IMG/VR virus record: IMGVR_UViG_3300038393_003049 | Location: 6,167 to 70,166 of that record | From: a virus | Lineage: Duplodnaviria > Caudoviricetes | Strand: one strand, 5' to 3' | DNA length: 64,000 nt | Shown here: piece after piece, positions 1 through 64,000 of the stretch | Layout of the letters: each line of letters opens with the position of its first letter | Numbering within the stretch: the stretch's first letter is position 1 | Notes under the pieces: model-generated | The model's input: the letters and a program-made list of their open reading frames with translations, nothing else | Told to the model about the DNA's origin: nothing | The model's database searches: none | Program-made: the position numbers and the translations under genes

Positions 1-2136
1 GGCCGGCAGGCACTCCTCGACTCGCTCGAACACGGCACGGACCTCACGCAGAACGTCTACTACCAGAATGGCGCGTCGCTGGCGCGCCTGCTGGCGCCTG
101 ACGCCTCCCCGGAGAGCCAGCAGGCCCTCGCGGCGGTGCTCGACGACGTCCTGATCCAAGCCCGGCGCAACTACGCCGAGCGGGTCGCGGCCGGCCTTCG
201 TGACTGGCCGGACGATCCTGATCTGACCCTGCACGGCCAGGCGGAAGAGGTGCTGGCCGCCACGCCGTCGCCGGACTTCTCCCGGGTAGCCCGCTCGCTG
301 GCCGAGGCAGGCCACAAGCTCCAGGTCCAGGCGAACGCCGACGTCGGGTTCACCCCGCCCACCGATGCACAGCGCGAGGAGGTCAAGGCCGCCGTCGAGC
401 GCGAGCTGAAGCGGCAGCGGCAGGAGTTCGCCGACCGGATCACCGAGCTGGTCAAGGGACAGGACCGGCGCACGGCGGTCAACATGCTGACGAAGCTCGG
501 CCCGGACGCGCAGAAGCCGTCCACGGAGTCCATCCGGCGGATGTTGGTCGCCAGCTCCTACGGAGTCGACCCTGACCGGGTCCGGTCTGCTGGCGACCGG
601 TTCTCCTCCGATGTGGCGGAGGCCAACTCCCGGCTGGTCGGCGAGGTGATCGCCGAGCTGATGACGCGGAAGGGCGATAGCCCGCGGACCACCGCTGCGG
701 CGATCAAGGCGGCGGTCAAGACGCAGGACGGGATCGACCAGGGGTTCGATTCGGACCGGTGGAACGCCGGCAATATCGCCGCGCTGGTCGAAATGAAGCT
801 CGTTGGCGGAGGTGACCTGCCGTCCCTGGTCACCTCCGCGGAGCCGGAGATACCGGCCGCCGACACGACGGACCTGGCCGGTCGCGTCGAGCAGCTCCGC
901 CGATTGCTGCCGGGCAACGGCAGCCAGTTCGGTCGCCGTCGGAGCAGGGTGGCGGCGTTCGCGCCCACCACTTTGGCGGAGCTGGAGGCCGGCAAGGCTC
1001 CGGACATCGTCAGCACCGAGGTCTTCCTGGCCGACATCGACCCTCACGACGACGGTCCGGGCCAGGCATCGCTGCGGCAACTGGAAGTGGTGCGGCAGGC
1101 CGGCCGCGAACTGGATGAGCGCATCCAGGCGCGGATGGACGAGCTGATCAAGGAAGGCCCCGCCTTCGACCAGAACGCATACGACGCCTTGTCTGCACAG
1201 ACCTCGGCGCTGTATACCGACTGGCGTCGGCTGGTCATCGCACATGAGGAAGGTACCGCCCGGGCTGCTGGGTACCCCTCTTTCAAAGCTATGCGCGAAA
1301 GAAGGACGCAGTTGCTCTTGAGTCGTCCTCAGACCGAGGAGCAGAAGACCGAGCTTGGGCGCATCGCAACGGCCATCTCCGCGGCAAGGAGCGAAACTCC
1401 AGAGATATTCGACGCCTTCCAGCGATACTCCGAGTTGGGCCGTACCAAGGTAACACTCGAAAAGGCCCGTGCGGAGCACTCCAAGGCGGCGGCACGTGCT
1501 CGCTCGCAGGCGGCTCTGGAGGTTCTCTCACAGGTCCGCGAGATGGGGGAGGACCCGAAGGACCCGACTGCGCAGGCTCAGTTCCAGCAGAAGCGCGGCG
1601 AACCGCTCAAGGCGATGAAGTGGGCGCTCGGGTTCTACCCGCGCGATTGGATCCGTCGGTCGTCGGAGCGTAACAAGGGCCGGCCGTTCTCGCTGAAGAT
1701 GGTGGCCCGTGGCTACGCAAAGGATCGGGACTCGTACGGTCGACCGGTAATTGCCCTCTCCAAGGGCAAAGACCAGATGGGCATGGGGCAGTCGTTCGAA
1801 GAGCTGCGGGACGTGGCGGTGCACGAGTTCGGCCACCACATGGAGTTTGCCCTTCCGGAACTGCGCGACTCCGAACGGGTGTTTCTCTATCACCGCACGT
1901 CGGAGGGCGAGGTCGGGGCGCGCACTCGTACCGGAAAGAACGCCTCGACCCAAATCCGCTCACTGAAGGGCGAGTTCGGCCGTCAGGACGAGTTCAAGGA
2001 GCACTACTCCGGCAAGGAGTACGGCGATGCCGCGTACGAGTTGTTCACCACGGGCGTGGAATCGCTGTTCGCCGGTTCCGACTACTTGGACGACGACTTC
2101 CGGCACTGGCTGCTCGGCACGCTGGCCCTACTGTAA
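1..2136 (+). CDS. Large virion-associated protein, 5'-truncated, with C-terminal HExxH metallopeptidase-like domain
   Basis: Frame is open from base 1. C-terminus has VAVHEFGHHME and a downstream YELFTTGVE. Lies upstream of head genes. Confidence 0.6.
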   Translation, partial: GRQALLDSLEHGTDLTQNVYYQNGASLARLLAPDASPESQQALAAVLDDVLIQARRNYAERVAAGLRDWPDDPDLTLHGQAEEVLAATPSPDFSRVARSLAEAGHKLQVQANADVGFTPPTDAQREEVKAAVERELKRQRQEFADRITELVKGQDRRTAVNMLTKLGPDAQKPSTESIRRMLVASSYGVDPDRVRSAGDRFSSDVAEANSRLVGEVIAELMTRKGDSPRTTAAAIKAAVKTQDGIDQGFDSDRWNAGNIAALVEMKLVGGGDLPSLVTSAEPEIPAADTTDLAGRVEQLRRLLPGNGSQFGRRRSRVAAFAPTTLAELEAGKAPDIVSTEVFLADIDPHDDGPGQASLRQLEVVRQAGRELDERIQARMDELIKEGPAFDQNAYDALSAQTSALYTDWRRLVIAHEEGTARAAGYPSFKAMRERRTQLLLSRPQTEEQKTELGRIATAISAARSETPEIFDAFQRYSELGRTKVTLEKARAEHSKAAARARSQAALEVLSQVREMGEDPKDPTAQAQFQQKRGEPLKAMKWALGFYPRDWIRRSSERNKGRPFSLKMVARGYAKDRDSYGRPVIALSKGKDQMGMGQSFEELRDVAVHEFGHHMEFALPELRDSERVFLYHRTSEGEVGARTRTGKNASTQIRSLKGEFGRQDEFKEHYSGKEYGDAAYELFTTGVESLFAGSDYLDDDFRHWLLGTLALL

Positions 2137-2142
2137 GAATCC

Positions 2143-2171
2143 TTGACAGATAGACGGCCCGTTGCTAGGAT
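2143..2171 (+). promoter_or_regulatory. Housekeeping-sigma promoter
   Basis: TTGACA (2143-2148), 17 bp spacer, TAGGAT (2166-2171). Confidence 0.75.
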
Positions 2172-2190
2172 GCGGGCGAGGGGAGGTGCC

Positions 2191-2466
2191 ATGTTCACCG
2201 TGCTGGGTTCGGTCAATGGCGTGGCGTACCGGCTGGACGTCGGCGCCACCCGAGACGAGCACGCCGGTTCGCCGGCTGCACTGGCCACCCTCCAGGGCGC
2301 CGAAGGCCAGACCGTGCTGGCCACGCCCACCGGGCCGGCGTACGAGCTGAACCTGGATGACCCGGCGTCGGTGCTGGCCGCACTGATGGCGCTGACCGAC
2401 GTGGTGTCCGTCGGCGACGGCGCACCGGCCATCCTCCCGGCCGTCGACCCAACCGTCGTCTACTGA
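2191..2466 (+). CDS. Small hypothetical protein (candidate immunity protein)
   Basis: ATG 2191 after GGGAGG RBS; has its own promoter. Confidence 0.6.
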   Translation: MFTVLGSVNGVAYRLDVGATRDEHAGSPAALATLQGAEGQTVLATPTGPAYELNLDDPASVLAALMALTDVVSVGDGAPAILPAVDPTVVY

Positions 2467-2543
2467 CTTCCTTGCCGTATCGGGGACGATGAGGCCGGTA
2501 CGGGGCCAAGACACTAGCCGGCCCCGCGTGGCACCCTCCGGGC

Positions 2544-3701
2544 GTGCAGGCCCCCGACTACTCCGACGGCATCATGATCGCCCTGTTGGTGCCCGAGACC
2601 GTCGGCGAGCGGCTGGCCCTTGACGGTGGCCTGGCCGCCGACGACCTGCACATCACGTTGGCGTACCTCGGGTCGGTCCCGCCCACCGGAGACGACCCTG
2701 ACCGGCTGTTCACGATGCTCACCGCGACGCGGGACGGAGCCGCCGGCCACAAGCCGATCACGGGGCAGTACAACGGGGTGGCCCGGTTCAGCGGCACGCC
2801 GGACGCCCTCGTGCTGACCTACGACAGCCCGGACATCGCCAGCCTGCGCGCGGACGTCGTCGAGGCGCTGGACGTCGCGGGGATCGAAGTCAGCGCGGAG
2901 CACGGGTTCGTGCCGCACACCACGCTGGCCTACCTGCAGCGCAAGGAGGAGAGCCCGCTTGCCCGGATCGATCCGCTCGAACTGCGCTTCGACCGGCTCC
3001 ACCTGGTGTACGGCGAGACGGCGATCCCCGTCCCGCTGGCCGGCACCGACGATGCGGCGAAGGGAAAGCCGGTCGCCGGGTCGCTGCACGCCTACCCGTC
3101 CACGACGTCGCCGACGGTCAACCGGCCGGAGGGCAAAGACGCGGCGTTCGAGTCCCTGCATCCCCGGACCGGCGGGAAGTTCACGACCAAGCCGAAGCCG
3201 GCGCAGGCCGGCCAGCCCGATCCGAACGAGCTGCCGCCGGACTGGCTGGACCGGGTGCTGCGCGGCGACCCGCGGTACGTCCAGGCCAAGAAGGGCGGTG
3301 GCAAGGGCAAGAAGGGCGGCAGCAAGCACAAGCGGGACGCGGCGGCCAGGGCGGCCCGGCGCAAGCTGGCCCAGCTCGGCAAGGACAAGGCCCTGGCCGA
3401 AGAGATGGACCGTCGGAACACCTTCGACGACGCAATCCAGCGGGCCGATCAGGCCGAGCGCGCTCGGCACGAGAAGGCCAGCCAGGAGATCGAGGCCGAG
3501 CACGACCCGCAGAAGAAGGCCGAGCTGGAGAAGGCCGAGCGGGAGAACCACGCCCGGTACGTCACGGCGCGACAGAAGACGGTGGCCGGCGAGCGCGCAC
3601 GGCGCCGGCAGTGGGAGCAGGCGCGGCGCCGGCAGACCATTGCCCAGCTTGCCGGGGACGTGGCCAGCGCACAGGCGTCGGCGAGCGGGAAGGCGAGCTG
3701 A
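2544..3701 (+). CDS. 2H phosphoesterase (2'-5' RNA ligase-like) domain protein with charged helical C-terminus
   Basis: Two HxT motifs, LHITLAYL and PHTTLAYL; also a LHPRTGGKF motif. Confidence 0.75.
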   Translation: MQAPDYSDGIMIALLVPETVGERLALDGGLAADDLHITLAYLGSVPPTGDDPDRLFTMLTATRDGAAGHKPITGQYNGVARFSGTPDALVLTYDSPDIASLRADVVEALDVAGIEVSAEHGFVPHTTLAYLQRKEESPLARIDPLELRFDRLHLVYGETAIPVPLAGTDDAAKGKPVAGSLHAYPSTTSPTVNRPEGKDAAFESLHPRTGGKFTTKPKPAQAGQPDPNELPPDWLDRVLRGDPRYVQAKKGGGKGKKGGSKHKRDAAARAARRKLAQLGKDKALAEEMDRRNTFDDAIQRADQAERARHEKASQEIEAEHDPQKKAELEKAERENHARYVTARQKTVAGERARRRQWEQARRRQTIAQLAGDVASAQASASGKAS

Positions 3702-4204
3702 TGCAGGTCGGCGACGAGGTCAGGGCGTCAGGGGAAGTCCAGGGCACGATCCAGCGCATCTTCACCGATGGCGCGGTGTACGACCCGCTGCTCGGCGAGG
3801 TGCTCGACGCGGCGGCGGACGACCCGGTGCTGATGCTCGAAACCGATGACGGGCCGGCGGCGGTGCTCGCGTCGGAGGCCAAGGCCGTGCCGGCGCTGTC
3901 GCCGGAAAGCAGCGGCTGGGACGCCCTTGTCGGCCTGCTCGCCGAGCACGAGCTGCAGGTCGAGACGAAGGGGCTGCCGCCCTGGTCGCGACCCGACGGC
4001 GCGGCCGTCAAGGTGGTCTACGGCCGCGGGCTGAGGTCGTGGCCGGGCGCCGACGCGACCGTGCTGTCTCAGACGGACTGGGCGCTGGGCCGCGCTCGCG
4101 CCTTCCTCGCGACCAGCTCCGGCCAGCAGATGCCGGGCTACGTGCGGGACGCCGACATGCTTCCCGACGGCCACCCCGCCCGCGAGGGGACTGCGCCAGC
4201 GTGA
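3701..4204 (+). CDS. Conserved phage hypothetical protein (head region)
   Basis: ATG 3701 overlaps the upstream stop; C-terminal VYGRGLRSW...WALGRARAFL...DMLPDGHP motif typical of phage head-region proteins. Confidence 0.55.
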   Translation: MQVGDEVRASGEVQGTIQRIFTDGAVYDPLLGEVLDAAADDPVLMLETDDGPAAVLASEAKAVPALSPESSGWDALVGLLAEHELQVETKGLPPWSRPDGAAVKVVYGRGLRSWPGADATVLSQTDWALGRARAFLATSSGQQMPGYVRDADMLPDGHPAREGTAPA

Positions 4205-5217
4205 CGGCGATGCCGGCGGCGCCGGCCGATCGCTTCCGCGTCTTCGGGTGGGCGGCGGACGAGAGTGGATGCGGCTTCTTCCGGCTGGCCGCCCCGTTCG
4301 CCGCTCTGCGCCTGTATGGCCACGACGCCGCGGTGTCCACCGCGCTGTGGTCGGAGTGGGCGCGCGACTCGGACATCATCGTCGCGCAGCGGACCTGTCT
4401 GCCGGAGCCGTCGGCGATCATCCGCAAGCTGGCCGCCGACGGCCGGCCGGTGGTCTACGAGATCGACGACAACCTGCTCGACATCTCGCCGGACAATCCC
4501 GCCATCCACGCCCTCTACAGCCGCCCGGACATTCGCGACGCCCTGCGCCAGAACATCGCGATTGCGACGCTGGTCACGGTGTCCACCGAGCCGCTCGCCG
4601 AGCTGATGCGAGGACTCAACCCGAACGTGACGGTGCTGCCCAACTGTGTCCCGACCTGGCTGACGGAGCACGCGCGACCGCGCTCGACCGAGAAGGTGGT
4701 CATCGGCTGGGAGGGGTCGGCCACCCATCGCATGGACCTGGCCGAACTGACCGGCCCGCTGGCCCAGGTGCTGCGCCGGACGCCCGGAGTCGAGTTCCAT
4801 GCGATGGGGACGAACTACGGGAACTGGTTGCATCTGCCACGGGATCGCTGCCGGTTCACGCCGTGGCTTTCGTCGGTGTTCGACTTCTGGCGGGCAGTTG
4901 ACTTCGACATCGGGCTGGCCCCATTGCGCCCGCACCCGTTCAACCGGACCAAGTCGGCAATCCGCTGTCTCGCTTACGCTGCCCTTGGTATCCCGGTCGT
5001 TGCCAGCAACTATGGTCCGTACGCCGACTTCGTGATCGACGGCGTCACCGGCTACCTTGTGGATCGCCAACATGAGTGGGGACGCCGGCTGCGCGATCTG
5101 GTCAACGATCCGCAGATGCGCGCAGAGATGGGCGAAAAGGCTCGCGCGCAAGCCCGACAGTGGACGATCGAGGGGAATGTCTGGCGTTGGGAAAAGACGT
5201 ACCGGTGCCTGATCTGA
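4201..5217 (+). CDS. GT-B (GT4-like) glycosyltransferase
   Basis: YEIDDNLL, IGWEGSATH, FDIGLAPL...FNRTKS...YAALGIPVVAS motifs; GTGA overlap start. Confidence 0.85.
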   Translation: MTAMPAAPADRFRVFGWAADESGCGFFRLAAPFAALRLYGHDAAVSTALWSEWARDSDIIVAQRTCLPEPSAIIRKLAADGRPVVYEIDDNLLDISPDNPAIHALYSRPDIRDALRQNIAIATLVTVSTEPLAELMRGLNPNVTVLPNCVPTWLTEHARPRSTEKVVIGWEGSATHRMDLAELTGPLAQVLRRTPGVEFHAMGTNYGNWLHLPRDRCRFTPWLSSVFDFWRAVDFDIGLAPLRPHPFNRTKSAIRCLAYAALGIPVVASNYGPYADFVIDGVTGYLVDRQHEWGRRLRDLVNDPQMRAEMGEKARAQARQWTIEGNVWRWEKTYRCLI

Positions 5218-6419
5218 AGTGCCGCGGTTGTGGCGAGACAGCCCTAGAGCCGGCGCTCGACCTGAAAACTACAGCACTGGCCGATATCTACGCCAACAGC
5301 GCCGAAGAGGCCATTTCGCAACCGAGATGGCCCCTGCTGATGACGGTCTGCCACAAGTGCTGGATGGCCCAGCTCGACGATACTGTCCCCGATGAGGAGC
5401 TGTTCGGCGCGAAGTACGGATTCTTTTCCGGATCCTCGCCGGCACTGGTCGAGCACTTCCGCCTCTACGCGGACTGGGCCGTACGGATGTTCGGACCGGC
5501 GGCCCGTCGCGGAGTCGTCGAGATCGCCTGTAACGACGGCACCCTGCTCGCCCACTTCCAGGGCGCCGGCCTGCCGGTGCTCGGGTTCGACCCGGCGGCC
5601 GGCCCGGTGGCGGCGGCCTGGGCGCGGGGACTGCCGGTAGAGAAGATGCCGTTCGGGCGGAAGGCCGCCGAACAGGTCGACATGCGCAACGTACTGGTGA
5701 TCGCGAACAACGTCCTGGCCCATGTCGCCGACCCACACGACTTCCTGGACGGAGTCCGGCTGCTGGTCGGCCGCTCCGGCGCCGCGGTGTTCGAGTTCCA
5801 GTACCTGGCCGATCTGCTGGCCGGCAACCAGTTCGACCTGGTCTATCACCAGCACCGCTCGTACCTCTCGCTGACGTCCGCTCAGAACCTGCTCTGCCAG
5901 CACGGCTTGGCCGTGACCGACGTGCTGCGCATCCCCACTCAGGGTGGCAGCCTGCGGATCGTCGTCAGACCAGCGCCAACCTCGGATGTTTCACCCGAAC
6001 TGGTCGCGCTGTTCCGCGCTGAGGCCTGGCTGCGCCGGCCGGAGGCGTACCGCGGACTGCAGGGTCGATTCCAGTACGTGCGTGACGCGGTGACCAGCAT
6101 GGTCCGGCGCGAGGTCAGCGAAGGTCGGCGGCTGGCGGGGTACGCGGCCACCGCCAAGTCCACGACCCTGCTGACGTTCTGCGGGCTGGGCCGGGCGCAC
6201 CTGGACTACGTGGTCGACACCACTCCCGCGAAGATCGGCAAGTTCACGCCCGGCACCGGGATAGAGATCATCTCCCCGAAGGAGGCTGACCGCCGACCAG
6301 TCGGCGGCTACCTCCTGCTGGCCGGCAACTACCTGCCGGCGGTGCTGCGGCGCGAGCGAGATTTCCTGGCCGGCGGCGGCCGGCTCATCGTCCCGCTACC
6401 GACACCGATCACGCTGTGA
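5205..6419 (+). CDS. NDP-hexose C-methyltransferase (class I SAM, Zn-binding N-terminus)
   Basis: CRGC/CHKC Zn motif, VEIACNDG SAM motif, ANNVLAHV, YHQH, GYAATAK, DTTPAKIGKFTPGTGIEI. Confidence 0.85.
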   Translation: MPDLKCRGCGETALEPALDLKTTALADIYANSAEEAISQPRWPLLMTVCHKCWMAQLDDTVPDEELFGAKYGFFSGSSPALVEHFRLYADWAVRMFGPAARRGVVEIACNDGTLLAHFQGAGLPVLGFDPAAGPVAAAWARGLPVEKMPFGRKAAEQVDMRNVLVIANNVLAHVADPHDFLDGVRLLVGRSGAAVFEFQYLADLLAGNQFDLVYHQHRSYLSLTSAQNLLCQHGLAVTDVLRIPTQGGSLRIVVRPAPTSDVSPELVALFRAEAWLRRPEAYRGLQGRFQYVRDAVTSMVRREVSEGRRLAGYAATAKSTTLLTFCGLGRAHLDYVVDTTPAKIGKFTPGTGIEIISPKEADRRPVGGYLLLAGNYLPAVLRRERDFLAGGGRLIVPLPTPITL

Positions 6420-7348
6420 GGGTCCTCGTCACTGGCGTAACCGGCATGGACGGTTACCACCTGGCCGAAGCCCTGGTCGGCGCCGAGCACGAGGTGTACG
6501 GCCTGGTGCGCGGCCAACGCGCGCCGAGCGTGCCGACGGGCGTCGTGGCCGTCTTCGGCGACCTGCTCGACCAGGGGTCGCTGTGCCGGGCGATAGAGGA
6601 GGCCAAACCGGACGCTGTGGCCAACCTGGCGGCGGCCACCTCGATCGCCATGTCCTGGCGACAACCCGCACTGATGTCCGAGGTCACGGGCACGGGGGTG
6701 CTGCGACTGCTGGAGGCGGTTCGGCTGGCCGACCCGGGTATCCACGTGATCCAGGCCAGCTCGGCGGACATGTACGGCTCGGGCGCACGGCTGCCGTGGA
6801 ACGAGACCACGCCGTTCGCGCCGCGCTCCCCGTACGGCGTCGCGAAGCTGTACGCGCACCAGGTCGTGCAGGCCTACCGGGAGGCGTACGGGATGCGCGC
6901 CTCTTCCATGATCATGTTCAACCACTCGTCGCCGCGACAGGGGCCGGAGTTCGTTGTGCGCAAGGTCTGCCAAGCGGCGGCCCGGATCGCCGACGGCCGG
7001 CAAGACGTACTGCATCTGGGGTCGCTGGAGCCGCGCCGGGACTGGGGCTACGCGCCGGACTACATGCGCGCCTGGATGGCGGCCATCGGGCGGGACCAGC
7101 CCGGGGACTGGGTACTGGCCACCGGGCGGTCCAGGTCGCTCGCCGAGCTGTGCCGGGTGGCGTTCGAGGCCGCGGGGCTGGACTGGCGCCCGCACGTGGT
7201 CACCGACCGCGGTCTGACCCGCCCGCTGGACGTGCCAGACCGGGTCGGGCGCGCGAAGAAGGCGGCGGCCGAGCTGGGCTGGCGACCGGAGGTCCCGTTC
7301 GAGGTGATGATCGACAGGATGGTGCGTGCAGACCGGGCGGCGCCGTGA
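6416..7348 (+). CDS. gmd: GDP-mannose 4,6-dehydratase
   Basis: VLVTGVTGMDG, QASSADMYG, PRSPYGVAKLY, FNHSSPRQGPEFVVRK, RDWGYAPDY. Confidence 0.9.
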   Translation: MRVLVTGVTGMDGYHLAEALVGAEHEVYGLVRGQRAPSVPTGVVAVFGDLLDQGSLCRAIEEAKPDAVANLAAATSIAMSWRQPALMSEVTGTGVLRLLEAVRLADPGIHVIQASSADMYGSGARLPWNETTPFAPRSPYGVAKLYAHQVVQAYREAYGMRASSMIMFNHSSPRQGPEFVVRKVCQAAARIADGRQDVLHLGSLEPRRDWGYAPDYMRAWMAAIGRDQPGDWVLATGRSRSLAELCRVAFEAAGLDWRPHVVTDRGLTRPLDVPDRVGRAKKAAAELGWRPEVPFEVMIDRMVRADRAAP

Positions 7349-8073
7349 TCGTCTGCGGCGCGACCCTGACGACGTTCGCCGTGCTCGACCCCGACCGGGC
7401 CTACCTCTGGGACGCCTGGCTGCGCGGGGCTGAGGAGGTCCAGGAGTCGGTCGACGGGCCGGTCCGGTACTTCGCCGCCATCCAGGTCGACGCGCGCGGC
7501 CTGGCGCCGTTCGGGCCGCTTCTGGACCGCCTCACGGCCGTTGGCGGCGAGTGGTGGGCGTACTCCCTGGACGACGGGCGCGAGACGGTCACCCAGGCCA
7601 ACCGCGGCCGGCACATCACGATGGGGCAGAACCTGATCGCCGAGTACGCGACCAGCGTGGGGGCGAGCCACCTGCTGCACCTGGCCGCCGACTGCGAGCC
7701 GCCGACTGACGTGCTACCGAAGCTGCTTGAAGTCGGCCAGCCGCTGGTCGCCGCGGAGTGCTCGACGTACTGCATGACCGTCGGGCGCGAACCGCTGCCG
7801 AGCTTCACGGAGTTCCCCGTCGTCGGCCCGCCGATCACCGCGGCCTGCCTGCTGGTCGAGCGCGCGCTGTTCAAGCGGTTGCGCTGGCGGTTCGACCCGG
7901 ACCTGGGGATGTCCGACGACCCCAGTTACACCCTGGATGCGCAGGAGTTCTTCGGGGTGACGGCGCTGACCCGGACCGATGAGGTGGCGCTGCACCATCC
8001 GGCCGCCATCGGCGCGATCGAGCACCGGTTTCCCGGGCTGGACATGGGCGTGCGTCGCATTCCGGTAGACTGA
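7345..8073 (+). CDS. Putative GT-A-like glycosyltransferase
   Basis: GTGA-coupled to gmd; SHLLHLAADCE, ACLLVERALF and SDD motifs resemble a GT-A fold. Confidence 0.5.
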   Translation: MIVCGATLTTFAVLDPDRAYLWDAWLRGAEEVQESVDGPVRYFAAIQVDARGLAPFGPLLDRLTAVGGEWWAYSLDDGRETVTQANRGRHITMGQNLIAEYATSVGASHLLHLAADCEPPTDVLPKLLEVGQPLVAAECSTYCMTVGREPLPSFTEFPVVGPPITAACLLVERALFKRLRWRFDPDLGMSDDPSYTLDAQEFFGVTALTRTDEVALHHPAAIGAIEHRFPGLDMGVRRIPVD

Positions 8074-8078
8074 CGTCC

Positions 8079-8252
8079 TCGGTAGTGGTGCAAAGGTCCC
8101 AACCGCAAGCGCGTACCGCGGGTATCGCGAACCGGTTGGCCGCACGGCGGGAACGCGGAGGTTTCTAGAGCCTCCAGTGACACCGCGCAGCGGACAAGCA
8201 CGGCGGCTTCAGGGGCCGTTGATCTGGGGTTCGAGTCCCCGGCTACCGACCA
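8079..8252 (+). ncRNA. tRNA-like RNA (Leu-CAG-like anticodon arm, encoded CCA) with ~96-nt structured insertion in the D-loop
   Basis: CGGTAG/CTACCG acceptor, GTGC/GCAC D-stem, GCGGC-TTCAGGG-GCCGT anticodon arm, TGGGG-TTCGAGT-CCCCG T-arm, 3' ACCA. Confidence 0.6.
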
Positions 8253-8418
8253 CTACCCACGGCACGCCGGCCGTGCAGGATCGCCGTCCACGGGGAATGG
8301 CAGACGCAGCCGTAGCACTGGTAATCACCGAACGACTGCTGGCGGAACCACCCCCACCGACCGCCGCACAGCCCGTCGTAGGGAAGAATCCGCCAGCATT
8401 TCCGAGCTGGCGGACGCA

Positions 8419-8736
8419 TCAGCGCCGGATTGCCGCGAGCGCCCGCTCCAATGCCGCCACCGCGGCGTCGCGACGCGCCCGGTCGCCTTCATTGGTTATC
8501 GTTCGGTCCTGCTGAGTGCGCACCATTTCCATCAGGATGACTTCGATCCGACGCCGCTCCCGCTGCTCCCCGCCCTCCGGCAGAAGCGGGATGACGTGCG
8601 CCAGCACCCGACGCATCGCCTCGATGTTCGTCAGGTTTCCGTGGCAGGCGTCATGCCAGGCGTCGATCGCCGCGGACAGGGCTCGCGGCGGGACGTTCTG
8701 CGCAGGCGGGGCAGCGTCGTCGCGGTCGTCATCCAT
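8419..8736 (-). CDS. Hypothetical protein
   Basis: 105-aa ORF from ATG 8736 filling the gap before the protease gene. Confidence 0.35.
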   Translation of the reverse strand: MDDDRDDAAPPAQNVPPRALSAAIDAWHDACHGNLTNIEAMRRVLAHVIPLLPEGGEQRERRRIEVILMEMVRTQQDRTITNEGDRARRDAAVAALERALAAIRR

Positions 8737-8797
8737 CGCTGCGGACCTTAGCCGGTCTGCCGCCCTAGTCTCGGCGCAGCTTTGCCGAGGAGGCGCG

Positions 8798-11167
8798 GTG
8801 GCGACGAAGGCGATTCCCCCGCAGACGGCGGTCGATGAGCCGACCAGCGGGACGCCAGTGACGTTGGAGCACAAGTCGGTTGCCGCCGCAGGAGTCGGGT
8901 CGGGAGCGATCCCGACCTCCGATCCGTACGAATTCGACATCATCGCCTCGGTCACCGGAGTCAAGGATCTGGTCGACGACGTGGTGGTACCCGGCGCCTA
9001 CGCCGCGACACTCGCCCGGCGCACGCCAAAGGTGATCAAGGATCACGACTGGAAGCAGCGCCTGGGCAAGGTGCTGACGATCAAGGAGCTGATGCCCGGC
9101 GACGCGGCGTTGCCCGTCCGGACGCCACGAGGCGACCCGTGGCCGGCCGGGGCTGGCGCGCTGATGGCCAAGGTCCGACTGTTCCAGTCGCAGGCCGGGC
9201 GCGATGCGGCTGAACGGTGGCGCGAGTACGGGCCGGAGCAGGAGTTCAGCGTCGGCTACGCAGCCAAGCGGGCGCGCCAGGAGACCAAGAGCGGGGCGCG
9301 GTACCTGCTTGAGATGGACCTGTACGAGATCTCGGACGTGCTGTTCGGCGCGATGCCGCTGGCCGGCGCGCTGCCGGAGCCGCTGTCGACGAAGGTGCTG
9401 ACCGGCGCGCAGGCCGACGCCACCGACGCAGAGGATGACGAGCCGGCGGCGAAGCCGAAAGCCGACCTGCCACAGATCACCTCCCCGACCGCCCTGCGCG
9501 CGGCCATCGCCCAATGCGAGAAGACCCCGTCGCCGGAGCTGAAGGCGCACATCGTTGCGCGGGCGAAGGCGATGAGTCTGTCGTTCATGGTGCCGAAGGG
9601 ATGGAGCAAACCCGCAGGCGAGGGCAAGGACGTCTCCGACGCCGCCGACGAGACCAAGGCGGGTGGCGCCTCGAACCGGCCGTGGTCGGACTTCTCGGCC
9701 GCCGACTACTCCCCCGAGCAGTGGCGGCGGGCCTGCCTGATCGACACCGGGCAGGGCGACCCCGGGTCCAAGGACCGGTACAAGCTGCCGGTCCGGGAGC
9801 CGTCGGGCACGCTCAACCGCAACGGGGTGCACGCGGCGGCTTCCGCGCTGGCCGGCGGGCGGGGTGGCGTGCAGGCCGACCCCGGGCAGAAGCGCAAAGC
9901 CGCGCGGGCGCTCGTCCGGTTCTACGGCACGCTCGGTGAGGACCCGCCGGAGTCGCTGACCTCGCTGGCCGGCCAGGGCAAGGACGACTCGTCCACATCT
10001 GTGGACGACGTTGTGGAAGGCCTGCTGGACGTCGAGCTGGAGTCGGCCGCGTTCGACATCGAGCCGCAGCTCGGCGAGCCCGGGGAGCTGGAGTCGAAGT
10101 GGGTGGCCGCCCTCGGCGCGATGCCGCCGGAGGTCTTCGGACTGGAGGGGAAGTACGACACGTCCCCGGTTGGTGAGCCGGGTGGGCGGCAGAACTGGGC
10201 AGATCGGGCAGGGGGCCTCCCACCGTTCCTCCGCGCGGTCGCCCATGCGCTGATCCGCGAGCGGGGCAAGTCCGAGGGCAACGCCATCCAGATCGCGATC
10301 GGCCGGATCAAGCGGTGGGCCGCGGGCGAGGGCAACGTCACGGCGAAGACCCGGGCCAAGGCGGCGGCCGTCGTAGCCTGGTGGGAGGCGCACACCGGGG
10401 CGCACAAGGGCCTCGACGGCCACGACGGCCCCGCGGCGGAGTGGGATCCGAGCATCGAGGTCGGACCGGACGCCGGACACCTGGCCCCGGCGGGCCGCCA
10501 GGAGATCCAGCTCGACACGAAGCAGATCCCGTACGTCGCCGGCTCCTGGGAGGAGCGGCGCAATCTGCTGGACGAGGCGGTGCGGCGGTTCTTCCTCGGC
10601 GACAACGACGGCAGGGACCAGCCCGACGACGTACCCCGGCGCTACGTGTGTATCGACGCCACGTTCGACGACTGGCTGGTTGCCAGCCTGTACTCCGGCA
10701 ACGGCGGGCCGGGGGAGTCCTACCGACTGGACTACGAGATCGCCGACGGGCTGGTCATGCTCGGCGACCCGACGCCGGCCAAGCTGGCGGTGACCGTCGC
10801 CCCTGACGATGACGACGGCTCCGGGTCCGGCGTCGACTACGGCACGGCGATGACGATGGCCGGCATGGACTCGGCGATGGCCGGCGCGAAGCTGATCGCC
10901 GCCAGCTTCGAAGGCAAGGCCGGCCGGGTGCTGTCCGGCACGAACATGACGCGCATCGCCTCGGCGGTCGAAGCGCTGGTCGCGGTATTGCGGTCAGCCG
11001 GGGTGCCGCTGGATGCCGACGGCGAACAGACCGAGCCGACCGAGCCCGCGGAACGGGTCGAGACCCCGGGCGACACGACGTCGCCGATGCAGGCCAAGGA
11101 GATGCCCTCGCCGGCCAGTCTGGTGGCCGCCGCGATGCGGCTGCGGGCCGCCTCCGCGGGGCTGTAG
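8798..11167 (+). CDS. HK97-type prohead protease fused to several accessory domains
   Basis: GTG after GAGGAGG; SVTGVKDLVDDVVVPGAY...KDHDW...EFSVGY...LYEISDVLFGAMP; directly upstream of the capsid gene. Confidence 0.85.
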   Translation: MATKAIPPQTAVDEPTSGTPVTLEHKSVAAAGVGSGAIPTSDPYEFDIIASVTGVKDLVDDVVVPGAYAATLARRTPKVIKDHDWKQRLGKVLTIKELMPGDAALPVRTPRGDPWPAGAGALMAKVRLFQSQAGRDAAERWREYGPEQEFSVGYAAKRARQETKSGARYLLEMDLYEISDVLFGAMPLAGALPEPLSTKVLTGAQADATDAEDDEPAAKPKADLPQITSPTALRAAIAQCEKTPSPELKAHIVARAKAMSLSFMVPKGWSKPAGEGKDVSDAADETKAGGASNRPWSDFSAADYSPEQWRRACLIDTGQGDPGSKDRYKLPVREPSGTLNRNGVHAAASALAGGRGGVQADPGQKRKAARALVRFYGTLGEDPPESLTSLAGQGKDDSSTSVDDVVEGLLDVELESAAFDIEPQLGEPGELESKWVAALGAMPPEVFGLEGKYDTSPVGEPGGRQNWADRAGGLPPFLRAVAHALIRERGKSEGNAIQIAIGRIKRWAAGEGNVTAKTRAKAAAVVAWWEAHTGAHKGLDGHDGPAAEWDPSIEVGPDAGHLAPAGRQEIQLDTKQIPYVAGSWEERRNLLDEAVRRFFLGDNDGRDQPDDVPRRYVCIDATFDDWLVASLYSGNGGPGESYRLDYEIADGLVMLGDPTPAKLAVTVAPDDDDGSGSGVDYGTAMTMAGMDSAMAGAKLIAASFEGKAGRVLSGTNMTRIASAVEALVAVLRSAGVPLDADGEQTEPTEPAERVETPGDTTSPMQAKEMPSPASLVAAAMRLRAASAGL

Positions 11168-11296
11168 TCGTCAACGGGACGCTAACTGCCGGCCACGGCT
11201 ACTCTGCCGCCCGGACGTCGTCCCGGTGCTGACCAGGCGAATCCATCCGCAAGTGCCGCGCGCCCGACTAGGGCGCCGAGTCGATGGAGCACGCCC

Positions 11297-12667
11297 GTGA
11301 CCGCACCGACTGTCGACAGGATGCGCGTGAAGGAACTGCGCGTCGCTGCCGAGACCAAGGCCGCCGAGCTGGAGCAGCTCGCCGCCGCGTGGAAGATCGA
11401 GGACGGCGGCCAGTTCGTCGTCACCACGGAGATGAAGGACGCCTACCTCAAGGCCTCGGAGGAGGCCAAGGAGATCGGCCAGTTGCTGGAGGCCGCCGAA
11501 GCCGGCGGCACGCTGCGTCGGTTCCTCGACCAGCCGGAGGGCACGCCGGCCGCCGCCGAGGACGCGGCCGCGCGACAGGCTGGTGCGCACCTCCAGGTCA
11601 AGACGCTGGCGCAGGCGTTCCTCGAATCCGCGGAGTTCAAGGCCGCGAAGGAGTCCGACGCCTGGCGCTCGCCGACGTTCGGCATCCAGGTCAAGTACAA
11701 CGGCGGCCTGTTCGGCGCCGACTACGGCGCCAAGGACGTCTACGGCGGCGGCTACCCCGGCCAGGTCGGCAGCACGATCACGCTGCCGGCACTCGGGCGG
11801 GTGGAGACCCGGCCGATCATCGAGATCAAGCGCCGGCAGTCGCACGTGCGGGACCTGTTCCCCAGCGCGCAGACGACGGCCGCGCTGATCTACGGGGTGC
11901 GCGAGACCGGCTGGACCAACAACGCCGCCCAGGTCTCCCAGCGCACGGCCGCCGACGGGACCTCCGCGCCGACGGGCGCGACCACGGACGTCTTCGGCAT
12001 CAAGCCCAAGTCGGACATCCAGCTCGAACCGTACACCATCCCGATCGCCACGATCGCGCACCTGCTCGACGCGCACCGCAACATCCTGGCGGACGAGCCC
12101 CGGCTGCAGGACTTCATCGACCGCCGGCTGCGCGAGGGCATCATGTTCGCCGAGGACGTGGCCCTGCTGTGGAGCACGGGCGGCGCCGAGCGGATCACCG
12201 GCATCTACGCCACCGACGGCATCCAGGTCTACCCCGCGCCGGGCGTCACCACGACCACCGACAAGCGCTCCGTCCAGCTCCGGCGGGCGGCCACCCGCGT
12301 CATGCTCGCCGAGTACGAGCCCACGGGCGTCGTGCTGCACCCGCTGGACTGGGAGGCGATCGAGACCGAGACCGACACCACGGGCGCGCTGTTCGTGGCC
12401 GTCTCCGTCGCCGTGGGCGCGGAGAAGCGGGTCTGGCGGATGTCCGTCGTCGACACCTCCGCGCAGCAGGAGGGCCGGTACCTGATGGGGGCCTTCGGCA
12501 CCGCCGCCCAGTTCTACGACCGCGAACAGGTACAAGTGGCAGTAAGCACGGAGAATCGGGACAACTGGGAGCGCAATATCGTGACATTTCGGGCAGAAGA
12601 AAGGGGCGCCTTGGTAGTCGACCGTCCCGAGTCGTTCGTGAGCGGGACGTTCCTCACTCCATCCTGA
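11297..12667 (+). CDS. Major capsid protein (HK97 fold)
   Basis: Coiled-coil delta-like N-terminus, TIAHLL...ILAD..RLQDFID..L, G+TGI, VLHPLDW, RN+VTFRAEER motifs. Confidence 0.9.
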   Translation: MTAPTVDRMRVKELRVAAETKAAELEQLAAAWKIEDGGQFVVTTEMKDAYLKASEEAKEIGQLLEAAEAGGTLRRFLDQPEGTPAAAEDAAARQAGAHLQVKTLAQAFLESAEFKAAKESDAWRSPTFGIQVKYNGGLFGADYGAKDVYGGGYPGQVGSTITLPALGRVETRPIIEIKRRQSHVRDLFPSAQTTAALIYGVRETGWTNNAAQVSQRTAADGTSAPTGATTDVFGIKPKSDIQLEPYTIPIATIAHLLDAHRNILADEPRLQDFIDRRLREGIMFAEDVALLWSTGGAERITGIYATDGIQVYPAPGVTTTTDKRSVQLRRAATRVMLAEYEPTGVVLHPLDWEAIETETDTTGALFVAVSVAVGAEKRVWRMSVVDTSAQQEGRYLMGAFGTAAQFYDREQVQVAVSTENRDNWERNIVTFRAEERGALVVDRPESFVSGTFLTPS

Positions 12668-12719
12668 TGCCCACATCGCCCGTTCTCTGTTAGACTGAGG
12701 GCATAGGCAGCAGCAAGAA

Positions 12720-12752
12720 GCCCCGAGGACGAATCCGATTCGTCCTCGGGGC
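12720..12752 (+). terminator. 15-bp perfect hairpin after the capsid gene
   Basis: GCCCCGAGGACGAAT-CCG-ATTCGTCCTCGGGGC; no U-tract. Confidence 0.55.
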
Positions 12753-12782
12753 GCTGCGGCTCCTTCGAGAGAGGACCCGCTA

Positions 12783-13730
12783 GTGAAGACTACCGCCACA
12801 TGCTCGACCGACAACTGCGACAAGACGGTGCTGGCGCGCAAGCTGTGCCGCCACCACTACATGAAGCTGTACCGTACCGGCCAGATCGAAGTGACGCCCA
12901 AGGCCAGGCGCGCCCCTGTGTGCCAAGTCGCTGAATGCAACCAACCGCACAAGTCCCAGGGGTATTGCGCACCGCACTACCGTCGTTGGCTCCGCAATGG
13001 CGACCCAGGACCACTGGAAATCCAGGAGCAGTTCTCAACCGAGGGATCATGCGAAGGTCCGGAGTGCGATAGACCGATCTTGGCTCGGCGCCTCTGCGAT
13101 ACGCACTACGCGCAACGGAAGCTCGGTAAGGCGCTGACCCCCATCTTCAAGGGACAGTCTCCACTAGGGCCGTGCTCGGTGGCCGGATGCACCAACCAGA
13201 ACAACCGGACCAGCGGCCTCTGCTGCGGCCATTACCGCCGCAAGCAGGACGGCGAGGCCGACTGGGACCGCCCCATCCAGCGCAGGGCTCCCGACGGCTC
13301 CGGATGGACCAATGACAAGGGGTACCGCGTCATCACCGTTGACGGTCGCCAGCGGCTGGAACACCGGGTCTTGGCCGCTGAGCTGCTCGGCCGCGGACTG
13401 CTGCCAACCGAAGAAATTCACCACAAGAACGGCAATCGCTCGGACAATAGGACAGATGGGGAATTTCGGCTGGACGCAGAAGGTCGTCTGATCTCCGGGA
13501 ACCTCAACCTCTGGTCGACGACCCAACCGCGCGGCCAGGAGATCGGCCCGAAGCTGGACTGGGTGGCCGAGATGATCGAGACGTACGGCGGAGCGTGGCT
13601 TCCGACCCTGGAAGCGCATCCGCGCAAGGGGGCGCTCGTGGACTTCGCCCGCCAGCTCCTGGCCACCTACGGCACCGATGCCGAACCCGCCCCGCCGGCC
13701 CCGCGCCAGCCGGAGAACCTGCCGACCTAA
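12783..13730 (+). CDS. HNH homing endonuclease with N-terminal CxxxxC..LCxxHY zinc-finger repeats
   Basis: Four Cys/His repeats; EHR...EEIHHKNGNRSDNR. Confidence 0.85.
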   Translation: MKTTATCSTDNCDKTVLARKLCRHHYMKLYRTGQIEVTPKARRAPVCQVAECNQPHKSQGYCAPHYRRWLRNGDPGPLEIQEQFSTEGSCEGPECDRPILARRLCDTHYAQRKLGKALTPIFKGQSPLGPCSVAGCTNQNNRTSGLCCGHYRRKQDGEADWDRPIQRRAPDGSGWTNDKGYRVITVDGRQRLEHRVLAAELLGRGLLPTEEIHHKNGNRSDNRTDGEFRLDAEGRLISGNLNLWSTTQPRGQEIGPKLDWVAEMIETYGGAWLPTLEAHPRKGALVDFARQLLATYGTDAEPAPPAPRQPENLPT

Positions 13731-13921
13731 CCGCGTTCGATCGACACCTCGATCGTCTTGCGGCCGGGCGTGCAGACCACGTCCAGCCTGACCTCGGCGC
13801 CGGTCGCGCGGCCCTGGTCCAGCAGTTCCCGGACCATCCCGAGGATGGCGGCGACGTCCTCCTCGGAGATCAGATGCAGGCGTGCGTCGACCACATGCAG
13901 GTCGGACTTGGCGATCTCCAC
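13727..13921 (-). CDS. Small hypothetical protein
   Basis: 64-aa ORF convergent on the HNH gene. Confidence 0.35.
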   Translation of the reverse strand: MEIAKSDLHVVDARLHLISEEDVAAILGMVRELLDQGRATGAEVRLDVVCTPGRKTIEVSIERG

Positions 13922-14022
13922 GCGGACACCCTAACGGGCCTCAGACGGCCTCGGCGGCACGGGATGGGCGACGTTACCGGGCGGGCGCGGTTAGCCTGCC
14001 CACGACCGAGCTAGGGGGCGGC

Positions 14023-14457
14023 GTGGCACAGGCACGGGCCAGGACGGCACAGCTTCCGGCGGAGAGCACGGGGGAGCCCGCGGGCACGGCCCAGGCCTTG
14101 GTCGCGTCGGCGATCGAAGCAGCACGGTCAACGAGGAGCACCGGGCAGGCAGGGCAGGCTTCTCCGTCCCCGGCGCCTGCCCTGCCGCCGGAGCCCGACC
14201 CGGACGCGGATTCCGAGTTGCCCGTCGGGCCGCCGGTCTCCGACCAGCCCGGGATCCTGGTGTACGGCAACGGCGCCCCGGTGGACCTGGAGTCGCTGTG
14301 GCAGGAGAAGTCCCCGGCCGGGGTGATCGTGGTGGCCCGGCACTCCGTCTTCCGGTACCAGCGACTGCCGGGCACCCGCGAGGTGACGGCCGTCCAGGTG
14401 GTTGCCGCCGGCACCGAGACGACGAAGGACGCGGCGCTGCGACTGCTGCGGCGGTGA
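14023..14457 (+). CDS. Hypothetical protein (head region)
   Basis: GTG after AGGGGG; Pro/Ala-rich linker followed by a compact domain. Confidence 0.5.
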   Translation: MAQARARTAQLPAESTGEPAGTAQALVASAIEAARSTRSTGQAGQASPSPAPALPPEPDPDADSELPVGPPVSDQPGILVYGNGAPVDLESLWQEKSPAGVIVVARHSVFRYQRLPGTREVTAVQVVAAGTETTKDAALRLLRR

Positions 14458-14554
14458 TCCGGTTGTACGTCGCTCCGCTTCTATGTGCGCCGGACCCCGG
14501 AATCCCCCACGGTCGGGGCACAATTTCCTGTGATGCTGGTCACAGGGGTCGACA

Positions 14555-15160
14555 GTGACAGCCGGCGACCCGGTGCTCATAGTCGCGGTGGACAACGTGG
14601 CCCGCCGGCTGGGCCTGGAGCTGCCGCTGTCGACGGACAACGAGTGGCTGGTCACTCAGGCGATCATTGACGCCCAGGCCGCGGTGGAGGGCTACCTGGG
14701 CCGCGGGCTGACGCCGGCCACCTACACCGAGACCGGGCTCTGGCCGCCCGCCGACGGGGCGAGTTGGTGCCTGACCAACGGCCCGGTTGTGTCGATCGTC
14801 TCGGCGACGGTCGACGTCGATACCGGCGGCCACCCGACCGGCATCTACACCGTGGTCTACACGGCAGGGATCGACGCGGCCAACGACCCGGCCCTGCTGC
14901 CGATCCGGCAGTACGTCACGGCGGCGGCCGTGAACTCCCCCGTGGTGCTCAATCTGTGGCGGGCCGACCAGCCGAACCAGGGCCGCACGATCCGCAACCT
15001 ATCCACCGAAGGCCAGTCGGTGGGGTACGCGGACGCGACGCCGCTGGGAGTGGCCAAGGCCGGCGAGCCCGGGTCGCTGCCGAACATCGCGACGCTGGAC
15101 CGGTGGAAGCTGGCCGGCCGGCGGGTGTTCCAGCGGCAAGGCGGATGGGGGTGGCCGTAG
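14555..15160 (+). CDS. Head-to-tail adaptor (gp6/SPP1 gp15-like)
   Basis: Position after the capsid gene; AIIDAQAAVEGYLGR, VVYTAG, STEGQSVGY pattern. Confidence 0.7.
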   Translation: MTAGDPVLIVAVDNVARRLGLELPLSTDNEWLVTQAIIDAQAAVEGYLGRGLTPATYTETGLWPPADGASWCLTNGPVVSIVSATVDVDTGGHPTGIYTVVYTAGIDAANDPALLPIRQYVTAAAVNSPVVLNLWRADQPNQGRTIRNLSTEGQSVGYADATPLGVAKAGEPGSLPNIATLDRWKLAGRRVFQRQGGWGWP

Positions 15161-15244
15161 CAGACAATGGTGCCGAGCAGGGCACGGGGAAGACTCCTGC
15201 TCGGCTTGCCTAGCCTAACAGGCACAACCGGGGCCGGCGGTCGA

Positions 15245-15472
15245 TCAGGCGACTTCGCCGGCCAGACGGCGGGAGAACGTCACTCCCAGGGGCTCGGTCC
15301 ACGCTGGGGGCTGCATGCCGGCGAGGATCAGGAGCTGGCAGATCAGCGGGTCGGCGCACCTGATCGAAAGGATCCCGGTGCTGTCGTCCCACACGAGCGA
15401 GCGGCCCAGCTTGCCCCGTCGGCCGCACGACCGACAGCAGTCCCGCTCGATCACCGTGCTTCGGTGCCTCAT
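15245..15472 (-). CDS. Hypothetical protein
   Basis: 75-aa ORF at the distal end of the leftward operon. Confidence 0.4.
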   Translation of the reverse strand: MRHRSTVIERDCCRSCGRRGKLGRSLVWDDSTGILSIRCADPLICQLLILAGMQPPAWTEPLGVTFSRRLAGEVA

Positions 15473-15988
15473 TCGCTACTCCCCGTGGTCAGTCGCCAGC
15501 GGAACCGGAGTTGGGCCAACCAGGCCCGCAAGCCGGCCCGCCGGCCGCAGAACCCGCAGCGACTCACTGGCGGTCGGAGAACACGACCTGCGGCACTCCG
15601 GACTTCGATGCCGGCGGCCGGATCGATGGTGGTTCCGGCTGACGCGGTCGCGGGGCCGCCGGACGCACGGCGACCGCGTCAGGGTCGGACCATCCTGGGC
15701 AACTGCAGCCGGTCACCATGCAGGCCCCGCGGTGTGGATGGAAGCTGGCCATGTGATTGCACGGCCTGGCCCCCAACGAGGTCGCGCAGCGAGGTCGTGG
15801 CTTGGCCGGCGGTCGAGCAGATGGCGGCAACCCTGGCTCCTTGGTGTCGTGGCGAGAATTCTCCCGGTCGCCGGCCCCGCCGCCGGCTGCGGTCTGAGAT
15901 CGTCCTGCCAGGATCCGAGCCTCCGAGGGGCAACCGGCGGCGGGTGCGGGCAATGCTAGGCGCCCACTCCGACACCGGTCAACGGACG

Positions 15989-16678
15989 TCACTTGGCCAG
16001 AACGTCCTTGAGTCGCTGAGAAAGCAGCTCCATCGATCGGACCACGGCGTCGGCGCGCTCGGAAAGCCAGGAGACGAACAGCGCGAAGTACCGGTCCTCG
16101 GCGGCATTGACGTTCGCGTGCGCATTGCGCGCATCCACCGTCGACTTGCCGTCTCCGTAGTTGTTGAAATGCCAGGCAAACCATTCGGTGAAAACGCCCT
16201 TGGCGAACCGCGCATCCGACTTGAAATCCGCGGCCCGCCGCGTCCAGTCGAACAGCCCGAGGGTGACGACGAACATGAGGTTCTCGCGTTCGCCGGGCGC
16301 GAGCCGGAGCCAGTCCTCCTCGTAGGCGCCGCCCGGCAGCCGGCGCCAGACCTTGTTCCCCGTCGCATCGAGGATCGGTGCGCCGGCCGCGTCCAGCTCC
16401 TCGGTGCGGACGGCGCACCGGATCTGGTCGACGATCAGGAATGCGTCGGCGAAGGCGTCCATGATCAGCTCGTTGACCTTGCGGTGCATCGCCTGCCGCA
16501 CCTCGGCGTCGGCCGGCCGCCACTCCAGCCGCATCCGGGAGTGGCCGGCCCGTCGGCCGAACGCCGTGGTCCGCTCCTCGGGCAGCACCGCGTCGTCGAA
16601 CGGCTCGGTCATCGCCTCGGCCTGCAGCTCGGCCTCTTCGTCGGCCGCCGTCTTGCCGGATGCGCGTACGTCAGTCAT
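15989..16678 (-). CDS. Hypothetical helical protein
   Basis: ATGA-coupled to the upstream gene; typical codon bias. Confidence 0.6.
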   Translation of the reverse strand: MTDVRASGKTAADEEAELQAEAMTEPFDDAVLPEERTTAFGRRAGHSRMRLEWRPADAEVRQAMHRKVNELIMDAFADAFLIVDQIRCAVRTEELDAAGAPILDATGNKVWRRLPGGAYEEDWLRLAPGERENLMFVVTLGLFDWTRRAADFKSDARFAKGVFTEWFAWHFNNYGDGKSTVDARNAHANVNAAEDRYFALFVSWLSERADAVVRSMELLSQRLKDVLAK

Positions 16679-17301
16679 GCCGCTCTCCCCAATCGCTCCA
16701 GCCAGGCCAGCCCGACGGCCGCCGCATCCCGCTTGTGTTCGTTGGTCAACAGCTCCCGGCCTTCCAGCCAGTCCAGCTCGTTCAGCGCGGCGCCGACCTG
16801 GCCCTTGGTCACGTTCGTCCGGCGACCGGTGAGCAGCCACTTGGCCGACTGGTTGGCCGGCATCACCGGCACCAGTCCGAGGTCGGCGCAACAGATCCGG
16901 ACCACGGCGCCGGCCAGGATCGCCGACTCCGGGCGCCGCAATCGGCCACCGCCGGTCGGCGGGGCCTCGTGCGCGATCGCCGTCACAGTCGTGGCGTACC
17001 GGTCGAGCACGGCACGGATCTGGGTGCACAGGAGCACGACGTCGGCGAAGGTGTCGGCCCAATTGCCGGCGCCCTCGCCCAGCCGGGTCCGGCACATGCC
17101 GGCGGCGAGCACCTGGCAACGCCGACCGTCGTTGTCGACGACGGCCCACCCGGTGTTGCGCATCGACTGGTCGAACGCGAGCACTGACCCGACTCCCAGC
17201 CGAGCGGCCGTCAACGGCGCCCAGACGGCCTTACGCCGCCCCTTTGGCGGCGCCGGCACCGAGTCATACCCGGGCAGGCGGAAGTCCTCCAGCGCGGTCA
17301 T
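16675..17301 (-). CDS. RuvC-like Holliday junction resolvase
   Basis: VLAFDQSMRNTGWAVV, IAHEAP, DAAAVG acidic triad. Confidence 0.8.
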   Translation of the reverse strand: MTALEDFRLPGYDSVPAPPKGRRKAVWAPLTAARLGVGSVLAFDQSMRNTGWAVVDNDGRRCQVLAAGMCRTRLGEGAGNWADTFADVVLLCTQIRAVLDRYATTVTAIAHEAPPTGGGRLRRPESAILAGAVVRICCADLGLVPVMPANQSAKWLLTGRRTNVTKGQVGAALNELDWLEGRELLTNEHKRDAAAVGLAWLERLGRAA

Positions 17302-17630
17302 GACCGCTCCTCCCGGGCCAACCCTGGCGCCGTCTGGCCGGCCCACTCGGCGACCGGCCGAACGAACAGAGGGGATTCCTGCCGGCGCGAGGGCGGAGCG
17401 ACCTTGCCGAAAGTGATCACGTACAGCCAGAGCCGCCTGAACTGAACAGGGCTCATCACCATCAAGACCAGGACGACCAGCGCCAGTCGGACCGCGCCAG
17501 GCTTCCGGTCACCCCACCCGTACCCCCGGGAACGCCAGGACGCCCAGCCGTGCAGCCGCTTCACCGGTCGAGCGCGGCCGAGCGCGTACCCCACGGTGAG
17601 CGCGACCAATACAGTGACGAGGGAGGTCAC
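17298..17630 (-). CDS. Small membrane protein
   Basis: Two hydrophobic segments; overlap-coupled. Confidence 0.55.
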   Translation of the reverse strand: MTSLVTVLVALTVGYALGRARPVKRLHGWASWRSRGYGWGDRKPGAVRLALVVLVLMVMSPVQFRRLWLYVITFGKVAPPSRRQESPLFVRPVAEWAGQTAPGLAREERS

Positions 17631-17959
17631 TCAGGCACCCCGGCTTCGGGCTCCTGCCGGCGCCACCCGTCCGGGGTCGACCCGGCCTTGATTCGGGCGA
17701 CGACCTCCGGGTCATCAGGCCGATGCGGCGGTGCGTCCGGATCACCCTGGTCGTGCTGCTGGCGCCAGTCCTCGAACGAGAACGCCAGCCGCTTGAGGTC
17801 GGCCACGTACGCCGGGTCCATGCCCAGCCCCTCGGCCGCCAGAGCGTACGCGCGGATGGCGGCCGGCGCCGCCGGGTCGGCCGCGCCCATCACGATGTAA
17901 GGCCAGTCCGGTACTGTGCCGTCCCGCCGCTGCACCAGGTACTTGTCCCACAGCCTCAT
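17627..17959 (-). CDS. Conserved phage hypothetical protein
   Basis: KYLVQRRDG...DPAAPAAIRAYA motif. Confidence 0.6.
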   Translation of the reverse strand: MRLWDKYLVQRRDGTVPDWPYIVMGAADPAAPAAIRAYALAAEGLGMDPAYVADLKRLAFSFEDWRQQHDQGDPDAPPHRPDDPEVVARIKAGSTPDGWRRQEPEAGVPE

Positions 17960-18003
17960 TCCTGCCTCCTGTACGTCTTGGTCGATTCCGGCCTAGCTCG
18001 CGG

Positions 18004-19551
18004 TCACGAGCCGCCGCCCTTGGGCCGTTCCGCGGTGATCAGCTCGCCCGGCAGCGCGCGAGGTGCCGGTAGCCGGTGGACCGACTTCGGGTGCTCGCCG
18101 TTCAGGCACAGCACGCAGAATGCGAACGGATCGGCGGCCGCCAGCTCGGCGCGCACCCGCATCAGGATGTGTCCCAGCTTGTTCTGCCCCTGGCCGCCGA
18201 CCGTTCCCCACTCCCTGTCACCCCAGTCGTTGCCCTCCTCCAGGTAGGCGTCCCCCGTGGAGAGCAGCAGGTCGCGCAGATCGGGATGGGTGGCGAACTT
18301 CAGCCGGCACAGGTCGAGCATGACCTGCTCCTTGATCTGCTCCCAGTCCGGCCGCCGGCTCAGCGACCGACCCAGCTCCTTGGCCTCCCGTGGCGTCTCC
18401 GCCGACGCCACCGATCGATGGATCAGTGGGTCGGTCGACTTCATCGCCTGGAAGGCGTGCTCGTTGGTCGGGTAGGTCGCGTCGTCCCCGAGGTCGATCG
18501 GCGCCCGGTAGAAGTTCGACAGGCCGGCGTACCGGCCGAAGAACCGCGAGATCACCCGGTGCCGCACGACCTCGATGCCAGCCGCCTCGGCCCGGTCGGC
18601 GCAGTCGGATGCGCCACGGGAGTCGTTCCAGATGAAGGCGTGGCAGCGTTCGGCACCGCGGTCGACCATCGCCTGGTTGCGGGCGAACCCGGCGCCATTG
18701 CCCCGCGGCCCGCTCCAGTCGGCGGGCATCCGGTCGACGATGACACGGTCGGCGTTGGCCCGGCCCCAGTCGTCGGCGAACCGGTCTACCCCGGAGGGGC
18801 AGGCGCCGTGCCGCAGCGTGAACGGGCCGTCCCGGCGCAGCTCCGCGTCCAGCACCTCGTGCACGTTCGAGGCTCGGGTGCACTCCCGGCTGCCAGTGAC
18901 CAGCACGACCCGGGTGGCGGCCAGCAGTTGGGCGAGCACCGCGACGTCGTGCCGGAGCAGTCGCTCGCCGTCGGTGCCGCGCAGCGCGTACGACGGGTGC
19001 ACCGCCGGCAGGTGCACCCGGCCGTTGGGGAGGACGCGGGGGACGCCGTGGCAGGCGGTGATCCGCGGTGCGTCCGGCCAGACGGCTTGAAGCGGCACGT
19101 TGCCGAGCGTCACCACGATCGGCGCGCCGATCAGCTCGATCTCCTGACGCAGGAAGCCGGCGGCCTCGGCCTGCTCGACCTCGGTCGGGGTCCGGTTGTG
19201 CCCCGACTCATCGACCGGGCGCGCCTTGATCAGGTTGGTCCGGTACAGCCACCGGTTACGGTCGATGGAGAACTCGGCCAGCAGTGCGTCCAGGAGCTGG
19301 CCGGACGCGCCGACGAAAGGCTCGCCCTGCGCGTCCTCGTCCTTGCCCGGCGCCTCGCCGACCAGCAGCGCTCGTGGGTGCGGGTTGCCCATCGAGTCGG
19401 CGACGTACGGCGTGAGCACGCCGGCCTCCAGCTTGGCCAGCACCGGGTTCGCGCGGTACTCGCCGGCCAGTGCGCTCAGCTTCTGGTCGAGGAAGTAGAA
19501 GGCCTCCTCGTACTCGTCGGCCGGCTCCCACGGCCGCCAGCGCGGGCTCAT
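18004..19551 (-). CDS. Fusion: family-4-like uracil-DNA glycosylase + SLOG (DUF2493/YspA-like) + NADAR
   Basis: LVGEAPG..ED..GEPFVGASG and HPSY; VLVTGSR...HGACPSGVD...AG..RN..MV; LSNFY...TNEHAFQAMK...KF...EGNDWGD..WG...G+NKLG.ILM.VR. Confidence 0.85.
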   Translation of the reverse strand: MSPRWRPWEPADEYEEAFYFLDQKLSALAGEYRANPVLAKLEAGVLTPYVADSMGNPHPRALLVGEAPGKDEDAQGEPFVGASGQLLDALLAEFSIDRNRWLYRTNLIKARPVDESGHNRTPTEVEQAEAAGFLRQEIELIGAPIVVTLGNVPLQAVWPDAPRITACHGVPRVLPNGRVHLPAVHPSYALRGTDGERLLRHDVAVLAQLLAATRVVLVTGSRECTRASNVHEVLDAELRRDGPFTLRHGACPSGVDRFADDWGRANADRVIVDRMPADWSGPRGNGAGFARNQAMVDRGAERCHAFIWNDSRGASDCADRAEAAGIEVVRHRVISRFFGRYAGLSNFYRAPIDLGDDATYPTNEHAFQAMKSTDPLIHRSVASAETPREAKELGRSLSRRPDWEQIKEQVMLDLCRLKFATHPDLRDLLLSTGDAYLEEGNDWGDREWGTVGGQGQNKLGHILMRVRAELAAADPFAFCVLCLNGEHPKSVHRLPAPRALPGELITAERPKGGGS

Positions 19552-19886
19552 CGGAAACCCTTCTGCGAATCGTTCGACATTTCGTTCATCATCTGAACCC
19601 GATCTGCGACATGGTCAAGTAACGCCGTTAATGACGCCGACTGTTCCTGCGTCAGATGTACGCGGAGTGGACGCCAGCCCTGACACGTCATCGTTATATT
19701 GTCGCGCTGGCGAATCTTGTTGGCGAACCTGCGTGCCTCTCGCGGCGAGAAATACATTTTCATTACGGAACCGACGGTCGGCTCTTTGTCAGCACTCAAA
19801 CTGGAATCCCATGCCACCAAGCGAACAAAGAATCTAGACGTACTACGATGTACGACCATCGTGACGTCGAACATCCAGGGCGCCAT
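19548..19886 (-). CDS. Hypothetical protein, noticeably lower GC
   Basis: ATGA-coupled at both ends; AT-richer codons. Confidence 0.5.
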   Translation of the reverse strand: MAPWMFDVTMVVHRSTSRFFVRLVAWDSSLSADKEPTVGSVMKMYFSPREARRFANKIRQRDNITMTCQGWRPLRVHLTQEQSASLTALLDHVADRVQMMNEMSNDSQKGFR

Positions 19887-20302
19887 CAGTCCACCACTAT
19901 CGTGCGCATGCTGTACCAAGTTCCCTTTCCCTCTACGGCCGTCACCCGGATATCTCCGGGACTGACTCCGGCCAGCACGTCCTCCTCCCGCTCCACCGGG
20001 ATCTCCGCGGCGCAGGCAAGGGCCACCTCGGCGAGCGCACCCCGGCTGTCCTGCCAACCCGGCAGCACGGCGACCAGATCGGACCTCAGCACCGCCTCGC
20101 AGTCCCAGCGCAACGCCCGCCTGACGTTCCATCCGCCGGGAGGCTGAGGCATCAGGCGAGGGTCGAAGCCGGCGTCCATCGCGTGTTCGGCGGGAGACAG
20201 CACCTCGAACCCTGCCGCGCGCAGCCGGGCGGCACCGTCGATGAAGGCCGGCCAGTTGAGCAACGGGAGACCACGCATCGGGCCGGACAGGTAGACGATC
20301 AT
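19886..20302 (-). CDS. DUF4406 / nucleoside deoxyribosyltransferase-like protein
   Basis: IVYLSGPMRG..NWPAF..A...LRAAG..V.SPAE...LPGWQDSRGALAE. Confidence 0.8.
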   Translation of the reverse strand: MIVYLSGPMRGLPLLNWPAFIDGAARLRAAGFEVLSPAEHAMDAGFDPRLMPQPPGGWNVRRALRWDCEAVLRSDLVAVLPGWQDSRGALAEVALACAAEIPVEREEDVLAGVSPGDIRVTAVEGKGTWYSMRTIVVD

Positions 20303-21120
20303 CAGCAGAACCTCTTTCCCGGGCAGGTCGCCCGCTTGAGCCGATCGCACGCGCACGCCGGGGCGCGACCCGCTCGGGCGGCCGCCCGCACCCGCAGGTA
20401 CTTCTCCTGCAGCGCCTCGCCCAGCACCGGATCCCACTCGATGTGGAACTCCTTGATCGTCCAGGGAAAGCCGAGCACGAGAATGAGCAGGATGGTCCGG
20501 CGCTTGCCGGAGATGCGCTGCACGTCGATGGCCTGGATCCAGTAGTCCGGCCAGATCTGCGCGAACGCCTCGTTGTCCAGGTCTTCCAGCCCGAGCAGCC
20601 GCTTGTGGCCGGCCCAGGTGTTCTCCGCCGCAGTCTTCAGCTCGAACAGATCCTGGCCGTACCGGCCGGGCAGCGCCAGCACGCCGTCGGCATGCGTCTT
20701 GGCCCCGGTCAGGTCGTCCACGAAGCCGGGCTCGCGGCACCGGTCCTCCGGCGGGCAGATCGTGCAGCGCTGAAGCTTGGCGGGCAACACGCCGGCCTTC
20801 TGCAGGCACCACTGGCAGAAGCCGTGCAGCGCGGTGCCGACGGTGACCGACATGCGCCGGCCGTAGTCCATCGGCTCGCGCTTGACCAGCTCGGGGTTCG
20901 TCAGGTAGGCGAACAGCGCGCGGTCCGGCCACAGCGGATGAGTCGAAGGGTGGAACAGCCCGTCGTACGGCCGGTCGCCGAATGCCCGCTTAGGCACGCC
21001 GGGGAAGGTCAGATCCTTGGCCTGGCCGATGAAGTTCTCCAGCAACGGCTTGAGCAACAGCCCCTTGGCGGTGTCCCTGAGCAGTGCCTCGCTGCCGGAG
21101 AAGTCCAGTGCGGCGGTCAT
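20302..21120 (-). CDS. Cas4/RecB-like PD-(D/E)xK exonuclease
   Basis: GTALH, HADG, FELKT, YWIQ and C-terminal Cys cluster. Confidence 0.75.
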   Translation of the reverse strand: MTAALDFSGSEALLRDTAKGLLLKPLLENFIGQAKDLTFPGVPKRAFGDRPYDGLFHPSTHPLWPDRALFAYLTNPELVKREPMDYGRRMSVTVGTALHGFCQWCLQKAGVLPAKLQRCTICPPEDRCREPGFVDDLTGAKTHADGVLALPGRYGQDLFELKTAAENTWAGHKRLLGLEDLDNEAFAQIWPDYWIQAIDVQRISGKRRTILLILVLGFPWTIKEFHIEWDPVLGEALQEKYLRVRAAARAGRAPACACDRLKRATCPGKRFC

Positions 21121-21629
21121 CCCGTCGCCTCGGCGTCCCGGTCGGCGCGGGCGGCCTCGCCCTGCAGCGCGGCCAGCACGTCTTCGGCCAGCCGGCGCAC
21201 GGCCGCCCGCGTGGTCTGGTCGGAGTACCGCCCAAGGTTGATCAGCGCTCCGCGCAGCAGCTCGCGGGCAGCGTCCGCGCACTGGGCGACGGTCCGCATC
21301 TCGGCGAAGTCGTCGAGCTGGAGCACGACCAGGTCCAGCGCGCGGGTCAGGCTGACATCGTCGTACAGCCGCACCGGCAGGGCGGGCCTGGCCAAACCGG
21401 CCTGATTGACGAGCTTGGTCCAGATGGCGCGCGTCACGGAGAAGGACCGACTCAGCGTCGACTTGCACTCGGCGGCGAACTCGAAGGTCTGCCCGATGCC
21501 GCCGTGGTCGTCCCGGCCGTCGGTCTGGTCGTTCGGCTGGTTGCCGGAGCCGCGGGTCAGCCGCAGACCCAACACCCCGGCGGCGTACCGCTCGTGCCGG
21601 CGCGCCATCCGCGTCCGGATGTCCGTCAC
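21117..21629 (-). CDS. PD-(D/E)xK nuclease (Hjc-like resolvase)
   Basis: RHE..A...GSGN....DG...AECKST..SFSV motif. Confidence 0.6.
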   Translation of the reverse strand: MTDIRTRMARRHERYAAGVLGLRLTRGSGNQPNDQTDGRDDHGGIGQTFEFAAECKSTLSRSFSVTRAIWTKLVNQAGLARPALPVRLYDDVSLTRALDLVVLQLDDFAEMRTVAQCADAARELLRGALINLGRYSDQTTRAAVRRLAEDVLAALQGEAARADRDAEATG

Positions 21630-22240
21630 GCCGACATCTCCGGCGTCCACGCCGGACCCAGGTAGCTGAAGCGGGGGATCACGCCGTGCGGGACAGTTCC
21701 CGGCTTGGGCGTATGCAGTTGCGCGTAGTAGTAGGCCGATCCGTCGGGCCACACCCAGTCGAAGAACTCGCGTGCCTCGCGCACCTTCGACCTCGGACCC
21801 GGCTTCGGGCTGCCGTCGAGCTGGAGCGCAGTGTAGGCGACCATGACGAGGTCGCCGAAGCCGTTGGTCGAGTTCGCGACGTACCCGGTCACCTGGTACA
21901 AGTGGCCCTTGTAGTGACGGTAGATGCCGGCCTTCAGCTCCTGCAGCCCCTCATTGCCGTGGCGGAACTCGGGGTGCGGGTCGTCCAGAACCTCGATCCT
22001 GGTGTCGGCGGTGATGAACTCGGCCATCCCTTCGTCGCCGACCAACTGCCGGCCGATCAGCTCCACCATCTGCCCCTCGTGGGTGAAGGTCTGCTTACAC
22101 AGCGGACCGACGCTCACGACGTAGTACTCCCCGCCGACCTCGCCCGGCCTGCCGTAGGCCAGTTCCTCCAGCGGGATGTACGAGCGAGTCACCCGGACGC
22201 ACATGCCGACCAGTCGGTCAAGCACGGTCAGTGCACTCAC
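21626..22240 (-). CDS. DUF1653-like domain protein
   Basis: GIYRHYKG.LYQV......V.Y.AL......VR...FF. Confidence 0.65.
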   Translation of the reverse strand: MSALTVLDRLVGMCVRVTRSYIPLEELAYGRPGEVGGEYYVVSVGPLCKQTFTHEGQMVELIGRQLVGDEGMAEFITADTRIEVLDDPHPEFRHGNEGLQELKAGIYRHYKGHLYQVTGYVANSTNGFGDLVMVAYTALQLDGSPKPGPRSKVREAREFFDWVWPDGSAYYYAQLHTPKPGTVPHGVIPRFSYLGPAWTPEMSA

Positions 22241-23394
22241 TCCTCCTCCTCGGGCATCAGGTCGACGATCGAACCAGGGTCCACGCCGGGCGGCAGCTCG
22301 CCCGGCTCGTGGGCCAGCGAGGCGATGGCGCGAGCACGGATATCGGCGACCAGATCGGGGTTCTTGCGCAGGTGGTCCACCGCCGCCGGCTTGCCGTTGT
22401 GCCGGGTGTCGTCGGGCATGACGTACCAGGCCCCCTTCTGGTCGATCACGGCCAGGCGTACGCCGAAGGTCAACGCCTCTTCGGCCAGACCGATGCCGGC
22501 CGGCCCGTACTGGTCGGTGGGTCGGTTGTAGATCCAGACGTGTGCGGGCGCGTTGCGTGGCCCCAGCTTGTTCTTGGTGACCCGCACGACGGCCTGGTAG
22601 CCGACCTCGGTCTGTTCGCCGTCGATGAGCATCTTGCGCACGGTCTTGGCGTCGTACCCGCGGCCGACATCGAACCGCACGCTCGTCATGTGGGCCAGAC
22701 AGAAGCCGCCGGTCGCGGTGGTCCCCGCCCGGCCGGATGAGTCGATCTTGGCTCGAAGCTGGTTGACCATCCAGGTGGTCGTCCCGTTCTGGGCGCCGAG
22801 TCCGCACACCTGCTTGGCCAAGCGCGTCATGATGCGCGCGATCAGCGCAACCTTGGCGTCCTCGGACAGCGCCTCTTGCTCAGCCCGACCGAGCATCGCG
22901 CCGACCGAGTCCAGCACGACAATGGAGTTGTAGCTGCCCTCAACCAGCATGTGCACGGCGTCCGCGGCGTCTTCGGCGCTGGCGGGCTTCGTCACGATCA
23001 CCAACCGATCCAGGTCGACACCCAAGGTCGCGGCCCAGTCGGGGTCGAACGTCCCCTCTGGGTCGACCCAGGCGGCGAGCTGATTGGGGTACGACCGCTG
23101 AGCGGAGGCGACGGCCAACATGGACAGGCTGGTCTTGCCACACGCCTCGGCCCCTTGTACCGAGATCAGCCGGCCGCGCGGGATGCCGCCGACGCCGAGC
23201 GCGTAGTCGAGCGCGATCGAACCGGTGGAGAAGATCTCTGGTTTGACCATCTTGCTCGCACGGGTGGCGCCAGCCGCGCCAAACTTGGCGGTGAACTTCT
23301 CCTCGAAGGAGTTGAACGCGCGACCGCTCGCCGTCCTTGGACCATCAGTCGGAAGGGTCGGCGGTGCCGGCTCAGCTTGCTTGCGTGGGGCCAT
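22237..23394 (-). CDS. recA: RecA recombinase
   Basis: STGSIALDYALGVGGIPRGR, GAEACGKTS, VVLDSV, NQLR, KNKL. Confidence 0.95.
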   Translation of the reverse strand: MAPRKQAEPAPPTLPTDGPRTASGRAFNSFEEKFTAKFGAAGATRASKMVKPEIFSTGSIALDYALGVGGIPRGRLISVQGAEACGKTSLSMLAVASAQRSYPNQLAAWVDPEGTFDPDWAATLGVDLDRLVIVTKPASAEDAADAVHMLVEGSYNSIVVLDSVGAMLGRAEQEALSEDAKVALIARIMTRLAKQVCGLGAQNGTTTWMVNQLRAKIDSSGRAGTTATGGFCLAHMTSVRFDVGRGYDAKTVRKMLIDGEQTEVGYQAVVRVTKNKLGPRNAPAHVWIYNRPTDQYGPAGIGLAEEALTFGVRLAVIDQKGAWYVMPDDTRHNGKPAAVDHLRKNPDLVADIRARAIASLAHEPGELPPGVDPGSIVDLMPEEEE

Positions 23395-23420
23395 CTCGGT
23401 CCTCTCGGCGGGAGAAAAAC

Positions 23421-23436
23421 TCTAAGACATCTTACC
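23421..23436. promoter_or_regulatory. Operator-like motif upstream of recA
   Basis: TCTAA-GACATC-TTACC, near match to TCTAA-N6-TTAGA. Confidence 0.45.
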
Positions 23437-26400
23437 ACTGACCGGCACCAGACCGGTCAGCTTCAGCCCTCGTTCGTCCTTGCGCAGCGCGCACACCACG
23501 AGCGAATGGAGGGTCAGGTGACGCTCCACCCGGTTCAGCATCTCCGACCAGCAGACGGCTTCCATCGTGCCGTCCACGCCGCGCAAGGAGATCCGCGCGT
23601 AGGGCTTGCCGTCCCTGGTCTGAAGCAGGGCTACCGCGCTGACGACGGCCACCGCCGCGTACTCGTCACCGGGGTCGGCGGCGTCGATCACGGACGGCAG
23701 ATCGCTGACCGCCAACAGGTCTGCCGGGAAGTCATCGAACGGCGTGCTGCTCAACCAGGCCCCCAGGGTCGCCAGCTCGCGGTCGCGCAGCTCGGACGCG
23801 GTGTACGGCTCGATGGTCGCCGGGTCGAGCGGCGGCGGCGGCAGGTACTGCCGGCAGGCGATGGTGCACCGCTTCGGTGGCGGGAGCAGCACGAGATGCT
23901 TGTTCTTCCCGCGGCCGGCAAACTTCGCGGTGACTCCCTCGATCTTCTCGCGGCCGGCCCAGTCGAACCGGCAGGGCAGGCCATTCGGCGTCTCGTCGTC
24001 CCGGTACGTGCAGCGGATCTCCTCGCCACTGGCCTCGCGCGCCAGCCGAAGCTCCAGCGCCCGCCGGTGGGAGTAGAGGGAGTCCAACGCACCGACGGCC
24101 GCCAGCGCCCGCACCTGACCCTGATTGATCTTGGACCCCTTCGGGGCGACTGCGCGGCTGATGAAGTCGTCGTAGGAGGTGTACGGGCGACCGGCGACGA
24201 TGGCCGGTGCGCAAGCGTCGCCGATGCCCTTGATGCTGGCCAGCCCGAACCGGATGCCTAGTCCGGCCGGCGTGAAGTCGATACCGGACTCGTTGACGTC
24301 CGGCGGAAGGACGGGCACCGCGAGCCGGCGCGCCTCATCGACGAACTCCGGGATGCGGTCGGAGTCGGTATGGGTCAGCACCGCGGTCATCATCTCGTGC
24401 GGGAAGTGCACCTTCAGCCAGGCACACCAGAACGAGACCATTGCATATCCCCACGAGTGGGCCTTTCCGAAGCTATACCTAGCAAACTCCTCCAACTGCG
24501 CCCAAAGTACATCGATCGCCTCGGGGGAGGCGCCGTGCTCGATGGCCCTGCGCCGGAACTCGACGCCGGCCTCGCGCATCTTCTCCGTCAGCTTCTTGCC
24601 CAACGGCTTGCGGATCTTGCCGTCGGCCTCGCCGAGTGTGTAGCCGGCCAGCACCACGGCGATCCCCATCACCTGCTCCTGGTAGACCACCGCGCCGTAG
24701 GTGTCGCCGAGCACCTCGGCCAGCCGCGGGTCGGGGTAGGAGACCGGTTCCTGGCCGAACCGGCGCCGCAGGTAGGTCTTGGTCAGGCCTGACTCCCGTG
24801 GACCCGGCCGGCCGAGCGCCATGATGGCCGAGAGGTCTGCCACCGAGCGCGGCTTGAGCTGCCGGCACAGCCGCCGGCCGTCCGGCGTCTCGATCTGGAA
24901 CATGCCGAGGGTGTGGCCCTTGCAGATGGCGTCCCAGACCTGCGGGTCCTCGTACTGCCGGTGCCAGTCGTAGATCGGCACCCGGTAGCCGTACCGCTCG
25001 TCGATGAGGTCCATTGCCTGCTGGAGCGTGTCCAGCGTCTCCAGGAAGAGGAAGTCGTACTTCAGGTACCCCAGCGCATCGAGCTGTCGGTAGTCAAACT
25101 GGGTGACCATGACCCGGGAGGCGTCGTCCTCGTCCTCACCGGACCGCATCGGCAGGTCCGTCAGCGGCGCATCGGTGGAGATGACCAGGCCGGCGGGATG
25201 CTTGCCGTAGGTCCGCAGCAGGCCGCAGATCCAGCCGGCGAGATCCCACAGCTCCGGCGCCGCCGCGTAGATCGGGGCCAGCTCCTGCTCGTACAGCCGC
25301 CAAACGTCGTCCCATTCGGGCGGGAGACCGGACAGGGTCGCGGCGTAACTCTTGACGACCTTCCGGAACGCCTCGATCAGATACCAGTCGACATCCGCGA
25401 CGCCGGTCTGGGCCAGCACCTTGCGCGCACCCTCCACAGCGGACAACACGCGCATCCGGGAATGGGTGCCGATCCGGACCACGTGGTCCTCGCCCCAGCG
25501 CTCGCGCACGTACCGGTGGATCGCCTCGCGCTTGGACGTGGGGAGGTCCAGATCGAAGTCCGGCATCTCCACCCGCTCCTCGGTGAGGAAGCGCTCGAAC
25601 GGCAACCCGGCCTCAAGCGGATCCACCTCGATGATGTCGGCCAGCCAGGCGACGTAGGAAGCGCCCGAACTCCCGCGACACGGCCCCACGAGGATGCCCT
25701 GCGACTTAGCCCACCGCACGATATCGGCAGTGACCAAGTAGAACCCGCACAGCTCGCGGGAGATGAGCAGCTTCATCTCCCGCTCGAACCGCGCGGCACA
25801 CTCCGCCTCCGGCCGGCCGCGGTCGACGACCTTGCGCTGCCAGTTGGCCAGGCACATCTCGATCAGCCGCTCACCATCGCGCCGTACGGCGTTCTCACCT
25901 TTGCTGAACACCGGCTTCTTCAGCGCGCCCTCGACCCGCGCAGTGCACCGATTGGCCACCCGCACGGTGTTGGCCATCGACTCGCGCACGACGTCGTCAC
26001 CGAGGTACGAGATCGCGGCGGCTACCTCATCGGCCGTCAGGAACGGCTCGAAGTGGCCCTCCAGCAGGTAGGAGCCCTCCTTCACCGACGGCTGCATCCG
26101 CAGCCACGACTTGTGCCTCTCGGCTTCTTCGCGGTGGGTGTAGTGGCTGTCGGCGACCACGACCAGCGGCACGGAGAACTCGCGCGCCAGCTCGACCAGC
26201 TTGATGTTGGCCGCGCGCTGCTCCGGGATGTCGATCGTGCCCAGCTCGACGTACAGCCTGTCGCCGAAGATCTCCAGCAGGCGGGCCAGGTTCTCGCGCG
26301 CCTCCTCCTCTCGGCCCTTCGACAGCGGCTTGCAGATCGGCCCGCCCAGGCATCCGGTAGTGGCGATGACGCCGTCGCCCAGCCGCTCCAGGGTGTCCCA

Positions 26401-27198
26401 GTCCAGTCGCGGGGCCTTGGAGTACATCCCGTCGCGGTACGCCTCGGTGGACATCGCCCAGAGGTTGCGCAGGCCTTGCGGTGTCATCGCCAACAGGGTC
26501 AGGTGCCAGTACCCCCACTGCGCCTCGTCCGCGTCGGAGCGGCGAACCTCCTTACCGTCCTCGCCGACCTCCGTCCAGCTCTTGGCCCGGCGGAACCGGT
26601 CCGGCTGGAAGTACGCCTCCATCCCGTGCAGCGCACGGATCCCCGCCTTGTCGCACTCGACCTGCATGTCCGGGTGGGCACAGCAGTTGCCGTGGTCGGT
26701 CGCGGCGGCCGCCGGCTGGCCGTCAGCGACGGCGGCGGCCACCACGGCCTTGATCCGCTGGCAGCCATCCAGCTCGCTGAACTCGGTGTGCAGATGCAAG
26801 TGCACGAACCGGCCGGTCAGGCCCGCCGGCTCGGCGGCCGTCGACTTCTGCGCGGCGGGCAGCGCCACCACGGAGGCGAAGGTCGGCAGTTGGCCGGCCG
26901 GCCACGGCCGCCACCCGACCGGTACCAGCACGCCCTCCGAGGCGCGCTCCTGCCGGTCGGCCAGGAACTGGTCGGCGGTCAACACGTCGTAGCCGTCGGC
27001 ACGCACGCGCACGAGCAGGGCCGCGCCGGAGGAGTGGGCTTGTACCCAGGTGCTGACCCGGATGCCGTCCTGGTCTGGTCCGAGCACGAGCAACCGGATC
27101 CCGTTGTCGTCCTCGACCAGGCACGGAACGGGGTAGGTCTGACCGTCGGCCTGAACGGTGGTTCCGTCGGCGGACAGGTCTTCAGCGAACTGCCACAT
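23422..27198 (-). CDS. dnaE: DNA polymerase III alpha subunit with ~130-aa N-terminal extension
   Basis: HLHLHTEFS PHP domain, RGSS, MPDFDLD, KYDFL, FQIE, VYQEQVM, YSFGKAHS, OB-fold; start codon uncertain. Confidence 0.95.
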   Translation of the reverse strand: MWQFAEDLSADGTTVQADGQTYPVPCLVEDDNGIRLLVLGPDQDGIRVSTWVQAHSSGAALLVRVRADGYDVLTADQFLADRQERASEGVLVPVGWRPWPAGQLPTFASVVALPAAQKSTAAEPAGLTGRFVHLHLHTEFSELDGCQRIKAVVAAAVADGQPAAAATDHGNCCAHPDMQVECDKAGIRALHGMEAYFQPDRFRRAKSWTEVGEDGKEVRRSDADEAQWGYWHLTLLAMTPQGLRNLWAMSTEAYRDGMYSKAPRLDWDTLERLGDGVIATTGCLGGPICKPLSKGREEEARENLARLLEIFGDRLYVELGTIDIPEQRAANIKLVELAREFSVPLVVVADSHYTHREEAERHKSWLRMQPSVKEGSYLLEGHFEPFLTADEVAAAISYLGDDVVRESMANTVRVANRCTARVEGALKKPVFSKGENAVRRDGERLIEMCLANWQRKVVDRGRPEAECAARFEREMKLLISRELCGFYLVTADIVRWAKSQGILVGPCRGSSGASYVAWLADIIEVDPLEAGLPFERFLTEERVEMPDFDLDLPTSKREAIHRYVRERWGEDHVVRIGTHSRMRVLSAVEGARKVLAQTGVADVDWYLIEAFRKVVKSYAATLSGLPPEWDDVWRLYEQELAPIYAAAPELWDLAGWICGLLRTYGKHPAGLVISTDAPLTDLPMRSGEDEDDASRVMVTQFDYRQLDALGYLKYDFLFLETLDTLQQAMDLIDERYGYRVPIYDWHRQYEDPQVWDAICKGHTLGMFQIETPDGRRLCRQLKPRSVADLSAIMALGRPGPRESGLTKTYLRRRFGQEPVSYPDPRLAEVLGDTYGAVVYQEQVMGIAVVLAGYTLGEADGKIRKPLGKKLTEKMREAGVEFRRRAIEHGASPEAIDVLWAQLEEFARYSFGKAHSWGYAMVSFWCAWLKVHFPHEMMTAVLTHTDSDRIPEFVDEARRLAVPVLPPDVNESGIDFTPAGLGIRFGLASIKGIGDACAPAIVAGRPYTSYDDFISRAVAPKGSKINQGQVRALAAVGALDSLYSHRRALELRLAREASGEEIRCTYRDDETPNGLPCRFDWAGREKIEGVTAKFAGRGKNKHLVLLPPPKRCTIACRQYLPPPPLDPATIEPYTASELRDRELATLGAWLSSTPFDDFPADLLAVSDLPSVIDAADPGDEYAAVAVVSAVALLQTRDGKPYARISLRGVDGTMEAVCWSEMLNRVERHLTLHSLVVCALRKDERGLKLTGLVPVSGKMS

Positions 27199-27263
27199 GG
27201 CCACCCGAGCCTCGGGAGCGTGGACTCCCGAGGCTCGGCCTCCCTTCAGATCAGCTCGCCGGA

Positions 27264-28466
27264 TCAGGAACCGTTGAGCTGCGCCAGCAGTCGCGCCCGC
27301 GTTGCCGCCGCATCGCTGGAACCGCCGGCCGGCGCCGCCGCGGAGGTCGCCGCCGCGGGGACAGGAGCCACCACGGCCGGCTGTGTGGGCGCGGCCGGCG
27401 CGGGAGTGGCCGGCGCCGGCTGCGTGACGGCCGCTGGCGGGCTCTGCGGGGCCGGCGGGGGAACGTCCTCGATCTCCTCCCGCAGGGCCGCCAGCGCGTC
27501 GCTGGGGACCTCCACGGCCGGCTGCGCCGGGCCGGCCGCCTGAGCGCCGCCGTCGCCGAGGAAGAAGTGGTTCAGGTAGTCCTCCGACCCGAGCCGCCCG
27601 ACGTGCGCCCGCAGCAACGGCACGCTCGGGTACAGCTCGGCCATGATGTCGGCGTCCCGCAGGTCCAGGACGACCTCCTGGCCGGTCTTGGGGTGCTTGA
27701 TCATGGTCGGGTCGTCGGCCGCGAACACGTACTTGGTGTCGGTGCCGCGGTACTTCCGGGTGATCAGCCACACCCGGTTGAGCAGGGTCGGGTCACGCCG
27801 GCTGACGGCGTTGATCGCCGCGGAGACCGCGACATCCCAGAAGTTCTCCTTGCCGAACTCGGCGAGCTGGATGTCCGGCACCCGCTCGGAGGTCTCCGCG
27901 CCGTCGCGGAAGACCTTGACCTCGCGGGTGGCGTCCTGCCAGCCGACGAAGTTGCCGGCCGCGTCCTTGACCTCCTCCTGGATGACGACCAGGCCGAAGG
28001 TCCGCAGGGACTTCTTGACCGGCCGGCCGTCGCCGTCCAGGAAGTCGTGGATCTGGCACCGCGCGGGGACGAGCCGGCCGGCCTCGTCCCGGGTGGCGAA
28101 GATCCGGTCGGTCCGGCAGGCCGCCGTCATCATCTTCGGCAGCTTCTCCTTGACCTGCTCGCCGTCCTTGTTCCGGACCATGCCCGGCCGCCGGCAGGCG
28201 GTGCGGGGGTGGACCAGGCAGGAGACGGTGAGCTGGACGTGCTCGGCGCCGGGCGTGCGCCGGATGTCGGTCAGGAACCGGACGGCCTTCGTTTCGCCCT
28301 CGATGCCCTCCTTGGCCTCCTTCAGCGAGAAGAACGGCAGGATGTCGAGACGGGATCCGCGGTTCGCGGCCTGCTCGGCGTAGAGCCGTTCCAGGGCGTC
28401 GTAACCCTCGGACTCCTCCCAGTTCAGGGTCTCTTCGATCGCGGGTGCTGTGGTCGCTTCGGTCAT
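27264..28466 (-). CDS. Putative single-stranded DNA-binding protein (gp32-like)
   Basis: K.VRFLTD, Cys/His cluster, ITRK..GTDTKY motif, low-complexity tail; sits beside dnaE. Confidence 0.6.
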   Translation of the reverse strand: MTEATTAPAIEETLNWEESEGYDALERLYAEQAANRGSRLDILPFFSLKEAKEGIEGETKAVRFLTDIRRTPGAEHVQLTVSCLVHPRTACRRPGMVRNKDGEQVKEKLPKMMTAACRTDRIFATRDEAGRLVPARCQIHDFLDGDGRPVKKSLRTFGLVVIQEEVKDAAGNFVGWQDATREVKVFRDGAETSERVPDIQLAEFGKENFWDVAVSAAINAVSRRDPTLLNRVWLITRKYRGTDTKYVFAADDPTMIKHPKTGQEVVLDLRDADIMAELYPSVPLLRAHVGRLGSEDYLNHFFLGDGGAQAAGPAQPAVEVPSDALAALREEIEDVPPPAPQSPPAAVTQPAPATPAPAAPTQPAVVAPVPAAATSAAAPAGGSSDAAATRARLLAQLNGS

Positions 28467-29152
28467 GCTGTTCTCCTCGACTTGACTCGGTTGGCTCGGT
28501 TGGCTCGGTGTGATCGGTATGCCGCAACGGCGGCGCGTGCCAGCGCCCACGTCGGACGCGAATCGAAGGGCAGGATCAGCACATCGACTCCGCCGACTCT
28601 GGCGTGTGCCGGATGCGGACCGGCACCTCCCGCGACGCCCACGGCTACCTGGGCGACGATTCCCTCTGCGTTCATGGCCCTGACGACCAGGGCCTGCCAT
28701 CTGGCCAGTCTGTGCTGGTCGGCGGACGCGCAACGCCAGAGGTAGTAGCCGTATCCGAACTGGCGGGACGTCCGTGCGCCATCCTCCTCCTCTAAGGAAC
28801 CTTTGACAACCTCCTCGGTTCGGATTCCCGTTGCCCGCAGCACCGCGGCGACGGCCGCATCCTGCTCGCCGGGTCCGACGAAACGGCGGCCCAGCGGCGT
28901 CCGGTCGTACCTGGCCCGGGACGCCCGGTCCAGAAGCTGGGTCAGGGCGCATGTCAGGTCCGCCGAGCCCGGCCCGCCGGCCCGCAGGTAGGCCCGGACC
29001 AACTCAGCCCGACTGGCCCCCGGAGGCACGCCGAGCGCGCGGTAGTAGCCGGCGGGATCGGGGTCGGGCACCCAGACGGTGCGGGTCAGGGCCGTGCAGG
29101 AGCTGAACTCCGCCGGCCCGTTGCCGGCCCGCACCGGGCGCCCGCCGGTCAC
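28463..29152 (-). CDS. Degenerate J-domain protein
   Basis: DP.GYYRALGV.PGASRAELVRAY...L.D...RARYD; lacks HPD. Confidence 0.6.
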   Translation of the reverse strand: MTGGRPVRAGNGPAEFSSCTALTRTVWVPDPDPAGYYRALGVPPGASRAELVRAYLRAGGPGSADLTCALTQLLDRASRARYDRTPLGRRFVGPGEQDAAVAAVLRATGIRTEEVVKGSLEEEDGARTSRQFGYGYYLWRCASADQHRLARWQALVVRAMNAEGIVAQVAVGVAGGAGPHPAHARVGGVDVLILPFDSRPTWALARAAVAAYRSHRANRANRVKSRRTA

Positions 29153-30288
29153 GCCGCACACCGGCCTTCGTGGGTGCTGCGGCACGTCCAGCACCGCAGT
29201 ACCTCCGGCGGGCGCCACTGCACGTAGCTGGTCGCCGACAGCACCAACTCCCGGGCCGACTCGTCGTCCATGTCCGCCGGGTCGGCCGCCCAGTCGGACG
29301 GCACAACCAACACCTCCGAGTACGGTGCCAGCCCTTCAGCCAGCCCCGGATGCCGCTCGCCTTGCGGGTCGACCCATCCCTGGACGGCCCGCCAGCCGGC
29401 ATCATCGTTGTCCATCCAGAGCAAGACCGTCTCGTACTCGGCAAGGAGGAGGATCTGCTGCCGGGTGACCTTCGCTCCGAAGGTGGCCACCATCGGCAGG
29501 TGATGGAAGTGCCGGGCCACGCTCATCGGCGACTCGACGACGATCGCGAGCCGACGGCGCGGGTCGTGCCGGTACAGGGTGCGCCCACGCCAGTCGCCGG
29601 TCGAAGACACGTACTTCGGCGTCCCGTCGTCGGCCAGCCGGCGCGTCTGCCAGCCGACAAGGGAACCCCGCCAGAAGTGCGGGATGACGATCCGCTCGGA
29701 CTCCACGTACCGCGGCTCGCCGCCGGCCGCCGCGTCGTCATCGTCGTCCACTCGCACCGGGAACCGTCGGGCGTACCCCAGCTCCAGGTCGATGACGTTC
29801 TGCCGCGGGATCCCGCGGCCGGGGCCGGGCGGCGGGGCGTTGGTCGGCAGGGTGAGCCACGGGTGGATCTTGCGCCACGGGTCGAGCGCTCGCGGCGACA
29901 TCTTCGGCAACGGCTCGACCCGGGGCTTCTCCTGCTCGTAGATCGCCTTGATCAGCCTGATCAGGTCCGGCAGCTCGGCCTCCGCAGACTGACCGGTCTT
30001 GCCGTCCAGCCAGTCCCGGGCCGAACGACCGTCGGCGCCCTCCCGGCACATCGCGATGAACCACAGCAGGCCACCGGACGACTGGCACCCCAAACACGAA
30101 TAGACCATCTTTGAGTAGTTTAGTGACGCACTGGGGTGATTCTCGTCATGCCAGGGCAGCACGCAGCAGTGCTCGATCTCGTGCGCGTCCCGGCGGACCC
30201 GGACCTTCCTGGCGCCGAACTCGACCAGCAACTCCCGGCACATGTCGAGCTTGACTTCGAGCGGGAGGAGGGTCGGGGTGAACGTCAT
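29149..30288 (-). CDS. DNA primase (CHC2 zinc finger + TOPRIM)
   Basis: CCVLPWH.E.HPS...YSCLGC; VVESPMS; WMDNDDAG. Confidence 0.85.
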   Translation of the reverse strand: MTFTPTLLPLEVKLDMCRELLVEFGARKVRVRRDAHEIEHCCVLPWHDENHPSASLNYSKMVYSCLGCQSSGGLLWFIAMCREGADGRSARDWLDGKTGQSAEAELPDLIRLIKAIYEQEKPRVEPLPKMSPRALDPWRKIHPWLTLPTNAPPPGPGRGIPRQNVIDLELGYARRFPVRVDDDDDAAAGGEPRYVESERIVIPHFWRGSLVGWQTRRLADDGTPKYVSSTGDWRGRTLYRHDPRRRLAIVVESPMSVARHFHHLPMVATFGAKVTRQQILLLAEYETVLLWMDNDDAGWRAVQGWVDPQGERHPGLAEGLAPYSEVLVVPSDWAADPADMDDESARELVLSATSYVQWRPPEVLRCWTCRSTHEGRCAA

Positions 30289-30869
30289 CAGGATGCCGTC
30301 CTTTGCCGGTAGGAGCGGCTGGCCCGGCGAGCCTCCGACACAGCGCCATCCACAACCCCCAGGCCACGACAGGCGCCGTGCTCGCGCAACCCGGACTGAA
30401 GCAGTGCGGCGATGAACCGGCCGTCGCGCTCGCCCGGCATGACGGCCGACTCGCGCAGCACGCCGAGACCGCGCCCCCGCGGGATCAGCACGCCCCAGCC
30501 ATCGGGCAGCGGATCGTCGTCGCGCAGGATCGAACGGTCGCCGACGACCAGCCACCATCGGTCGCACCGACGCCAGCCGGCCTCGCCCTTGCCGGGTTGG
30601 CGCAGTTCGGCCAGCAGGTCGGCACGGGACGCCTTGATCTCGAACCCGTGGATCAGATGCCCGGCCCCACCCCAGATGCCGACGGCCACGGCGTCGATCC
30701 GGCGCCGCCGGTAGCGCGCTCGGGCGGCCAGGTCGGACTGCTCGGGGTCGAACGAGTCAACCGGCACTTCGAACAGCACCAGATGCTCCGGGATGCGCAC
30801 CATGGGCGTCGTCCGGCCGTACCTGGTGCGCAGCCGACGGCGAAGCTCTGCGGCGGTCAGCGCGGTCAT
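30288..30869 (-). CDS. MmcB-like PD-(D/E)xK protein
   Basis: FEV...RRIDAVAV...GFEIKASRADLLAEL..P.K......CDRWWLV. Confidence 0.65.
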   Translation of the reverse strand: MTALTAAELRRRLRTRYGRTTPMVRIPEHLVLFEVPVDSFDPEQSDLAARARYRRRRIDAVAVGIWGGAGHLIHGFEIKASRADLLAELRQPGKGEAGWRRCDRWWLVVGDRSILRDDDPLPDGWGVLIPRGRGLGVLRESAVMPGERDGRFIAALLQSGLREHGACRGLGVVDGAVSEARRASRSYRQRTAS

Positions 30870-31507
30870 GCCGCACTCGCCAGATTCGCCAGACGAGCCC
30901 TCAGCACGCCCCTGGCGCCCGTCCGCTGGTCCCGCCACAGGTAGCCGGGGTTGGTCTCGAAGTGCCCGCGACGAACCATCTCGGGGTCGCTGAGACCGCC
31001 CCAGAACCGCAGCACCACGTACCGGCGCTGATCCGGGCGCAGCGAGTTGAGCGCCAGCATGATCTCGCCGTGGTGGTAGGCCAGCTCCAGGCTCTCGGCC
31101 ACGTCGGCGGCCGAGAGCATCCACATGATCGAATCGCTATCACCGCCCTCGGCCAGCAGCTCGTCGAGCGACATCGCGGGGGACGCCTTCTCGGCCACTG
31201 GCTGCGGCCCGTACCTGGGCGGCCGGCCGAGCCAGGTGCCGGCGCGACGCACCACGTCGGCCATCCGCAATTTGGCCGCCGTGGTCAGCCAGCTCGGCAA
31301 CGCCCCCTTGCTCGGGTCGTAGGCGGCCATCGCCCGCCACATCGCCACCCGGCCCTCCTGGACCAGGTCGTCGTGGTACGCCTCGTCCCGGCCCGGCGGC
31401 TGGAACACGTACGCCACCTTGTGCAACCACCGCTCGTACGCCGGCAGCGTCACCTCGGCGTCGAGATCGTGACGGACGTCGCCGTAGCCGTCGTCGATGG
31501 CAGTCAT
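30866..31507 (-). CDS. Sigma-70 family (ECF-like) RNA polymerase sigma factor
   Basis: DDLVQEG..AMW.A...YDPSKG....W region 2; L..L.PDQR....LRF region 4. Confidence 0.85.
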   Translation of the reverse strand: MTAIDDGYGDVRHDLDAEVTLPAYERWLHKVAYVFQPPGRDEAYHDDLVQEGRVAMWRAMAAYDPSKGALPSWLTTAAKLRMADVVRRAGTWLGRPPRYGPQPVAEKASPAMSLDELLAEGGDSDSIMWMLSAADVAESLELAYHHGEIMLALNSLRPDQRRYVVLRFWGGLSDPEMVRRGHFETNPGYLWRDQRTGARGVLRARLANLASAA

Positions 31508-32820
31508 CAGGCCGCCTCGGCAAGCGGTCCGCGGACCGAGATCCGGCCGACGTCCACATTCCAGTCGAGCAGCCAGCCGAGCCCCGGCGGAACCCGGCGG
31601 GCGGCCAGCACCTGGAGGTTGGCCAGCCCGCACGCCTGCTCGTCCTGGGAGGCGTACAGCCCGAGCAGCGGCTCAGCCGAACGCTCCACTTCGGAGGAAT
31701 CGGCAGCGTGCCGCTTCTCCAGCCGGTTCGTCTTCTCCAGTGCTTCTTCGCCGGCCCGGTTGATCTGGTGAATGAGCATGCAGGACAGCGGGTTGCGGCC
31801 GGTGGAGATCGCGGTCTTGAGCCCCTTGATGATGTGCGCAAGCTCGTTCGTCCGGCTCCAGTTGCTCCTGGTCCTGCCGACCTCCAGGTGCGAGAGCTGG
31901 TCGACGATCAGACTGTCGGCGTCGAAGGAGCGGGCCTGCGCCACGATCGCCTGCGGGGTGCGCAGATCGTCGTCCGGGCAGGCGATCCGAAGCGGCACGT
32001 CACTCGCGCGCATCTCATCGTGTACCCAGGTCTTGAGCCGGTCGTAGTCCTCGGCGGAGAGCCGGCCGGTCTGCAGTTCCTCGATCGAGAGCCCGGTGGC
32101 GATGCACGCCAGTCGCAACTCCGTCATCTCGATGGAGTTCTCCAGCGTGTAGACGCAGACCGCGCGACCACGCTTCCACTCGTTGAGCGCGACGAAGTTA
32201 GCAAAGTAGCTCTTGCCCATCTTCGGTGGCGCGCACAAGGTGCACAGCTCACCCGGCCAGATGCCGAGCAGCCGTTCGTCGACCTCCGGCAGGCCGAGCG
32301 TCATGCCGCGGACCGGGTTGCCGCTGGCGGCGATCTGGTCGTACCGGGCCAGCATCCCGACCATGCTCTCCCGAGCGTCCACAACGGACGTGCGCGGCTG
32401 CATGCTCTGGGCCACACCGATCATCTCGGTGGCCACGGCTGTGAATACCTCGACCCGCTGGCCGCGGGGGGCCGCCGCCATCTGCTCCGCGATCTTGATA
32501 GACAGCCGCTGAGCGACCAGCCGGACGTAATCCTCCTTGAGGGTGTCGATCACGTACTCGGCCGACTCCTCCGGCTCGTCCTCCGGCCGGTCGCTCAGCT
32601 CGATCTCGTGATCGGCCAACAGGTCGCCGAATTCCTCGACGATGACCGCCGCGTTCGGCCCCTGACCGGACCGGCCGTAGTAGTCCAAGCACCACTGGAC
32701 CAGCGGGTGGTACTCCTTGGTCGGGACGATGTCCAGGCTCAGGCCCTCGCGAACCAGCATGGCCATCGCGTCGTCGTACGGCAGCCAGCGCAGCAGAGTC
32801 TTCTCGGCAAGCCGGCTCAC
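31507..32820 (-). CDS. dnaB: DnaB-like replicative helicase
   Basis: GLPEVD...GIWPGEL....APPKMGKS, TLE, IVDQL, HQINR, SSEVERSA. Confidence 0.9.
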   Translation of the reverse strand: MSRLAEKTLLRWLPYDDAMAMLVREGLSLDIVPTKEYHPLVQWCLDYYGRSGQGPNAAVIVEEFGDLLADHEIELSDRPEDEPEESAEYVIDTLKEDYVRLVAQRLSIKIAEQMAAAPRGQRVEVFTAVATEMIGVAQSMQPRTSVVDARESMVGMLARYDQIAASGNPVRGMTLGLPEVDERLLGIWPGELCTLCAPPKMGKSYFANFVALNEWKRGRAVCVYTLENSIEMTELRLACIATGLSIEELQTGRLSAEDYDRLKTWVHDEMRASDVPLRIACPDDDLRTPQAIVAQARSFDADSLIVDQLSHLEVGRTRSNWSRTNELAHIIKGLKTAISTGRNPLSCMLIHQINRAGEEALEKTNRLEKRHAADSSEVERSAEPLLGLYASQDEQACGLANLQVLAARRVPPGLGWLLDWNVDVGRISVRGPLAEAA

Positions 32821-33683
32821 GAGCAGACCACCGGCCGGGTCAGCCCTTGCGCGACCTCGTCCTCCAGGCGCACCTGGGCCGCGGGGCGGTAGTCGGTCGC
32901 GGTGGCCGGGAAGTCGACGACAAGCGCGGCCTCGGCCAGCACGCTGACGACGTGCCCGCCGTACCCGCTGGCGATCTCGGCCTGAGTGAGGTTGGTGGTC
33001 AGGAGCGTCGGCAGGGCGTGCTGGCAGCGGTGCCGGACCAGATCCTCCAGCGCCGAGCCGGCGACGCTGATCCGGCCCCGCTGCTCGCGCCCCAGGTCGT
33101 CGATGAGCAGCACCTGGGCGTTGCGGATCCGGGCCACGAAGTCGGCGCGGGCGGCCGGCGACGGCCAGCCGTCGGTGTAGGCGTCCAGCAAGGCGCTGAA
33201 TGTCGTCATGTAGCCGTGCACGCCGTGGTTGCAGATCAAGTCCTTCAGCACCAGTGCGGCACACATCGTCTTGCCGACCCCGCGGGCCTCGCCGGAGAGC
33301 ACGAGCCCGATGCCGGCGTGGACGTAGCGCTCGACATTGTCGGCGTACCGGGTCACCCGGGCGAACGGCTCCGGCGGGATGCCGTTCCCGTCATCCCAGT
33401 CGAGCCGCTGCAGCGCCAGTCCGATGCCGCTGTGCAGCATGCGGCGGTACAGGATGAACTGCTTGGCGCAGGGACAGCGGTAGTCGCGCACCTCGGCCCT
33501 GCCCGGGCCGTACCAGCGGAACCGCTTCGCGCCTCGGCAGGTGACGCAGTCCTTCGGGGTCTGGTTCGCCGAGGGGTACCGACCGGCCAGCCATTCGCGC
33601 TCGGCATCGGTCAGCGTGAGGCGGTAGACGTTGTCGGGAACTGGGAACTCGGGGAGAGCGAGAGTTGAGCCCACGGGCGTCAC
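32817..33683 (-). CDS. DnaC/IstB-like AAA+ helicase loader
   Basis: N-terminal CxxC..CxC; G.RGVGKT; LLIDDLGRE; TTNL. Confidence 0.85.
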   Translation of the reverse strand: MTPVGSTLALPEFPVPDNVYRLTLTDAEREWLAGRYPSANQTPKDCVTCRGAKRFRWYGPGRAEVRDYRCPCAKQFILYRRMLHSGIGLALQRLDWDDGNGIPPEPFARVTRYADNVERYVHAGIGLVLSGEARGVGKTMCAALVLKDLICNHGVHGYMTTFSALLDAYTDGWPSPAARADFVARIRNAQVLLIDDLGREQRGRISVAGSALEDLVRHRCQHALPTLLTTNLTQAEIASGYGGHVVSVLAEAALVVDFPATATDYRPAAQVRLEDEVAQGLTRPVVCS

Positions 33684-33766
33684 TTCCTGGCGGGATGTCG
33701 GCTAGGTGTCGTGGTGTCCCATCCGTCAGGGACGGATGGGACGATCTCGAACCTAGCTTAGCACTC

Positions 33767-33782
33767 TCTAAGCGATGTTAGA
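33767..33782. promoter_or_regulatory. Operator TCTAA-N6-TTAGA
   Basis: TCTAA-GCGATG-TTAGA upstream of the dnaC-like gene. Confidence 0.6.
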
Positions 33783-34244
33783 GTCCGCCTTCGAAGACTG
33801 AACCGCGCGGGCCGCCAGCACCTGCTCAGCGAGCGGGTGGGCGAAGAACCGATCAGAGCCGGCGCAGAACCGCTCCACCCGGATCGGCGAGCCCTCCCAC
33901 CAACCGTCGTTCGGCTTGGCGAACGCCCGTCGGGCGATGAGCACGCCGGCCGGTGCCGGCCACCGGGCCAGGAACCCCTTGAAAATCCCCGACTCCTTGG
34001 TGGCGTCGCGCGGCAGCTCTACCCCCGCGGGCAACCGCGACCAGATCTCGTAGATCACGAAGTCGCGCAGGTCCGCCCAGCTCCACTCCGCGTCGGGCCG
34101 AGTCAGGTACCCCCTTGCCGCGGGAGCAAGCGGTCGCACCGCGACCTGCTGCGTCACCGTCGGGACAGCGGTCACGATCCCGACACTGGCCATGGTTCCC
34201 TGGGTCATCTGGCACCCCGTCCGCTCGGTAGGCCTCCATGACAT
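33768..34244 (-). CDS. Hypothetical protein
   Basis: W.W.DLRDFV motif; start uncertain. Confidence 0.55.
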   Translation of the reverse strand: MSWRPTERTGCQMTQGTMASVGIVTAVPTVTQQVAVRPLAPAARGYLTRPDAEWSWADLRDFVIYEIWSRLPAGVELPRDATKESGIFKGFLARWPAPAGVLIARRAFAKPNDGWWEGSPIRVERFCAGSDRFFAHPLAEQVLAARAVQSSKADSNIA

Positions 34245-34377
34245 GAGGGGAGAGGAATCCCCTGCGGCGTAAGGCTTTTCTTGAGACCGGCGTCCTTAGT
34301 GGTCGGTCCGCAGAGGGGCACCGTAGCACGCGACAGGAGCGAAGCTCTCCCGCTCCGGGAGGGCGGGCGGGCGCCCG

Positions 34378-35277
34378 CTAGGGCTGCGGCCAGAGGGTGC
34401 CTTCGACCAGCCGGCGCAGCACCGAGCGCAGTTCGTACTGGTCGAGGAAGGCCAGCAGGGCGTCCCACAGCGCGTCGGCGATGCCAGTTGGGCGGAACGC
34501 GGCCGGCGGGGCGAGCGACAGCCCCATTTGTGCGTACGGCGTGGTGCGCAGGTCGACCAGCCGACGGGTCAGCTCGGCGGTCTCCCGCCAGCCCTCACGG
34601 TCCGGCTGAGCCTCGAACGAGGCCAGCAGGGCGTCCCAGTCCCAGTCGACCGCAGAAAGCATCTTGACGGCCTTCACAGGCCCGATCTTGGGCAGTCCCG
34701 GGCACCCGTCGCCCGGGTCGCCGGCCAGCCCGAACACCGCCGGCAGATGGCGCACGTCCGGCACTCGGTACCGCTCGCACACCCGGGCAGCGTCCCAGCG
34801 GTCGGTCGCGTTGTCGCCAGTGGCGATCTTCACCTGGATCACCCGGTCGCCCACGAGCTGGAGCAGGTCGTGGTCGGAGGACACGATGACGACCTCGTCC
34901 TGCGGGCCGGCCGCCGCGCAGTAAGCGGCGACCAGGTCATCTGCCTCCCAGCCGGCCCGCTCGACGTGCTGGACGTTGCTCAGCGTCAGCCAACGCTTGA
35001 CCAGCCCGTGCGGGCGGACGCCGTCGCCGGCATCGGTGCGCGGCGGCCGGTTCCCCTTGTAACCGGGGTACAGCTCGGTGCGGAAGGTCGATCTTCCGCC
35101 GTCCCAGCAGACGACCAGCCGGTCCGGGCGCTCCTCGCGCGCATGCCGGGACAGGCAGTTGATGAACACGAGCAACGCGGCGGTCGGCACCCCGCCAGCA
35201 CTCAACGGAGCACGCTGGGTGGCGAACTCCGCCCGGACGAGCAGGTTGTCGCCGTCCAGGAGCAGCAGACGGGCCAC
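34378..35277 (-). CDS. 5'-3' exonuclease / flap endonuclease (PolA N-terminal-like)
   Basis: LLDGDNLL, VCWDGGRSTFR..LYPGYKGNR, EADD, SSDHDLLQL, GDPGDG.PG.PKIG. Confidence 0.92.
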   Translation of the reverse strand: MARLLLLDGDNLLVRAEFATQRAPLSAGGVPTAALLVFINCLSRHAREERPDRLVVCWDGGRSTFRTELYPGYKGNRPPRTDAGDGVRPHGLVKRWLTLSNVQHVERAGWEADDLVAAYCAAAGPQDEVVIVSSDHDLLQLVGDRVIQVKIATGDNATDRWDAARVCERYRVPDVRHLPAVFGLAGDPGDGCPGLPKIGPVKAVKMLSAVDWDWDALLASFEAQPDREGWRETAELTRRLVDLRTTPYAQMGLSLAPPAAFRPTGIADALWDALLAFLDQYELRSVLRRLVEGTLWPQP

Positions 35278-35284
35278 CGGTCGG

Positions 35285-35764
35285 TCAGACGCCGGAGGCG
35301 GCCGCGGTGTACGCCCGCGCCCACACCTGGACCAGGATGGCCCGCGCCTTGTCCGGGGCGATCGACTCGTGCTTGATCATGCCGCGCACGATGTCGTAGA
35401 TGTCGCGCAAGGTGTAGCTGCGAGCGGCGGCGTCGGTCCGCCTGCCGATCTGCCGGCCGTCGGCGGCCAGGGCGAAGTGCGCAACCATCCGCCGGCCGGT
35501 GCCGGCCTGGACGAACGTCTCGGTCACGACCCGGCCGATGTGCCCGGACTTCTCCGCCCACCGGAACTGGTAGGTACGGACACCGAGAAACTCGGCGCAC
35601 AACCGGCCGACGGGGTATGCCGGCCCCCAGTCCGGCTCGTTGGAGAGCAACGCGCGGCGGCCGGCCACCACGATCGCGGACGCGCCCTCCAGCGCCGAGA
35701 CCTCGATCCCGCTCGGCTGCCTGACGCGCCGTGCCGTAGTCTTCTTCGTCGTCGTCATGGTCAT
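35285..35764 (-). CDS. Putative HTH DNA-binding protein
   Basis: MerR-like pattern ending RSYTLRDI. Confidence 0.45.
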   Translation of the reverse strand: MTMTTTKKTTARRVRQPSGIEVSALEGASAIVVAGRRALLSNEPDWGPAYPVGRLCAEFLGVRTYQFRWAEKSGHIGRVVTETFVQAGTGRRMVAHFALAADGRQIGRRTDAAARSYTLRDIYDIVRGMIKHESIAPDKARAILVQVWARAYTAAASGV

Positions 35765-36504
35765 CCCTGCGTGCGGTCGGGTTGGGGCTGCACGACTGCG
35801 GTCTTCGGTTCGGTGACCGTCGCGTGTTCAGCCAAGATCTGGGCCAGCGCCGGGTCAGCGACCACGGCGGCCGGCAGCTTGGCCGGGTCGAAGACCCGGC
35901 GCTCGACCGTCACCGCGAGGTACTGCTTGCGGGTGAGGTGGCCGGCGTCGTAGGCGGCCCGGAGCGCCGCGTCGGTGATCGAGACCTTGCCGCCGCGTAG
36001 CGTTCTGGTCACCTTCCGGCCGGTGCCCGGGACGGACACCTCACCTTCCAGCAGGTAGTGCCCGGAATCGCTGCGCGGAGTGGCGGGATGCCCGTTGCGG
36101 GCCTCGGCGAAGGCCTGCCCGGTGCGCTCGGCGATGCGGTCCAGGTCGTTGGCCAGGATCTCGCGGATCGTCTCGACCCGCGACTTCAGGGCCGCGAGGG
36201 CGGATACCGCGTCCCGCTCGGCCAGCAGCGTCACCCGCTCCTCACCGCTCAGCTCGCGGGCCTCAGCGGGGTGGACCTTGCCGTAGACGTCAATGAGGGC
36301 GTCCAGCGCCGCGAGCTGCGCCGGCTTCAGCGGAACGAGCGGCGGCACCTTGGCCCGCGCCTCGACCGCCGCCGGCTGCTCCGGCTTCGCCAGCCGCTCG
36401 ATGATCGACTCGACGCTTTCGCCCCCGGCCAGGGCGCGCACGATCTCCGCCTTGGCGGCGGCATCGGCCACGGGAACCAGGTCAGTCGACGGCGCAGCGG
36501 ACAT
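35761..36504 (-). CDS. Hypothetical protein (coiled-coil)
   Basis: ATG with GAAGGAG RBS; first gene downstream of an operator pair. Confidence 0.6.
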   Translation of the reverse strand: MSAAPSTDLVPVADAAAKAEIVRALAGGESVESIIERLAKPEQPAAVEARAKVPPLVPLKPAQLAALDALIDVYGKVHPAEARELSGEERVTLLAERDAVSALAALKSRVETIREILANDLDRIAERTGQAFAEARNGHPATPRSDSGHYLLEGEVSVPGTGRKVTRTLRGGKVSITDAALRAAYDAGHLTRKQYLAVTVERRVFDPAKLPAAVVADPALAQILAEHATVTEPKTAVVQPQPDRTQG

Positions 36505-36555
36505 GCGGTCTCCTTCAGCTCTAACTTCTCCGACTTGATCAGTCTATAGGATTTC

Positions 36556-36927
36556 TTAGAGTGCTGGCAATACTCCGCCAACGAAGTCAGGTCGCTGCGT
36601 TTCCCGACCAGGCTTGCTGATCACGGTCTCGACCAGATCGAACACGTCGATCTCGACGGCGCCCCGACGAACGGCTTCGGCCCGCTTCGGCGCGGTGACG
36701 TCGTAGTGCCAACCGCCAGGCACCGAGTATTTGGCCGGCCGGCCGCCGACGGCGGGAACGTAGTCCGGCTGGAACCACTGCCGGCGCAGGCCGATCGACT
36801 GCCGCCGTCCGGGATCGGCAACCCCAGGAGGCCGTCGTCGGTCCGCACGATCGTCTTGTCTGGGCAGGCCTCCGAGTCGGGGTGCCGGGTGCAGGGGGCC
36901 AGGAGCGCGGCCATCGTCGAGCAACAC
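36556..36927 (-). CDS. DUF4031-like protein (N-terminus possibly degraded)
   Basis: IGLRRQWFQ...WHYDVT..KRAEAVRRGAVEI. Confidence 0.5.
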   Translation of the reverse strand: MLLDDGRAPGPLHPAPRLGGLPRQDDRADRRRPPGVADPGRRQSIGLRRQWFQPDYVPAVGGRPAKYSVPGGWHYDVTAPKRAEAVRRGAVEIDVFDLVETVISKPGRETQRPDFVGGVLPAL

Positions 36928-37127
36928 GACGACGGCGCCGGGGGCGGGTTGATCACCGGGCGCTCTGGGCGGACGTGGAGACGGTCGGGCGCAGGTGCAT
37001 CACGGTCAGGGTGTGGTGCCCGACGTAGGGCACCAGCACCGCGGCGAGGGTGGCGGCGGCGAACAGCCGGCGGACGGTCTGGCCGAACTCCGAGACGGCG
37101 ATGCGGATAGCGGACATGAGGGGCCTC

Positions 37128-39149
37128 TCAATCCAAGACGAGATTGAATCCGAGGAACTTCGAGATCTCGGCGTAGCTGGAGACCTGCGGGATCGGCGGC
37201 AGGTCGCGCAGCAGTTGATGGCCGTAGCCGACCTTGAGTCGCGGATCGAGCACGACGACGGCGCCGATGTCGTTGCGGTGCCGGATCAGCCGGCCGACGG
37301 CCTGCTGGAGCACGAGCGACGCATCCGGCAGCGACAGCTCGCGGAACGGGTCGAGCCCGGCGCGCCTGAGCTGCTCGCTGCGGACCTCGAACAGCGGCTC
37401 GTCCGGGCGGGGCATGGGGATCCGGACGACGATCAACAGCGACAGCGTCTCGCCTTGCGCGTCGAATCCGGTCATGAACGACCGGGTGCCGAACAGAACC
37501 GAATCGGTCTCCTGCTTGAACCGGCGGGCCAGCACCGGTACCGCGGCCTCGCCCTGGACCATCAGCGGGAACTTGATCTTCGAGCGGAGCTGGTCGGCGG
37601 CGGTGTTGAGCTGCTCGGTCGACGTGAACAACACGAGCGCTCGGCCGCCGGAGGCGTTGACCGCTTCGACGATGTGCTCGTGCACCGCCTCCCGCCAGTC
37701 CGTCGTGGTCTGTCCACGCGGGTCGGGTAGCGAAGGAATGAACAGCCGGGCCTGCCGCTGGAAGTCGAACGGGGTGCCGACGTCCAGCGAGGTGTACTGG
37801 TCGACGCCGAGCTGCCCGGCGATGTAGTCGAACCGGTGGTTGACGGCCAGCGTGGCCGACACCAGGACGACGGGAGTGCGGCTGAACAGCATTCGGCGCA
37901 GGAACGGCGCGACGGACACCGGGCAGGCCCGGATGGCCTTGACCTTCTCGTTCCTCCGGCGGCCGGGCTCCTCCTCGACCCAACGGACCAGGTCGGGATC
38001 GGAACCGAGCAGGGCGTCGAAGCGCTGGGTCGTGTTGGCCAGCCGGCTGTCCAGCATCCAGTAGCGCTTCGAGGCGCGCTGGTAGTCCTCCTCCTCGATC
38101 TCCTCCAGGTCCAGCGCGCGCCACGCCTTGCGCATCGCGCGCAGTGCCCGGGCGACGGCCGCCAGCTCGTCCACGTACCGGTTGAGGGTCGCGGTGCGGA
38201 TCCGCGCGGCCGGCAGCCCGTCGCGGCCCAGCAGGTCGGCACCGGCAGCGGTCAGATCCTGGGCGAGGCCGGCGAATTCGATCGCGGCATCCCGGTCACC
38301 GTAGCGGCTGACCCAGCCGGCGCAGTGGCTGGCCAGCGAAGAGAACGTGCCGGCGGTCATCCGGAAGCCGATCGTGTCGCCGGCCACCCTGGCCAGCTCG
38401 TGCGCCTCATCGGCGATCACGACGTCGTACTTGCCGAGCATCCCCGCCTCCGGATTGCCGGCCGACTTGATCACCAGGTCGGTGCACAGCAAGGAGTGGT
38501 TGACCACGACGATGCGCGAGCGGTGCGCCTTCAGCCGGGCGCGCTCGGCGTAGCAGCGGCCGAACTCCGGGTTGCGCCGGCAACTGGAGTTGGCGCACGC
38601 CTCGGCGTCGGACACCATCTGCGCCCACTCGTGGGACGGCACCTCGAAGGGCAGCTTGTCCAGCGTCCCGTCCCAGTCGGGGTTCGCGTCGGCGTACTGG
38701 ATGATCTCCGGCAGGGACGGCAGGTCGCCCTCGTAGGAGGTGGCCACCGAGGCGCACCAGTAGTTCCCGCGGCCCATGAGCACGCACCAGGGCACCTCGA
38801 CCCCGAGGTGCTCGGCCAGGAACGGCATGTCGAGGTCGGCGATCTGGGCCTGGAGGGCCTTGGTCGTCACCGAGACGATGACCCGGCTGCCGGACAGGAT
38901 CGCCGGGATCAGGTACAGGATGGTCTTGCCGGTGCCGGTGCCCGCCTGCAGAAACAGGTGCCGGGGCTCGACGCCCGGCTTCGCCAGGCTGTCGAAGCCG
39001 GCGTGCGTGGCGAAGAACTCCTCGACCGCGGCGGCGCCGCGCTGCTGCTGCGGCCTGGGCTCATATCCTGGCAGTCGCTCGCGGAGAACTGCCTCAGCAT
39101 CAGCAAAAGTCTGCACGTGGGCTCCTTCTTGGCGAGATCGTTCCAGCAT
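37128..39149 (-). CDS. DinG/YoaA-family ATP-dependent helicase with Fe-S motif
   Basis: QAGTGTGKT, GRGNYWC, VVNHSLL, DEAHE, SATL, LVLFTS, GFDAQG, QAVGRLIR. Confidence 0.92.
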   Translation of the reverse strand: MLERSRQEGAHVQTFADAEAVLRERLPGYEPRPQQQRGAAAVEEFFATHAGFDSLAKPGVEPRHLFLQAGTGTGKTILYLIPAILSGSRVIVSVTTKALQAQIADLDMPFLAEHLGVEVPWCVLMGRGNYWCASVATSYEGDLPSLPEIIQYADANPDWDGTLDKLPFEVPSHEWAQMVSDAEACANSSCRRNPEFGRCYAERARLKAHRSRIVVVNHSLLCTDLVIKSAGNPEAGMLGKYDVVIADEAHELARVAGDTIGFRMTAGTFSSLASHCAGWVSRYGDRDAAIEFAGLAQDLTAAGADLLGRDGLPAARIRTATLNRYVDELAAVARALRAMRKAWRALDLEEIEEEDYQRASKRYWMLDSRLANTTQRFDALLGSDPDLVRWVEEEPGRRRNEKVKAIRACPVSVAPFLRRMLFSRTPVVLVSATLAVNHRFDYIAGQLGVDQYTSLDVGTPFDFQRQARLFIPSLPDPRGQTTTDWREAVHEHIVEAVNASGGRALVLFTSTEQLNTAADQLRSKIKFPLMVQGEAAVPVLARRFKQETDSVLFGTRSFMTGFDAQGETLSLLIVVRIPMPRPDEPLFEVRSEQLRRAGLDPFRELSLPDASLVLQQAVGRLIRHRNDIGAVVVLDPRLKVGYGHQLLRDLPPIPQVSSYAEISKFLGFNLVLD

Positions 39150-39159
39150 ACCATCGGAC

Positions 39160-39175
39160 TCTAAGGAAACCTAGA
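39160..39175. promoter_or_regulatory. Operator TCTAA-N6-(C/T)TAGA
   Basis: GGAC-TCTAA-GGAAAC-CTAGA-GTCC upstream of the DinG gene. Confidence 0.6.
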
Positions 39176-40045
39176 GTCCGGATCGCCGGGACGCATCTCC
39201 TCCTCGACCAGCCGCGCGTACTCCTCGGCGTGCCGTTCACGCAGCCGCTCCAATGCTCGCACGCGAGCGGCGTCCTCCCGCAACGGCACCGGATCGTCTC
39301 CGGCCAGCAACGACCTGGCGCCCGGAACGGCACCGCGGGCGCGGACCGCAGCCCAATCGACCGGACCGGCCAGCAGGTCATCGACATCGGAAGCCCGGTA
39401 CAGCGGCACCTGGACGTACCGACCGGCACGGAGTAGCCAGACTTCTTCGTGCCGGACCGGGAGGATCATCCCGCGCCGGACAAGGTGGTCGAAGTCGGCC
39501 CGGCGCAGCCCCATCTCCCGCTCGCACTGGTCGCGGCGCAGCAAGGTCTGCTCACGCTCGCGCCGGGGTCGGCCGGCGACCACGGCTTCGACTACGCCGC
39601 GGTCGAGCTGGTCCAGGACCCGCACGTCGTAGACGGGGTGCCGGTGCCACATCCCGAACGCCTGGAGGCCACCGCGTACGACCAGCTCCTCGACGTCGCC
39701 GGGCGTCACCTCCAGGCCGGTGCGCCAGGCAAGCCGCTCGGCAGCCTTGTGCCGGCCAACCGGCGGCTCGGCGCCGGTTGCGGCCAAGAGGCGCGGACGC
39801 ACTTCCGACACGATGACCTCGGCGAAGCCGATCGACCAGCGTTGCCATCGCCCCACCGAGGCGTCCGGCTCGGGAAGTAATTCGCCGAGTTGTTCGACCA
39901 TCCACCACTGCCAGTGTGTCAGCCCCAGCAACATCCGCAGCAGACCCGGGGTGTAGTACCCCGACGCCCGCGCGAGCTTCCGAGCGAGCCCCTCGGACTC
40001 GGAGCCGACGTAGTCCTCGCACTCGGCGGGGTCGACCTCGATCAC
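39161..40045 (-). CDS. Putative winged-helix repeat DNA-binding protein
   Basis: Repeated LV.RG.+....YxxxxxD units; shares VDWAAVRA..RSL with 48111-48746. Confidence 0.5.
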   Translation of the reverse strand: MIEVDPAECEDYVGSESEGLARKLARASGYYTPGLLRMLLGLTHWQWWMVEQLGELLPEPDASVGRWQRWSIGFAEVIVSEVRPRLLAATGAEPPVGRHKAAERLAWRTGLEVTPGDVEELVVRGGLQAFGMWHRHPVYDVRVLDQLDRGVVEAVVAGRPRREREQTLLRRDQCEREMGLRRADFDHLVRRGMILPVRHEEVWLLRAGRYVQVPLYRASDVDDLLAGPVDWAAVRARGAVPGARSLLAGDDPVPLREDAARVRALERLRERHAEEYARLVEEEMRPGDPDSRFP

Positions 40046-40545
40046 GCCACCGCCTCGGCCGGCGGGCACACGAGGTCGTCGACGGGGTGCATCCCCCGAC
40101 GCTCCAGCTCGCGCCGCAGCCGCCTGGCCGCCTCGGCGCCAACGAACCGCCGCAGCAGCGCCAGGTAGGCCCCAGCGAACTCGGGGCCGTGCGGGTCCAG
40201 GTCGAGCTGCCTGACCCTCCTGCGGGTCGCCCGGTGGGCCAGCTCGTGCAGGACCACGATCGGGGAACGGAAGTCCCGCGGCAGCTCGATCCGCCCGTCC
40301 CCGTAGCTGATCGCGCCCACCCCCGGGCGCGTCAGGACGAGGCGCGCGGTCAGGCCCGGCCAGGTCTGCTGCGTCCACCGGTCGGCGAGGACGGCGTCGA
40401 GGTAGAGGTGGGCGTCCGACGCCGTGAGCTGCAAGCGCCTCATGCCAGCGAGCTTGCCGGGAGGCCCGAGGTGGAACGCCTCCAGCTCGGCCTCGTACAG
40501 GATCGCGGCCAGGCCCGTCGGCTCAGGGAGCTTGGGACGCTTCAT
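40042..40545 (-). CDS. HExxH metallohydrolase (Rv0185/TIGR04338-like)
   Basis: VVLHELAH...HGPEFAGAYLALLRRFVG. Confidence 0.7.
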   Translation of the reverse strand: MKRPKLPEPTGLAAILYEAELEAFHLGPPGKLAGMRRLQLTASDAHLYLDAVLADRWTQQTWPGLTARLVLTRPGVGAISYGDGRIELPRDFRSPIVVLHELAHRATRRRVRQLDLDPHGPEFAGAYLALLRRFVGAEAARRLRRELERRGMHPVDDLVCPPAEAVA

Positions 40546-40724
40546 CGGAAGTCGCCCGGACCCAGCGTCAGGTCGACCACGACCGGCGCGCCGTCCGGCC
40601 ACCGTTCGATGTCGACGCCGTGCTCGGGTACATGGGTGTGCACGTCGATGCCGCTGGCGTGGCACAGATGGCAGTGCGGCTGTGGACCGTCGTAGCCGCA
40701 GGAGCAGGCGTCGGAGTCGGTCAT
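40542..40724 (-). CDS. Small Cys/His-rich protein
   Basis: CSC...HCHLC; overlap-coupled. Confidence 0.45.
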   Translation of the reverse strand: MTDSDACSCGYDGPQPHCHLCHASGIDVHTHVPEHGVDIERWPDGAPVVVDLTLGPGDFR

Positions 40725-41014
40725 TACGTCACCCCCGGTTCAGCCTGACCGAGCGACCGAGCGATCGTCGGGTAGATGTCGGGGAACGATAGGCACGCGC
40801 CGATGACCTCGGCCAGGATTCGCGAGTCGCGCGGTACCTCCTGGTCGCAGCCGAAGCGGGCGCCGCGGACGAACCCCATGACGGCGGCCTCCCGGACCAG
40901 TGCCCGTTCCCGGTCGGTCAGTTGGGACAGGACAGCGGCGATCTCGTCGGCCCGCTGCTGCTCCCGGATCTGGAAGTACCGCAGCAGCCCTTCGGGCAAG
41001 TCAGTCGCGGTCAC
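40724..41014 (-). CDS. Hypothetical protein
   Basis: GTGA-coupled; LTDRERALVREAAVMG. Confidence 0.55.
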   Translation of the reverse strand: MTATDLPEGLLRYFQIREQQRADEIAAVLSQLTDRERALVREAAVMGFVRGARFGCDQEVPRDSRILAEVIGACLSFPDIYPTIARSLGQAEPGVT

Positions 41015-41496
41015 TGCGTGCCGTGCCCGAGTTCGGCGCGGACCCGGGCGTACGTGCGGTGCACCGGGTAGTGGGCGGGTGCACCGCATTCGGCGCAGCA
41101 GACCGAGTGCGGATGCTGCGAGATCCATTCGTGGGTGACCTTGTCGATGGCTTCGGCCAGGGCCGCGCACTCCGCCTCCAACGCGGCCGCCATGCCCCGC
41201 AGCCGCTCAACCTCCGGTGTAGGCGCGGCGGCGATGTAGGCGCCGCTGCCGAGCAGGCTGGCGGGCCACTGAGCGGCCTCGGCGAGGATGCGATCCAGCC
41301 GGCCAACCTCGGCGTCAGCGGTTGCCTGCTGGGCGAGCGACTTCGCCTCCGCCACCGATAGCCGCGCGACGGCCTCGCTGATGGCCTGGTCGTTCTCTGG
41401 GTGGCCGATCAGCGGCGCGGACCACTTCGGTGGCAATTCCGGCAGGTCGTGCGCCGGCTCGCAGCCGTCGCCGAAGTAGTGCGTACCATACCGCAT
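41011..41496 (-). CDS. Hypothetical protein
   Basis: C-terminal module shared with 49380-49769. Confidence 0.5.
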   Translation of the reverse strand: MRYGTHYFGDGCEPAHDLPELPPKWSAPLIGHPENDQAISEAVARLSVAEAKSLAQQATADAEVGRLDRILAEAAQWPASLLGSGAYIAAAPTPEVERLRGMAAALEAECAALAEAIDKVTHEWISQHPHSVCCAECGAPAHYPVHRTYARVRAELGHGTQ

Positions 41497-41626
41497 CACG
41501 ATCAGCTCCGATCTAGTTGGCCCGGCCCATCGACCCCTTCGGTCCAGAACACCTCGACGCGGTAGCCATCGTCCATCTGCCCGGACACGCGGTAGACGCC
41601 GAGCGCGGAGGTGTTGGTCAGCACGG

Positions 41627-42337
41627 TCATGTACTTCCCTCTCGCGACCGCCGATCCGCCAGTCGCTCCAGCGCGTTAACAATGACCTGGCCGGAGTCGG
41701 AAGGGTCGTGCGCCACTTCGTCAGCTACCGACGAATCCGCTACGCCAGCAGAACCGCCGGGAGGCTTAGGCGGCGAGCCAGACTGATCGGCGGCCGGCAC
41801 GTAGCCGCCTTCACGCGGTGCGATCCAGCCGCGCGGGCTCGCGAGAGGGCCGGGCGGGCGCGCTGCGGGCGCCGGCTCCACTGAACCGGACAACGCCCGG
41901 CGCATGTCCGGCGCGACGAACCCCTCGCCCTTGAACGCCATGCCACGCTCGTCCGGGCCGGATCGGGTCACGTTGGAGTCGCAGACCACCCCGGTCGCCC
42001 GGTCCAGGTCGAAGTCTCCGTTGACGGCCACCCCGAGCAGCCTGACGTGGACGTCGGCCGCCTCGCGCATCACCTTGAGCGAGTCGTACTCGCGCGGCCC
42101 GTCTGATCGATCGGAGAACGCCGCACACGCCTTCCTGACGAATCGACCGAGCGCCCGCTGAATCATGTCGTCGGGGAGGCCGACCACCAGCTCCGCAAAC
42201 AGCTCGCCCATCTCCTCGGCGAGCAGGCCGGCGCGCTCGTACCGGATCTGGTCCGACGGGGGCTGCGTCGGGTCGGTGCCGATGTAGAAGCCGAACTGCC
42301 CGTGGAAGGCCCGGACGCGGTTCTGGAGGTCACTCAC
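41627..42337 (-). CDS. MazG-like / PRA-PH nucleotide pyrophosphohydrolase
   Basis: VRAFH..F, LLAEEMGEL, EAAD, V..SN..+, G...KG..F..PD. Confidence 0.75.
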   Translation of the reverse strand: MSDLQNRVRAFHGQFGFYIGTDPTQPPSDQIRYERAGLLAEEMGELFAELVVGLPDDMIQRALGRFVRKACAAFSDRSDGPREYDSLKVMREAADVHVRLLGVAVNGDFDLDRATGVVCDSNVTRSGPDERGMAFKGEGFVAPDMRRALSGSVEPAPAARPPGPLASPRGWIAPREGGYVPAADQSGSPPKPPGGSAGVADSSVADEVAHDPSDSGQVIVNALERLADRRSREGST

Positions 42338-43235
42338 CGGAGACCTCCTGCGAGCCGCTGCCGGCGACGCCGGTCCCGAGGCAGTGCGGGCAACGCTTCA
42401 GCGCGGTCAACGCTTCGACCGCGGCGACCGCCTCGGCCCACTTCCGATCCCAGGTCCCGACCGCCTCGGCGAGCGTGGCGCCGGGGATGGATTCGGGCGC
42501 GAGCACGGTGACCCTGTCCCGGAACTTGCGTTCGACGCGGACCCGCTTGGTGCGCGACGGGGTGCCATTCCGGTTGGTGGCCGGTTGCGTCTCGACCATC
42601 GCCGGCTCGTACGGCACCTCGACAACGATTTCCAGGACATCGCGCTGCCGATAGTGGCCGTGCGCCGGCACGCCCAGGAAGGCGTGCTTGACGTACGGCA
42701 GGCCCTTCAGGTGGACCTTCAGAGCCTCGCCGTAGCCGTGCAGCTCGCCAGGGAACAGGTGCCGGTAGCACGGGTACTGAGACAGCGCGTACGGCAGCTC
42801 GGCAATCCAGGTGCCGGCGTGGGGCGGCGGCGGGGTGCCGTCCAGATCGATCAGCGCCGAGAGGTCCAGGGGCTCGCGCCACTCGCTGCCCGGGCGACTC
42901 ACTTCCTCGTAGAGCGCCCACTCGGCACTGTCGTCGCGCAAATCCCCCACGTCATCGTGGGTGCGCGACTTGAACTGTTCAACGGACAGCTCGACGGGGA
43001 ACCTGGGCGACGCCGCGTCAGGATCCCGAAGGCGGTACCCGATCGTCTCGGTGCGGCCCGGCCAGACCACCTCGGCGACGGACACCTTGTGGTCGGCCAC
43101 CCACCAGTCGGGTACCGTCGTCGACTGGGCCTGGTGGCCGTCGAACAGCAGCGTACTGGTGACGCCGACGGAGATGTTGTAGTACCAGCGGCCACCGGCC
43201 GGATCCCACAGCACATATCGAGACATTGCCTTCAT
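42330..43235 (-). CDS. Hypothetical protein
   Basis: 301-aa ORF with typical codon bias; C-terminal CPHCLGTG. Confidence 0.6.
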   Translation of the reverse strand: MKAMSRYVLWDPAGGRWYYNISVGVTSTLLFDGHQAQSTTVPDWWVADHKVSVAEVVWPGRTETIGYRLRDPDAASPRFPVELSVEQFKSRTHDDVGDLRDDSAEWALYEEVSRPGSEWREPLDLSALIDLDGTPPPPHAGTWIAELPYALSQYPCYRHLFPGELHGYGEALKVHLKGLPYVKHAFLGVPAHGHYRQRDVLEIVVEVPYEPAMVETQPATNRNGTPSRTKRVRVERKFRDRVTVLAPESIPGATLAEAVGTWDRKWAEAVAAVEALTALKRCPHCLGTGVAGSGSQEVSGE

Positions 43236-43328
43236 CCGATTGCCCTTTCCGTGGGGCAGACCATATCCTGGCGGGCGTACGCCCCGGTGCCGCCTCTCCG
43301 TCCGCAGGCGGCCCGGGGCACTGCTTTG

Positions 43329-43880
43329 TCAGCCGCGCTTCAGTACGTGCGGGACGCCGAACTCGCGGTAACAGGCCAACAGCGTCTTGCCGGCGTCCGC
43401 ACCGAGGAACCGCCGGACCAGCCCCAGGTAGGCGACGGCGAACTCCCGGCCGTGCGCCGGCCGGGAGTTGCGGACCATCGCGTGCGCCAGCTCGTGCAGG
43501 ATCACCCACTGGTTGCGGACGTGCTCCGGGGAAGGCCCGTTGGGCCGGTTGCCCAACCTCAGCTCCGGGACCAGCTTGCCGCGCACCTGCGTCGCGGCGA
43601 AGGTCGAGCCGCCACAGTTGGTCTTGATCACGACGACCTTGGTCGGCACCCCGCCGACCCAGCCGATCCAGCACGGCGCGCAGTGCCGGCGCCAGTGCGA
43701 GGACCGAACCACCTTCGTCGCGAACGCCTGCGCGGTCTCCTGCGTCCCGTCCAGCAACGGCACCTGCGGCGAGCGGCGGAATGCCTCGTCCTCCGCGTCG
43801 TACAGTCGCTCGGTCGGGCCGCCGGGGATGGTGGCAACCAGGCCGACCTCGGTGTGGCCGAACTCATCGACGGCGGTCAC
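43329..43880 (-). CDS. HExxH metallohydrolase (Rv0185/TIGR04338-like), second copy
   Basis: VILHELAH...HGREFAVAYLGLVRRFLG. Confidence 0.7.
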   Translation of the reverse strand: MTAVDEFGHTEVGLVATIPGGPTERLYDAEDEAFRRSPQVPLLDGTQETAQAFATKVVRSSHWRRHCAPCWIGWVGGVPTKVVVIKTNCGGSTFAATQVRGKLVPELRLGNRPNGPSPEHVRNQWVILHELAHAMVRNSRPAHGREFAVAYLGLVRRFLGADAGKTLLACYREFGVPHVLKRG

Positions 43881-44100
43881 CGGATGCCACCGAGCGAGCA
43901 GAAAACCGACCGCAGGGCACCGAGGAAGTCGTTGCCGGTCCGATGCAGGTCGGCCACCAACGGCGACGACTCACACGCCGCACAGTGGGCACCGCGGACA
44001 CGGGCCTGGGCGTTGGCCAGCTCCAGGCGCTCCAGTCGCCAGACCCGAGTGGCCAACGCAGTGCGCTCCTGGTAGCGACGCATCCGCTCGACGTCGAGCT

Positions 44101-44457
44101 TCACGTCTGCACCGAACCATCCACGGCCGGCACCGGCTCCGCCACTACCTCGGTTCCGGTGCCGGCCGACAACTTCCACACGGTCCCGTCATGGTCGACG
44201 ACCGTAAGCGCCCCAAGGAGCGTGTGGCCCGGGGTGAGCTGCTCCATAAGCGAGACGACCCAGCGGAGCTGCTCGATCAGCACGTCGAGGGCGATGTTGG
44301 CCGAGTCCCCCATCAGGGCCATCCCGCGAACGGGGTGGCGCTCCACCCGTACTCGGACCACCTCCCAGAGGGGGTCAACTCCGAGTGCGACCAGCTCTTC
44401 CTCGGTCAGCGGGGGCTCGATCTGGATCTCGCCTTGCACATCCAATCGGCTGATCAT
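44101..44457 (-). CDS. Hypothetical protein
   Basis: Overlap-coupled ORF. Confidence 0.5.
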   Translation of the reverse strand: MISRLDVQGEIQIEPPLTEEELVALGVDPLWEVVRVRVERHPVRGMALMGDSANIALDVLIEQLRWVVSLMEQLTPGHTLLGALTVVDHDGTVWKLSAGTGTEVVAEPVPAVDGSVQT

Positions 44458-44867
44458 CAGGACTGCATCCCTTCGACCTCGCAGGTCAGCATGACCTGCC
44501 GGCAGCAGTCGAACAGGTCCCGCCGCTGCTTGGCGGTGAGGGCGCGAACCTTCGGGAAGAACTCGATCAGCGTATCGTCCTCGTTGCGCCCGTCCCGTAC
44601 CGCCTTCAGCCCGATCCGCACCGGTTCGAGCATGACCTCAATCGGGTCGGCCGTCGATGACTCGGTCGGTTCGGGCAGGTCGGGTGGGACCTCCATCCGC
44701 AGCGGGCCGCGGAGGTTCTGCAGGTCCGTCCAGCTCGTCTGGTTGGGGTTCAGGCTGCCGCGGTACTTGCCGACACCGCGGTACTGCCACCCGCCGACTG
44801 CACGGACCCAGATCTGCCCGTCGCGGTCCCAGACCATCGGCTTCAGCGGGATGAGTTCGGGCATCAT
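44457..44867 (-). CDS. Hypothetical protein
   Basis: ATG with GGAG RBS; DRDGQIW..W motif. Confidence 0.5.
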   Translation of the reverse strand: MMPELIPLKPMVWDRDGQIWVRAVGGWQYRGVGKYRGSLNPNQTSWTDLQNLRGPLRMEVPPDLPEPTESSTADPIEVMLEPVRIGLKAVRDGRNEDDTLIEFFPKVRALTAKQRRDLFDCCRQVMLTCEVEGMQS

Positions 44868-45092
44868 GTCTCCGTTCGGTCGGCGGGTGGCGAGTCGCAG
44901 ACGCTACCGGCCGCGCCGGACCCGAGTAGTGCCGGCGGTCGGCGCGCCGCGGTGCGTGGTGGCGTCGTGGACCTTGGCCAGCGCGGTGGCCTCGGCCTGG
45001 GGGTGGGAGTGGGCACCGGTCTGGTTGCAGGCGGAACAGGTCACGTAGGGCATAGGGTCTCCTCGGGGCAGACAACAGATCCTGGCCTCCCG

Positions 45093-45121
45093 AGTCTAAC
45101 ATTCCTTAGAGACGGCGGCAA
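45093..45121 (-). promoter_or_regulatory. Leftward promoter overlapped by TCTAA-CATTCC-TTAGA operator
   Basis: Minus strand TTGCCG-17bp-TAGACT; operator at 45095-45110. Confidence 0.7.
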
Positions 45122-45171
45122 CATTTGGGTGCGTTGCGCCAGGTACCGCCGTTGGTAGGGTCGAACATCCC

Positions 45172-45741
45172 TTGACCGAAGCGGAGGCGACAATGGACGG
45201 CGTACCGGCGGCCTGGCTGAGCTGGCGCATCCCGGACGGCCGGGAGTGGGAGACCCGCGGGGAGTACCCGTACCGGCGTTACCGCGGCCGGGTGCCGTTA
45301 CCCGGCGGGGACAAGGGGTGGATCTTCGTCGCGGTCGACCAGCAGACCGGCCGGTACGTCTCGACCACGGCCGACAGCTACGAGGTCGCCCGGCGGCCGC
45401 AGCGGGTGGAGGACGCAGCGTTCCGCCGGCTGGAGGGCCGGCTGGAGCACGACGAACCGGCGCAGTGCATCGGGCCGGACTGCGAGGCGCCGGCCTGGGT
45501 GCGGTTCACGGTGACCAGCGGCGGCACGATGGCCGGTCGGGTCTGGTGGCCGGGGGACGTGGTGCTGGTCTGCCCGCGGCACGCGCACGACATCCAGCAG
45601 GCCCAGGATGCCCGGGCGTTGAACGAGCTGCCGGCGTGGCTGCGGCCGGATGCCCGCCCAACCGCTCGGGACGCGGAGTCTGGCCCCCTGGGGGACTCCA
45701 ATGAGCGGCAACGCCGAGTCGGGCTGGCGGCCGGCGCCTGA
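45172..45741 (+). CDS. Hypothetical protein
   Basis: Divergent ORF; C-terminal CxxxxC...CxxH. Confidence 0.5.
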   Translation: MTEAEATMDGVPAAWLSWRIPDGREWETRGEYPYRRYRGRVPLPGGDKGWIFVAVDQQTGRYVSTTADSYEVARRPQRVEDAAFRRLEGRLEHDEPAQCIGPDCEAPAWVRFTVTSGGTMAGRVWWPGDVVLVCPRHAHDIQQAQDARALNELPAWLRPDARPTARDAESGPLGDSNERQRRVGLAAGA

Positions 45742-46124
45742 CGCCCAGGAGGGCCGTGTGAGCGCGATCCAGGCGTAGGCCTTGGCTGGGCGTGGGTCAC
45801 GAACTCGCGGGCGGCATAGGCCCGCTCAGGGCCACGAGCAGGTGCCGCCGCTGCCGCACAGTTGCCGGGTCCGGCCGCAGCCGCACCACTGCACGAGGCA
45901 GAACCGGGCCAGCCCGGTCGCCGGGTCGATCACGTCCAGTTCGGTGCCGGTCTCGATGTTCAGCGCGGCCCGGGCGTCGGCCAGCGAGGTGCCGAGGTCG
46001 GCGTGCCGGACCCAGTCGCCTGCCTCCCGGGCGGCCTGGTGTCGCAGGCCCAGGTCGAGCAGCAGGAGCATCGAGGCGCGGGCCAGGCCGACGGGCCGGC
46101 CGTAGTAGCCGGTGGTTGCCGCGG

Positions 46125-46367
46125 TCACCTGGTCTGCCGCCAGGCGCGGAGGATGCTGACCAGCGCGAAAGACAGGGTCGCCAGCAGGCAGATCAAGTAG
46201 GACCGGGTCTGGATGCCGGCGTCGATCGAGTGCAATGCACCGAACACCAGCATCAGCACGTACGCCGTCTGGAACGCGGCAGCAGTGGCGAAAGCTCCGG
46301 TCACCCACAGCGGAGTCGACTCCTCCGGGAGGATGATGGTGACCTCTTCGACTCGGCTCGTTGTCAT
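46125..46367 (-). CDS. Small membrane protein
   Basis: Two hydrophobic helices; GAGG RBS and TAGGAT -10 upstream. Confidence 0.55.
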   Translation of the reverse strand: MTTSRVEEVTIILPEESTPLWVTGAFATAAAFQTAYVLMLVFGALHSIDAGIQTRSYLICLLATLSFALVSILRAWRQTR

Positions 46368-46421
46368 GTCCTCATCCTAGCGCATCGTAGACAGTCCGTC
46401 TATGACTCTTCGTCTCACAGG

Positions 46422-46703
46422 TTACTGCCGCCGCCAGGCCCGGATCCGGAGGAAGCCGAACCGGACCAGCAGGAACCCCTCGACGGCCGCCGCGAGGAAC
46501 CAGTACGGCGGCGCCGGCACTCGCCAGTACCACTCGTGGGCGCCGCTCAGGATGACCATCAATGCCCAGGTGACGACCGCACCCAACGCCAGGTCGATGG
46601 CCAGGTTCGTCAGCTCGATCGGCCAGTCGACGGCCGTCCGGTCCGTGGACTGTGCTGCGGCTTCGTCCATCTCGTCCCCCTTGTCACCTGCGTTCACGGT
46701 CAT
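46422..46703 (-). CDS. Small membrane protein
   Basis: Two hydrophobic helices. Confidence 0.55.
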   Translation of the reverse strand: MTVNAGDKGDEMDEAAAQSTDRTAVDWPIELTNLAIDLALGAVVTWALMVILSGAHEWYWRVPAPPYWFLAAAVEGFLLVRFGFLRIRAWRRQ

Positions 46704-46709
46704 GGAGGA

Positions 46710-46738
46710 ACTCTAACATTCCTTAGACGGAGCGTCTA
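46710..46738 (-). promoter_or_regulatory. Leftward promoter overlapped by TCTAA-CATTCC-TTAGA operator
   Basis: Minus strand TAGACG-17bp-TAGAGT; operator at 46712-46727 is identical to the 45095 copy. Confidence 0.7.
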
Positions 46739-46884
46739 CCATCCGCCGGTTCTCCCTGATAGGGAGATGCGGCGTCGCCGGATACCGCTGTGACGGGAAC
46801 CGGCGTAGTCTTCGACGAGAAGTGGCCCCGCGGTGACGGAATCACCCGGGGCCGTGAGCGCCACCCAACCAGGAAGGATGCGCT

Positions 46885-48114
46885 GTGGCTGACAATAGCC
46901 GACCGGCCCCCGAGATCACAACCGTCCTCGACGTGATCATGACGCTGCCCGACCGGCCGACCCGCGAGCAGATGCTCCAGGCTCGGGTGGCGGCGGCCGT
47001 GCTCGTGGGCTCGCCCCGAGGCAAGCGGGACCTGGCCGACCGCTCGGGGTTGAACGAGAACGTCGCTGCCGCGCATGCACCCTGGGCCGAAGGCGAGCGG
47101 CTGGGCATGCTGATGTGCTCCCGGGAGGGCAACCAGAACGTCTGGGATCCGGCTGAGCGGCGCAGCACCAGGTGGAAGGTCGTACCAGGACAATTCGGAA
47201 ACGAACGGAACTGCCCCAGGGAGATTCAGAGAGGTTATTACACGGTAAGTACTTCTCTATCCGCCGAAGATCATTCTCTATCCTCCGAAGATCAACGGTC
47301 TCTGACTCTCCCTGGGGCAGTTCCGTTCGTTTCCGACCTCAGCACCCTGAACCCGGCTCTGGACCTCTGGCGAGAGAGCCAGGGCAGACGCGATCAAGCC
47401 CGACCTTCGGGGTCCAAGCGCCCCGTTGGCGTGGGCTGCGCCGGAACCACCGGGTGGGTCCTGGCCGGCTGGGCGCTGGCCGGCCGGATCGGCACGGTGG
47501 ACGGAGAGCTGGTCAAGGTCACCTTCGCCGAGATCGTGGACAAGCTCGGGATCGCGGCGCAGAACGTGCGGGTCCTGGCCGATCGGATCCAGGGGGCGGG
47601 ATTCGGCTTCCGCAGGCGCGGGTTCATCATCATCTCGGTCGCGCTCCTGACCGACGCGACGCTCTGGACCGACCAGGCCGGCGACAAGCAGCGGAAGCGG
47701 CATGATCGGGAGAGGCGCGAGTACGACCGCGGTCCGGGCGCCAGAAAGTCCAGGCAGGACTTCCTCGGCCTGGTCCTGTCTCCCCAAGCGGGACCGGAGT
47801 GGGTGGGCGCAACGGTCCAGGAAGCAGTCGAGTGCTGGGACCAGTGGCAGACGGAGATCAAGAAGTGCCAGGAGCAAGAGTCCGACGCGCTGGCTGCCGA
47901 GATCCAAGCCGAAGCGGCAGCCGTTCGCGAACGCGAGCGGCAGGCGTCCGCGCCCACGCCCGCGGAAGCTGCCGCGGAACAGGCCGAGGTCATGAAGCTG
48001 ATCCGGCACCTCACGCAGCGGGCCGCGATGAGGTCCAGCGCACCACTGGCGTCCGTAGGGGCGAGCCGACCGTCGGCTCGCAAGAACGAAGACTTGGAGA
48101 GGACGAGCCGATGA
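46885..48114 (+). CDS. Hypothetical protein, possibly a replication-initiator-like wHTH protein
   Basis: 409 aa; HTH-like VTFAEIVDKLGIAAQNV; contains an AT-rich inverted-repeat element. Confidence 0.45.
   Translation: MADNSRPAPEITTVLDVIMTLPDRPTREQMLQARVAAAVLVGSPRGKRDLADRSGLNENVAAAHAPWAEGERLGMLMCSREGNQNVWDPAERRSTRWKVVPGQFGNERNCPREIQRGYYTVSTSLSAEDHSLSSEDQRSLTLPGAVPFVSDLSTLNPALDLWRESQGRRDQARPSGSKRPVGVGCAGTTGWVLAGWALAGRIGTVDGELVKVTFAEIVDKLGIAAQNVRVLADRIQGAGFGFRRRGFIIISVALLTDATLWTDQAGDKQRKRHDRERREYDRGPGARKSRQDFLGLVLSPQAGPEWVGATVQEAVECWDQWQTEIKKCQEQESDALAAEIQAEAAAVRERERQASAPTPAEAAAEQAEVMKLIRHLTQRAAMRSSAPLASVGASRPSARKNEDLERTSR
47195..47336. repeat. Perfect 30-bp inverted repeat around an 82-bp AT-rich core containing a 21-bp tandem repeat
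   Basis: TCGGAAACGAACGGAACTGCCCCAGGGAGA (47195-47224) and its exact reverse complement (47307-47336); TCTCTATCC(G/T)CCGAAGATCA twice. Confidence 0.95.
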
Positions 48115-48746
48115 CCGACAACGACCAGCAGAACCCGATCTCCCGACTTGGTGCCGAGGCACAGGCGCAACTTCGGGAGTTCGCCCTCCACGTTCTCTCG
48201 CAGACGCCGCGGGAGTCCGTGGAGGAGTCGATCATGAAACGCGGCTACAGCACGCCCGGCGAGCTGGGAGTGCTGCTCGCGCTGTCGACGTGGGCCGTCC
48301 TGCGCGGGGTCGAGCGCGGCCTGATCTTGCCCCCGGACCTGCCGCGCGGCAACGGCACCGTCCGTTGGTCGCCGGGCGCCGTGATGGAGATCCTCGGTGA
48401 CCAACAGGATCTCCTCGCCGCGCTGACGACCGTCAGCGGCCCGGACGCCGCCCGCGTGCTGGGGATCCGGCCTTCGGACTGGAAGGCGATCATCACCGCC
48501 GGCTGGATCACCTCGTGCCGCACGGTCACCCTCTGGAAGTACCGGACCCGGACCGACATGCCCGTGTACTGGCTGCACGAGGTGCTCGCACTGGAGAACC
48601 GGCCGGGCGTGGACTGGGCCGCGGTGCGCGCGGTGCCGAAGTGCGGCCGGTCGTTGATCCCGGGTCTGGCCGGATTGGAGCGCGCCCGGCGTTCTCGAAC
48701 GGTCCAGCCCCACCAGATCGGCGACGGTACGGGCGAGGTGGCGTGA
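48111..48746 (+). CDS. Putative DNA-binding protein, paralog of 39161-40045
   Basis: PVY....V..L...PGVDWAAVRAVPKCGRSL. Confidence 0.5.
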   Translation: MTDNDQQNPISRLGAEAQAQLREFALHVLSQTPRESVEESIMKRGYSTPGELGVLLALSTWAVLRGVERGLILPPDLPRGNGTVRWSPGAVMEILGDQQDLLAALTTVSGPDAARVLGIRPSDWKAIITAGWITSCRTVTLWKYRTRTDMPVYWLHEVLALENRPGVDWAAVRAVPKCGRSLIPGLAGLERARRSRTVQPHQIGDGTGEVA

Positions 48747-49138
48747 TGCTGGCCAACTCCGCAGGAACCTGCATGTGCTGCGGCGAGCAGTACCCCGCCG
48801 GGACGGACCTGAGCCGGATCGGCACCCGGTTCAAGATCCGATCCCACATGCGCACCGAGTCCTTCTCGGCTCCCGTGCCGCTGCACGGTGACCAGAGCCG
48901 GGTCAACATCCTGTACGGGCTGTCGCGGTGATCGCCGGCACGTGCACCGCCGAGGGTGGAGCGAGATGTGGGTCGGCGCAGTCTAACAATCTTTGACTCG
49001 ACTGCTACTCTGGTCAGGTAGTCCAACTGTCCCGCCAGGAGATGATGAGATGATGGCGATCTTCCTGTACTGGATCGGGATCGTGCTGGCCGGTCTGGCC
49101 GGGCTCGGCTGGCTGTCCGCGCTCGACGAGGGTTCCCG

Positions 49139-49387
49139 GTGACCCGGTACTGGCTGCGGACCACCGAGGAGGTCTCCCCCGGCCGGGAGGGTCTGTGCTG
49201 GCCGGCCAGCGTGACGTTGATCGGTCCGACCGAGATCGACGACCAGGGCCGGACCCTGGTGCTGGTCGACGACCAAGACGCGCCGGACTTCCTGGCCGGC
49301 GCGATCGTCGAGTGGCCGGTCACGCGGCACCCCCTCGGCGGCATGCGCCCGTTCGGCCGCCGTCAGGTCGGGGTGCACGATGCCTGA
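49139..49387 (+). CDS. Hypothetical protein
   Basis: Overlap-coupled ORF. Confidence 0.45.
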   Translation: MTRYWLRTTEEVSPGREGLCWPASVTLIGPTEIDDQGRTLVLVDDQDAPDFLAGAIVEWPVTRHPLGGMRPFGRRQVGVHDA

Positions 49388-49769
49388 CCCCTCATTCCTG
49401 CCGCCGCTACCTCCGAAGTGGACCGACACCGAAGCCCGGAAGGTCATCGCCGGCTACCTGTCCAACGACACCGACTGTGATGACACGGACTGTGCGGCTT
49501 CGGGGATCTCGATGGCCCTCGCCGCCGCCGGGTACGTGATCTGGCCCGCCTCAGCGCTCGCGGCGTTGGAGGCTGAGCGTGCGGCCCTGGCCGAAGCTCT
49601 CGACGCGGCAACCCACGAGTTCGCAGCGGGCGCCTGGGTCGACGGGGTTCCCATCGCCTACTGCGGGGTGCAGTCGCCTGCCGGGCCGATCTGCGGCGCG
49701 GCCGCATCCGACCCCGTGCATCGCCGGTCGGCCCAGATCCGCGCCGAGCACGGGTTGGGGGCGGTATGA
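49380..49769 (+). CDS. Hypothetical protein
   Basis: Shares the AALEAE.AALAEA.D..THE module with 41011-41496. Confidence 0.5.
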   Translation: MPDPSFLPPLPPKWTDTEARKVIAGYLSNDTDCDDTDCAASGISMALAAAGYVIWPASALAALEAERAALAEALDAATHEFAAGAWVDGVPIAYCGVQSPAGPICGAAASDPVHRRSAQIRAEHGLGAV

Positions 49770-49929
49770 CGCCGGAGGAGCGCGCCGACGTGGCCCGATC
49801 GCATGACGGCCGGCGTGGCTGGGTCACGGTTCCGATCGTGGTGGATGGCGGCTCGCTGCGGATCGGTCACGGCGACGGCGAGCTGGTCGATGAGGACCAG
49901 GCCGAGGACTTGATCTGGGACGGCACGAC

Positions 49930-50190
49930 ATGACCACAGCGACGAAGGCTTCGGCGTACTCCGGGTTGGACGGCCGGGTCTACGGCCGCGACGCTAGCGC
50001 CTATGACCGGCCCAACGTCCGCAGTCCGAAGCAGATGCACTGGCCGGCCGCCGACGGCTCCGGGCATGCCGCCTGCGACCGCCGGATCGTGCTGGCCATC
50101 GGCCCGCACGGTTTCGGCATGAAGCCGTCGGACGTCCCACTCCACCGCCGTTGCGCTCGCAACGGTTGCTGGTCGCGGTGGGTGTCGTGA
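49930..50190 (+). CDS. Small Cys/His protein
   Basis: H....G.AAC...CARNGC. Confidence 0.45.
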   Translation: MTTATKASAYSGLDGRVYGRDASAYDRPNVRSPKQMHWPAADGSGHAACDRRIVLAIGPHGFGMKPSDVPLHRRCARNGCWSRWVS

Positions 50191-50509
50191 CCGCCCCGCA
50201 GCGGCCCGGGTCGCAGATCACCGAGGAGGACGTACGGGCGGCCATTGACGCGGTTCGCGACTACAACACCGCTTCGGATCCGGCGCAGGTTCGCGTCATG
50301 GCTACCCAACTGCGGTTCGCGGTCGAGTCCACCTTGCGCCCTGGCGGCCTGGTCGCTCGCGCGCTCGACGCTGCCGCCGCGCGAGTAGTCGCCGACTGCT
50401 CCCACGACGACTACCGGCTCGGGCAGTGGCCGCCGGAAACCTGTCCGTTCTGCGCGCCGAAGGTCGCCAGCGTGCGTGCCGTGGCCGCCGAGTGGCGGGA
50501 GGGGCCGCG

Positions 50510-50779
50510 GTGAGGCTGCCCGTGCGGGTCGTGCACTGCCGGCGCGCCCGGTACGACGTCTACATCGGCCGGCCGTCGATCTGGGGTAACCCGTTCCGGA
50601 TCGGTCCGGACGGCGACCGCGACGAAGTGATCGCCAAGTACGAGCGGCACGTCCTGTCCAGCCCGCACCTGATGGCGCGGTTGCACACGCTGGCCGGCCT
50701 GACGATGGGGTGTTGGTGCAAGCCGCTGGCGTGCCACGGCGACGTGCTGGCCCGGCTGGTCGAACAGGCGTCGGCGTGA
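50510..50779 (+). CDS. DUF4326 family protein
   Basis: VVHCRR..YDVYIGRPSIWGNPF...GCWCKPLACHGDVL. Confidence 0.85.
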   Translation: MRLPVRVVHCRRARYDVYIGRPSIWGNPFRIGPDGDRDEVIAKYERHVLSSPHLMARLHTLAGLTMGCWCKPLACHGDVLARLVEQASA

Positions 50780-51663
50780 GCTTCACCCCCGCGGACGCTC
50801 GCGAGCTGCACCGCCGGCTGGCCGACTGGTGGGGCAGTGCCGGCGCCCAGTTGTGGCATTCGGTGGCCGATGCCTACGCCCGTTCCGAGGGTGACGCCGG
50901 GTACTTCTTCCAGGTCGATCCGCCGGTCGAGCAGCGCCGGCTCCAGGCGGCCGAGACGTTCCTGGTGACCGCGGAGATGGCGGCCGTTTGCCGGGTCGCC
51001 GGCCGATCCCTGCCGGAGCTGCGGGTCACGACCGATCTGCTGCCGGCCTCCTGCGGAGTCCTATTGTTCGACGACGACCTGGCCGGGCATGACCCGGCGA
51101 TCGTGCAGTCGAAGCTGGTCACCTGGGGGCCGGCGGCCTACGGCGGCAAGCCCGGCGTGGCGGTGGCCAGCTACCTGCTGCCGGGACAGCGGGTTCCCAG
51201 CGACGACGGGCAGGCCGACCTGGCCGCCGCCATCGCCCGCGTCTTCGCCGACATCCGCGGGCCGGCGCTGCCGTCGCTGTGGACGTTCCTGCCGTACGGC
51301 GTCGAGATCCCGGCTGAGGCGGTCTCCGACCAGCATCTGGAGCACCTGGTGCGGATGGTCCTGGCCTCCTGGCTGCTGATGGGCCAGCCGCTGGCCGCCC
51401 GGGACCGGCCGGTGCTGAACCGGGCCGACACCAAGCGCGCGACCCGCTCGGGCCTGACCGGCGCGCTGACCGTCGTCATGCTCCGGTACCAACCGACGGC
51501 CCCGGAAGGCCCGTCCGGCCGGGTGTACCACCGTCGTTGGCTGGTCCGCGGGCACTGGCGCCGGTTGCCGTCCGGCCGGCCGACCTGGGTGCACGAGCAC
51601 GTGAAGGGGCCGGCCGGCGCCCCGCTGGTCCTGACCGACAAAGTGACCGTTCTGGCTCGTTAG
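50776..51663 (+). CDS. Conserved hypothetical protein
   Basis: C-terminal RWLVRGHWR...WV..HVKGP..PL motif. Confidence 0.6.
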   Translation: MSFTPADARELHRRLADWWGSAGAQLWHSVADAYARSEGDAGYFFQVDPPVEQRRLQAAETFLVTAEMAAVCRVAGRSLPELRVTTDLLPASCGVLLFDDDLAGHDPAIVQSKLVTWGPAAYGGKPGVAVASYLLPGQRVPSDDGQADLAAAIARVFADIRGPALPSLWTFLPYGVEIPAEAVSDQHLEHLVRMVLASWLLMGQPLAARDRPVLNRADTKRATRSGLTGALTVVMLRYQPTAPEGPSGRVYHRRWLVRGHWRRLPSGRPTWVHEHVKGPAGAPLVLTDKVTVLAR

Positions 51664-51702
51664 CTTACGGTTGACTGGGCACGGCCGGTGAAGGAGGTTC
51701 CG

Positions 51703-53070
51703 ATGACGAGCACACGCTCTGCCTCGCAGTGGGTCGTCAGCGGCCCGGCTGTCCGGAGCGCCCGACTTCGACGTGGCCTGACGATCGCCGCCGTGGCCAA
51801 CCAGCTCGGCCACCACGGCGGTTGGCTGAACAAGATCGAGCTGGGGGACCGGCAACCGTCGCTGAGCGGCCTGATGAAGCTGGCCGCCGCGCTGAACGCG
51901 CGGGCCTGCGATCTGGTCACCGGCCCCGTTCCGGAGACGTGCTTCGCCGGGCTGGCGCCTGTGCCGGCGACGGACGGGATGGACCTGCCGTGGACGGCCG
52001 CCGGCAGCCTGGCTGCCATTCGTGTTGTTGCAGAAGGAGATGGAGACCAAGTGGACAGACGTGACTTTCTCGCCGTGACCGGGGCGGCACTCACCGTGCC
52101 GGCGGCGCGGTGGGTCAACTCCCCCGCGCTCCCCGATGTGGCCCGCGCCGCCGGCAGCATGCGCGTCACCGAGGCAGTGGTGGACGGGCTGGACCGCACT
52201 ACCGAAGTGATCCGCCGCACCGGGTCGGAACTCGGCGGTGGGACGGCGCTGTCGCTGGCCCAGCGTCACCTGCGCGAGTGTGAGCGGCTGTTGGGCGACG
52301 GCAGCTATGACGACACGACCGGGTGCCGGCTGTTGGCGGTGACCGCCGAGGTGCTGCGGCTGGCCGGCTGGCTGGCCCACGACTCATGTGCGTACGCGCT
52401 CGCCCAGCGGTACTGGCTGGCCGGGCTGCGGGCCGCCCACGCTGGCGGCGACCGCGCGGTGGGCGCCAACATCCTGTGCTTCATGTCCGACCAGGCCGGC
52501 TCGACCGGCAGCCCGCACGACGCGCTCCGCCTCGCCCAGGCCGCCCGCCGCGGGTACCCCGGGGGTTCCTCCCGGGTTGACGCGCTGGTCGAGTTGCATC
52601 TGGCTCGGGCGTGCTCCTACGTCGGCGACGCGCACGGCACCCGTCGTTCGCTCGATCGCGCCGTCGAGCTGGTCGACGACTCCGGGGAATGCCCGCCGTG
52701 GGCGACCTGGATCGACCAGGGCACGGTGCACGCCTTCGCCGGTTCCTGCTACCGCCGGCTGCGGTCGTGGGATCTGGCCGAGACCCACCTGCTGGCCGGC
52801 TTCCAGGCGCCGGGGTACCTGTCGACGCCGATCGAGCAGGCCGACCACCGTCGCCGGCTGGCCGAGGTGTACGTGCGTCGCCCGAACCCCGACCTGGACC
52901 GCGCCGCCGAACTGGGCAACGAGGCGGTGGACTGGTTGGCCGGGCAGGTGAACTCGCCGAAGGTGGTCAGCCGGATGCGCGAGCTGGTCTCGGTGCTGCC
53001 TCACGACCGCCACAACCCGCTCGTCCGTACCCTGCGTGAGCGCGTGCAGAGCCTGGCGCGAGCGTCGTAG
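51703..53070 (+). CDS. XRE-family transcriptional regulator (actinomycete HTH + helical repeat type)
   Basis: AAGGAGG RBS; VRSARLRRGLTI..VA......WLNKIELG; DRRDFL; LAGWLAHD; A..YW..GL.AA. Confidence 0.85.
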   Translation: MTSTRSASQWVVSGPAVRSARLRRGLTIAAVANQLGHHGGWLNKIELGDRQPSLSGLMKLAAALNARACDLVTGPVPETCFAGLAPVPATDGMDLPWTAAGSLAAIRVVAEGDGDQVDRRDFLAVTGAALTVPAARWVNSPALPDVARAAGSMRVTEAVVDGLDRTTEVIRRTGSELGGGTALSLAQRHLRECERLLGDGSYDDTTGCRLLAVTAEVLRLAGWLAHDSCAYALAQRYWLAGLRAAHAGGDRAVGANILCFMSDQAGSTGSPHDALRLAQAARRGYPGGSSRVDALVELHLARACSYVGDAHGTRRSLDRAVELVDDSGECPPWATWIDQGTVHAFAGSCYRRLRSWDLAETHLLAGFQAPGYLSTPIEQADHRRRLAEVYVRRPNPDLDRAAELGNEAVDWLAGQVNSPKVVSRMRELVSVLPHDRHNPLVRTLRERVQSLARAS

Positions 53071-53453
53071 TAGCCAACCGAGACGGGGGACGATGGTCGA
53101 AGTCACCGAGCCCGCGCAGGCCAAGGACTCCTGCCGGAACTGCCGGCGGCCCATCCACTGGGTGAGCGGAGTCGGCTGGCTCCACGGCGAGCTGCCGCAG
53201 TACGCCCACGAGGAGATCACCTGCGCGGTCGCGCACCCGGTCTCCTGCGGCTCCCATCGTCGCGACAACTGCCCGAACGGATGGACGCCTTGACGATCAC
53301 CTCGACTGTCCGGGTCACCGCCGAAGGCAAGCGGCTGACGGTGGCCGAGTTGCGCGAGTTCCTCGCCGCGGTCGAGCGGGCCGGTGTGTCGGCGGATGCC
53401 ACGGTGAAGGTTCGGACCACCATGTCCGGCCATGTCCGTCAGGTCGAGATCGG

Positions 53454-53705
53454 ATGAGCCAGGGCCGCCCGGAGAAGTCCGAAGATGACGACGGAGTGTG
53501 CGCTGAGGTGATCTCGCCCTCAGCCTTCGACCTTCCAACCGACGTCCCGGTGACCCGATACCCGGGCGGCCCGGCGATCCCTGGTGCGACCGCGCACCTG
53601 AAGCTGGACGTCGCCGGCAACGTCGTCGCCGAGGTCTACGTCCCGGAGTCCGAGGCACCGGTCGACCGGATCGACGTCGCCCTCGGGGAATGGTCGCTCG
53701 ACTAG
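53454..53705 (+). CDS. Hypothetical protein
   Basis: 83-aa overlap-coupled ORF. Confidence 0.4.
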   Translation: MSQGRPEKSEDDDGVCAEVISPSAFDLPTDVPVTRYPGGPAIPGATAHLKLDVAGNVVAEVYVPESEAPVDRIDVALGEWSLD

Positions 53706-54049
53706 CCCGGATCGGGGAGTCGGTCGGGAAGTGCCGGATCGGTGATCTGCACTCCGTACCGGACCACTGCCGGTCGGAGGTCGGTGACGAGCACGAACCT
53801 CTCGCCCAGGTCGATGACGCCAAGCGTCGGGTGGCCGTAGCGGCGCACGTTCTCCCTGGCAAGCCAGTCCGCCGATGCGCGCGATGGGTGCACGGTGGCC
53901 AGCACGTCGTCCGGGTGGACATGCGGGCGCGCTTCGAGCCGACGCAGCGCCTCGGCTGAGTCAGCGCGGTCCGGCCACCCGTGCACCTCGATCCTCGGCG
54001 CTTCGGCTTCGGTCACTCGCCTACCGTATCGTGCGATGATCGGCGGCAT
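53702..54049 (-). CDS. Hypothetical protein
   Basis: Isolated minus-strand ORF; start uncertain. Confidence 0.35.
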   Translation of the reverse strand: MPPIIARYGRRVTEAEAPRIEVHGWPDRADSAEALRRLEARPHVHPDDVLATVHPSRASADWLARENVRRYGHPTLGVIDLGERFVLVTDLRPAVVRYGVQITDPALPDRLPDPG

Positions 54050-54374
54050 GGCAGTGATCCTCTCCGACGGGAACTACGGCGTGCAGAAGCGCACCCACCC
54101 GTTCCTGCGCGACGCCGAGGGCATGCCGGTGCCCGCCGAACCGGGCGAGGTGCAGGGGCCGTGGCCGGGCGGGTCGCGCCGGGAGGCAGACGGCACCTAC
54201 TCGATCCGGTTGGACCCGCGGTGCTGCCCGCTGTACGAGGGCGACCTGGTGACCGGTCCGGCCGGTGAGGTCTGGCTGGTCGAGGGCCTGCCGCAGCTCC
54301 GGACCAACGTCGCCTCCGCGGATCTGGACCATGTGGCGCTGACCGGGTCGATCCAGCCCGAACTCACACCGTGA
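54048..54374 (+). CDS. Putative head-closure (SPP1 gp16-like) protein
   Basis: RDAEG.PV....V...W, GD.V...GEVW.VEG.P pattern. Confidence 0.55.
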   Translation: MAVILSDGNYGVQKRTHPFLRDAEGMPVPAEPGEVQGPWPGGSRREADGTYSIRLDPRCCPLYEGDLVTGPAGEVWLVEGLPQLRTNVASADLDHVALTGSIQPELTP

Positions 54375-54384
54375 CGGGGGAACC

Positions 54385-54645
54385 GTGGCAATCACCGCGA
54401 AGGTCCAGTGCAACCTCAAGCAGACGTTCTCCTTCGACGGGTTCGGACAGGCCACCATCGGGTTCTGCGCCGACTACACCGACGACCGCAACCAGGAGTG
54501 GGCGCAGGCGACGCCGTTCCTGGATCTGCGGATGACCGTGCGCGGCGCAGTTGCCGACCGGTTCGAGCCGGGCCGGCGGTACACCCTGGTCTTCGAACCG
54601 GACGAGACGCCCGAGACGGCAGAGCGGCCGGCGGAGCAGCCGTAG
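54385..54645 (+). CDS. Conserved phage hypothetical protein
   Basis: ITAKVQC...N.EWA.ATP...L.M.V....F..G..Y.L.F. Confidence 0.6.
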   Translation: MAITAKVQCNLKQTFSFDGFGQATIGFCADYTDDRNQEWAQATPFLDLRMTVRGAVADRFEPGRRYTLVFEPDETPETAERPAEQP

Positions 54646-54939
54646 GCGGGCGGTGACGTCTTCGCATCCGGATCCGGCCGTTGAGCCGCCTGCGACCGGC
54701 TCAGGGCCGGATCCGGCCTGTTTCGCGCCACCGGTCACGCTCGTCCTGCTGGTCCAGCCTCGCCGGTTCGGCTGCGCACTGATCGCCGAACGGGGCGGCC
54801 AGCGGGTCCGGTTGGGGCGGTACCGCACGAGGTCCGCCGCGTCGCAGGCCGCGGAGGAGCTGGCCGAGATCGTGGGCCCGATGTGCCGGGCCACCCCGAC
54901 GCACGGCTTCCTGATTCGGATCGAGCAGACGGGGGACTG

Positions 54940-55161
54940 ATGCAGTCCGAGGACATCGACAACCGGTTCACCTACCACCCGCCGACGAGCGCGCAGGTGC
55001 CGATCTACGAGGAGGTCCGCACCCGCTGCCGCGAGCTGGCGCACTGGCTGAACGACATCGTGCCCGAGGGTCGTGAGCAGTCGTTGGCGGTCACCCATCT
55101 GGAGGAAACGGTCTTCTGGGCCAACGCCGGCATCGCCAGGCAAGCCCTGCCCGACCGCTGA
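54940..55161 (+). CDS. Acb2/Tad1-hairpin-like small protein
   Basis: FTYHPP...REQSLAVTHLEETVFWANAGIAR resembles the Tad1 C-terminal hairpin. Confidence 0.6.
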   Translation: MQSEDIDNRFTYHPPTSAQVPIYEEVRTRCRELAHWLNDIVPEGREQSLAVTHLEETVFWANAGIARQALPDR

Positions 55162-55170
55162 GGAGGCACC

Positions 55171-55704
55171 GTGCCAACCGGCTTCCACCCGGTCCGCGAT
55201 CTGGACGCCAAGGTCGCGGCACTGGTCGCGCCGAAGGTCGAGCAGGTGGCCAAGCGGGTTGCCCGGCGGGCGAAGTCGCCGGGATACGCGCCGCCGACGA
55301 AGGCGTGGGTGTCCGTCGGCGACGAGCGCGTCCGCCCCGAGCATCGCACCACTGAACGGGACAACCCTTCGGTGCCGGCGAACCTGCGATTCAAGGTGAC
55401 GACCAACCGGTGGGAGGTCGAGCACCGCGGCCGGCCTGAGCGCCAACTCGCTCATGCTCCGCGCGACCCGGCGTTGAGCGTCGGCACGCGAATCAACTGT
55501 CGGTGCAAGTCAGTGCAGGACGTCGAGGGGATCCGGCGGACCATCGAGGCGCTGCCGGCGCAGGTGCACGGGTCCACCGTCGCCGCCGCTGTGCGGTGCA
55601 CCCACCCGCGGGCGGCCGGCGCCGAGTACGGCGAGGGATCCGACCGCGGCACCCGGTTCCTGGGTCGCGCGGTCCGTGACGAGGCCGCCCGGATGCGCGG
55701 CTGA
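55171..55704 (+). CDS. HK97 gp10-like neck/tail-completion protein with inserted MuF-like motif
   Basis: gp10-like AEYG..RGTRFL end; internal WVSVGDERVRPEH...INCRC. Confidence 0.55.
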   Translation: MPTGFHPVRDLDAKVAALVAPKVEQVAKRVARRAKSPGYAPPTKAWVSVGDERVRPEHRTTERDNPSVPANLRFKVTTNRWEVEHRGRPERQLAHAPRDPALSVGTRINCRCKSVQDVEGIRRTIEALPAQVHGSTVAAAVRCTHPRAAGAEYGEGSDRGTRFLGRAVRDEAARMRG

Positions 55705-55720
55705 GGCAGGAGGGAAGACC

Positions 55721-56089
55721 GTGACGCTGGTCGAGCACGCGGCCCGGGAGCTGGCTCGGACGAATGAGGATCCGGACGTCGTGGCCTGGTACTGCCGGGT
55801 GGTCGAAGCCTTCAGCAGCTTCGGGCACTCCGGCGGCTCGGCGGCGGCCACGATCCCGGTGCTGTTCGAGCTGCTGAACTACCGACCGCTCACGCCGCTG
55901 ACCGACGACCCGGCCGAATGGCTAGATAGGTCCGTGATGACCGGCCGACCGCTGTGGCAGTCGGTCCGCCACCATTCCGCATTCAGCACCGATGCCGGTC
56001 GAACGTACTACCTGCTCGACGAGGATGCCGGCGACGGGATCGCCATCGCTTCCCTGCATCGCACCGAGCCGAGCGGCGTTTCGTCGTGA
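55721..56089 (+). CDS. Conserved phage hypothetical protein
   Basis: GHSGGSA...PLTPLT..PAEW...WQS.R..SAFS. Confidence 0.6.
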   Translation: MTLVEHAARELARTNEDPDVVAWYCRVVEAFSSFGHSGGSAAATIPVLFELLNYRPLTPLTDDPAEWLDRSVMTGRPLWQSVRHHSAFSTDAGRTYYLLDEDAGDGIAIASLHRTEPSGVSS

Positions 56090-56273
56090 GCGAGAATCTG
56101 CCCTGGTCGTCGTGGTGGCAGCGCCTGACCTGGCGGGGCTGCCCGGTCAGGTACCCCGGCCGGTACTATCGCGGCCGGTGCGAGCTGGTCCGCGGGCACC
56201 CTGGGCAGCACGCTCTGGACCGCGGGATGGACGTTCCGCGGTGGTAGCCGGCCGCTGACCCGTTCGGGTCAAC

Positions 56274-56326
56274 TCTAAGGAATCTTCGAGAAACCCCTTG
56301 ACCCTCCGGCGGCCGGCGCGCATGAT
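56274..56326 (+). promoter_or_regulatory. Promoter of the tRNA array with upstream operator-like motif
   Basis: TTGACC (56298)-17bp-CATGAT (56321); TCTAA-GGAATC-TTCGA at 56274. Confidence 0.65.
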
Positions 56327-56346
56327 GGACGCAGCGACAACAACGG

Positions 56347-56420
56347 ATGGGCGTAGCTCAACTGGACAGAGCACTGGTCTCCAAAACCAGCCGTTGCAGG
56401 TTCGACTCCTGCCGCCCGTG
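56347..56420 (+). tRNA. tRNA-Trp(CCA)
   Basis: Full cloverleaf; CTGGT-CTCCAAA-ACCAG. Confidence 0.92.
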
Positions 56421-57560
56421 CGCACTACCGACCGGTTCCGAGAGGGCGACGACGGTACGTGATCGAGCATTGACAACTCCACAGCGGATACGAAGAAACT
56501 GCCGGGGCGCCATCCCCGGTCACCGGGCCATCGGCCCGGACAACTCTGGATCGTGCAGCCAAGCCCACGAACACCACGGCGCCGGCAGGACCGGCGCGCG
56601 GCCCGAGAGGCCACCAGGGGCGCGACGGCAGGCACACCAGAGCACATATCGGTACGACGATGGATCAAGCGTCAGGACGGCCTGCGGGTGGGAGCTTCCG
56701 TACGCTGCGCGAGCAGCGCGACGGTCCAGAAGGCCCGGCTGCCAGAGGTTCTGGTGCCCGCCGGAGACGGCGGGCGGGGGCCGTCCTGATCAAGGGTGGG
56801 GCGACTCGCCGTAATCCCACCGCCGGTTCGCCCGGCAGTGGTGCGCGGGAGACCGACCGACGCCGACCTCCAGGCCCTTCGGGTCGCGGGGGGACAGCTA
56901 GGCGACATGCGTGGATAACGCCGCTCAAACGACACTGTGGTGCGCCCACCCGCCCTGGCCCCGGAGGAGACTAGGAGGACCAGTCCTCTACATGGATGGC
57001 GGTGTGCGTGCACGCCGGGGCCACATAGAGCACGACCGCCGACGCGCGGGGCCGAACGCTCGGACCCCACAGCGGGCCGGTCGCCGGACGATCCGGTGGC
57101 CCCGCGCGAGGCGGCGATGGACCGGCGCGATGCCGAGGAACCCTTCTCGACGCCCTCGGGTGCATACGGGTGAAGGCCACTCCGCTGGTGAGACCGCGGT
57201 GACCAGGTCCCAAATCTCTCACCCGGCCGTGCCGACGGCCGACGCCCCACGGGGTAGGGACGCCTGACCAGCGTCCTATCGGAGAGCTGGCAGATCGGTC
57301 AGGCCCCTCGGGGAGACCACGATGGCTAGAGCCGGTGGGAAGGCGGATGCCCTCCGCGCCGCGACTGGCACTCAATTCTCGGAGAGGGGGCAGCAACCTG
57401 CGGATGGTCGGCCAACGACGCCCGCAGCGCCACCGACCAGTGGCGCCTCTCCGACGCAGCTCCGCGTGCTAGTCGCTCGTGCGCGGTGTGTAGACCTAGA
57501 AGCGACCCCGACAGAGCAGGCTCCGGAGTCCCGGGCGACCTGCGGGGTCATCCCGGGGTA
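56421..57560 (+). ncRNA. Candidate large structured ncRNA (GOLLD/ROOL-like context)
   Basis: ~1.1 kb with no convincing CDS, dense hairpins, flanked by tRNAs; boxA-like GCATTGACAACTCCACAGCG near the 5' end. Confidence 0.45.
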
Positions 57561-57561
57561 T

Positions 57562-57634
57562 CGAGTCGTAGCGCAGTTGGCAGCGCGCCGCACTGGGGGT
57601 GCGGAGGTCGTCCGTTCGATCCGGGCCGACTCGA
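57562..57634 (+). tRNA. tRNA-Pro(GGG)
   Basis: CCGCA-CTGGGGG-TGCGG; C1-G72, A73. Confidence 0.88.
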
Positions 57635-57743
57635 CGAGAGGGAAGGACGCGGGTTCGAATCCCGCCCGCCCGCACGAGCTTGGTAGCGCACCCGGGGCCA
57701 GGGACGGCCGCCCGCCTGGGGAGGCGGCCCGGCCACGGCGGGA

Positions 57744-57814
57744 TCAACGGTAGCTCAGCGGCAGAGCATCCCTCGGAAATTGAGACGGGAGGAGGGCGGC
57801 ACCCTCTCCGTCGC
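57744..57814 (+). pseudogene. Decayed tRNA (Phe-like)
   Basis: Intact TAGCTCAGCGGCAGAGC D-arm; broken anticodon arm and T-loop. Confidence 0.45.
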
Positions 57815-57898
57815 CGCCCGATATCCGCGGCAGGGCGGTTGACATCGGAACCTACGACCAGCGCGTTGTGCTGGCGAGACGGGACCGAATGCCGCACT

Positions 57899-57971
57899 AC
57901 CCTCGCAGCACGATGGACCGTGCGCTCGGCTACGGACCGAGAGGCTGCAGGTTCGAATCCTGTCGGGGGTA
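57899..57971 (+). tRNA. tRNA-Arg(ACG)
   Basis: CTCGG-CTACGGA-CCGAG; C at position 8. Confidence 0.88.
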
Positions 57972-58213
57972 CGCACCCGGGACTGGGCGGCACCGGCCCC
58001 GGAGCAAGGAGCCCACGTCGACTCCCGTGGGGGTGACCGTCAGCCTGACAGGACGGAACGGAGGTCGACCCCGCGACGGCGGGACCACCGACCTCCTGGC
58101 CCAGCGGGATGTGCCGTCCCTGGGTCGAACGGGCCGGGCGGCATGGTGCCCAGGGAGATCCTGGTGACGGGGTTTGTATCTCTTCCCTCACGAAACACCG
58201 CCCGGCTCGGTAA

Positions 58214-58286
58214 CGGGATATAGCTCAGTAGGCAGAGCGCCGGTTTTGGGAACCGGAGGCCCCAGGTTCGAGACCTGGTGTCCCGA
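58214..58286 (+). tRNA. tRNA-Pro(TGG)
   Basis: CCGGT-TTTGGGA-ACCGG. Confidence 0.92.
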
Positions 58287-58394
58287 CAAGCACCAGGCGC
58301 TGGCGCCTGCCAGCTCGATCCGCCCTCCTGGCAGGGGGCGGGACGCCAGCGGAGCTTCATGGCCCGGCCATCCTGGTTGGCCGGGCCGCTCGAC

Positions 58395-58466
58395 GGCCTC
58401 CAAGCTCAGGTGGTAGAGCGCCGCCTTGAAACGGCGGAGGTTTTGGTTCGACGCCAAAGGAGGCCA
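58395..58466 (+). tRNA. tRNA-Phe(GAA)
   Basis: CCGCC-TTGAAAC-GGCGG. Confidence 0.9.
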
Positions 58467-58736
58467 CTTGGAGAAGCGATGGGACGGACGGCCCCGGAGC
58501 ACGGCACCGAGGTGCTGCCGGAGGTGAGCCCGAACCCGGCTACCAGCTTGGACCGACCGGAGGCATACGCGAAGACCCAATCCGTGAATCGGCGGTACAC
58601 GGGATACGCGCGTCATGCGAGGGCGGCGGACCGATTCGCCTCACGCCCGAATGCCTCCGGGGAATCAAGGTCGCCTCGATCCAATGCGAGGTCGGCGCGG
58701 CGAGCGCCGGGACCGGTAGCGGCCGGGCTCGCCACT

Positions 58737-58807
58737 GCGGATGTAGCTCAACGGTAGAGCCGGTGCCTTCCAAGCATCTAGTGCGGGTTCGACTCCCGTC
58801 TTCCGCT
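58737..58807 (+). tRNA. tRNA-Gly(TCC)
   Basis: GGTGC-CTTCCAA-GCATC. Confidence 0.92.
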
Positions 58808-58940
58808 CGTCGGACTGACTCCGGATACTGTCCTGCGTCTCACACGAATACGTACTGTCCGGATGACTGGCAGGCAGACCCTCTCGTACCGCGAGGCGAG
58901 GGCCCCGGGTCTGCGGGGGTGGACACGTCTGCCTGCCTCG

Positions 58941-59014
58941 GCCGCCGTAGCTCATGTTGGCAGAGCGCACCGCTCGTAACGGTGAGGCGAGGGGTTCGAG
59001 ACCTCTCGGCGGCT
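58941..59014 (+). tRNA. tRNA-Thr(CGT)
   Basis: CACCG-CTCGTAA-CGGTG. Confidence 0.92.
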
Positions 59015-59193
59015 CAGGAGATCGCGTCCCGGTAGCTCCGGGTGAAGACCTATCGCCAGGGATAGCGCGATCAGTGGTGCTGGCTCAGTAGGCGAGTCCG
59101 ACCGAACGGTCGCGAGGTTCTGAGCGGTACCCCAAGCTCGGCGGCTCCCCGGAAATGTCGTACCCCCTTGGGACGATGTCTCCAGCAACGCAG

Positions 59194-59266
59194 GCGCCCG
59201 TACCCCAACGGCAGAGGGACCAGGCCGAGATCCTGGACAGTGCGCGTTCAACTCGCGCCGGGCGCA
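59194..59266 (+). tRNA. tRNA-Leu(GAG), short variable arm, C33
   Basis: CCAGG-CCGAGAT-CCTGG; A73. Confidence 0.8.
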
Positions 59267-59342
59267 CGTGCTGGCCGACACGTCGGGATCGCCCCGGCGG
59301 CGGGGGAGACCCGCGACGAGCGGCCCACGGATGGGATCAGTC

Positions 59343-60389
59343 ATGGCGACTGCGAACGGCCTCCGGCCGGCGAGCATCATCCCCAACATCGTCACCCACG
59401 TCGGCCTGGTGCTCGACGCCTCCAGCTCGATGGCGCGCCATCGCGACCGCCTCGTCAAGGCGGTCGACACGCTGGTCTCCCACCTGGCCGCCCGCTCTCG
59501 CGAGCTGGACCAGGAGACCCGGATCTCGGTCTGGACGTTCGCCGACCGGGGCACGTACCGGTGCCTCGTCTGGGATAAGGACGTGCTGCGGTTGCCGTCG
59601 ATCGCGACGCTGTACCAGACCGGCGGGATGACCGCACTGATCGACGCGACCTGCGAGGCGCTGGACGACTTCGGCACGGTCCCGACCAGGTACGGCGACC
59701 ACAGCTTCCTGGTCTACGTCCTGACCGACGGCCAGGAGAACGACAGCGTGCGTGCGCACGCCGCGCTGCCCGGCTACCTGACCCGGCTGCCGGAGGAGTG
59801 GACGGTCGCCGCCCTGGTGCCCGACACCAAGGGTGTGCACGAGGCCAAGCGGTTCGGCTTCCCGGCCGGCAATGTCGAGCGCTGGGATACCACCTCGGCG
59901 ACCGGCATCACCGAGGCCGGCGAGCGCATCCGGCAGGCCACCGACGCCTACATGACCGGTCGGGCGCGGGGCGAGCGCTCCACCCGGACGCTGTTCTCCA
60001 CCGGTTCGGAAGCGGTCAACGCCCAGACGATCCGGCAGGCTGGCCTCGTGCCCCTGCGAGCCGGCGCGTATCGCCTCTTCGAGGTCTGGGAGGACGCCTC
60101 CATCCGGGACTTCGTCGAGCAGCGAATGGCCGGCGCCGCCTACGTCTCCGGTCGCGGGTACTACGAGCTGACCAAGGCCGAGGACATCCAGCCGCAGAAG
60201 GAGCTGGCGTTCATGTCCAAGGTGGACCACAAGGTCTACGTCGGTCGGGGAGCGCGGGCGATGGTTGGGCTGCCGGACATGCACGTACGGATCAAGCCGG
60301 ACCACAACCCTGACTACACGATCTTCGTGCAGTCGACCAGCACCAACCGCCGGCTCAAGGCCGGCACCCAGCTCCTCTACATGGTGTAG
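59343..60389 (+). CDS. VWA-domain protein
   Basis: LVLDASSSM MIDAS motif, GMTALIDA, VLTDGQENDS. Confidence 0.9.
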   Translation: MATANGLRPASIIPNIVTHVGLVLDASSSMARHRDRLVKAVDTLVSHLAARSRELDQETRISVWTFADRGTYRCLVWDKDVLRLPSIATLYQTGGMTALIDATCEALDDFGTVPTRYGDHSFLVYVLTDGQENDSVRAHAALPGYLTRLPEEWTVAALVPDTKGVHEAKRFGFPAGNVERWDTTSATGITEAGERIRQATDAYMTGRARGERSTRTLFSTGSEAVNAQTIRQAGLVPLRAGAYRLFEVWEDASIRDFVEQRMAGAAYVSGRGYYELTKAEDIQPQKELAFMSKVDHKVYVGRGARAMVGLPDMHVRIKPDHNPDYTIFVQSTSTNRRLKAGTQLLYMV

Positions 60390-60436
60390 TGCGAGCGGCC
60401 CCGCCCGGTGCCTCCCCGCGCCGGGCGGGGCGTCAG

Positions 60437-60509
60437 GCCGGCGGGGCGCGAGTGGCAGCGCGGCCGCCCTGTAAGCGGAGGAGTGCCGGTTCGAGCCCGG
60501 CCGTCGGCC
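60437..60509 (+). tRNA. tRNA-Thr(TGT), C33
   Basis: GCCGGCG/CGTCGGC acceptor; GCCGC-CCTGTAA-GCGGA. Confidence 0.7.
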
Positions 60510-60557
60510 CTGGGCGCGACCACGGACGGTCGCGCGAGATTGCCAGGAGGCAGAGCG

Positions 60558-60680
60558 ATGAGCACGAACGAGGGAATGATCAACACTGGCGGGACGACCG
60601 TCATCACCGGGTCGGCGGTCGGCAAGGGCGCGACGGTCGTCATCGTCGAGGCCCCGAAGGACGGCAAGTCCGGCAAGTAG
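60558..60680 (+). CDS. 40-aa peptide
   Basis: AGGAGG RBS; MSTNEGMINTGGTTVITGSAVGKGATVVIVEAPKDGKSGK. Confidence 0.6.
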   Translation: MSTNEGMINTGGTTVITGSAVGKGATVVIVEAPKDGKSGK

Positions 60681-60689
60681 CCCGGACGG

Positions 60690-60766
60690 TCCGGGGTGGT
60701 CTGCTGGCAGGGCCGACGGGTCTTTGGTACCCGGTACAGACGCAGGTTCGATTCCTGCTCCCGGAG
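60690..60766 (+). tRNA. tRNA-Gln(TTG)
   Basis: CGGGT-CTTTGGT-ACCCG. Confidence 0.8.
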
Positions 60767-60796
60767 CAGGACGCGGCGCGTGCCGGCGCCGCACCC

Positions 60797-60871
60797 GCCG
60801 CCGTAGCTCATGGATGGCAGAGCGCTCCCCCGGTACGGGAGAGGCATCCGGTTCGACCCCGGACGGTGGCT
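60797..60871 (+). tRNA. tRNA-Thr(GGT), C33
   Basis: CTCCC-CCGGTAC-GGGAG. Confidence 0.88.
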
Positions 60872-61030
60872 CGCGCGCCCCTCACCCGAGGGCGACGTCC
60901 CGGCGTGGTCCCGGCCGGGCGCATACGGGACATGGCGGTGGGGCGGGTCGGAGGAGACGACGGCCACCCGCAAGTTGCATCGGCTCTGTCGTAGACATCC
61001 GGCGGGATGCACGACCCCCACCGCTACCTT

Positions 61031-61103
61031 GCGGCAGTAGCTCATCTGGTAGAGCGCCACCTTGCCGAGGTGGAGGCGGCGGGTTCGAGCCCCGCCTGTC
61101 GCT
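61031..61103 (+). tRNA. tRNA-Gly(GCC)
   Basis: CCACC-TTGCCGA-GGTGG. Confidence 0.92.
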
Positions 61104-61397
61104 CGTAGAGGTCTGGCTCGGCGCGCTGGCACGTGACCGGGCGGCGGACAGAATCCGTGCCAGCGGCTCTTCTCGCCCGTTCGGTGGTCCACTCCCCGGG
61201 AGGGCAGGAAGGGCCGGGACTTCGTAAGCTCGACGTACCCGACCGGGCGCACCCGGCGGGTGCCGGCCGCGAGGCGAGGTCGGCAGGTGTAGCCGGGGTT
61301 CGACTCCCCGGGTCCGGGTCGCGCCGGGCGGCCGGTGCCAGCCATCGTCATCTGCCGGGAAGCGTCACTACGTGAATAGGGCGTGCACTCCGGATCT

Positions 61398-61475
61398 TGC
61401 CTGCTGGGGGAAATTCGGCAGACCCTCCTGACTCTGAATCAGGGTAATTTCCGCGTTCGAATCGCGGGCAGGCAG
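61398..61475 (+). tRNA. tRNA-Gln(CTG)
   Basis: CCTGA-CTCTGAA-TCAGG. Confidence 0.85.
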
Positions 61476-61485
61476 CTCGAACAAG

Positions 61486-61570
61486 GCCCGAGTGGTGGAA
61501 CGCAGACACGCCAGGCTCAGACCCTGGTGCCCCGGCACGGGGCGTGCAGGTGCAAGTCCTGCCTCGGGTA
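61486..61570 (+). tRNA. tRNA-Leu(CAG), long variable arm
   Basis: CCAGG-CTCAGAC-CCTGG. Confidence 0.9.
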
Positions 61571-61616
61571 CGCGGTCGCCTTCCCGGTGGGAATCCGTGG
61601 GAGGCGACCCAGCAAG

Positions 61617-61698
61617 GCCGCCCTGGCGGAATGGCAGACGCACCCGGCCCAAACCCGGGCGCCCACAGGGCATGGGAGTTCGAGTCTCCCGGGCGGCA
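61617..61698 (+). tRNA. tRNA-Leu(CAA), C33
   Basis: CCCGG-CCCAAAC-CCGGG; long variable arm. Confidence 0.88.
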
Positions 61699-61790
61699 CG
61701 CTCGCTCGCGCGGACCTGAGACATGGTCCGGACGTGCTCCGCGAGCGACCATCAAGCCCCCCCCACCCCGTGGTCTGCGGGTGGGGCTCT

Positions 61791-61878
61791 GGAGGGGACG
61801 CACTCTCGGTGGGTGCAGCCGGCTGCTAACCGGTCGGGATCGCGAGGTCCCCGGTGGGTTCGATCCCCACTCCCTCCG
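61791..61878 (+). tRNA. tRNA-Ser(GCT)
   Basis: GCCGG-CTGCTAA-CCGGT; long variable arm; G73. Confidence 0.88.
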
Positions 61879-61995
61879 CAAGGTCGGGGCCGATCCCCGC
61901 CACCCGAGGTGACCATCGTTGCAGTCTCGGCCCGGACGCGGGTCCTGGCGGCGATCGTCGCGGGTGCGGCGGACCCTGGTCCGCCCCGACCCCCA

Positions 61996-62070
61996 TCCCC
62001 GGTAGCACAGTCCGGTCAGTGCAGCCGCCTGATACGCGGCAGATCAGTGGTTCAAATCCACTCCGGGGGA
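61996..62070 (+). tRNA. tRNA-Ile(GAT)
   Basis: GCCGC-CTGATAC-GCGGC. Confidence 0.9.
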
Positions 62071-62081
62071 CGCAGTTCGAC

Positions 62082-62154
62082 GGCCCGTTCGACCAGCGGT
62101 CCAGGTCTCCGGCCCCTCAAGCCGGCAGCGCGGGTTCAAATCCCGCACGGGCTA
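62082..62154 (+). tRNA. tRNA-Glu(CTC), C33
   Basis: CCGGC-CCCTCAA-GCCGG. Confidence 0.88.
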
Positions 62155-62252
62155 CTATCCCTCTGGCTGGATCAAGAGCCAGGCGACCCCCGGTGGCGGG
62201 ACGGTGTGCGCTATAGGTCACATTCGATCGACGAAGGCGTACGCGGCTACTT

Positions 62253-62324
62253 GCCTCGCTAGCTCAGTGGCAGAGCAGCCGACTCTTAATCGGCGAGTCC
62301 GGGGTCCGATTCCCTGGCGGGGCA
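62253..62324 (+). tRNA. tRNA-Lys(CTT)
   Basis: GCCGA-CTCTTAA-TCGGC; T-loop TCCGATT. Confidence 0.88.
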
Positions 62325-62347
62325 CGTAAGGATGGCATCGTGTCAAG

Positions 62348-62749
62348 ATGCCCACGATGCCGAAGGAGTACGCGCGGACGTATCATCTCGCGCGGTACCA
62401 TCGCCGCCGCGCAGCGGCGATTGAGTTCCTTGGTGGTTGCTGCATGAACTGCGGCATTACGGAGGACTTGCAGATTGACCATATTGATCCAGCCACCAAA
62501 CTGCTTGAGATGAGCAAGCTTTGGGGAGTCTCTGAACCCCGATTCTGGGTCGAGGTCGAGAAGTGTCAGCTTCTCTGCCGTTCGCACCATATCGCGAAGA
62601 CTACCGCTGAGCAGATGACTCAGGAGCACGGCACATGGGCATGGGCTGGAAAGAGGAAGTGCCCGTGCGGCAAGTGTCGCGCGTTCATTAACACGTACCA
62701 GCGGGAGTACAAACGCGCTCGTCGTAAGGCCCTATCGTCTATGGGTTAG
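62348..62749 (+). CDS. HNH endonuclease
   Basis: GGCCMNCG...LQIDHIDP...CQLLCRSHH; lower GC; 3' end overlaps tRNA-Glu. Confidence 0.88.
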   Translation: MPTMPKEYARTYHLARYHRRRAAAIEFLGGCCMNCGITEDLQIDHIDPATKLLEMSKLWGVSEPRFWVEVEKCQLLCRSHHIAKTTAEQMTQEHGTWAWAGKRKCPCGKCRAFINTYQREYKRARRKALSSMG

Positions 62750-62802
62750 GATCTCGGGCCTTCATCCCGGGGGACAGGGTTCGAGTCCCTGTGGGGCTAC
62801 CA
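62728..62802 (+). tRNA. tRNA-Glu(TTC), C33, encoded CCA
   Basis: TCGGG-CCTTCAT-CCCGG; ends ACCA. Confidence 0.82.
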
Positions 62803-62836
62803 AGCCCTGCCGGCATTCCTCAGCCGGCAGACGCCA

Positions 62837-62921
62837 GGAGGGTGCAGCCGGGGCTGGTCCCGGCGCCGGTCTCGAAAACCGGTCTGGTGCAAGCCAGGGA
62901 GTTCGACTCTTCCACCCTCTG
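62837..62921 (+). tRNA. tRNA-Ser(CGA)
   Basis: CCGGT-CTCGAAA-ACCGG; long variable arm. Confidence 0.88.
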
Positions 62922-63082
62922 CGTGTGGGTCAGCTCCAGACTGGCCCCTAGTGCGGCGTTGTCCCGGCCGTGCACCCCACGGGGCAGAGGTAGGCGTGGA
63001 CAGCCGCGTAACGACCGAGGAGATTCCGGCGGGCTGGTTGGCCGGAAATCCAGGTGCCATCTTCTCGGTGGTCTGCCTCTTC

Positions 63083-63158
63083 GCCCGTGTAGCTCAGCGG
63101 ATAGAGCGCCGGTTTCCGGAACCGGGGGTCGCACGTTCAAATCGTGCTACGGGCACCA
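63083..63158 (+). tRNA. tRNA-Arg(CCG), encoded CCA
   Basis: CCGGT-TTCCGGA-ACCGG. Confidence 0.92.
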
Positions 63159-63159
63159 A

Positions 63160-63236
63160 GGCGGGTAGGAGCACTGGTCGTGCTCGACAGCCCCATAAGC
63201 TGAGACAGGTCGGTTCGATTCCGACACCCGCTACCA
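63160..63236 (+). tRNA. tRNA-Met(CAT), C33, encoded CCA
   Basis: CAGC-CCCATAA-GCTG. Confidence 0.82.
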
Positions 63237-63237
63237 T

Positions 63238-63321
63238 TGGCAGGGGCCGACCGTTGGCGAGTCGGGTCTGACTGTTAATCAGGTGCGAAAGCTACCGTGG
63301 GTTCGAGTCCCACCCTGCCAG
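63238..63321 (+). tRNA. tRNA-Asn(GTT) with extended variable arm
   Basis: TCTGA-CTGTTAA-TCAGG; variable region TGCGAAAGCTAC. Confidence 0.78.
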
Positions 63322-63454
63322 CGTAGCCCTGCCGGCGCCTCGCGAGAGGGCAAGGGCGCAGCGATCCCAACCGGTAACGGTCGCTGTTTCATGCACGGGA
63401 TGGAGGCCACCCCTGCCAGCGTGCATCGAGGACAGACCGTAGTGGGGTGGCACC

Positions 63455-63528
63455 GGGCCGCTAGCTCCAATTGGTAGAGCGTCTTCCTTGCAAGAAGAGG
63501 GTTGAGAGTTCGAATCTCTCGCGGTCCA
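63455..63528 (+). tRNA. tRNA-Ala(TGC)
   Basis: TCTTC-CTTGCAA-GAAGA; G3:U70. Confidence 0.93.
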
Positions 63529-63532
63529 CTTT

Positions 63533-63606
63533 GGTCCCGTAGCTCAGATGGTCAGAGCGCCGCCCTGTCACGGCGGAGGCCGCCGGTTCGAGGCCGGTCG
63601 GGATCG
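63533..63606 (+). tRNA. tRNA-Asp(GTC)
   Basis: CCGCC-CTGTCAC-GGCGG. Confidence 0.93.
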
Positions 63607-63683
63607 CAAGGAGGTGAAGGGTTCGAGTCCCGGGTGTGGCCGGAAGGCCGCGCCTATGCGGCTGGGCGGTCGCCACCTTCGAA

Positions 63684-63755
63684 GCCCGGATAGCTCAGCG
63701 GGAGAGCTGCGCCCCTACAAGGCGATGGTCGCTGGTTCAAATCCAGCTCCGGGTA
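63684..63755 (+). tRNA. tRNA-Val(TAC), C33
   Basis: CGCC-CCTACAA-GGCG. Confidence 0.87.
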
Positions 63756-63758
63756 CGC

Positions 63759-63829
63759 GCGGGAGGATCACGTTCGAGTCGTGTGCCGGGCACCGGTCCC
63801 GGTGTTGGTGTAAGCGGCAGCACACCCGC
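63759..63829 (+). other. Circularly permuted tRNA-like fold (3' half precedes 5' half)
   Basis: GCGGG, T-arm, GCCGGG-loop-CCCGGT, D-arm, CCCGC. Confidence 0.45.
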
Positions 63830-63834
63830 CACCT

Positions 63835-63906
63835 CGTCTCGTAGCTCAGCGGCAGAGCGCCCGCTCGACACGCGGATGCGCGGAGGTTCGAGTCCTCCCG
63901 GGACGA
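63835..63906 (+). tRNA. tRNA-Val(GAC), C33
   Basis: CCGC-TCGACAC-GCGG. Confidence 0.87.
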
Positions 63907-64000
63907 CGGGACAGTCCATGCCGGGACGTCTCATCGCGGTGGGCCGCCCGGGCCCCCGCGGGCCCCCCCCCCAACCCCCAGGGCCGCCCAGCGAAAGGCC

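Follow-up and report, generated by a model that had tools for sequence, protein, structure and literature searches.

[quoted passage not shown] We met the question in a window of 64,000 nucleotides (the whole stretch of phage DNA analyzed here), in which a single uninterrupted ORF, running from ATG to TGA on the minus strand, encodes such a protein, P0001. Its parts, all on that strand, are as follows.

18004..19551, minus strand: whole ORF, UDG-SLOG-NADAR fusion protein (P0001), 515 aa
19396..19551, minus strand: residues 1-52, clade-specific N-terminal helical extension with a WRPW motif (alignment and model)
18922..19395, minus strand: residues 53-210, UDG-fold core (Pfam, motifs, fold)
18547..18921, minus strand: residues 211-335, SLOG domain of the YAcAr (DUF2493) family (Pfam, invariant columns, model, fold)
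18130..18546, minus strand: residues 336-474, NADAR domain, YbiA type (Pfam, NCBIfam, residues)
18004..18129, minus strand: residues 475-515 and stop, disordered C-terminal tail with a CxxC...H....H string (alignment and model)

An earlier note on this DNA had read the locus as one ORF joining the three domains, and both the ORF call and Pfam, with all three domains above their cut-offs, agree. The same note had asked whether a frameshift lies at the domain junctions. None does: third-position GC stays at 0.87 to 1.00 in each 30-codon window, including both junctions and the tail, and an orthologue of 491 aa, encoded on a 148-kb contig, aligns unbroken through both. This orthologue is 52 to 55% identical, syntenic and of the same architecture, although it lacks the C-terminal tail (475-515). 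The start of P0001 overlaps the stop of the upstream gene as ATGA, with a GAAGGG box upstream. An identical protein is called on three more contigs from different samples, one of which (L089) shows a single base difference over 5.3 kb. A 120.5-kb contig of SRA run SRR35145397 is listed for the protein as well. The AlphaFold2 model has a mean pLDDT of 89.4 and a pTM of 0.81, with disorder limited to residues 1-5 and 478-515. Amino acid identity to the orthologue is even across the three domains (56 to 57%), and thus none of them is decaying. Together, the recurrence of the ORF, the orthologue, the uniform codon bias, the confident model and the equal conservation of the domains refute the explanation that the fusion arose in assembly or sequencing, or that it is a pseudo-fusion in decay. 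A dN/dS estimate against the orthologue (Nei-Gojobori, 0.5 to 1.0) carries no information and was set aside: with about 90% G/C at the third positions of the two genomes, the synonymous distance is compressed.

The UDG domain is recognized by Pfam at residues 54-195 (E = 7.9e-24, 84.8 bits against a cut-off of 24.3), and its fold matches 1L9G, 4ZBX and 1UI0 in Foldseek (E = 1e-11 to 1e-12, target-normalized TM 0.77 to 0.83). The core retains motif A, GEAPG (65-69), F79, N106, motif B, HPS (185-187), and R191; E66, F79, N106, H185, R191 and both motifs are invariant in the clade. The four Fe-S cysteines of family-4 UDGs are all absent: the KCRP motif reads KARP (109-112), Ala replaces the Cys that follows the NRTP motif, and the N-terminal CxxC is missing. 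Thus the motif readings of the earlier note hold at these residues, as does its remark that the Fe-S cysteine motif is altered. C167, the sole Cys in the domain, is not conserved. In the place that the CxxC part of the Fe-S site occupies in canonical family-4 UDGs lies the WRPW extension, in which W5, R6, P7, W8 and P10 are invariant and helices are modeled at 13-34 and 36-42; a stand-alone UDG, P0077, bears the same extension (W.PW.P). The domain falls below the cut-off of the NCBIfam family-4 model TIGR00758 (95.5 against 125.3 bits). Nor does it look like UdgX, scoring 87 against 189.95 with TIGR03914 and having, instead of a KRRIH loop with a covalent His, a shorter loop (VDESGH) whose His is not conserved, relatives having K, R or G there; P0002 lacks the loop. 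By its sequence, then, the UDG domain is family-4-like and Fe-S-less, with its predicted catalytic motifs intact. The DUF1643 domain of P0161 gave no match in a profile comparison with the UDG alignment (probability 0.2), which lends no support to the idea that DUF1643 is UDG-like.

The SLOG domain belongs to the YAcAr family (PF10686; residues 215-280, E = 9e-10, 38.7 bits against a cut-off of 28.2), with conserved TGSR, HGxCxxGxD, PADW, RNQxMVD and SxG motifs. Modeled alone, it has a pLDDT of 93. With the domain alone, Foldseek reached only E of about 1e-3; the fold matches come from an all-against-representatives aligner, VIA-align, and are led by YpsA (Z 12.3, rmsd 2.9, 120 aligned), ShosA (12.1), DprA (11.8) and MCP (10.9), followed by the ThsA SLOG (9.9) and LOG structures (9.3 to 9.7). 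The closest structures thus include both the ssDNA-binding DprA and the ligand-binding ThsA. LOG-type phosphoribohydrolases have a PGGxGTxxE motif with a catalytic Glu; the P0001 stretch reads SRGASDC, with an invariant C317 and no Glu. Among cultured phages, the closest SLOG (53% identical) is that of Streptomyces phage TaidaOne gp71, which combines YAcAr with PF24083, a putative phage ssDNA-binding domain. A literature search found no functional study of DUF2493.

The NADAR domain, too, is recognized by Pfam (PF08719; residues 340-470, E = 5.6e-26, 92.2 bits against a cut-off of 35.1). It also passes TIGR02464, the NCBIfam riboflavin-intermediate N-glycosidase domain (82.3 against 73.7 bits), and matches Escherichia coli YbiA at 87 bits. 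Residues E364, K371, E439, D445 and W448 align to E43, K50, E125, D130 and W133 of the Phytophthora nicotianae enzyme, which bind ADP-ribose or are needed for catalysis (PMC11543638). The domain is of the YbiA type, having the Glu and Lys of EHxFQxxK, the D..W motif, and Glu at position 439, where DarT1-linked NADARs have Asp and T4-type NADARs have His. The features of a DarG1-type antitoxin NADAR (BC4488 subfamily) are not seen: E439 is Glu, a SLOG domain, instead of a basic extension, lies N-terminal to the core, and no ADP-ribosyltransferase (darT1) match was found among the ORFs scanned near P0001. Over 142 residues, the domain is 50% identical to bas33_0070 of phage Bas33, a copy of AdfN^Bas32, which is reported to neutralize DarT1 and restore phage growth (PMC11825919). 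YbiA-type NADARs, including E. coli YbiA, are reported to hydrolyze ADPr-guanine, and the same work finds this in vitro activity to be widespread in NADARs that leave cells unprotected against DarT1 (PMC11125620); homology therefore does not fix the physiological target of a NADAR.

The genes around P0001 place it in a replication and recombination module, between DnaE/RecA and a RuvC-like gene, all in minus-strand orientation.

23422..27771, minus strand: DnaE-type DNA polymerase III alpha, 1449 aa, head of the gene block
22237..23394, minus strand: RecA/UvsX-like recombinase, same gene block as P0001
19886..20302, minus strand: DUF4406 gene, 138 aa, nucleoside 2-deoxyribosyltransferase-like, two genes upstream of P0001
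19548..19886, minus strand: 112-aa gene directly upstream, its stop overlapping the P0001 start (ATGA)
16675..17301, minus strand: RuvC-like resolvase gene, downstream of P0001

A RuvC-like gene also follows the UDG gene in related phages. A search of 70 kb (about 48% of the genome) for Macro, Thg1, dUTPase, ThyA, ThyX and 5-hmdU kinase families came up empty, and so there is no sign in this part of thymine hypermodification or of a second ADP-ribose enzyme. The phage is an uncultured, high-GC one, probably actinobacterial. It has no close cultured relative as judged from its sequence: 4 kb around the gene gave no nucleotide match to deposited phages, and its RecA is only 41% identical to that of cluster-E-type mycobacteriophages.

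The earlier note did not recognize the architecture, and its rarity is now clear: a search of 1.84 billion cluster representatives turned it up in two lineages, and 50,697 deposited phage genomes contain no example. Only the linkage to UDG is new; SLOG-NADAR itself has been described. A literature search for UDG together with NADAR returned nothing relevant, and no UDG or other DNA glycosylase partner is mentioned in PMC7824862 or PMC9503650. The origin of the fusion can be followed in the slot between DnaE/RecA and the RuvC-like gene, which holds UDG alone in one sister phage (L005), UDG-SLOG in three (L003, L004 and L009) and the triple fusion in the window and L002; UDG and SLOG without NADAR are found in the sister phages as P0003, P0079 and L009. 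Given these intermediates, SLOG and then NADAR were most likely joined to the C-terminus of a replication-module UDG, and since some sister phages manage with UDG alone, the added domains are accessory.

Similar combinations have been built elsewhere. In unrelated phages, we found Macro-NADAR-UDG-Exo-PolA (P0083, P0225), Macro-UDG-Exo-PolA (P0226), DUF4326-SLOG-UDG-Exo-PolA (P0231), NADAR-PolA (P0248) and a NADAR-SF1 helicase (P0250). SLOG, NADAR and Macro are attached time and again to UDG-PolA polymerases, to helicases and to DNA methylases. The polymerase fusions came from an exhaustive search and a search seeded with P0083; a word-based search for longer proteins with P0001 as a fused part yielded a single UDG-PolA. 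The UDG domains of P0001 and UDG-PolA are only about 29% identical, and the fusions therefore arose independently.

We picture P0001 as an enzyme of its uncultured high-GC phage that clears lesions from DNA in connection with replication, and would put the probability of this at about 0.5. The architecture and its conservation, the intact catalytic motifs of UDG and NADAR, and the gene context are the observations from which it starts. The ancestral part would be the Fe-S-less family-4-like glycosylase kept in the DnaE-RecA-resolvase module of the lineage, on whose C-terminus a DprA/YpsA-like SLOG and then a YbiA-type NADAR would have been put. By analogy with the 50%-identical AdfN^Bas32, NADAR may hydrolyze ADP-ribose from guanine in phage DNA; UDG would remove uracil, be it of ordinary origin or made by a host deaminase, or at least bind DNA and flip bases; and SLOG, by binding ssDNA or an ADP-ribose-type ligand, might tether or regulate both glycosidases at replication and recombination intermediates. 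The DNA de-modification proposed in the earlier note is thus supported in part and indirectly, by the kinship to an anti-DarT1 NADAR, the replication-module location and the presence of NADAR, Macro and SLOG on UDG polymerases. Counting against the lesion-clearing enzyme are the soluble-signal view of PMC9503650, the findings of PMC11125620, the lack of the Fe-S cluster with the sub-cut-off UDG score, and the sister phages with UDG alone.

If, in line with the soluble-signal view, the SLOG-NADAR half erased immune signals, binding and cleaving soluble NAD-derived messengers or toxins (cADPR isomers, ADPr-1''P), UDG would be an unrelated housekeeping repair domain on the same polypeptide. Iyer et al. 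argue for such a role of the SLOG, NADAR and Macro domains of viruses, and SLOG-NADAR fusions are among the proteins that they describe (PMC9503650, PMC7824862); the SLOG fold matches that of ThsA bound to 3'cADPR (Z 9.9); and two-domain SLOG-NADAR proteins without a DNA domain are frequent (P0086, P0098, P0108, P0117, P0133). However, neither the SLOG-only fusion to UDG in sister phages (P0003, P0079, L009) nor the recurrence of SLOG, NADAR and Macro on UDG-PolA, helicases and DNA methylases is explained in this way, the nearest SLOG of a cultured phage has a putative ssDNA-binding domain as its fusion partner, and the P0001 gene sits in the replication block, not with early or virion-delivered genes. 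We consider signal erasure unlikely. A sensing role of SLOG, in which it would detect defence-made NAD or ADP-ribose derivatives, or the ADP-ribose released by NADAR, and switch the attached DNA enzymes on or off, is doubtful in our opinion. Such a role has been suggested for the occasional SLOG domain that is fused to a nucleic-acid-processing one (PMC9503650), and the position of SLOG between two catalytic domains, with a pTM of 0.81 that suggests fixed packing in the model, would suit it; yet there is no sign of allostery, and the closest structures, which include both DprA and ThsA, fit ssDNA and ligand alike.

It seems improbable that P0001 serves as an N-glycosidase of nucleotide pools or metabolites, NADAR acting like YbiA on reactive ribosylamino-pyrimidine intermediates, SLOG like LOG on nucleotides, and UDG on the resulting uracil in DNA. 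The TIGR02464 and YbiA scores and the LOG fold matches given above are consistent with such an enzyme, and the DUF4406 gene in the window and PRA-PH pyrophosphatase-like genes in L004 and L009 point to nucleotide-pool functions nearby. But E. coli YbiA and its kind are reported to hydrolyze ADPr-guanine (PMC11125620), the closest phage relative with a tested function counteracts DarT1, the LOG motif is not kept, with C317 at the position of the catalytic Glu, and riboflavin genes were not seen near P0001.

Modification of DNA with ADP-ribose by DarT toxins is an anti-phage defence recognized recently, and the phage answers to DarT that we know of are small free-standing proteins. P0001 and the polymerase fusions suggest that some phages wire an eraser into their replication and repair machinery with a base-excision domain. 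They offer a concrete, testable model of how a replisome deals with templates that bear ADP-ribose. They also open a first functional approach to the "DprA-like" SLOG protein of actinophages, which is very common but uncharacterised, and make the UDG domains of phage PolA enzymes, so far unexplained, worth a second look. One can envision, tentatively and against the odds, a more general principle, in which unrelated phage lineages build erasers of ADP-ribosyl-DNA (NADAR, Macro) and SLOG onto a UDG-fold replication domain. UDG would then be a base-flipping reader that locates adducted or uracil bases in template DNA and passes them to the attached hydrolase, for replication-coupled de-ADP-ribosylation, and P0001 would be the polymerase-free form.

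How does P0001 compare with known systems? With the family-4 UDGs of Thermotoga maritima (1L9G) and Thermus thermophilus (1UI0), it shares the fold, the motifs GEAPG and HPS, the Phe that stacks and the Asn that reads uracil; it differs in lacking the four Fe-S cysteines, in scoring below TIGR00758 and in its own WRPW helical extension. With UdgX it has the fold in common, but not the KRRIH loop or the covalent His. Its SLOG domain is 37 to 53% identical to those of the actinophage "DprA-like DNA processing chain A" proteins, present in 775 deposited phages, and matches bacterial DprA and YpsA in fold at Z of about 12; in the actinophage proteins, SLOG stands alone or with the putative ssDNA-binding PF24083, whereas in P0001 it lies between two N-glycosidase domains. 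The NADAR domain keeps the ADP-ribose-binding and catalytic residues of the NADAR/YbiA guanine-ADPr hydrolases, in the Glu (YbiA) form (PMC11543638, PMC11125620), and has the fold and Pfam family of the AdfN NADARs of T5-like Bas32 and Bas33 (PMC11825919); these are free-standing proteins of about 150 aa, while in P0001 the domain makes up the last third of a chain with three domains, encoded within a replication module. The UDG-PolA polymerases of SPO1-like and N4-like phages also have a family-4-type UDG inside the phage replication machinery (PMC10201439), some with Macro, NADAR, SLOG or DUF4326 at the N-terminus, but there UDG is on the polymerase, whereas the P0001 phage uses DnaE for replication and has a UDG that is separate from the polymerase. 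Finally, among the phage SLOG(YAcAr)-NADAR, SLOG-Macro and DUF4326-SLOG-NADAR proteins (Iyer et al., PMC7824862, PMC9503650), for which soluble ADP-ribose signals are favored as substrates, SLOG-NADAR matches the C-terminal two thirds of P0001. P0171, a DUF4326-SLOG-NADAR protein, has DUF4326 where P0001 has UDG.

One 515-residue reading frame of the window (protein P0001) carries a family-4-like uracil-DNA glycosylase (UDG) domain, a SLOG domain of the YAcAr (DUF2493) family, and a NADAR domain, the combination proposed in the earlier note. All three assignments exceed the Pfam gathering scores, and PHROGs and NCBIfam agree with them:

Window 18004..19551, minus strand: P0001 reading frame, 515 residues, ATG to TGA
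P0001 residues 54-195: UDG domain (Pfam, 84.8 bits)
P0001 residues 215-280: YAcAr SLOG domain (Pfam, 38.7 bits)
P0001 residues 340-470: NADAR domain (Pfam, 92.2 bits)

The motifs cited in that note were also found, with GEAPG at residues 65-69, HPS at 185-187, and KARP at the position of the family-4 KCRP. The start overlaps the upstream gene's stop codon as ATGA and has a GAAGGG box ahead of it; third-position GC stays at 0.87-1.00 in each 30-codon window, the two junctions between domains and the C-terminal tail included. In the AlphaFold2 model (mean pLDDT 89.4, pTM 0.81), disorder is restricted to residues 1-5 and to the tail, 478-515, which is missing from the orthologue P0002. A CxxC...H....H string lies in this disordered tail (residues 475-515; window 18004-18129), and the orthologues P0002 and P0003 have a Cys/His-rich insert within the SLOG domain that P0001 lacks; both may be zinc-binding elements.

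The possibility of an artefact, raised in the same note, does not hold. The window covers 64 kb of an IMG/VR virus record of 70,166 bp (CheckV completeness, 48%). Three more contigs, taken from other samples, encode the identical 515-aa protein: two come from different SRA runs (120.5 kb and 3 kb) and the third, of 24.6 kb, from a JGI metagenome. The JGI copy differs from the window by 1 base in 5.3 kb. P0002 (491 aa, on a 148-kb contig) has the same three domains, is 52-55% identical to P0001, and aligns with it unbroken through both domain junctions. Because identity is equal in all three domains (56-57% each), none of them is decaying. The architecture is rare: an exhaustive phmmer search of 1.84 billion cluster representatives matched it in P0002 only, and among 5.8 billion clusters a word-indexed search brought up P0001 and P0002 alone. 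No match to 80% or more of P0001 came from the 50,697 deposited phage genomes, and a UDG of this type is absent from all cultured actinophages.

By Foldseek (E about 1e-12; TM 0.77-0.83 on target), the UDG domain folds like UdgX and the family-4 UDGs, and it retains the uracil-reading and cleaving residues E66 (motif A), F79, N106, H185, and R191. All four Fe-S cysteines are missing and the score to TIGR00758 is 95.5 bits, under the 125.3 cut-off; it is therefore family-4-like rather than a family-4 member. Loss of the KCRP cysteine is not unique: the position is WRPP in related UDGs of ~290 aa, several of which are annotated as alphaproteobacterial. The KRRIH loop of UdgX is absent. A clade-specific pair of helices with an invariant WRPW motif makes up residues 1-52.

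The NADAR domain, a YbiA-type one, matches E. coli YbiA at 87 bits and exceeds the TIGR02464 cut-off; its E364, K371, E439, D445, and W448 align with residues that bind ADP-ribose or are required for guanine-ADPr hydrolysis. Phage Bas33 protein bas33_0070 shares 50% identity with it over 142 residues and, according to PMC11825919, is the same protein as AdfN^Bas32. That paper reports that AdfN^Bas32 neutralises DarT1 and lets three DarTG1-sensitive phages grow again, and that it fails to counter DarTG2, which is specific for thymidine. Caution is called for, since in vitro guanine-ADPr hydrolysis is general among NADARs, yet YbiA and the T4 enzyme gave cells no protection from DarT1 (PMC11125620).

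Modelled alone (pLDDT 93), the SLOG domain matches YpsA (Z 12.3), ShosA (12.1), and DprA (11.8), followed by a molybdenum-cofactor carrier protein (10.9), the ThsA SLOG (9.9), and LOG enzymes (9.3-9.7). Its family includes the "DprA-like DNA processing chain A" protein, annotated in 775 deposited phages (602 mycobacteriophages among them); we found no functional study of this family in the literature searched. Its closest match, Streptomyces phage TaidaOne gp71 (53% identity), pairs YAcAr with the putative phage ssDNA-binding domain PF24083, whereas in P0001 YAcAr lies between UDG and NADAR.

P0002 has the same neighbourhood as the window: DnaE, RecA, three small genes, the fusion, and a RuvC-like gene. 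In the related locus L005/L006, a 226-aa stand-alone UDG with the same N-terminal extension has the DnaE-RecA block on one side and the RuvC-like gene on the other; L003 has a complete 352-aa UDG-SLOG in the corresponding slot; and in L004 and L009 the UDG is fused to a SLOG-like domain of greater divergence, with RusA and a PRA-PH pyrophosphatase coming next. Since the content of the slot varies among these related uncultured phages, the UDG is the resident gene of the lineage, and most likely its C-terminus gained SLOG first and NADAR second. Other genes were seen in these regions. A Thg1-like (tRNA-His guanylyltransferase family) gene directly follows the UDG-SLOG gene (L003:1207-1587), and the operon-like block of P0001 also contains, two genes upstream of it, a gene for a DUF4406 (nucleoside 2-deoxyribosyltransferase-like) protein (window 19886-20302). 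The window DnaE (23422-27771, 1449 aa) has no intein domain match; its counterparts L002:2054-7147 (1697 aa) and L005:59-4771 (1570 aa) carry Hint/LAGLIDADG or intein-splicing domains. Window ORF 2544-3701 matches the 2'-5' RNA ligase/LigT 2H phosphoesterase superfamily (PF13563, E 2.9e-12), a further enzyme type in this phage with links to ADP-ribose-phosphate or cyclic-nucleotide processing.

NADAR matches also yielded P0083 (1113 aa; three contigs from independent samples), a Macro-NADAR-UDG-Exo-PolA protein, and a search seeded with its N-terminal half gave further architectures:

P0225: Macro-NADAR-UDG-Exo-PolA
P0226: Macro-UDG-Exo-PolA
P0231: DUF4326-YAcAr SLOG-UDG-Exo-PolA
P0248: NADAR-PolA
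P0250: NADAR-SF1 helicase
P0241: Macro-DprA-DUF1156 methylase
P0247 (1007 aa): NADAR-5-hmdU DNA kinase (helical domain)-N6/N4 DNA methylase

The UDGs of P0083 and P0001 are only 29% identical and the domain order differs, so the two kinds of fusion are independent. P0247 hints at a connection of NADAR with thymidine hypermodification enzymes. P0083 and P0225 are carried by loci L091 and L092. Long DUF1156 proteins of cellular and metagenomic origin, some annotated as DNA methylases, also bear Macro or NADAR (P0235-P0246, P0268), with Macro plus a DprA-type SLOG in P0239-P0241.

The most economical reading is that P0001 acts on DNA as an enzyme of the replication and recombination module. The analysis establishes the architecture and its conservation, the intact motifs, the gene context, and the recurrence of the domain pairing; we infer its activities and substrate. 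It would unite a guanine-ADPr hydrolase and a uracil (or base-flipping) glycosylase, linked by a SLOG domain that would bind ssDNA or an ADP-ribose-type ligand. The main alternative, already published, is that soluble ADP-ribose signals are what phage SLOG-NADAR proteins destroy; this accounts for the C-terminal two thirds of P0001 but leaves unexplained the repeated attachment of such domains to UDG, polymerases, helicases, and methylases. A sensor role for the SLOG, or a role for P0001 in the nucleotide pool, is a weaker explanation. The proposal of the earlier note, a counter-defence enzyme clearing host-installed DNA lesions, is supported in part.

UDG-PolA enzymes are described in the PolA classification paper, which does not mention ADP-ribose domains, and in their two surveys Iyer et al. 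cover fusions of the SLOG-NADAR, SLOG-Macro, and DUF4326 kinds and mention no glycosylase. For phage family-A polymerases with N-terminal Macro-NADAR-UDG, Macro-UDG, DUF4326-SLOG-UDG, or NADAR we found no account in the PolA or NAD-ADPr surveys, and the union of UDG with SLOG-NADAR, and its recurrence, was not found in the literature searched. The domains of P0001 are known and their combination is new: SLOG-NADAR has been described already, and so have UDG domains of phages.

Follow-up and report, generated by a model that had tools for sequence, protein, structure and literature searches.

A boxA-like leader of the rRNA-operon type and a lineage-specific non-coding spacer at the head of a phage tRNA array

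Introduction

Long tRNA arrays of phages give rise to structured RNA that stays untranslated over kilobases, and Rho terminates transcripts of this kind. What defines GOLLD and ROOL, two families of large RNAs found beside phage tRNA genes, is a widely conserved architecture with covariation. The boxA element is known from E. coli to contact NusB with its U-rich 5′ part. Its consensus has been given as UGCUCUUUAACA for E. coli and AUGAUCUUUGAAA for B. subtilis (PMC13753749), and the CL2 element in the rrn leaders of mycobacteria has been described as a putative BoxA antitermination element (PMC10218544). BoxA-type Nus antitermination also operates outside of rRNA operons, namely in lambda nut and in the leaders of suhB and CRISPR arrays in gamma-proteobacteria (PMC5725501, PMC13753749). 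BoxA elements outside of rRNA are already known, and we do not describe a new RNA class here. In the library of papers searched, we found none that connects boxA with tRNA arrays of phages, and searching for the motif string returned nothing relevant.

Here, we analyze the head of the tRNA array of a soil phage, in which the first two tRNA genes are separated by more than 1 kb. According to our preferred reading, to which we assign a probability of about 0.55, the tRNA operon is headed by an antitermination leader of the Nus/boxA type, followed by a lineage-specific transcribed spacer.

Results and Discussion

Organization of the tRNA array

The locus is located on a viral contig from IMG/VR (70,166 bp, about 70% GC), which is rated as 48% complete by CheckV; the window, i.e., the whole stretch of DNA analyzed here, comprises 64,000 nt. 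An array of 27 tRNA genes was predicted by ARAGORN on the + strand (56347-63907). The first two tRNA genes and the site preceding them are as follows:

56298..56326, + strand: promoter-like site TTGACC-17 nt-CATGAT, 20 nt 5′ of tRNA-Trp, a consensus match only
56347..56421, + strand: tRNA-Trp (CCA), gene 1 of the array, called by ARAGORN and recognized by the Rfam tRNA model with 60.7 bits
57562..57635, + strand: tRNA-Pro (GGG), gene 2 of the array, called by ARAGORN and recognized by the Rfam tRNA model

The Trp-Pro gap (56422-57561) amounts to 1,140 nt, compared to 100-270 nt for the neighboring inter-tRNA spacers. The promoter-like site is the sole sigma70-like match in 55600-60600, where 0.3 are expected. 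It is not kept in the related phages described below, which carry a terminator-like hairpin at this place and no clear -35 element. As a further candidate, TTGACA at 56470 was considered as a -35 box and dropped because an acceptable -10 element is missing downstream.

A gene coding for a MuF-like head protein is present just 5′ of the array, and the gene directly upstream of the tRNA array (55676-56089, + strand) codes for a Tad3-family anti-Thoeris protein, an inhibitor of type I Thoeris (Pfam PF25185, E = 1.7e-27; phrog_14697). For a structural protein of 460 aa, closer relatives were not found in IMG/VR. Within the array, a gene at 59268-60389 (+ strand) codes for a VWA-domain protein (phrog_26613). 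This protein has thousands of homologues, and many IMG/VR contigs place them in or beside large tRNA arrays; the association of the VWA gene with tRNA arrays is conserved.

Coding potential of the Trp-Pro gap

The initial annotation had described 1.1 kb without any ORF of phage codon bias behind a promoter and tRNA-Trp, and our coding tests agree with this description, as does the promoter-like site. GC is distributed flatly over the three codon phases throughout 56250-59250, while the flanking genes reach 0.83-0.96 in one phase. The ORFs of at least 50 aa in the gap all showed negative codon log-likelihoods (-0.09 to -0.50, compared to +0.32 to +0.51 for the flanking genes) and flat GC, and the period-3 signal of the gap was at z = -0.3, compared to values of 8, 11, and 46 in three genes. 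The five longest of these ORFs matched neither Pfam nor PHROG families and had no tblastn match in 50,697 phage records.

The same annotation had also reported the absence of a ribosome-binding site, which is correct only in part: the motif GGGGAGA is present 5 nt upstream of an ATG at 57322, but the respective ORF (57322-57753) crosses the tRNA-Pro gene and has negative coding scores. This GGAG-like motif, together with a weak period-3 signal in the sub-window 57237-57536 (z = 3.2), might be taken to indicate that the gap encodes small or unusual proteins missed by codon-bias tests. Faced with an ORF that runs across a tRNA gene, codon scores that are negative throughout, GC that is flat at the three codon positions, the missing period-3 signal of the whole region, and the lack of matches in the Pfam, PHROG, and tblastn searches, we regard such proteins as extremely improbable. 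The Trp-Pro gap is non-coding.

The boxA-like leader

Two elements reminiscent of a bacterial rrn leader were recognized directly behind tRNA-Trp:

56426..56461, + strand: leader hairpin with CCGAGAGGG (56438-56446; CC-GAGA-GG tetraloop), derived from alignment and fold, the counterpart of the Streptomyces rrn-leader hairpin
56470..56486, + strand: boxA/CL2-like core TTGACAACTCCACAGCG, identical in 15/17 positions to the actinobacterial rrn-leader core TTGAGAACTCAACAGCG

The core is the sole site in the 64 kb that is within three mismatches of the actinobacterial 17-mer, with 0.08 expected; it begins 49 nt past the first tRNA, shares its strand with all 27 tRNA genes, and is preceded by the CCGAGAGGG motif at a distance of 23 nt. 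Taken by itself, the hairpin segment does not fold better than expected by chance (z = 0.29). A resemblance of 56467-56486 to the boxA sequences of actinobacterial rRNA leaders had been noted before, and it stands: the 20-mer is present, and the match of its 17-nt core is far from chance and positionally conserved, the U-rich 5′ half being different.

Scanning GTDB with TTGAGAACTCAAYAGYGTG yielded only Actinomycetota among the matches listed. In the 47 loci with a 16S gene among these matches, the motif was located at a median distance of 197 nt (range 102-251) 5′ of the 16S 27F site, indicating that it belongs to the rrn leader. In our own alignment to the consensus sequences of E. coli and B. 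subtilis, which sets the register, the actinobacterial boxA proper reads YGUUSYUUGAGAA and is composed of the 8 nt before the core and the start of the core. The combination CCGAGAGGG-N18-28-TTGAGAACTCAACAG was found almost only in rrn leaders of Streptomyces (about 96% of the matches listed); for the core alone, Streptomyces or Kitasatospora accounted for about one third of the matches listed. Judging by these motifs, the leader of the window would mimic or derive from an rrn leader of the Streptomyces type. Together with the GC content of 70%, this leader gives a clue to the host, pointing to a Streptomyces-like one.

In the window, the boxA region has diverged in its U-rich 5′ half, which reads TCGAGCA in the alignment and matches neither the GTGTTTC of the related phages nor the GTCCGTTCC of Streptomyces. 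Because this is the half which contacts NusB by analogy to E. coli, the boxA-like element of the window may be weakened or non-functional.

The arrangement resembles the rrn leaders of Actinomycetota, and especially of Streptomyces, with their boxB-like hairpin and boxA/CL2, by the 17-nt core with 15/17 identities and the CCGAGAGGG hairpin, which is 23-25 nt upstream in both cases, and by its location on the transcribed strand within the 5′ leader of a long untranslated structured unit; in the window, it is placed on the sense strand in the 5′ part of a predicted long untranslated transcription unit. It differs from them in the diverged U-rich half and in its context, since the phage element heads a tRNA array and follows a tRNA, whereas the rrn element is promoter-proximal and 5′ of 16S. 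As in lambda nut, suhB, or the CRISPR arrays, protection against Rho would be conferred on a long transcript, untranslated or of phage origin, by a short RNA element. In contrast to these systems, the host phylum would be Actinomycetota, the consensus is another one, the cargo is a tRNA array, and the reading invokes no phage N-like protein.

Close to the 3′ side of this core, the - strand carries a terminator-like hairpin, CCGGGGATGGCGCCCCGG, with CAGTTTCTTC behind it (56502-56519). Terminator-like sites are not above chance, with 3 found compared to 1.4 expected.

Array heads of related phages

We gathered 160 related loci from IMG/VR and JGI metagenomes by aligning the closest VWA homologues, and 173 loci were searched in all. 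The contigs carrying the very closest VWA homologues (P0002-P0007, 66-70% identity, one of them on a 148-kb JGI contig) are outside of this set. Five to seven of the loci gathered are syntenic to the window (L016, L017, L018, L022, L075, L096, and L103), exhibiting the order tRNA-Trp, Pro, Ala, Phe, and VWA gene. In these relatives, tRNA-Trp and the tRNA after it are only 89-276 nt apart, at the place occupied by 1.1 kb in the window.

Related leaders were present on at least seven contigs, namely those just listed, in the form of a small hairpin, GTGTTTC, and the core TTGAGAAYTYCACAGTG, followed by GGACAGCATGTG. The core is located 27-35 nt 3′ of tRNA-Trp in L016, L017, L075, L096, and L103, and 30 nt 3′ of a tRNA-CUA, which itself follows tRNA-Trp, in L018 and L022. 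Over 2.2 Mb of related loci, 10/10 sites within three mismatches were found on the tRNA strand and 0 on the opposite one, while shuffled sequences gave about five on both strands together. The exact 17-mer occurs on six contigs of IMG/VR, none of them with tRNAs, which is about the number expected by chance from our own estimate of the collection size.

Origin of the spacer

Behind the leader, the rest of the gap is occupied by a single feature:

56487..57561, + strand: orphan non-coding spacer of 1,075 nt, lineage-specific according to coding tests and homologue searches

This part of the gap had been proposed in the initial annotation to represent a GOLLD-like or new large RNA. Rfam 15 detected only tRNAs in the whole window at the gathering threshold. 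At E ≤ 10, unrelated families were added to the tRNAs of the region 56200-60600 by four sub-threshold matches, and none of the four falls within the segment. No covariance-model match (E ≤ 10) was obtained for GOLLD (RF01998), ROOL (RF03087), RNase P, tmRNA, 6S, group I/II introns, or Y RNA. Six related arrays produced matches to the tRNA clan only, among the best 150 of 191. Searching the 173 related loci with the spacer by blastn, nhmmer, and tblastx gave nothing beyond tRNA matches or composition noise. No match was found in the whole genomes of five near-complete relatives, and no homologue in the phage database; 401 sampled genomes of Actinomycetota contained only chance matches of 33-65 nt.

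The spacer shares with GOLLD and ROOL that it is a large non-coding stretch beside phage tRNA genes, which is a matter of context and does not define membership in these families. It differs from both in showing no covariance-model similarity at E ≤ 10 and in being missing even in the closest relatives examined. The proposal of a GOLLD-like or new large RNA is therefore not borne out: Rfam has no match in the segment, homologues were not found, the relatives do not carry the spacer and in that sense show no conserved structure, and its folding is weak and strand-symmetric, as detailed below. This outcome tempers the expectation that a GOLLD-class RNA is present in every large non-coding gap beside phage tRNAs.

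Since the corresponding interval of the relatives measures only 89-276 nt and no homologue was found in the sets searched, the spacer is a lineage-specific insertion or expansion. It resembles ordinary inter-tRNA spacers in being non-coding, in its location between two tRNAs on the same strand, and in its composition: the contents of 17.8% A and 11.8% T equal those of the neighboring inter-tRNA spacers of 180-270 nt and are unlike the bulk of the genome. It differs from them by its length.

An insertion relative to all syntenic relatives might also represent decayed DNA, i.e., what is left of one or several former genes, of tRNA genes, or of a mobile insertion, with neither a coding signal nor a function of its own. 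Orphan tRNA pieces in the next spacer, between tRNA-Pro and tRNA-Arg (57644-57675 and 57748-57768), make gene decay plausible as a source of spacers in this array, and the arrays of relatives contain small genes in equivalent gaps. Still, neither protein remnants (by tblastx, tblastn, Pfam, and PHROG) nor tRNA-like remnants (in Rfam at E ≤ 10) were detected in the segment, terminal repeats or target duplications were not found, and the well-folded domain and the GNRA bias described below would not be expected from random decay. We consider this origin unlikely.

Both orphan pieces of this next spacer have the appearance of fragmented tRNA genes. The first consists of a T-arm and the 3′ strand of an acceptor stem (57644-57675, + strand); the second is a D-arm (GTAGCTCAGCGGCAGAGC; 57748-57768, + strand) about 70 nt past the T-arm, in a place where no tRNA was called. 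A permuted tRNA made of these arms was rejected, since the joined pieces gave only implausible ARAGORN calls.

Folding of the spacer

Relative to dinucleotide shuffles, the minimum free energy (MFE) of the whole region gave z-values of -2.5 (+ strand) and -2.6 (- strand), compared to +1.2 for a coding control. Windows of 150 nt showed a mean z of about -1.1, compared to a genome background of -0.54 (sd 1.5). The earlier description of many short GC hairpins is only partly borne out, since the excess is modest in relation to composition and equal on both strands. One part of the spacer is predicted to fold stably:

56668..56794, + strand: multi-branch domain of 127 nt with three arms on a closing stem of 13 bp; GCGA and GAGA loops cap two of the arms (predicted fold)

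Its MFE structure (-80.8 kcal/mol) equals the centroid, and none of 200 shuffles was as good (z = -4.93); the - strand reached z = -4.69. Four GNRA-capped hairpins were found on the + strand, where 0.72 are expected. They are clustered within 56690-56805, while the - strand has none; the p-value is about 0.016 before correction for four tests, which may be taken as weak strand-specific evidence. The folding z of -2.5, the GNRA cluster of the + strand, and the domain at z = -4.9 may hint at some RNA-level selection in the spacer.

These features bring up the question of whether the 1.1 kb could, entirely or in large part, be an orphan structured non-coding RNA of this lineage with its own function, i.e., a functional analogue of GOLLD or ROOL produced from an antiterminated operon. 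The non-coding segment follows a leader of the antitermination type on the transcribed strand of the tRNA operon, contains more A than T on the + strand, and combines the whole-region folding value with a 127-nt domain whose MFE structure and centroid coincide and with four GNRA-capped helices restricted to the + strand. In addition, the same phage is present in four other DNA runs from soil or rhizosphere, where short contigs are identical or differ by one letter, including a single SNP in the segment (56899 T>C); joints with sides of 21-24 nt were disregarded in assembling the reads of the four runs.

These points are opposed by the Rfam families, which gave no match at E ≤ 10, and by the absence of homologues from the relatives and collections searched, with 89-276 nt at the same position in relatives. 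Furthermore, both strands show the same folding excess, which stays within the spread of the background windows of the genome, and the composition is that of ordinary short spacers. The ends of the spacer are not joined by a closing stem, a candidate long-range stem between them being no better than in shuffles. Finally, a single-sequence covariance model of the best domain (R1) found no counterpart in the window and 39 related loci, the best E-value being 0.43. An orphan RNA of this kind thus appears quite unlikely to us. It is highly doubtful that the 1,075-nt segment, or at least the domain at 56668-56794, represents a new lineage-restricted functional RNA which would be abundantly produced from the antiterminated operon and serve, e.g., as a decoy or scaffold for a host factor of RNA processing or defence. 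As observed here, the spacer is a segment with one stably folded domain of 127 nt, not a conserved large RNA.

Proposed function of the array head

Under our preferred reading of an antitermination leader followed by a transcribed spacer, the phage tRNAs would be transcribed as a polycistronic operon of about 7.6 kb, with the interval serving as its untranslated leader and first spacer. The individual steps, from transcription and Nus recruitment to Rho resistance and the fate of the spacer, are modelled on what is known of rrn antitermination. The first ~65 nt (56426-56486), which are the only part of the gap that looks functional from its sequence, would imitate a Streptomyces-type rrn leader with a GAGA-capped hairpin and the subsequent core of the CL2/boxA region. 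As part of the nascent RNA, this element would recruit the NusB-NusE(S10)/NusG/NusA complex of the host, and RNA polymerase would then resist both Rho-dependent and structure-induced termination over several kb of structured untranslated RNA, following the same logic as in rRNA operons. The remaining 1,075 nt would be a lineage-specific expansion of the Trp-Pro spacer that is probably transcribed, set free upon excision of the flanking tRNAs by RNase P and 3′-end nucleases, and finally degraded.

Such a reading would extend the regulation by BoxA and Nus factors to phage tRNA operons in Actinomycetota. If a host rrn-leader signal has been copied to the array head and conserved throughout a family of soil phages, this would offer a testable answer to the question of how these arrays get fully transcribed.

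Further features of the arrays

A stretch with strong codon-phase GC periodicity (0.82-0.89 in one phase) at 60301-61050 (+ strand) overlaps with three of the tRNAs called by ARAGORN, at 60437-60510 (with a four-base 'gtaa' anticodon), 60690-60767 (Gln), and 60797-60872 (Thr). The Gln and Thr calls are missing from the list obtained with Rfam at the gathering threshold, and the three may represent either false calls within a gene or an overlap of gene and tRNAs.

In the related phages, a conserved stem AGTCCTGG...CCAGGACT is located between the boxA-like core and tRNA-Pro (L016, L017, L018, L075, L096, and L103). The insert between its two strands varies from about 16 to 110 nt, and the stem ends from a few to about 80 nt before tRNA-Pro, an arrangement that resembles an rRNA-like processing stalk. 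The stem reads AGACCTGG...CCAGGTCT in L016 and L096, an apparent compensatory change as read by eye. A counterpart of this stem was not recognized in the window. The arrays of the relatives also contain other non-coding-looking stretches of 0.5-1.1 kb. An 83-nt segment within the tRNA array of L017 (13948-14030) matched the tmRNA model of Rfam with 50.3 bits (gathering score 47) and is probably a tRNA-like element.

Some relatives carry a tRNA with the anticodon CUA, which is labeled 'Pyl' by ARAGORN and is of the amber-suppressor type. Its gene directly follows tRNA-Trp in L018 (8617-8689) and L022 (8213-8285) and is located further along the array in L017 and L075. These tRNAs may indicate read-through or recoding of TAG in that group of phages.
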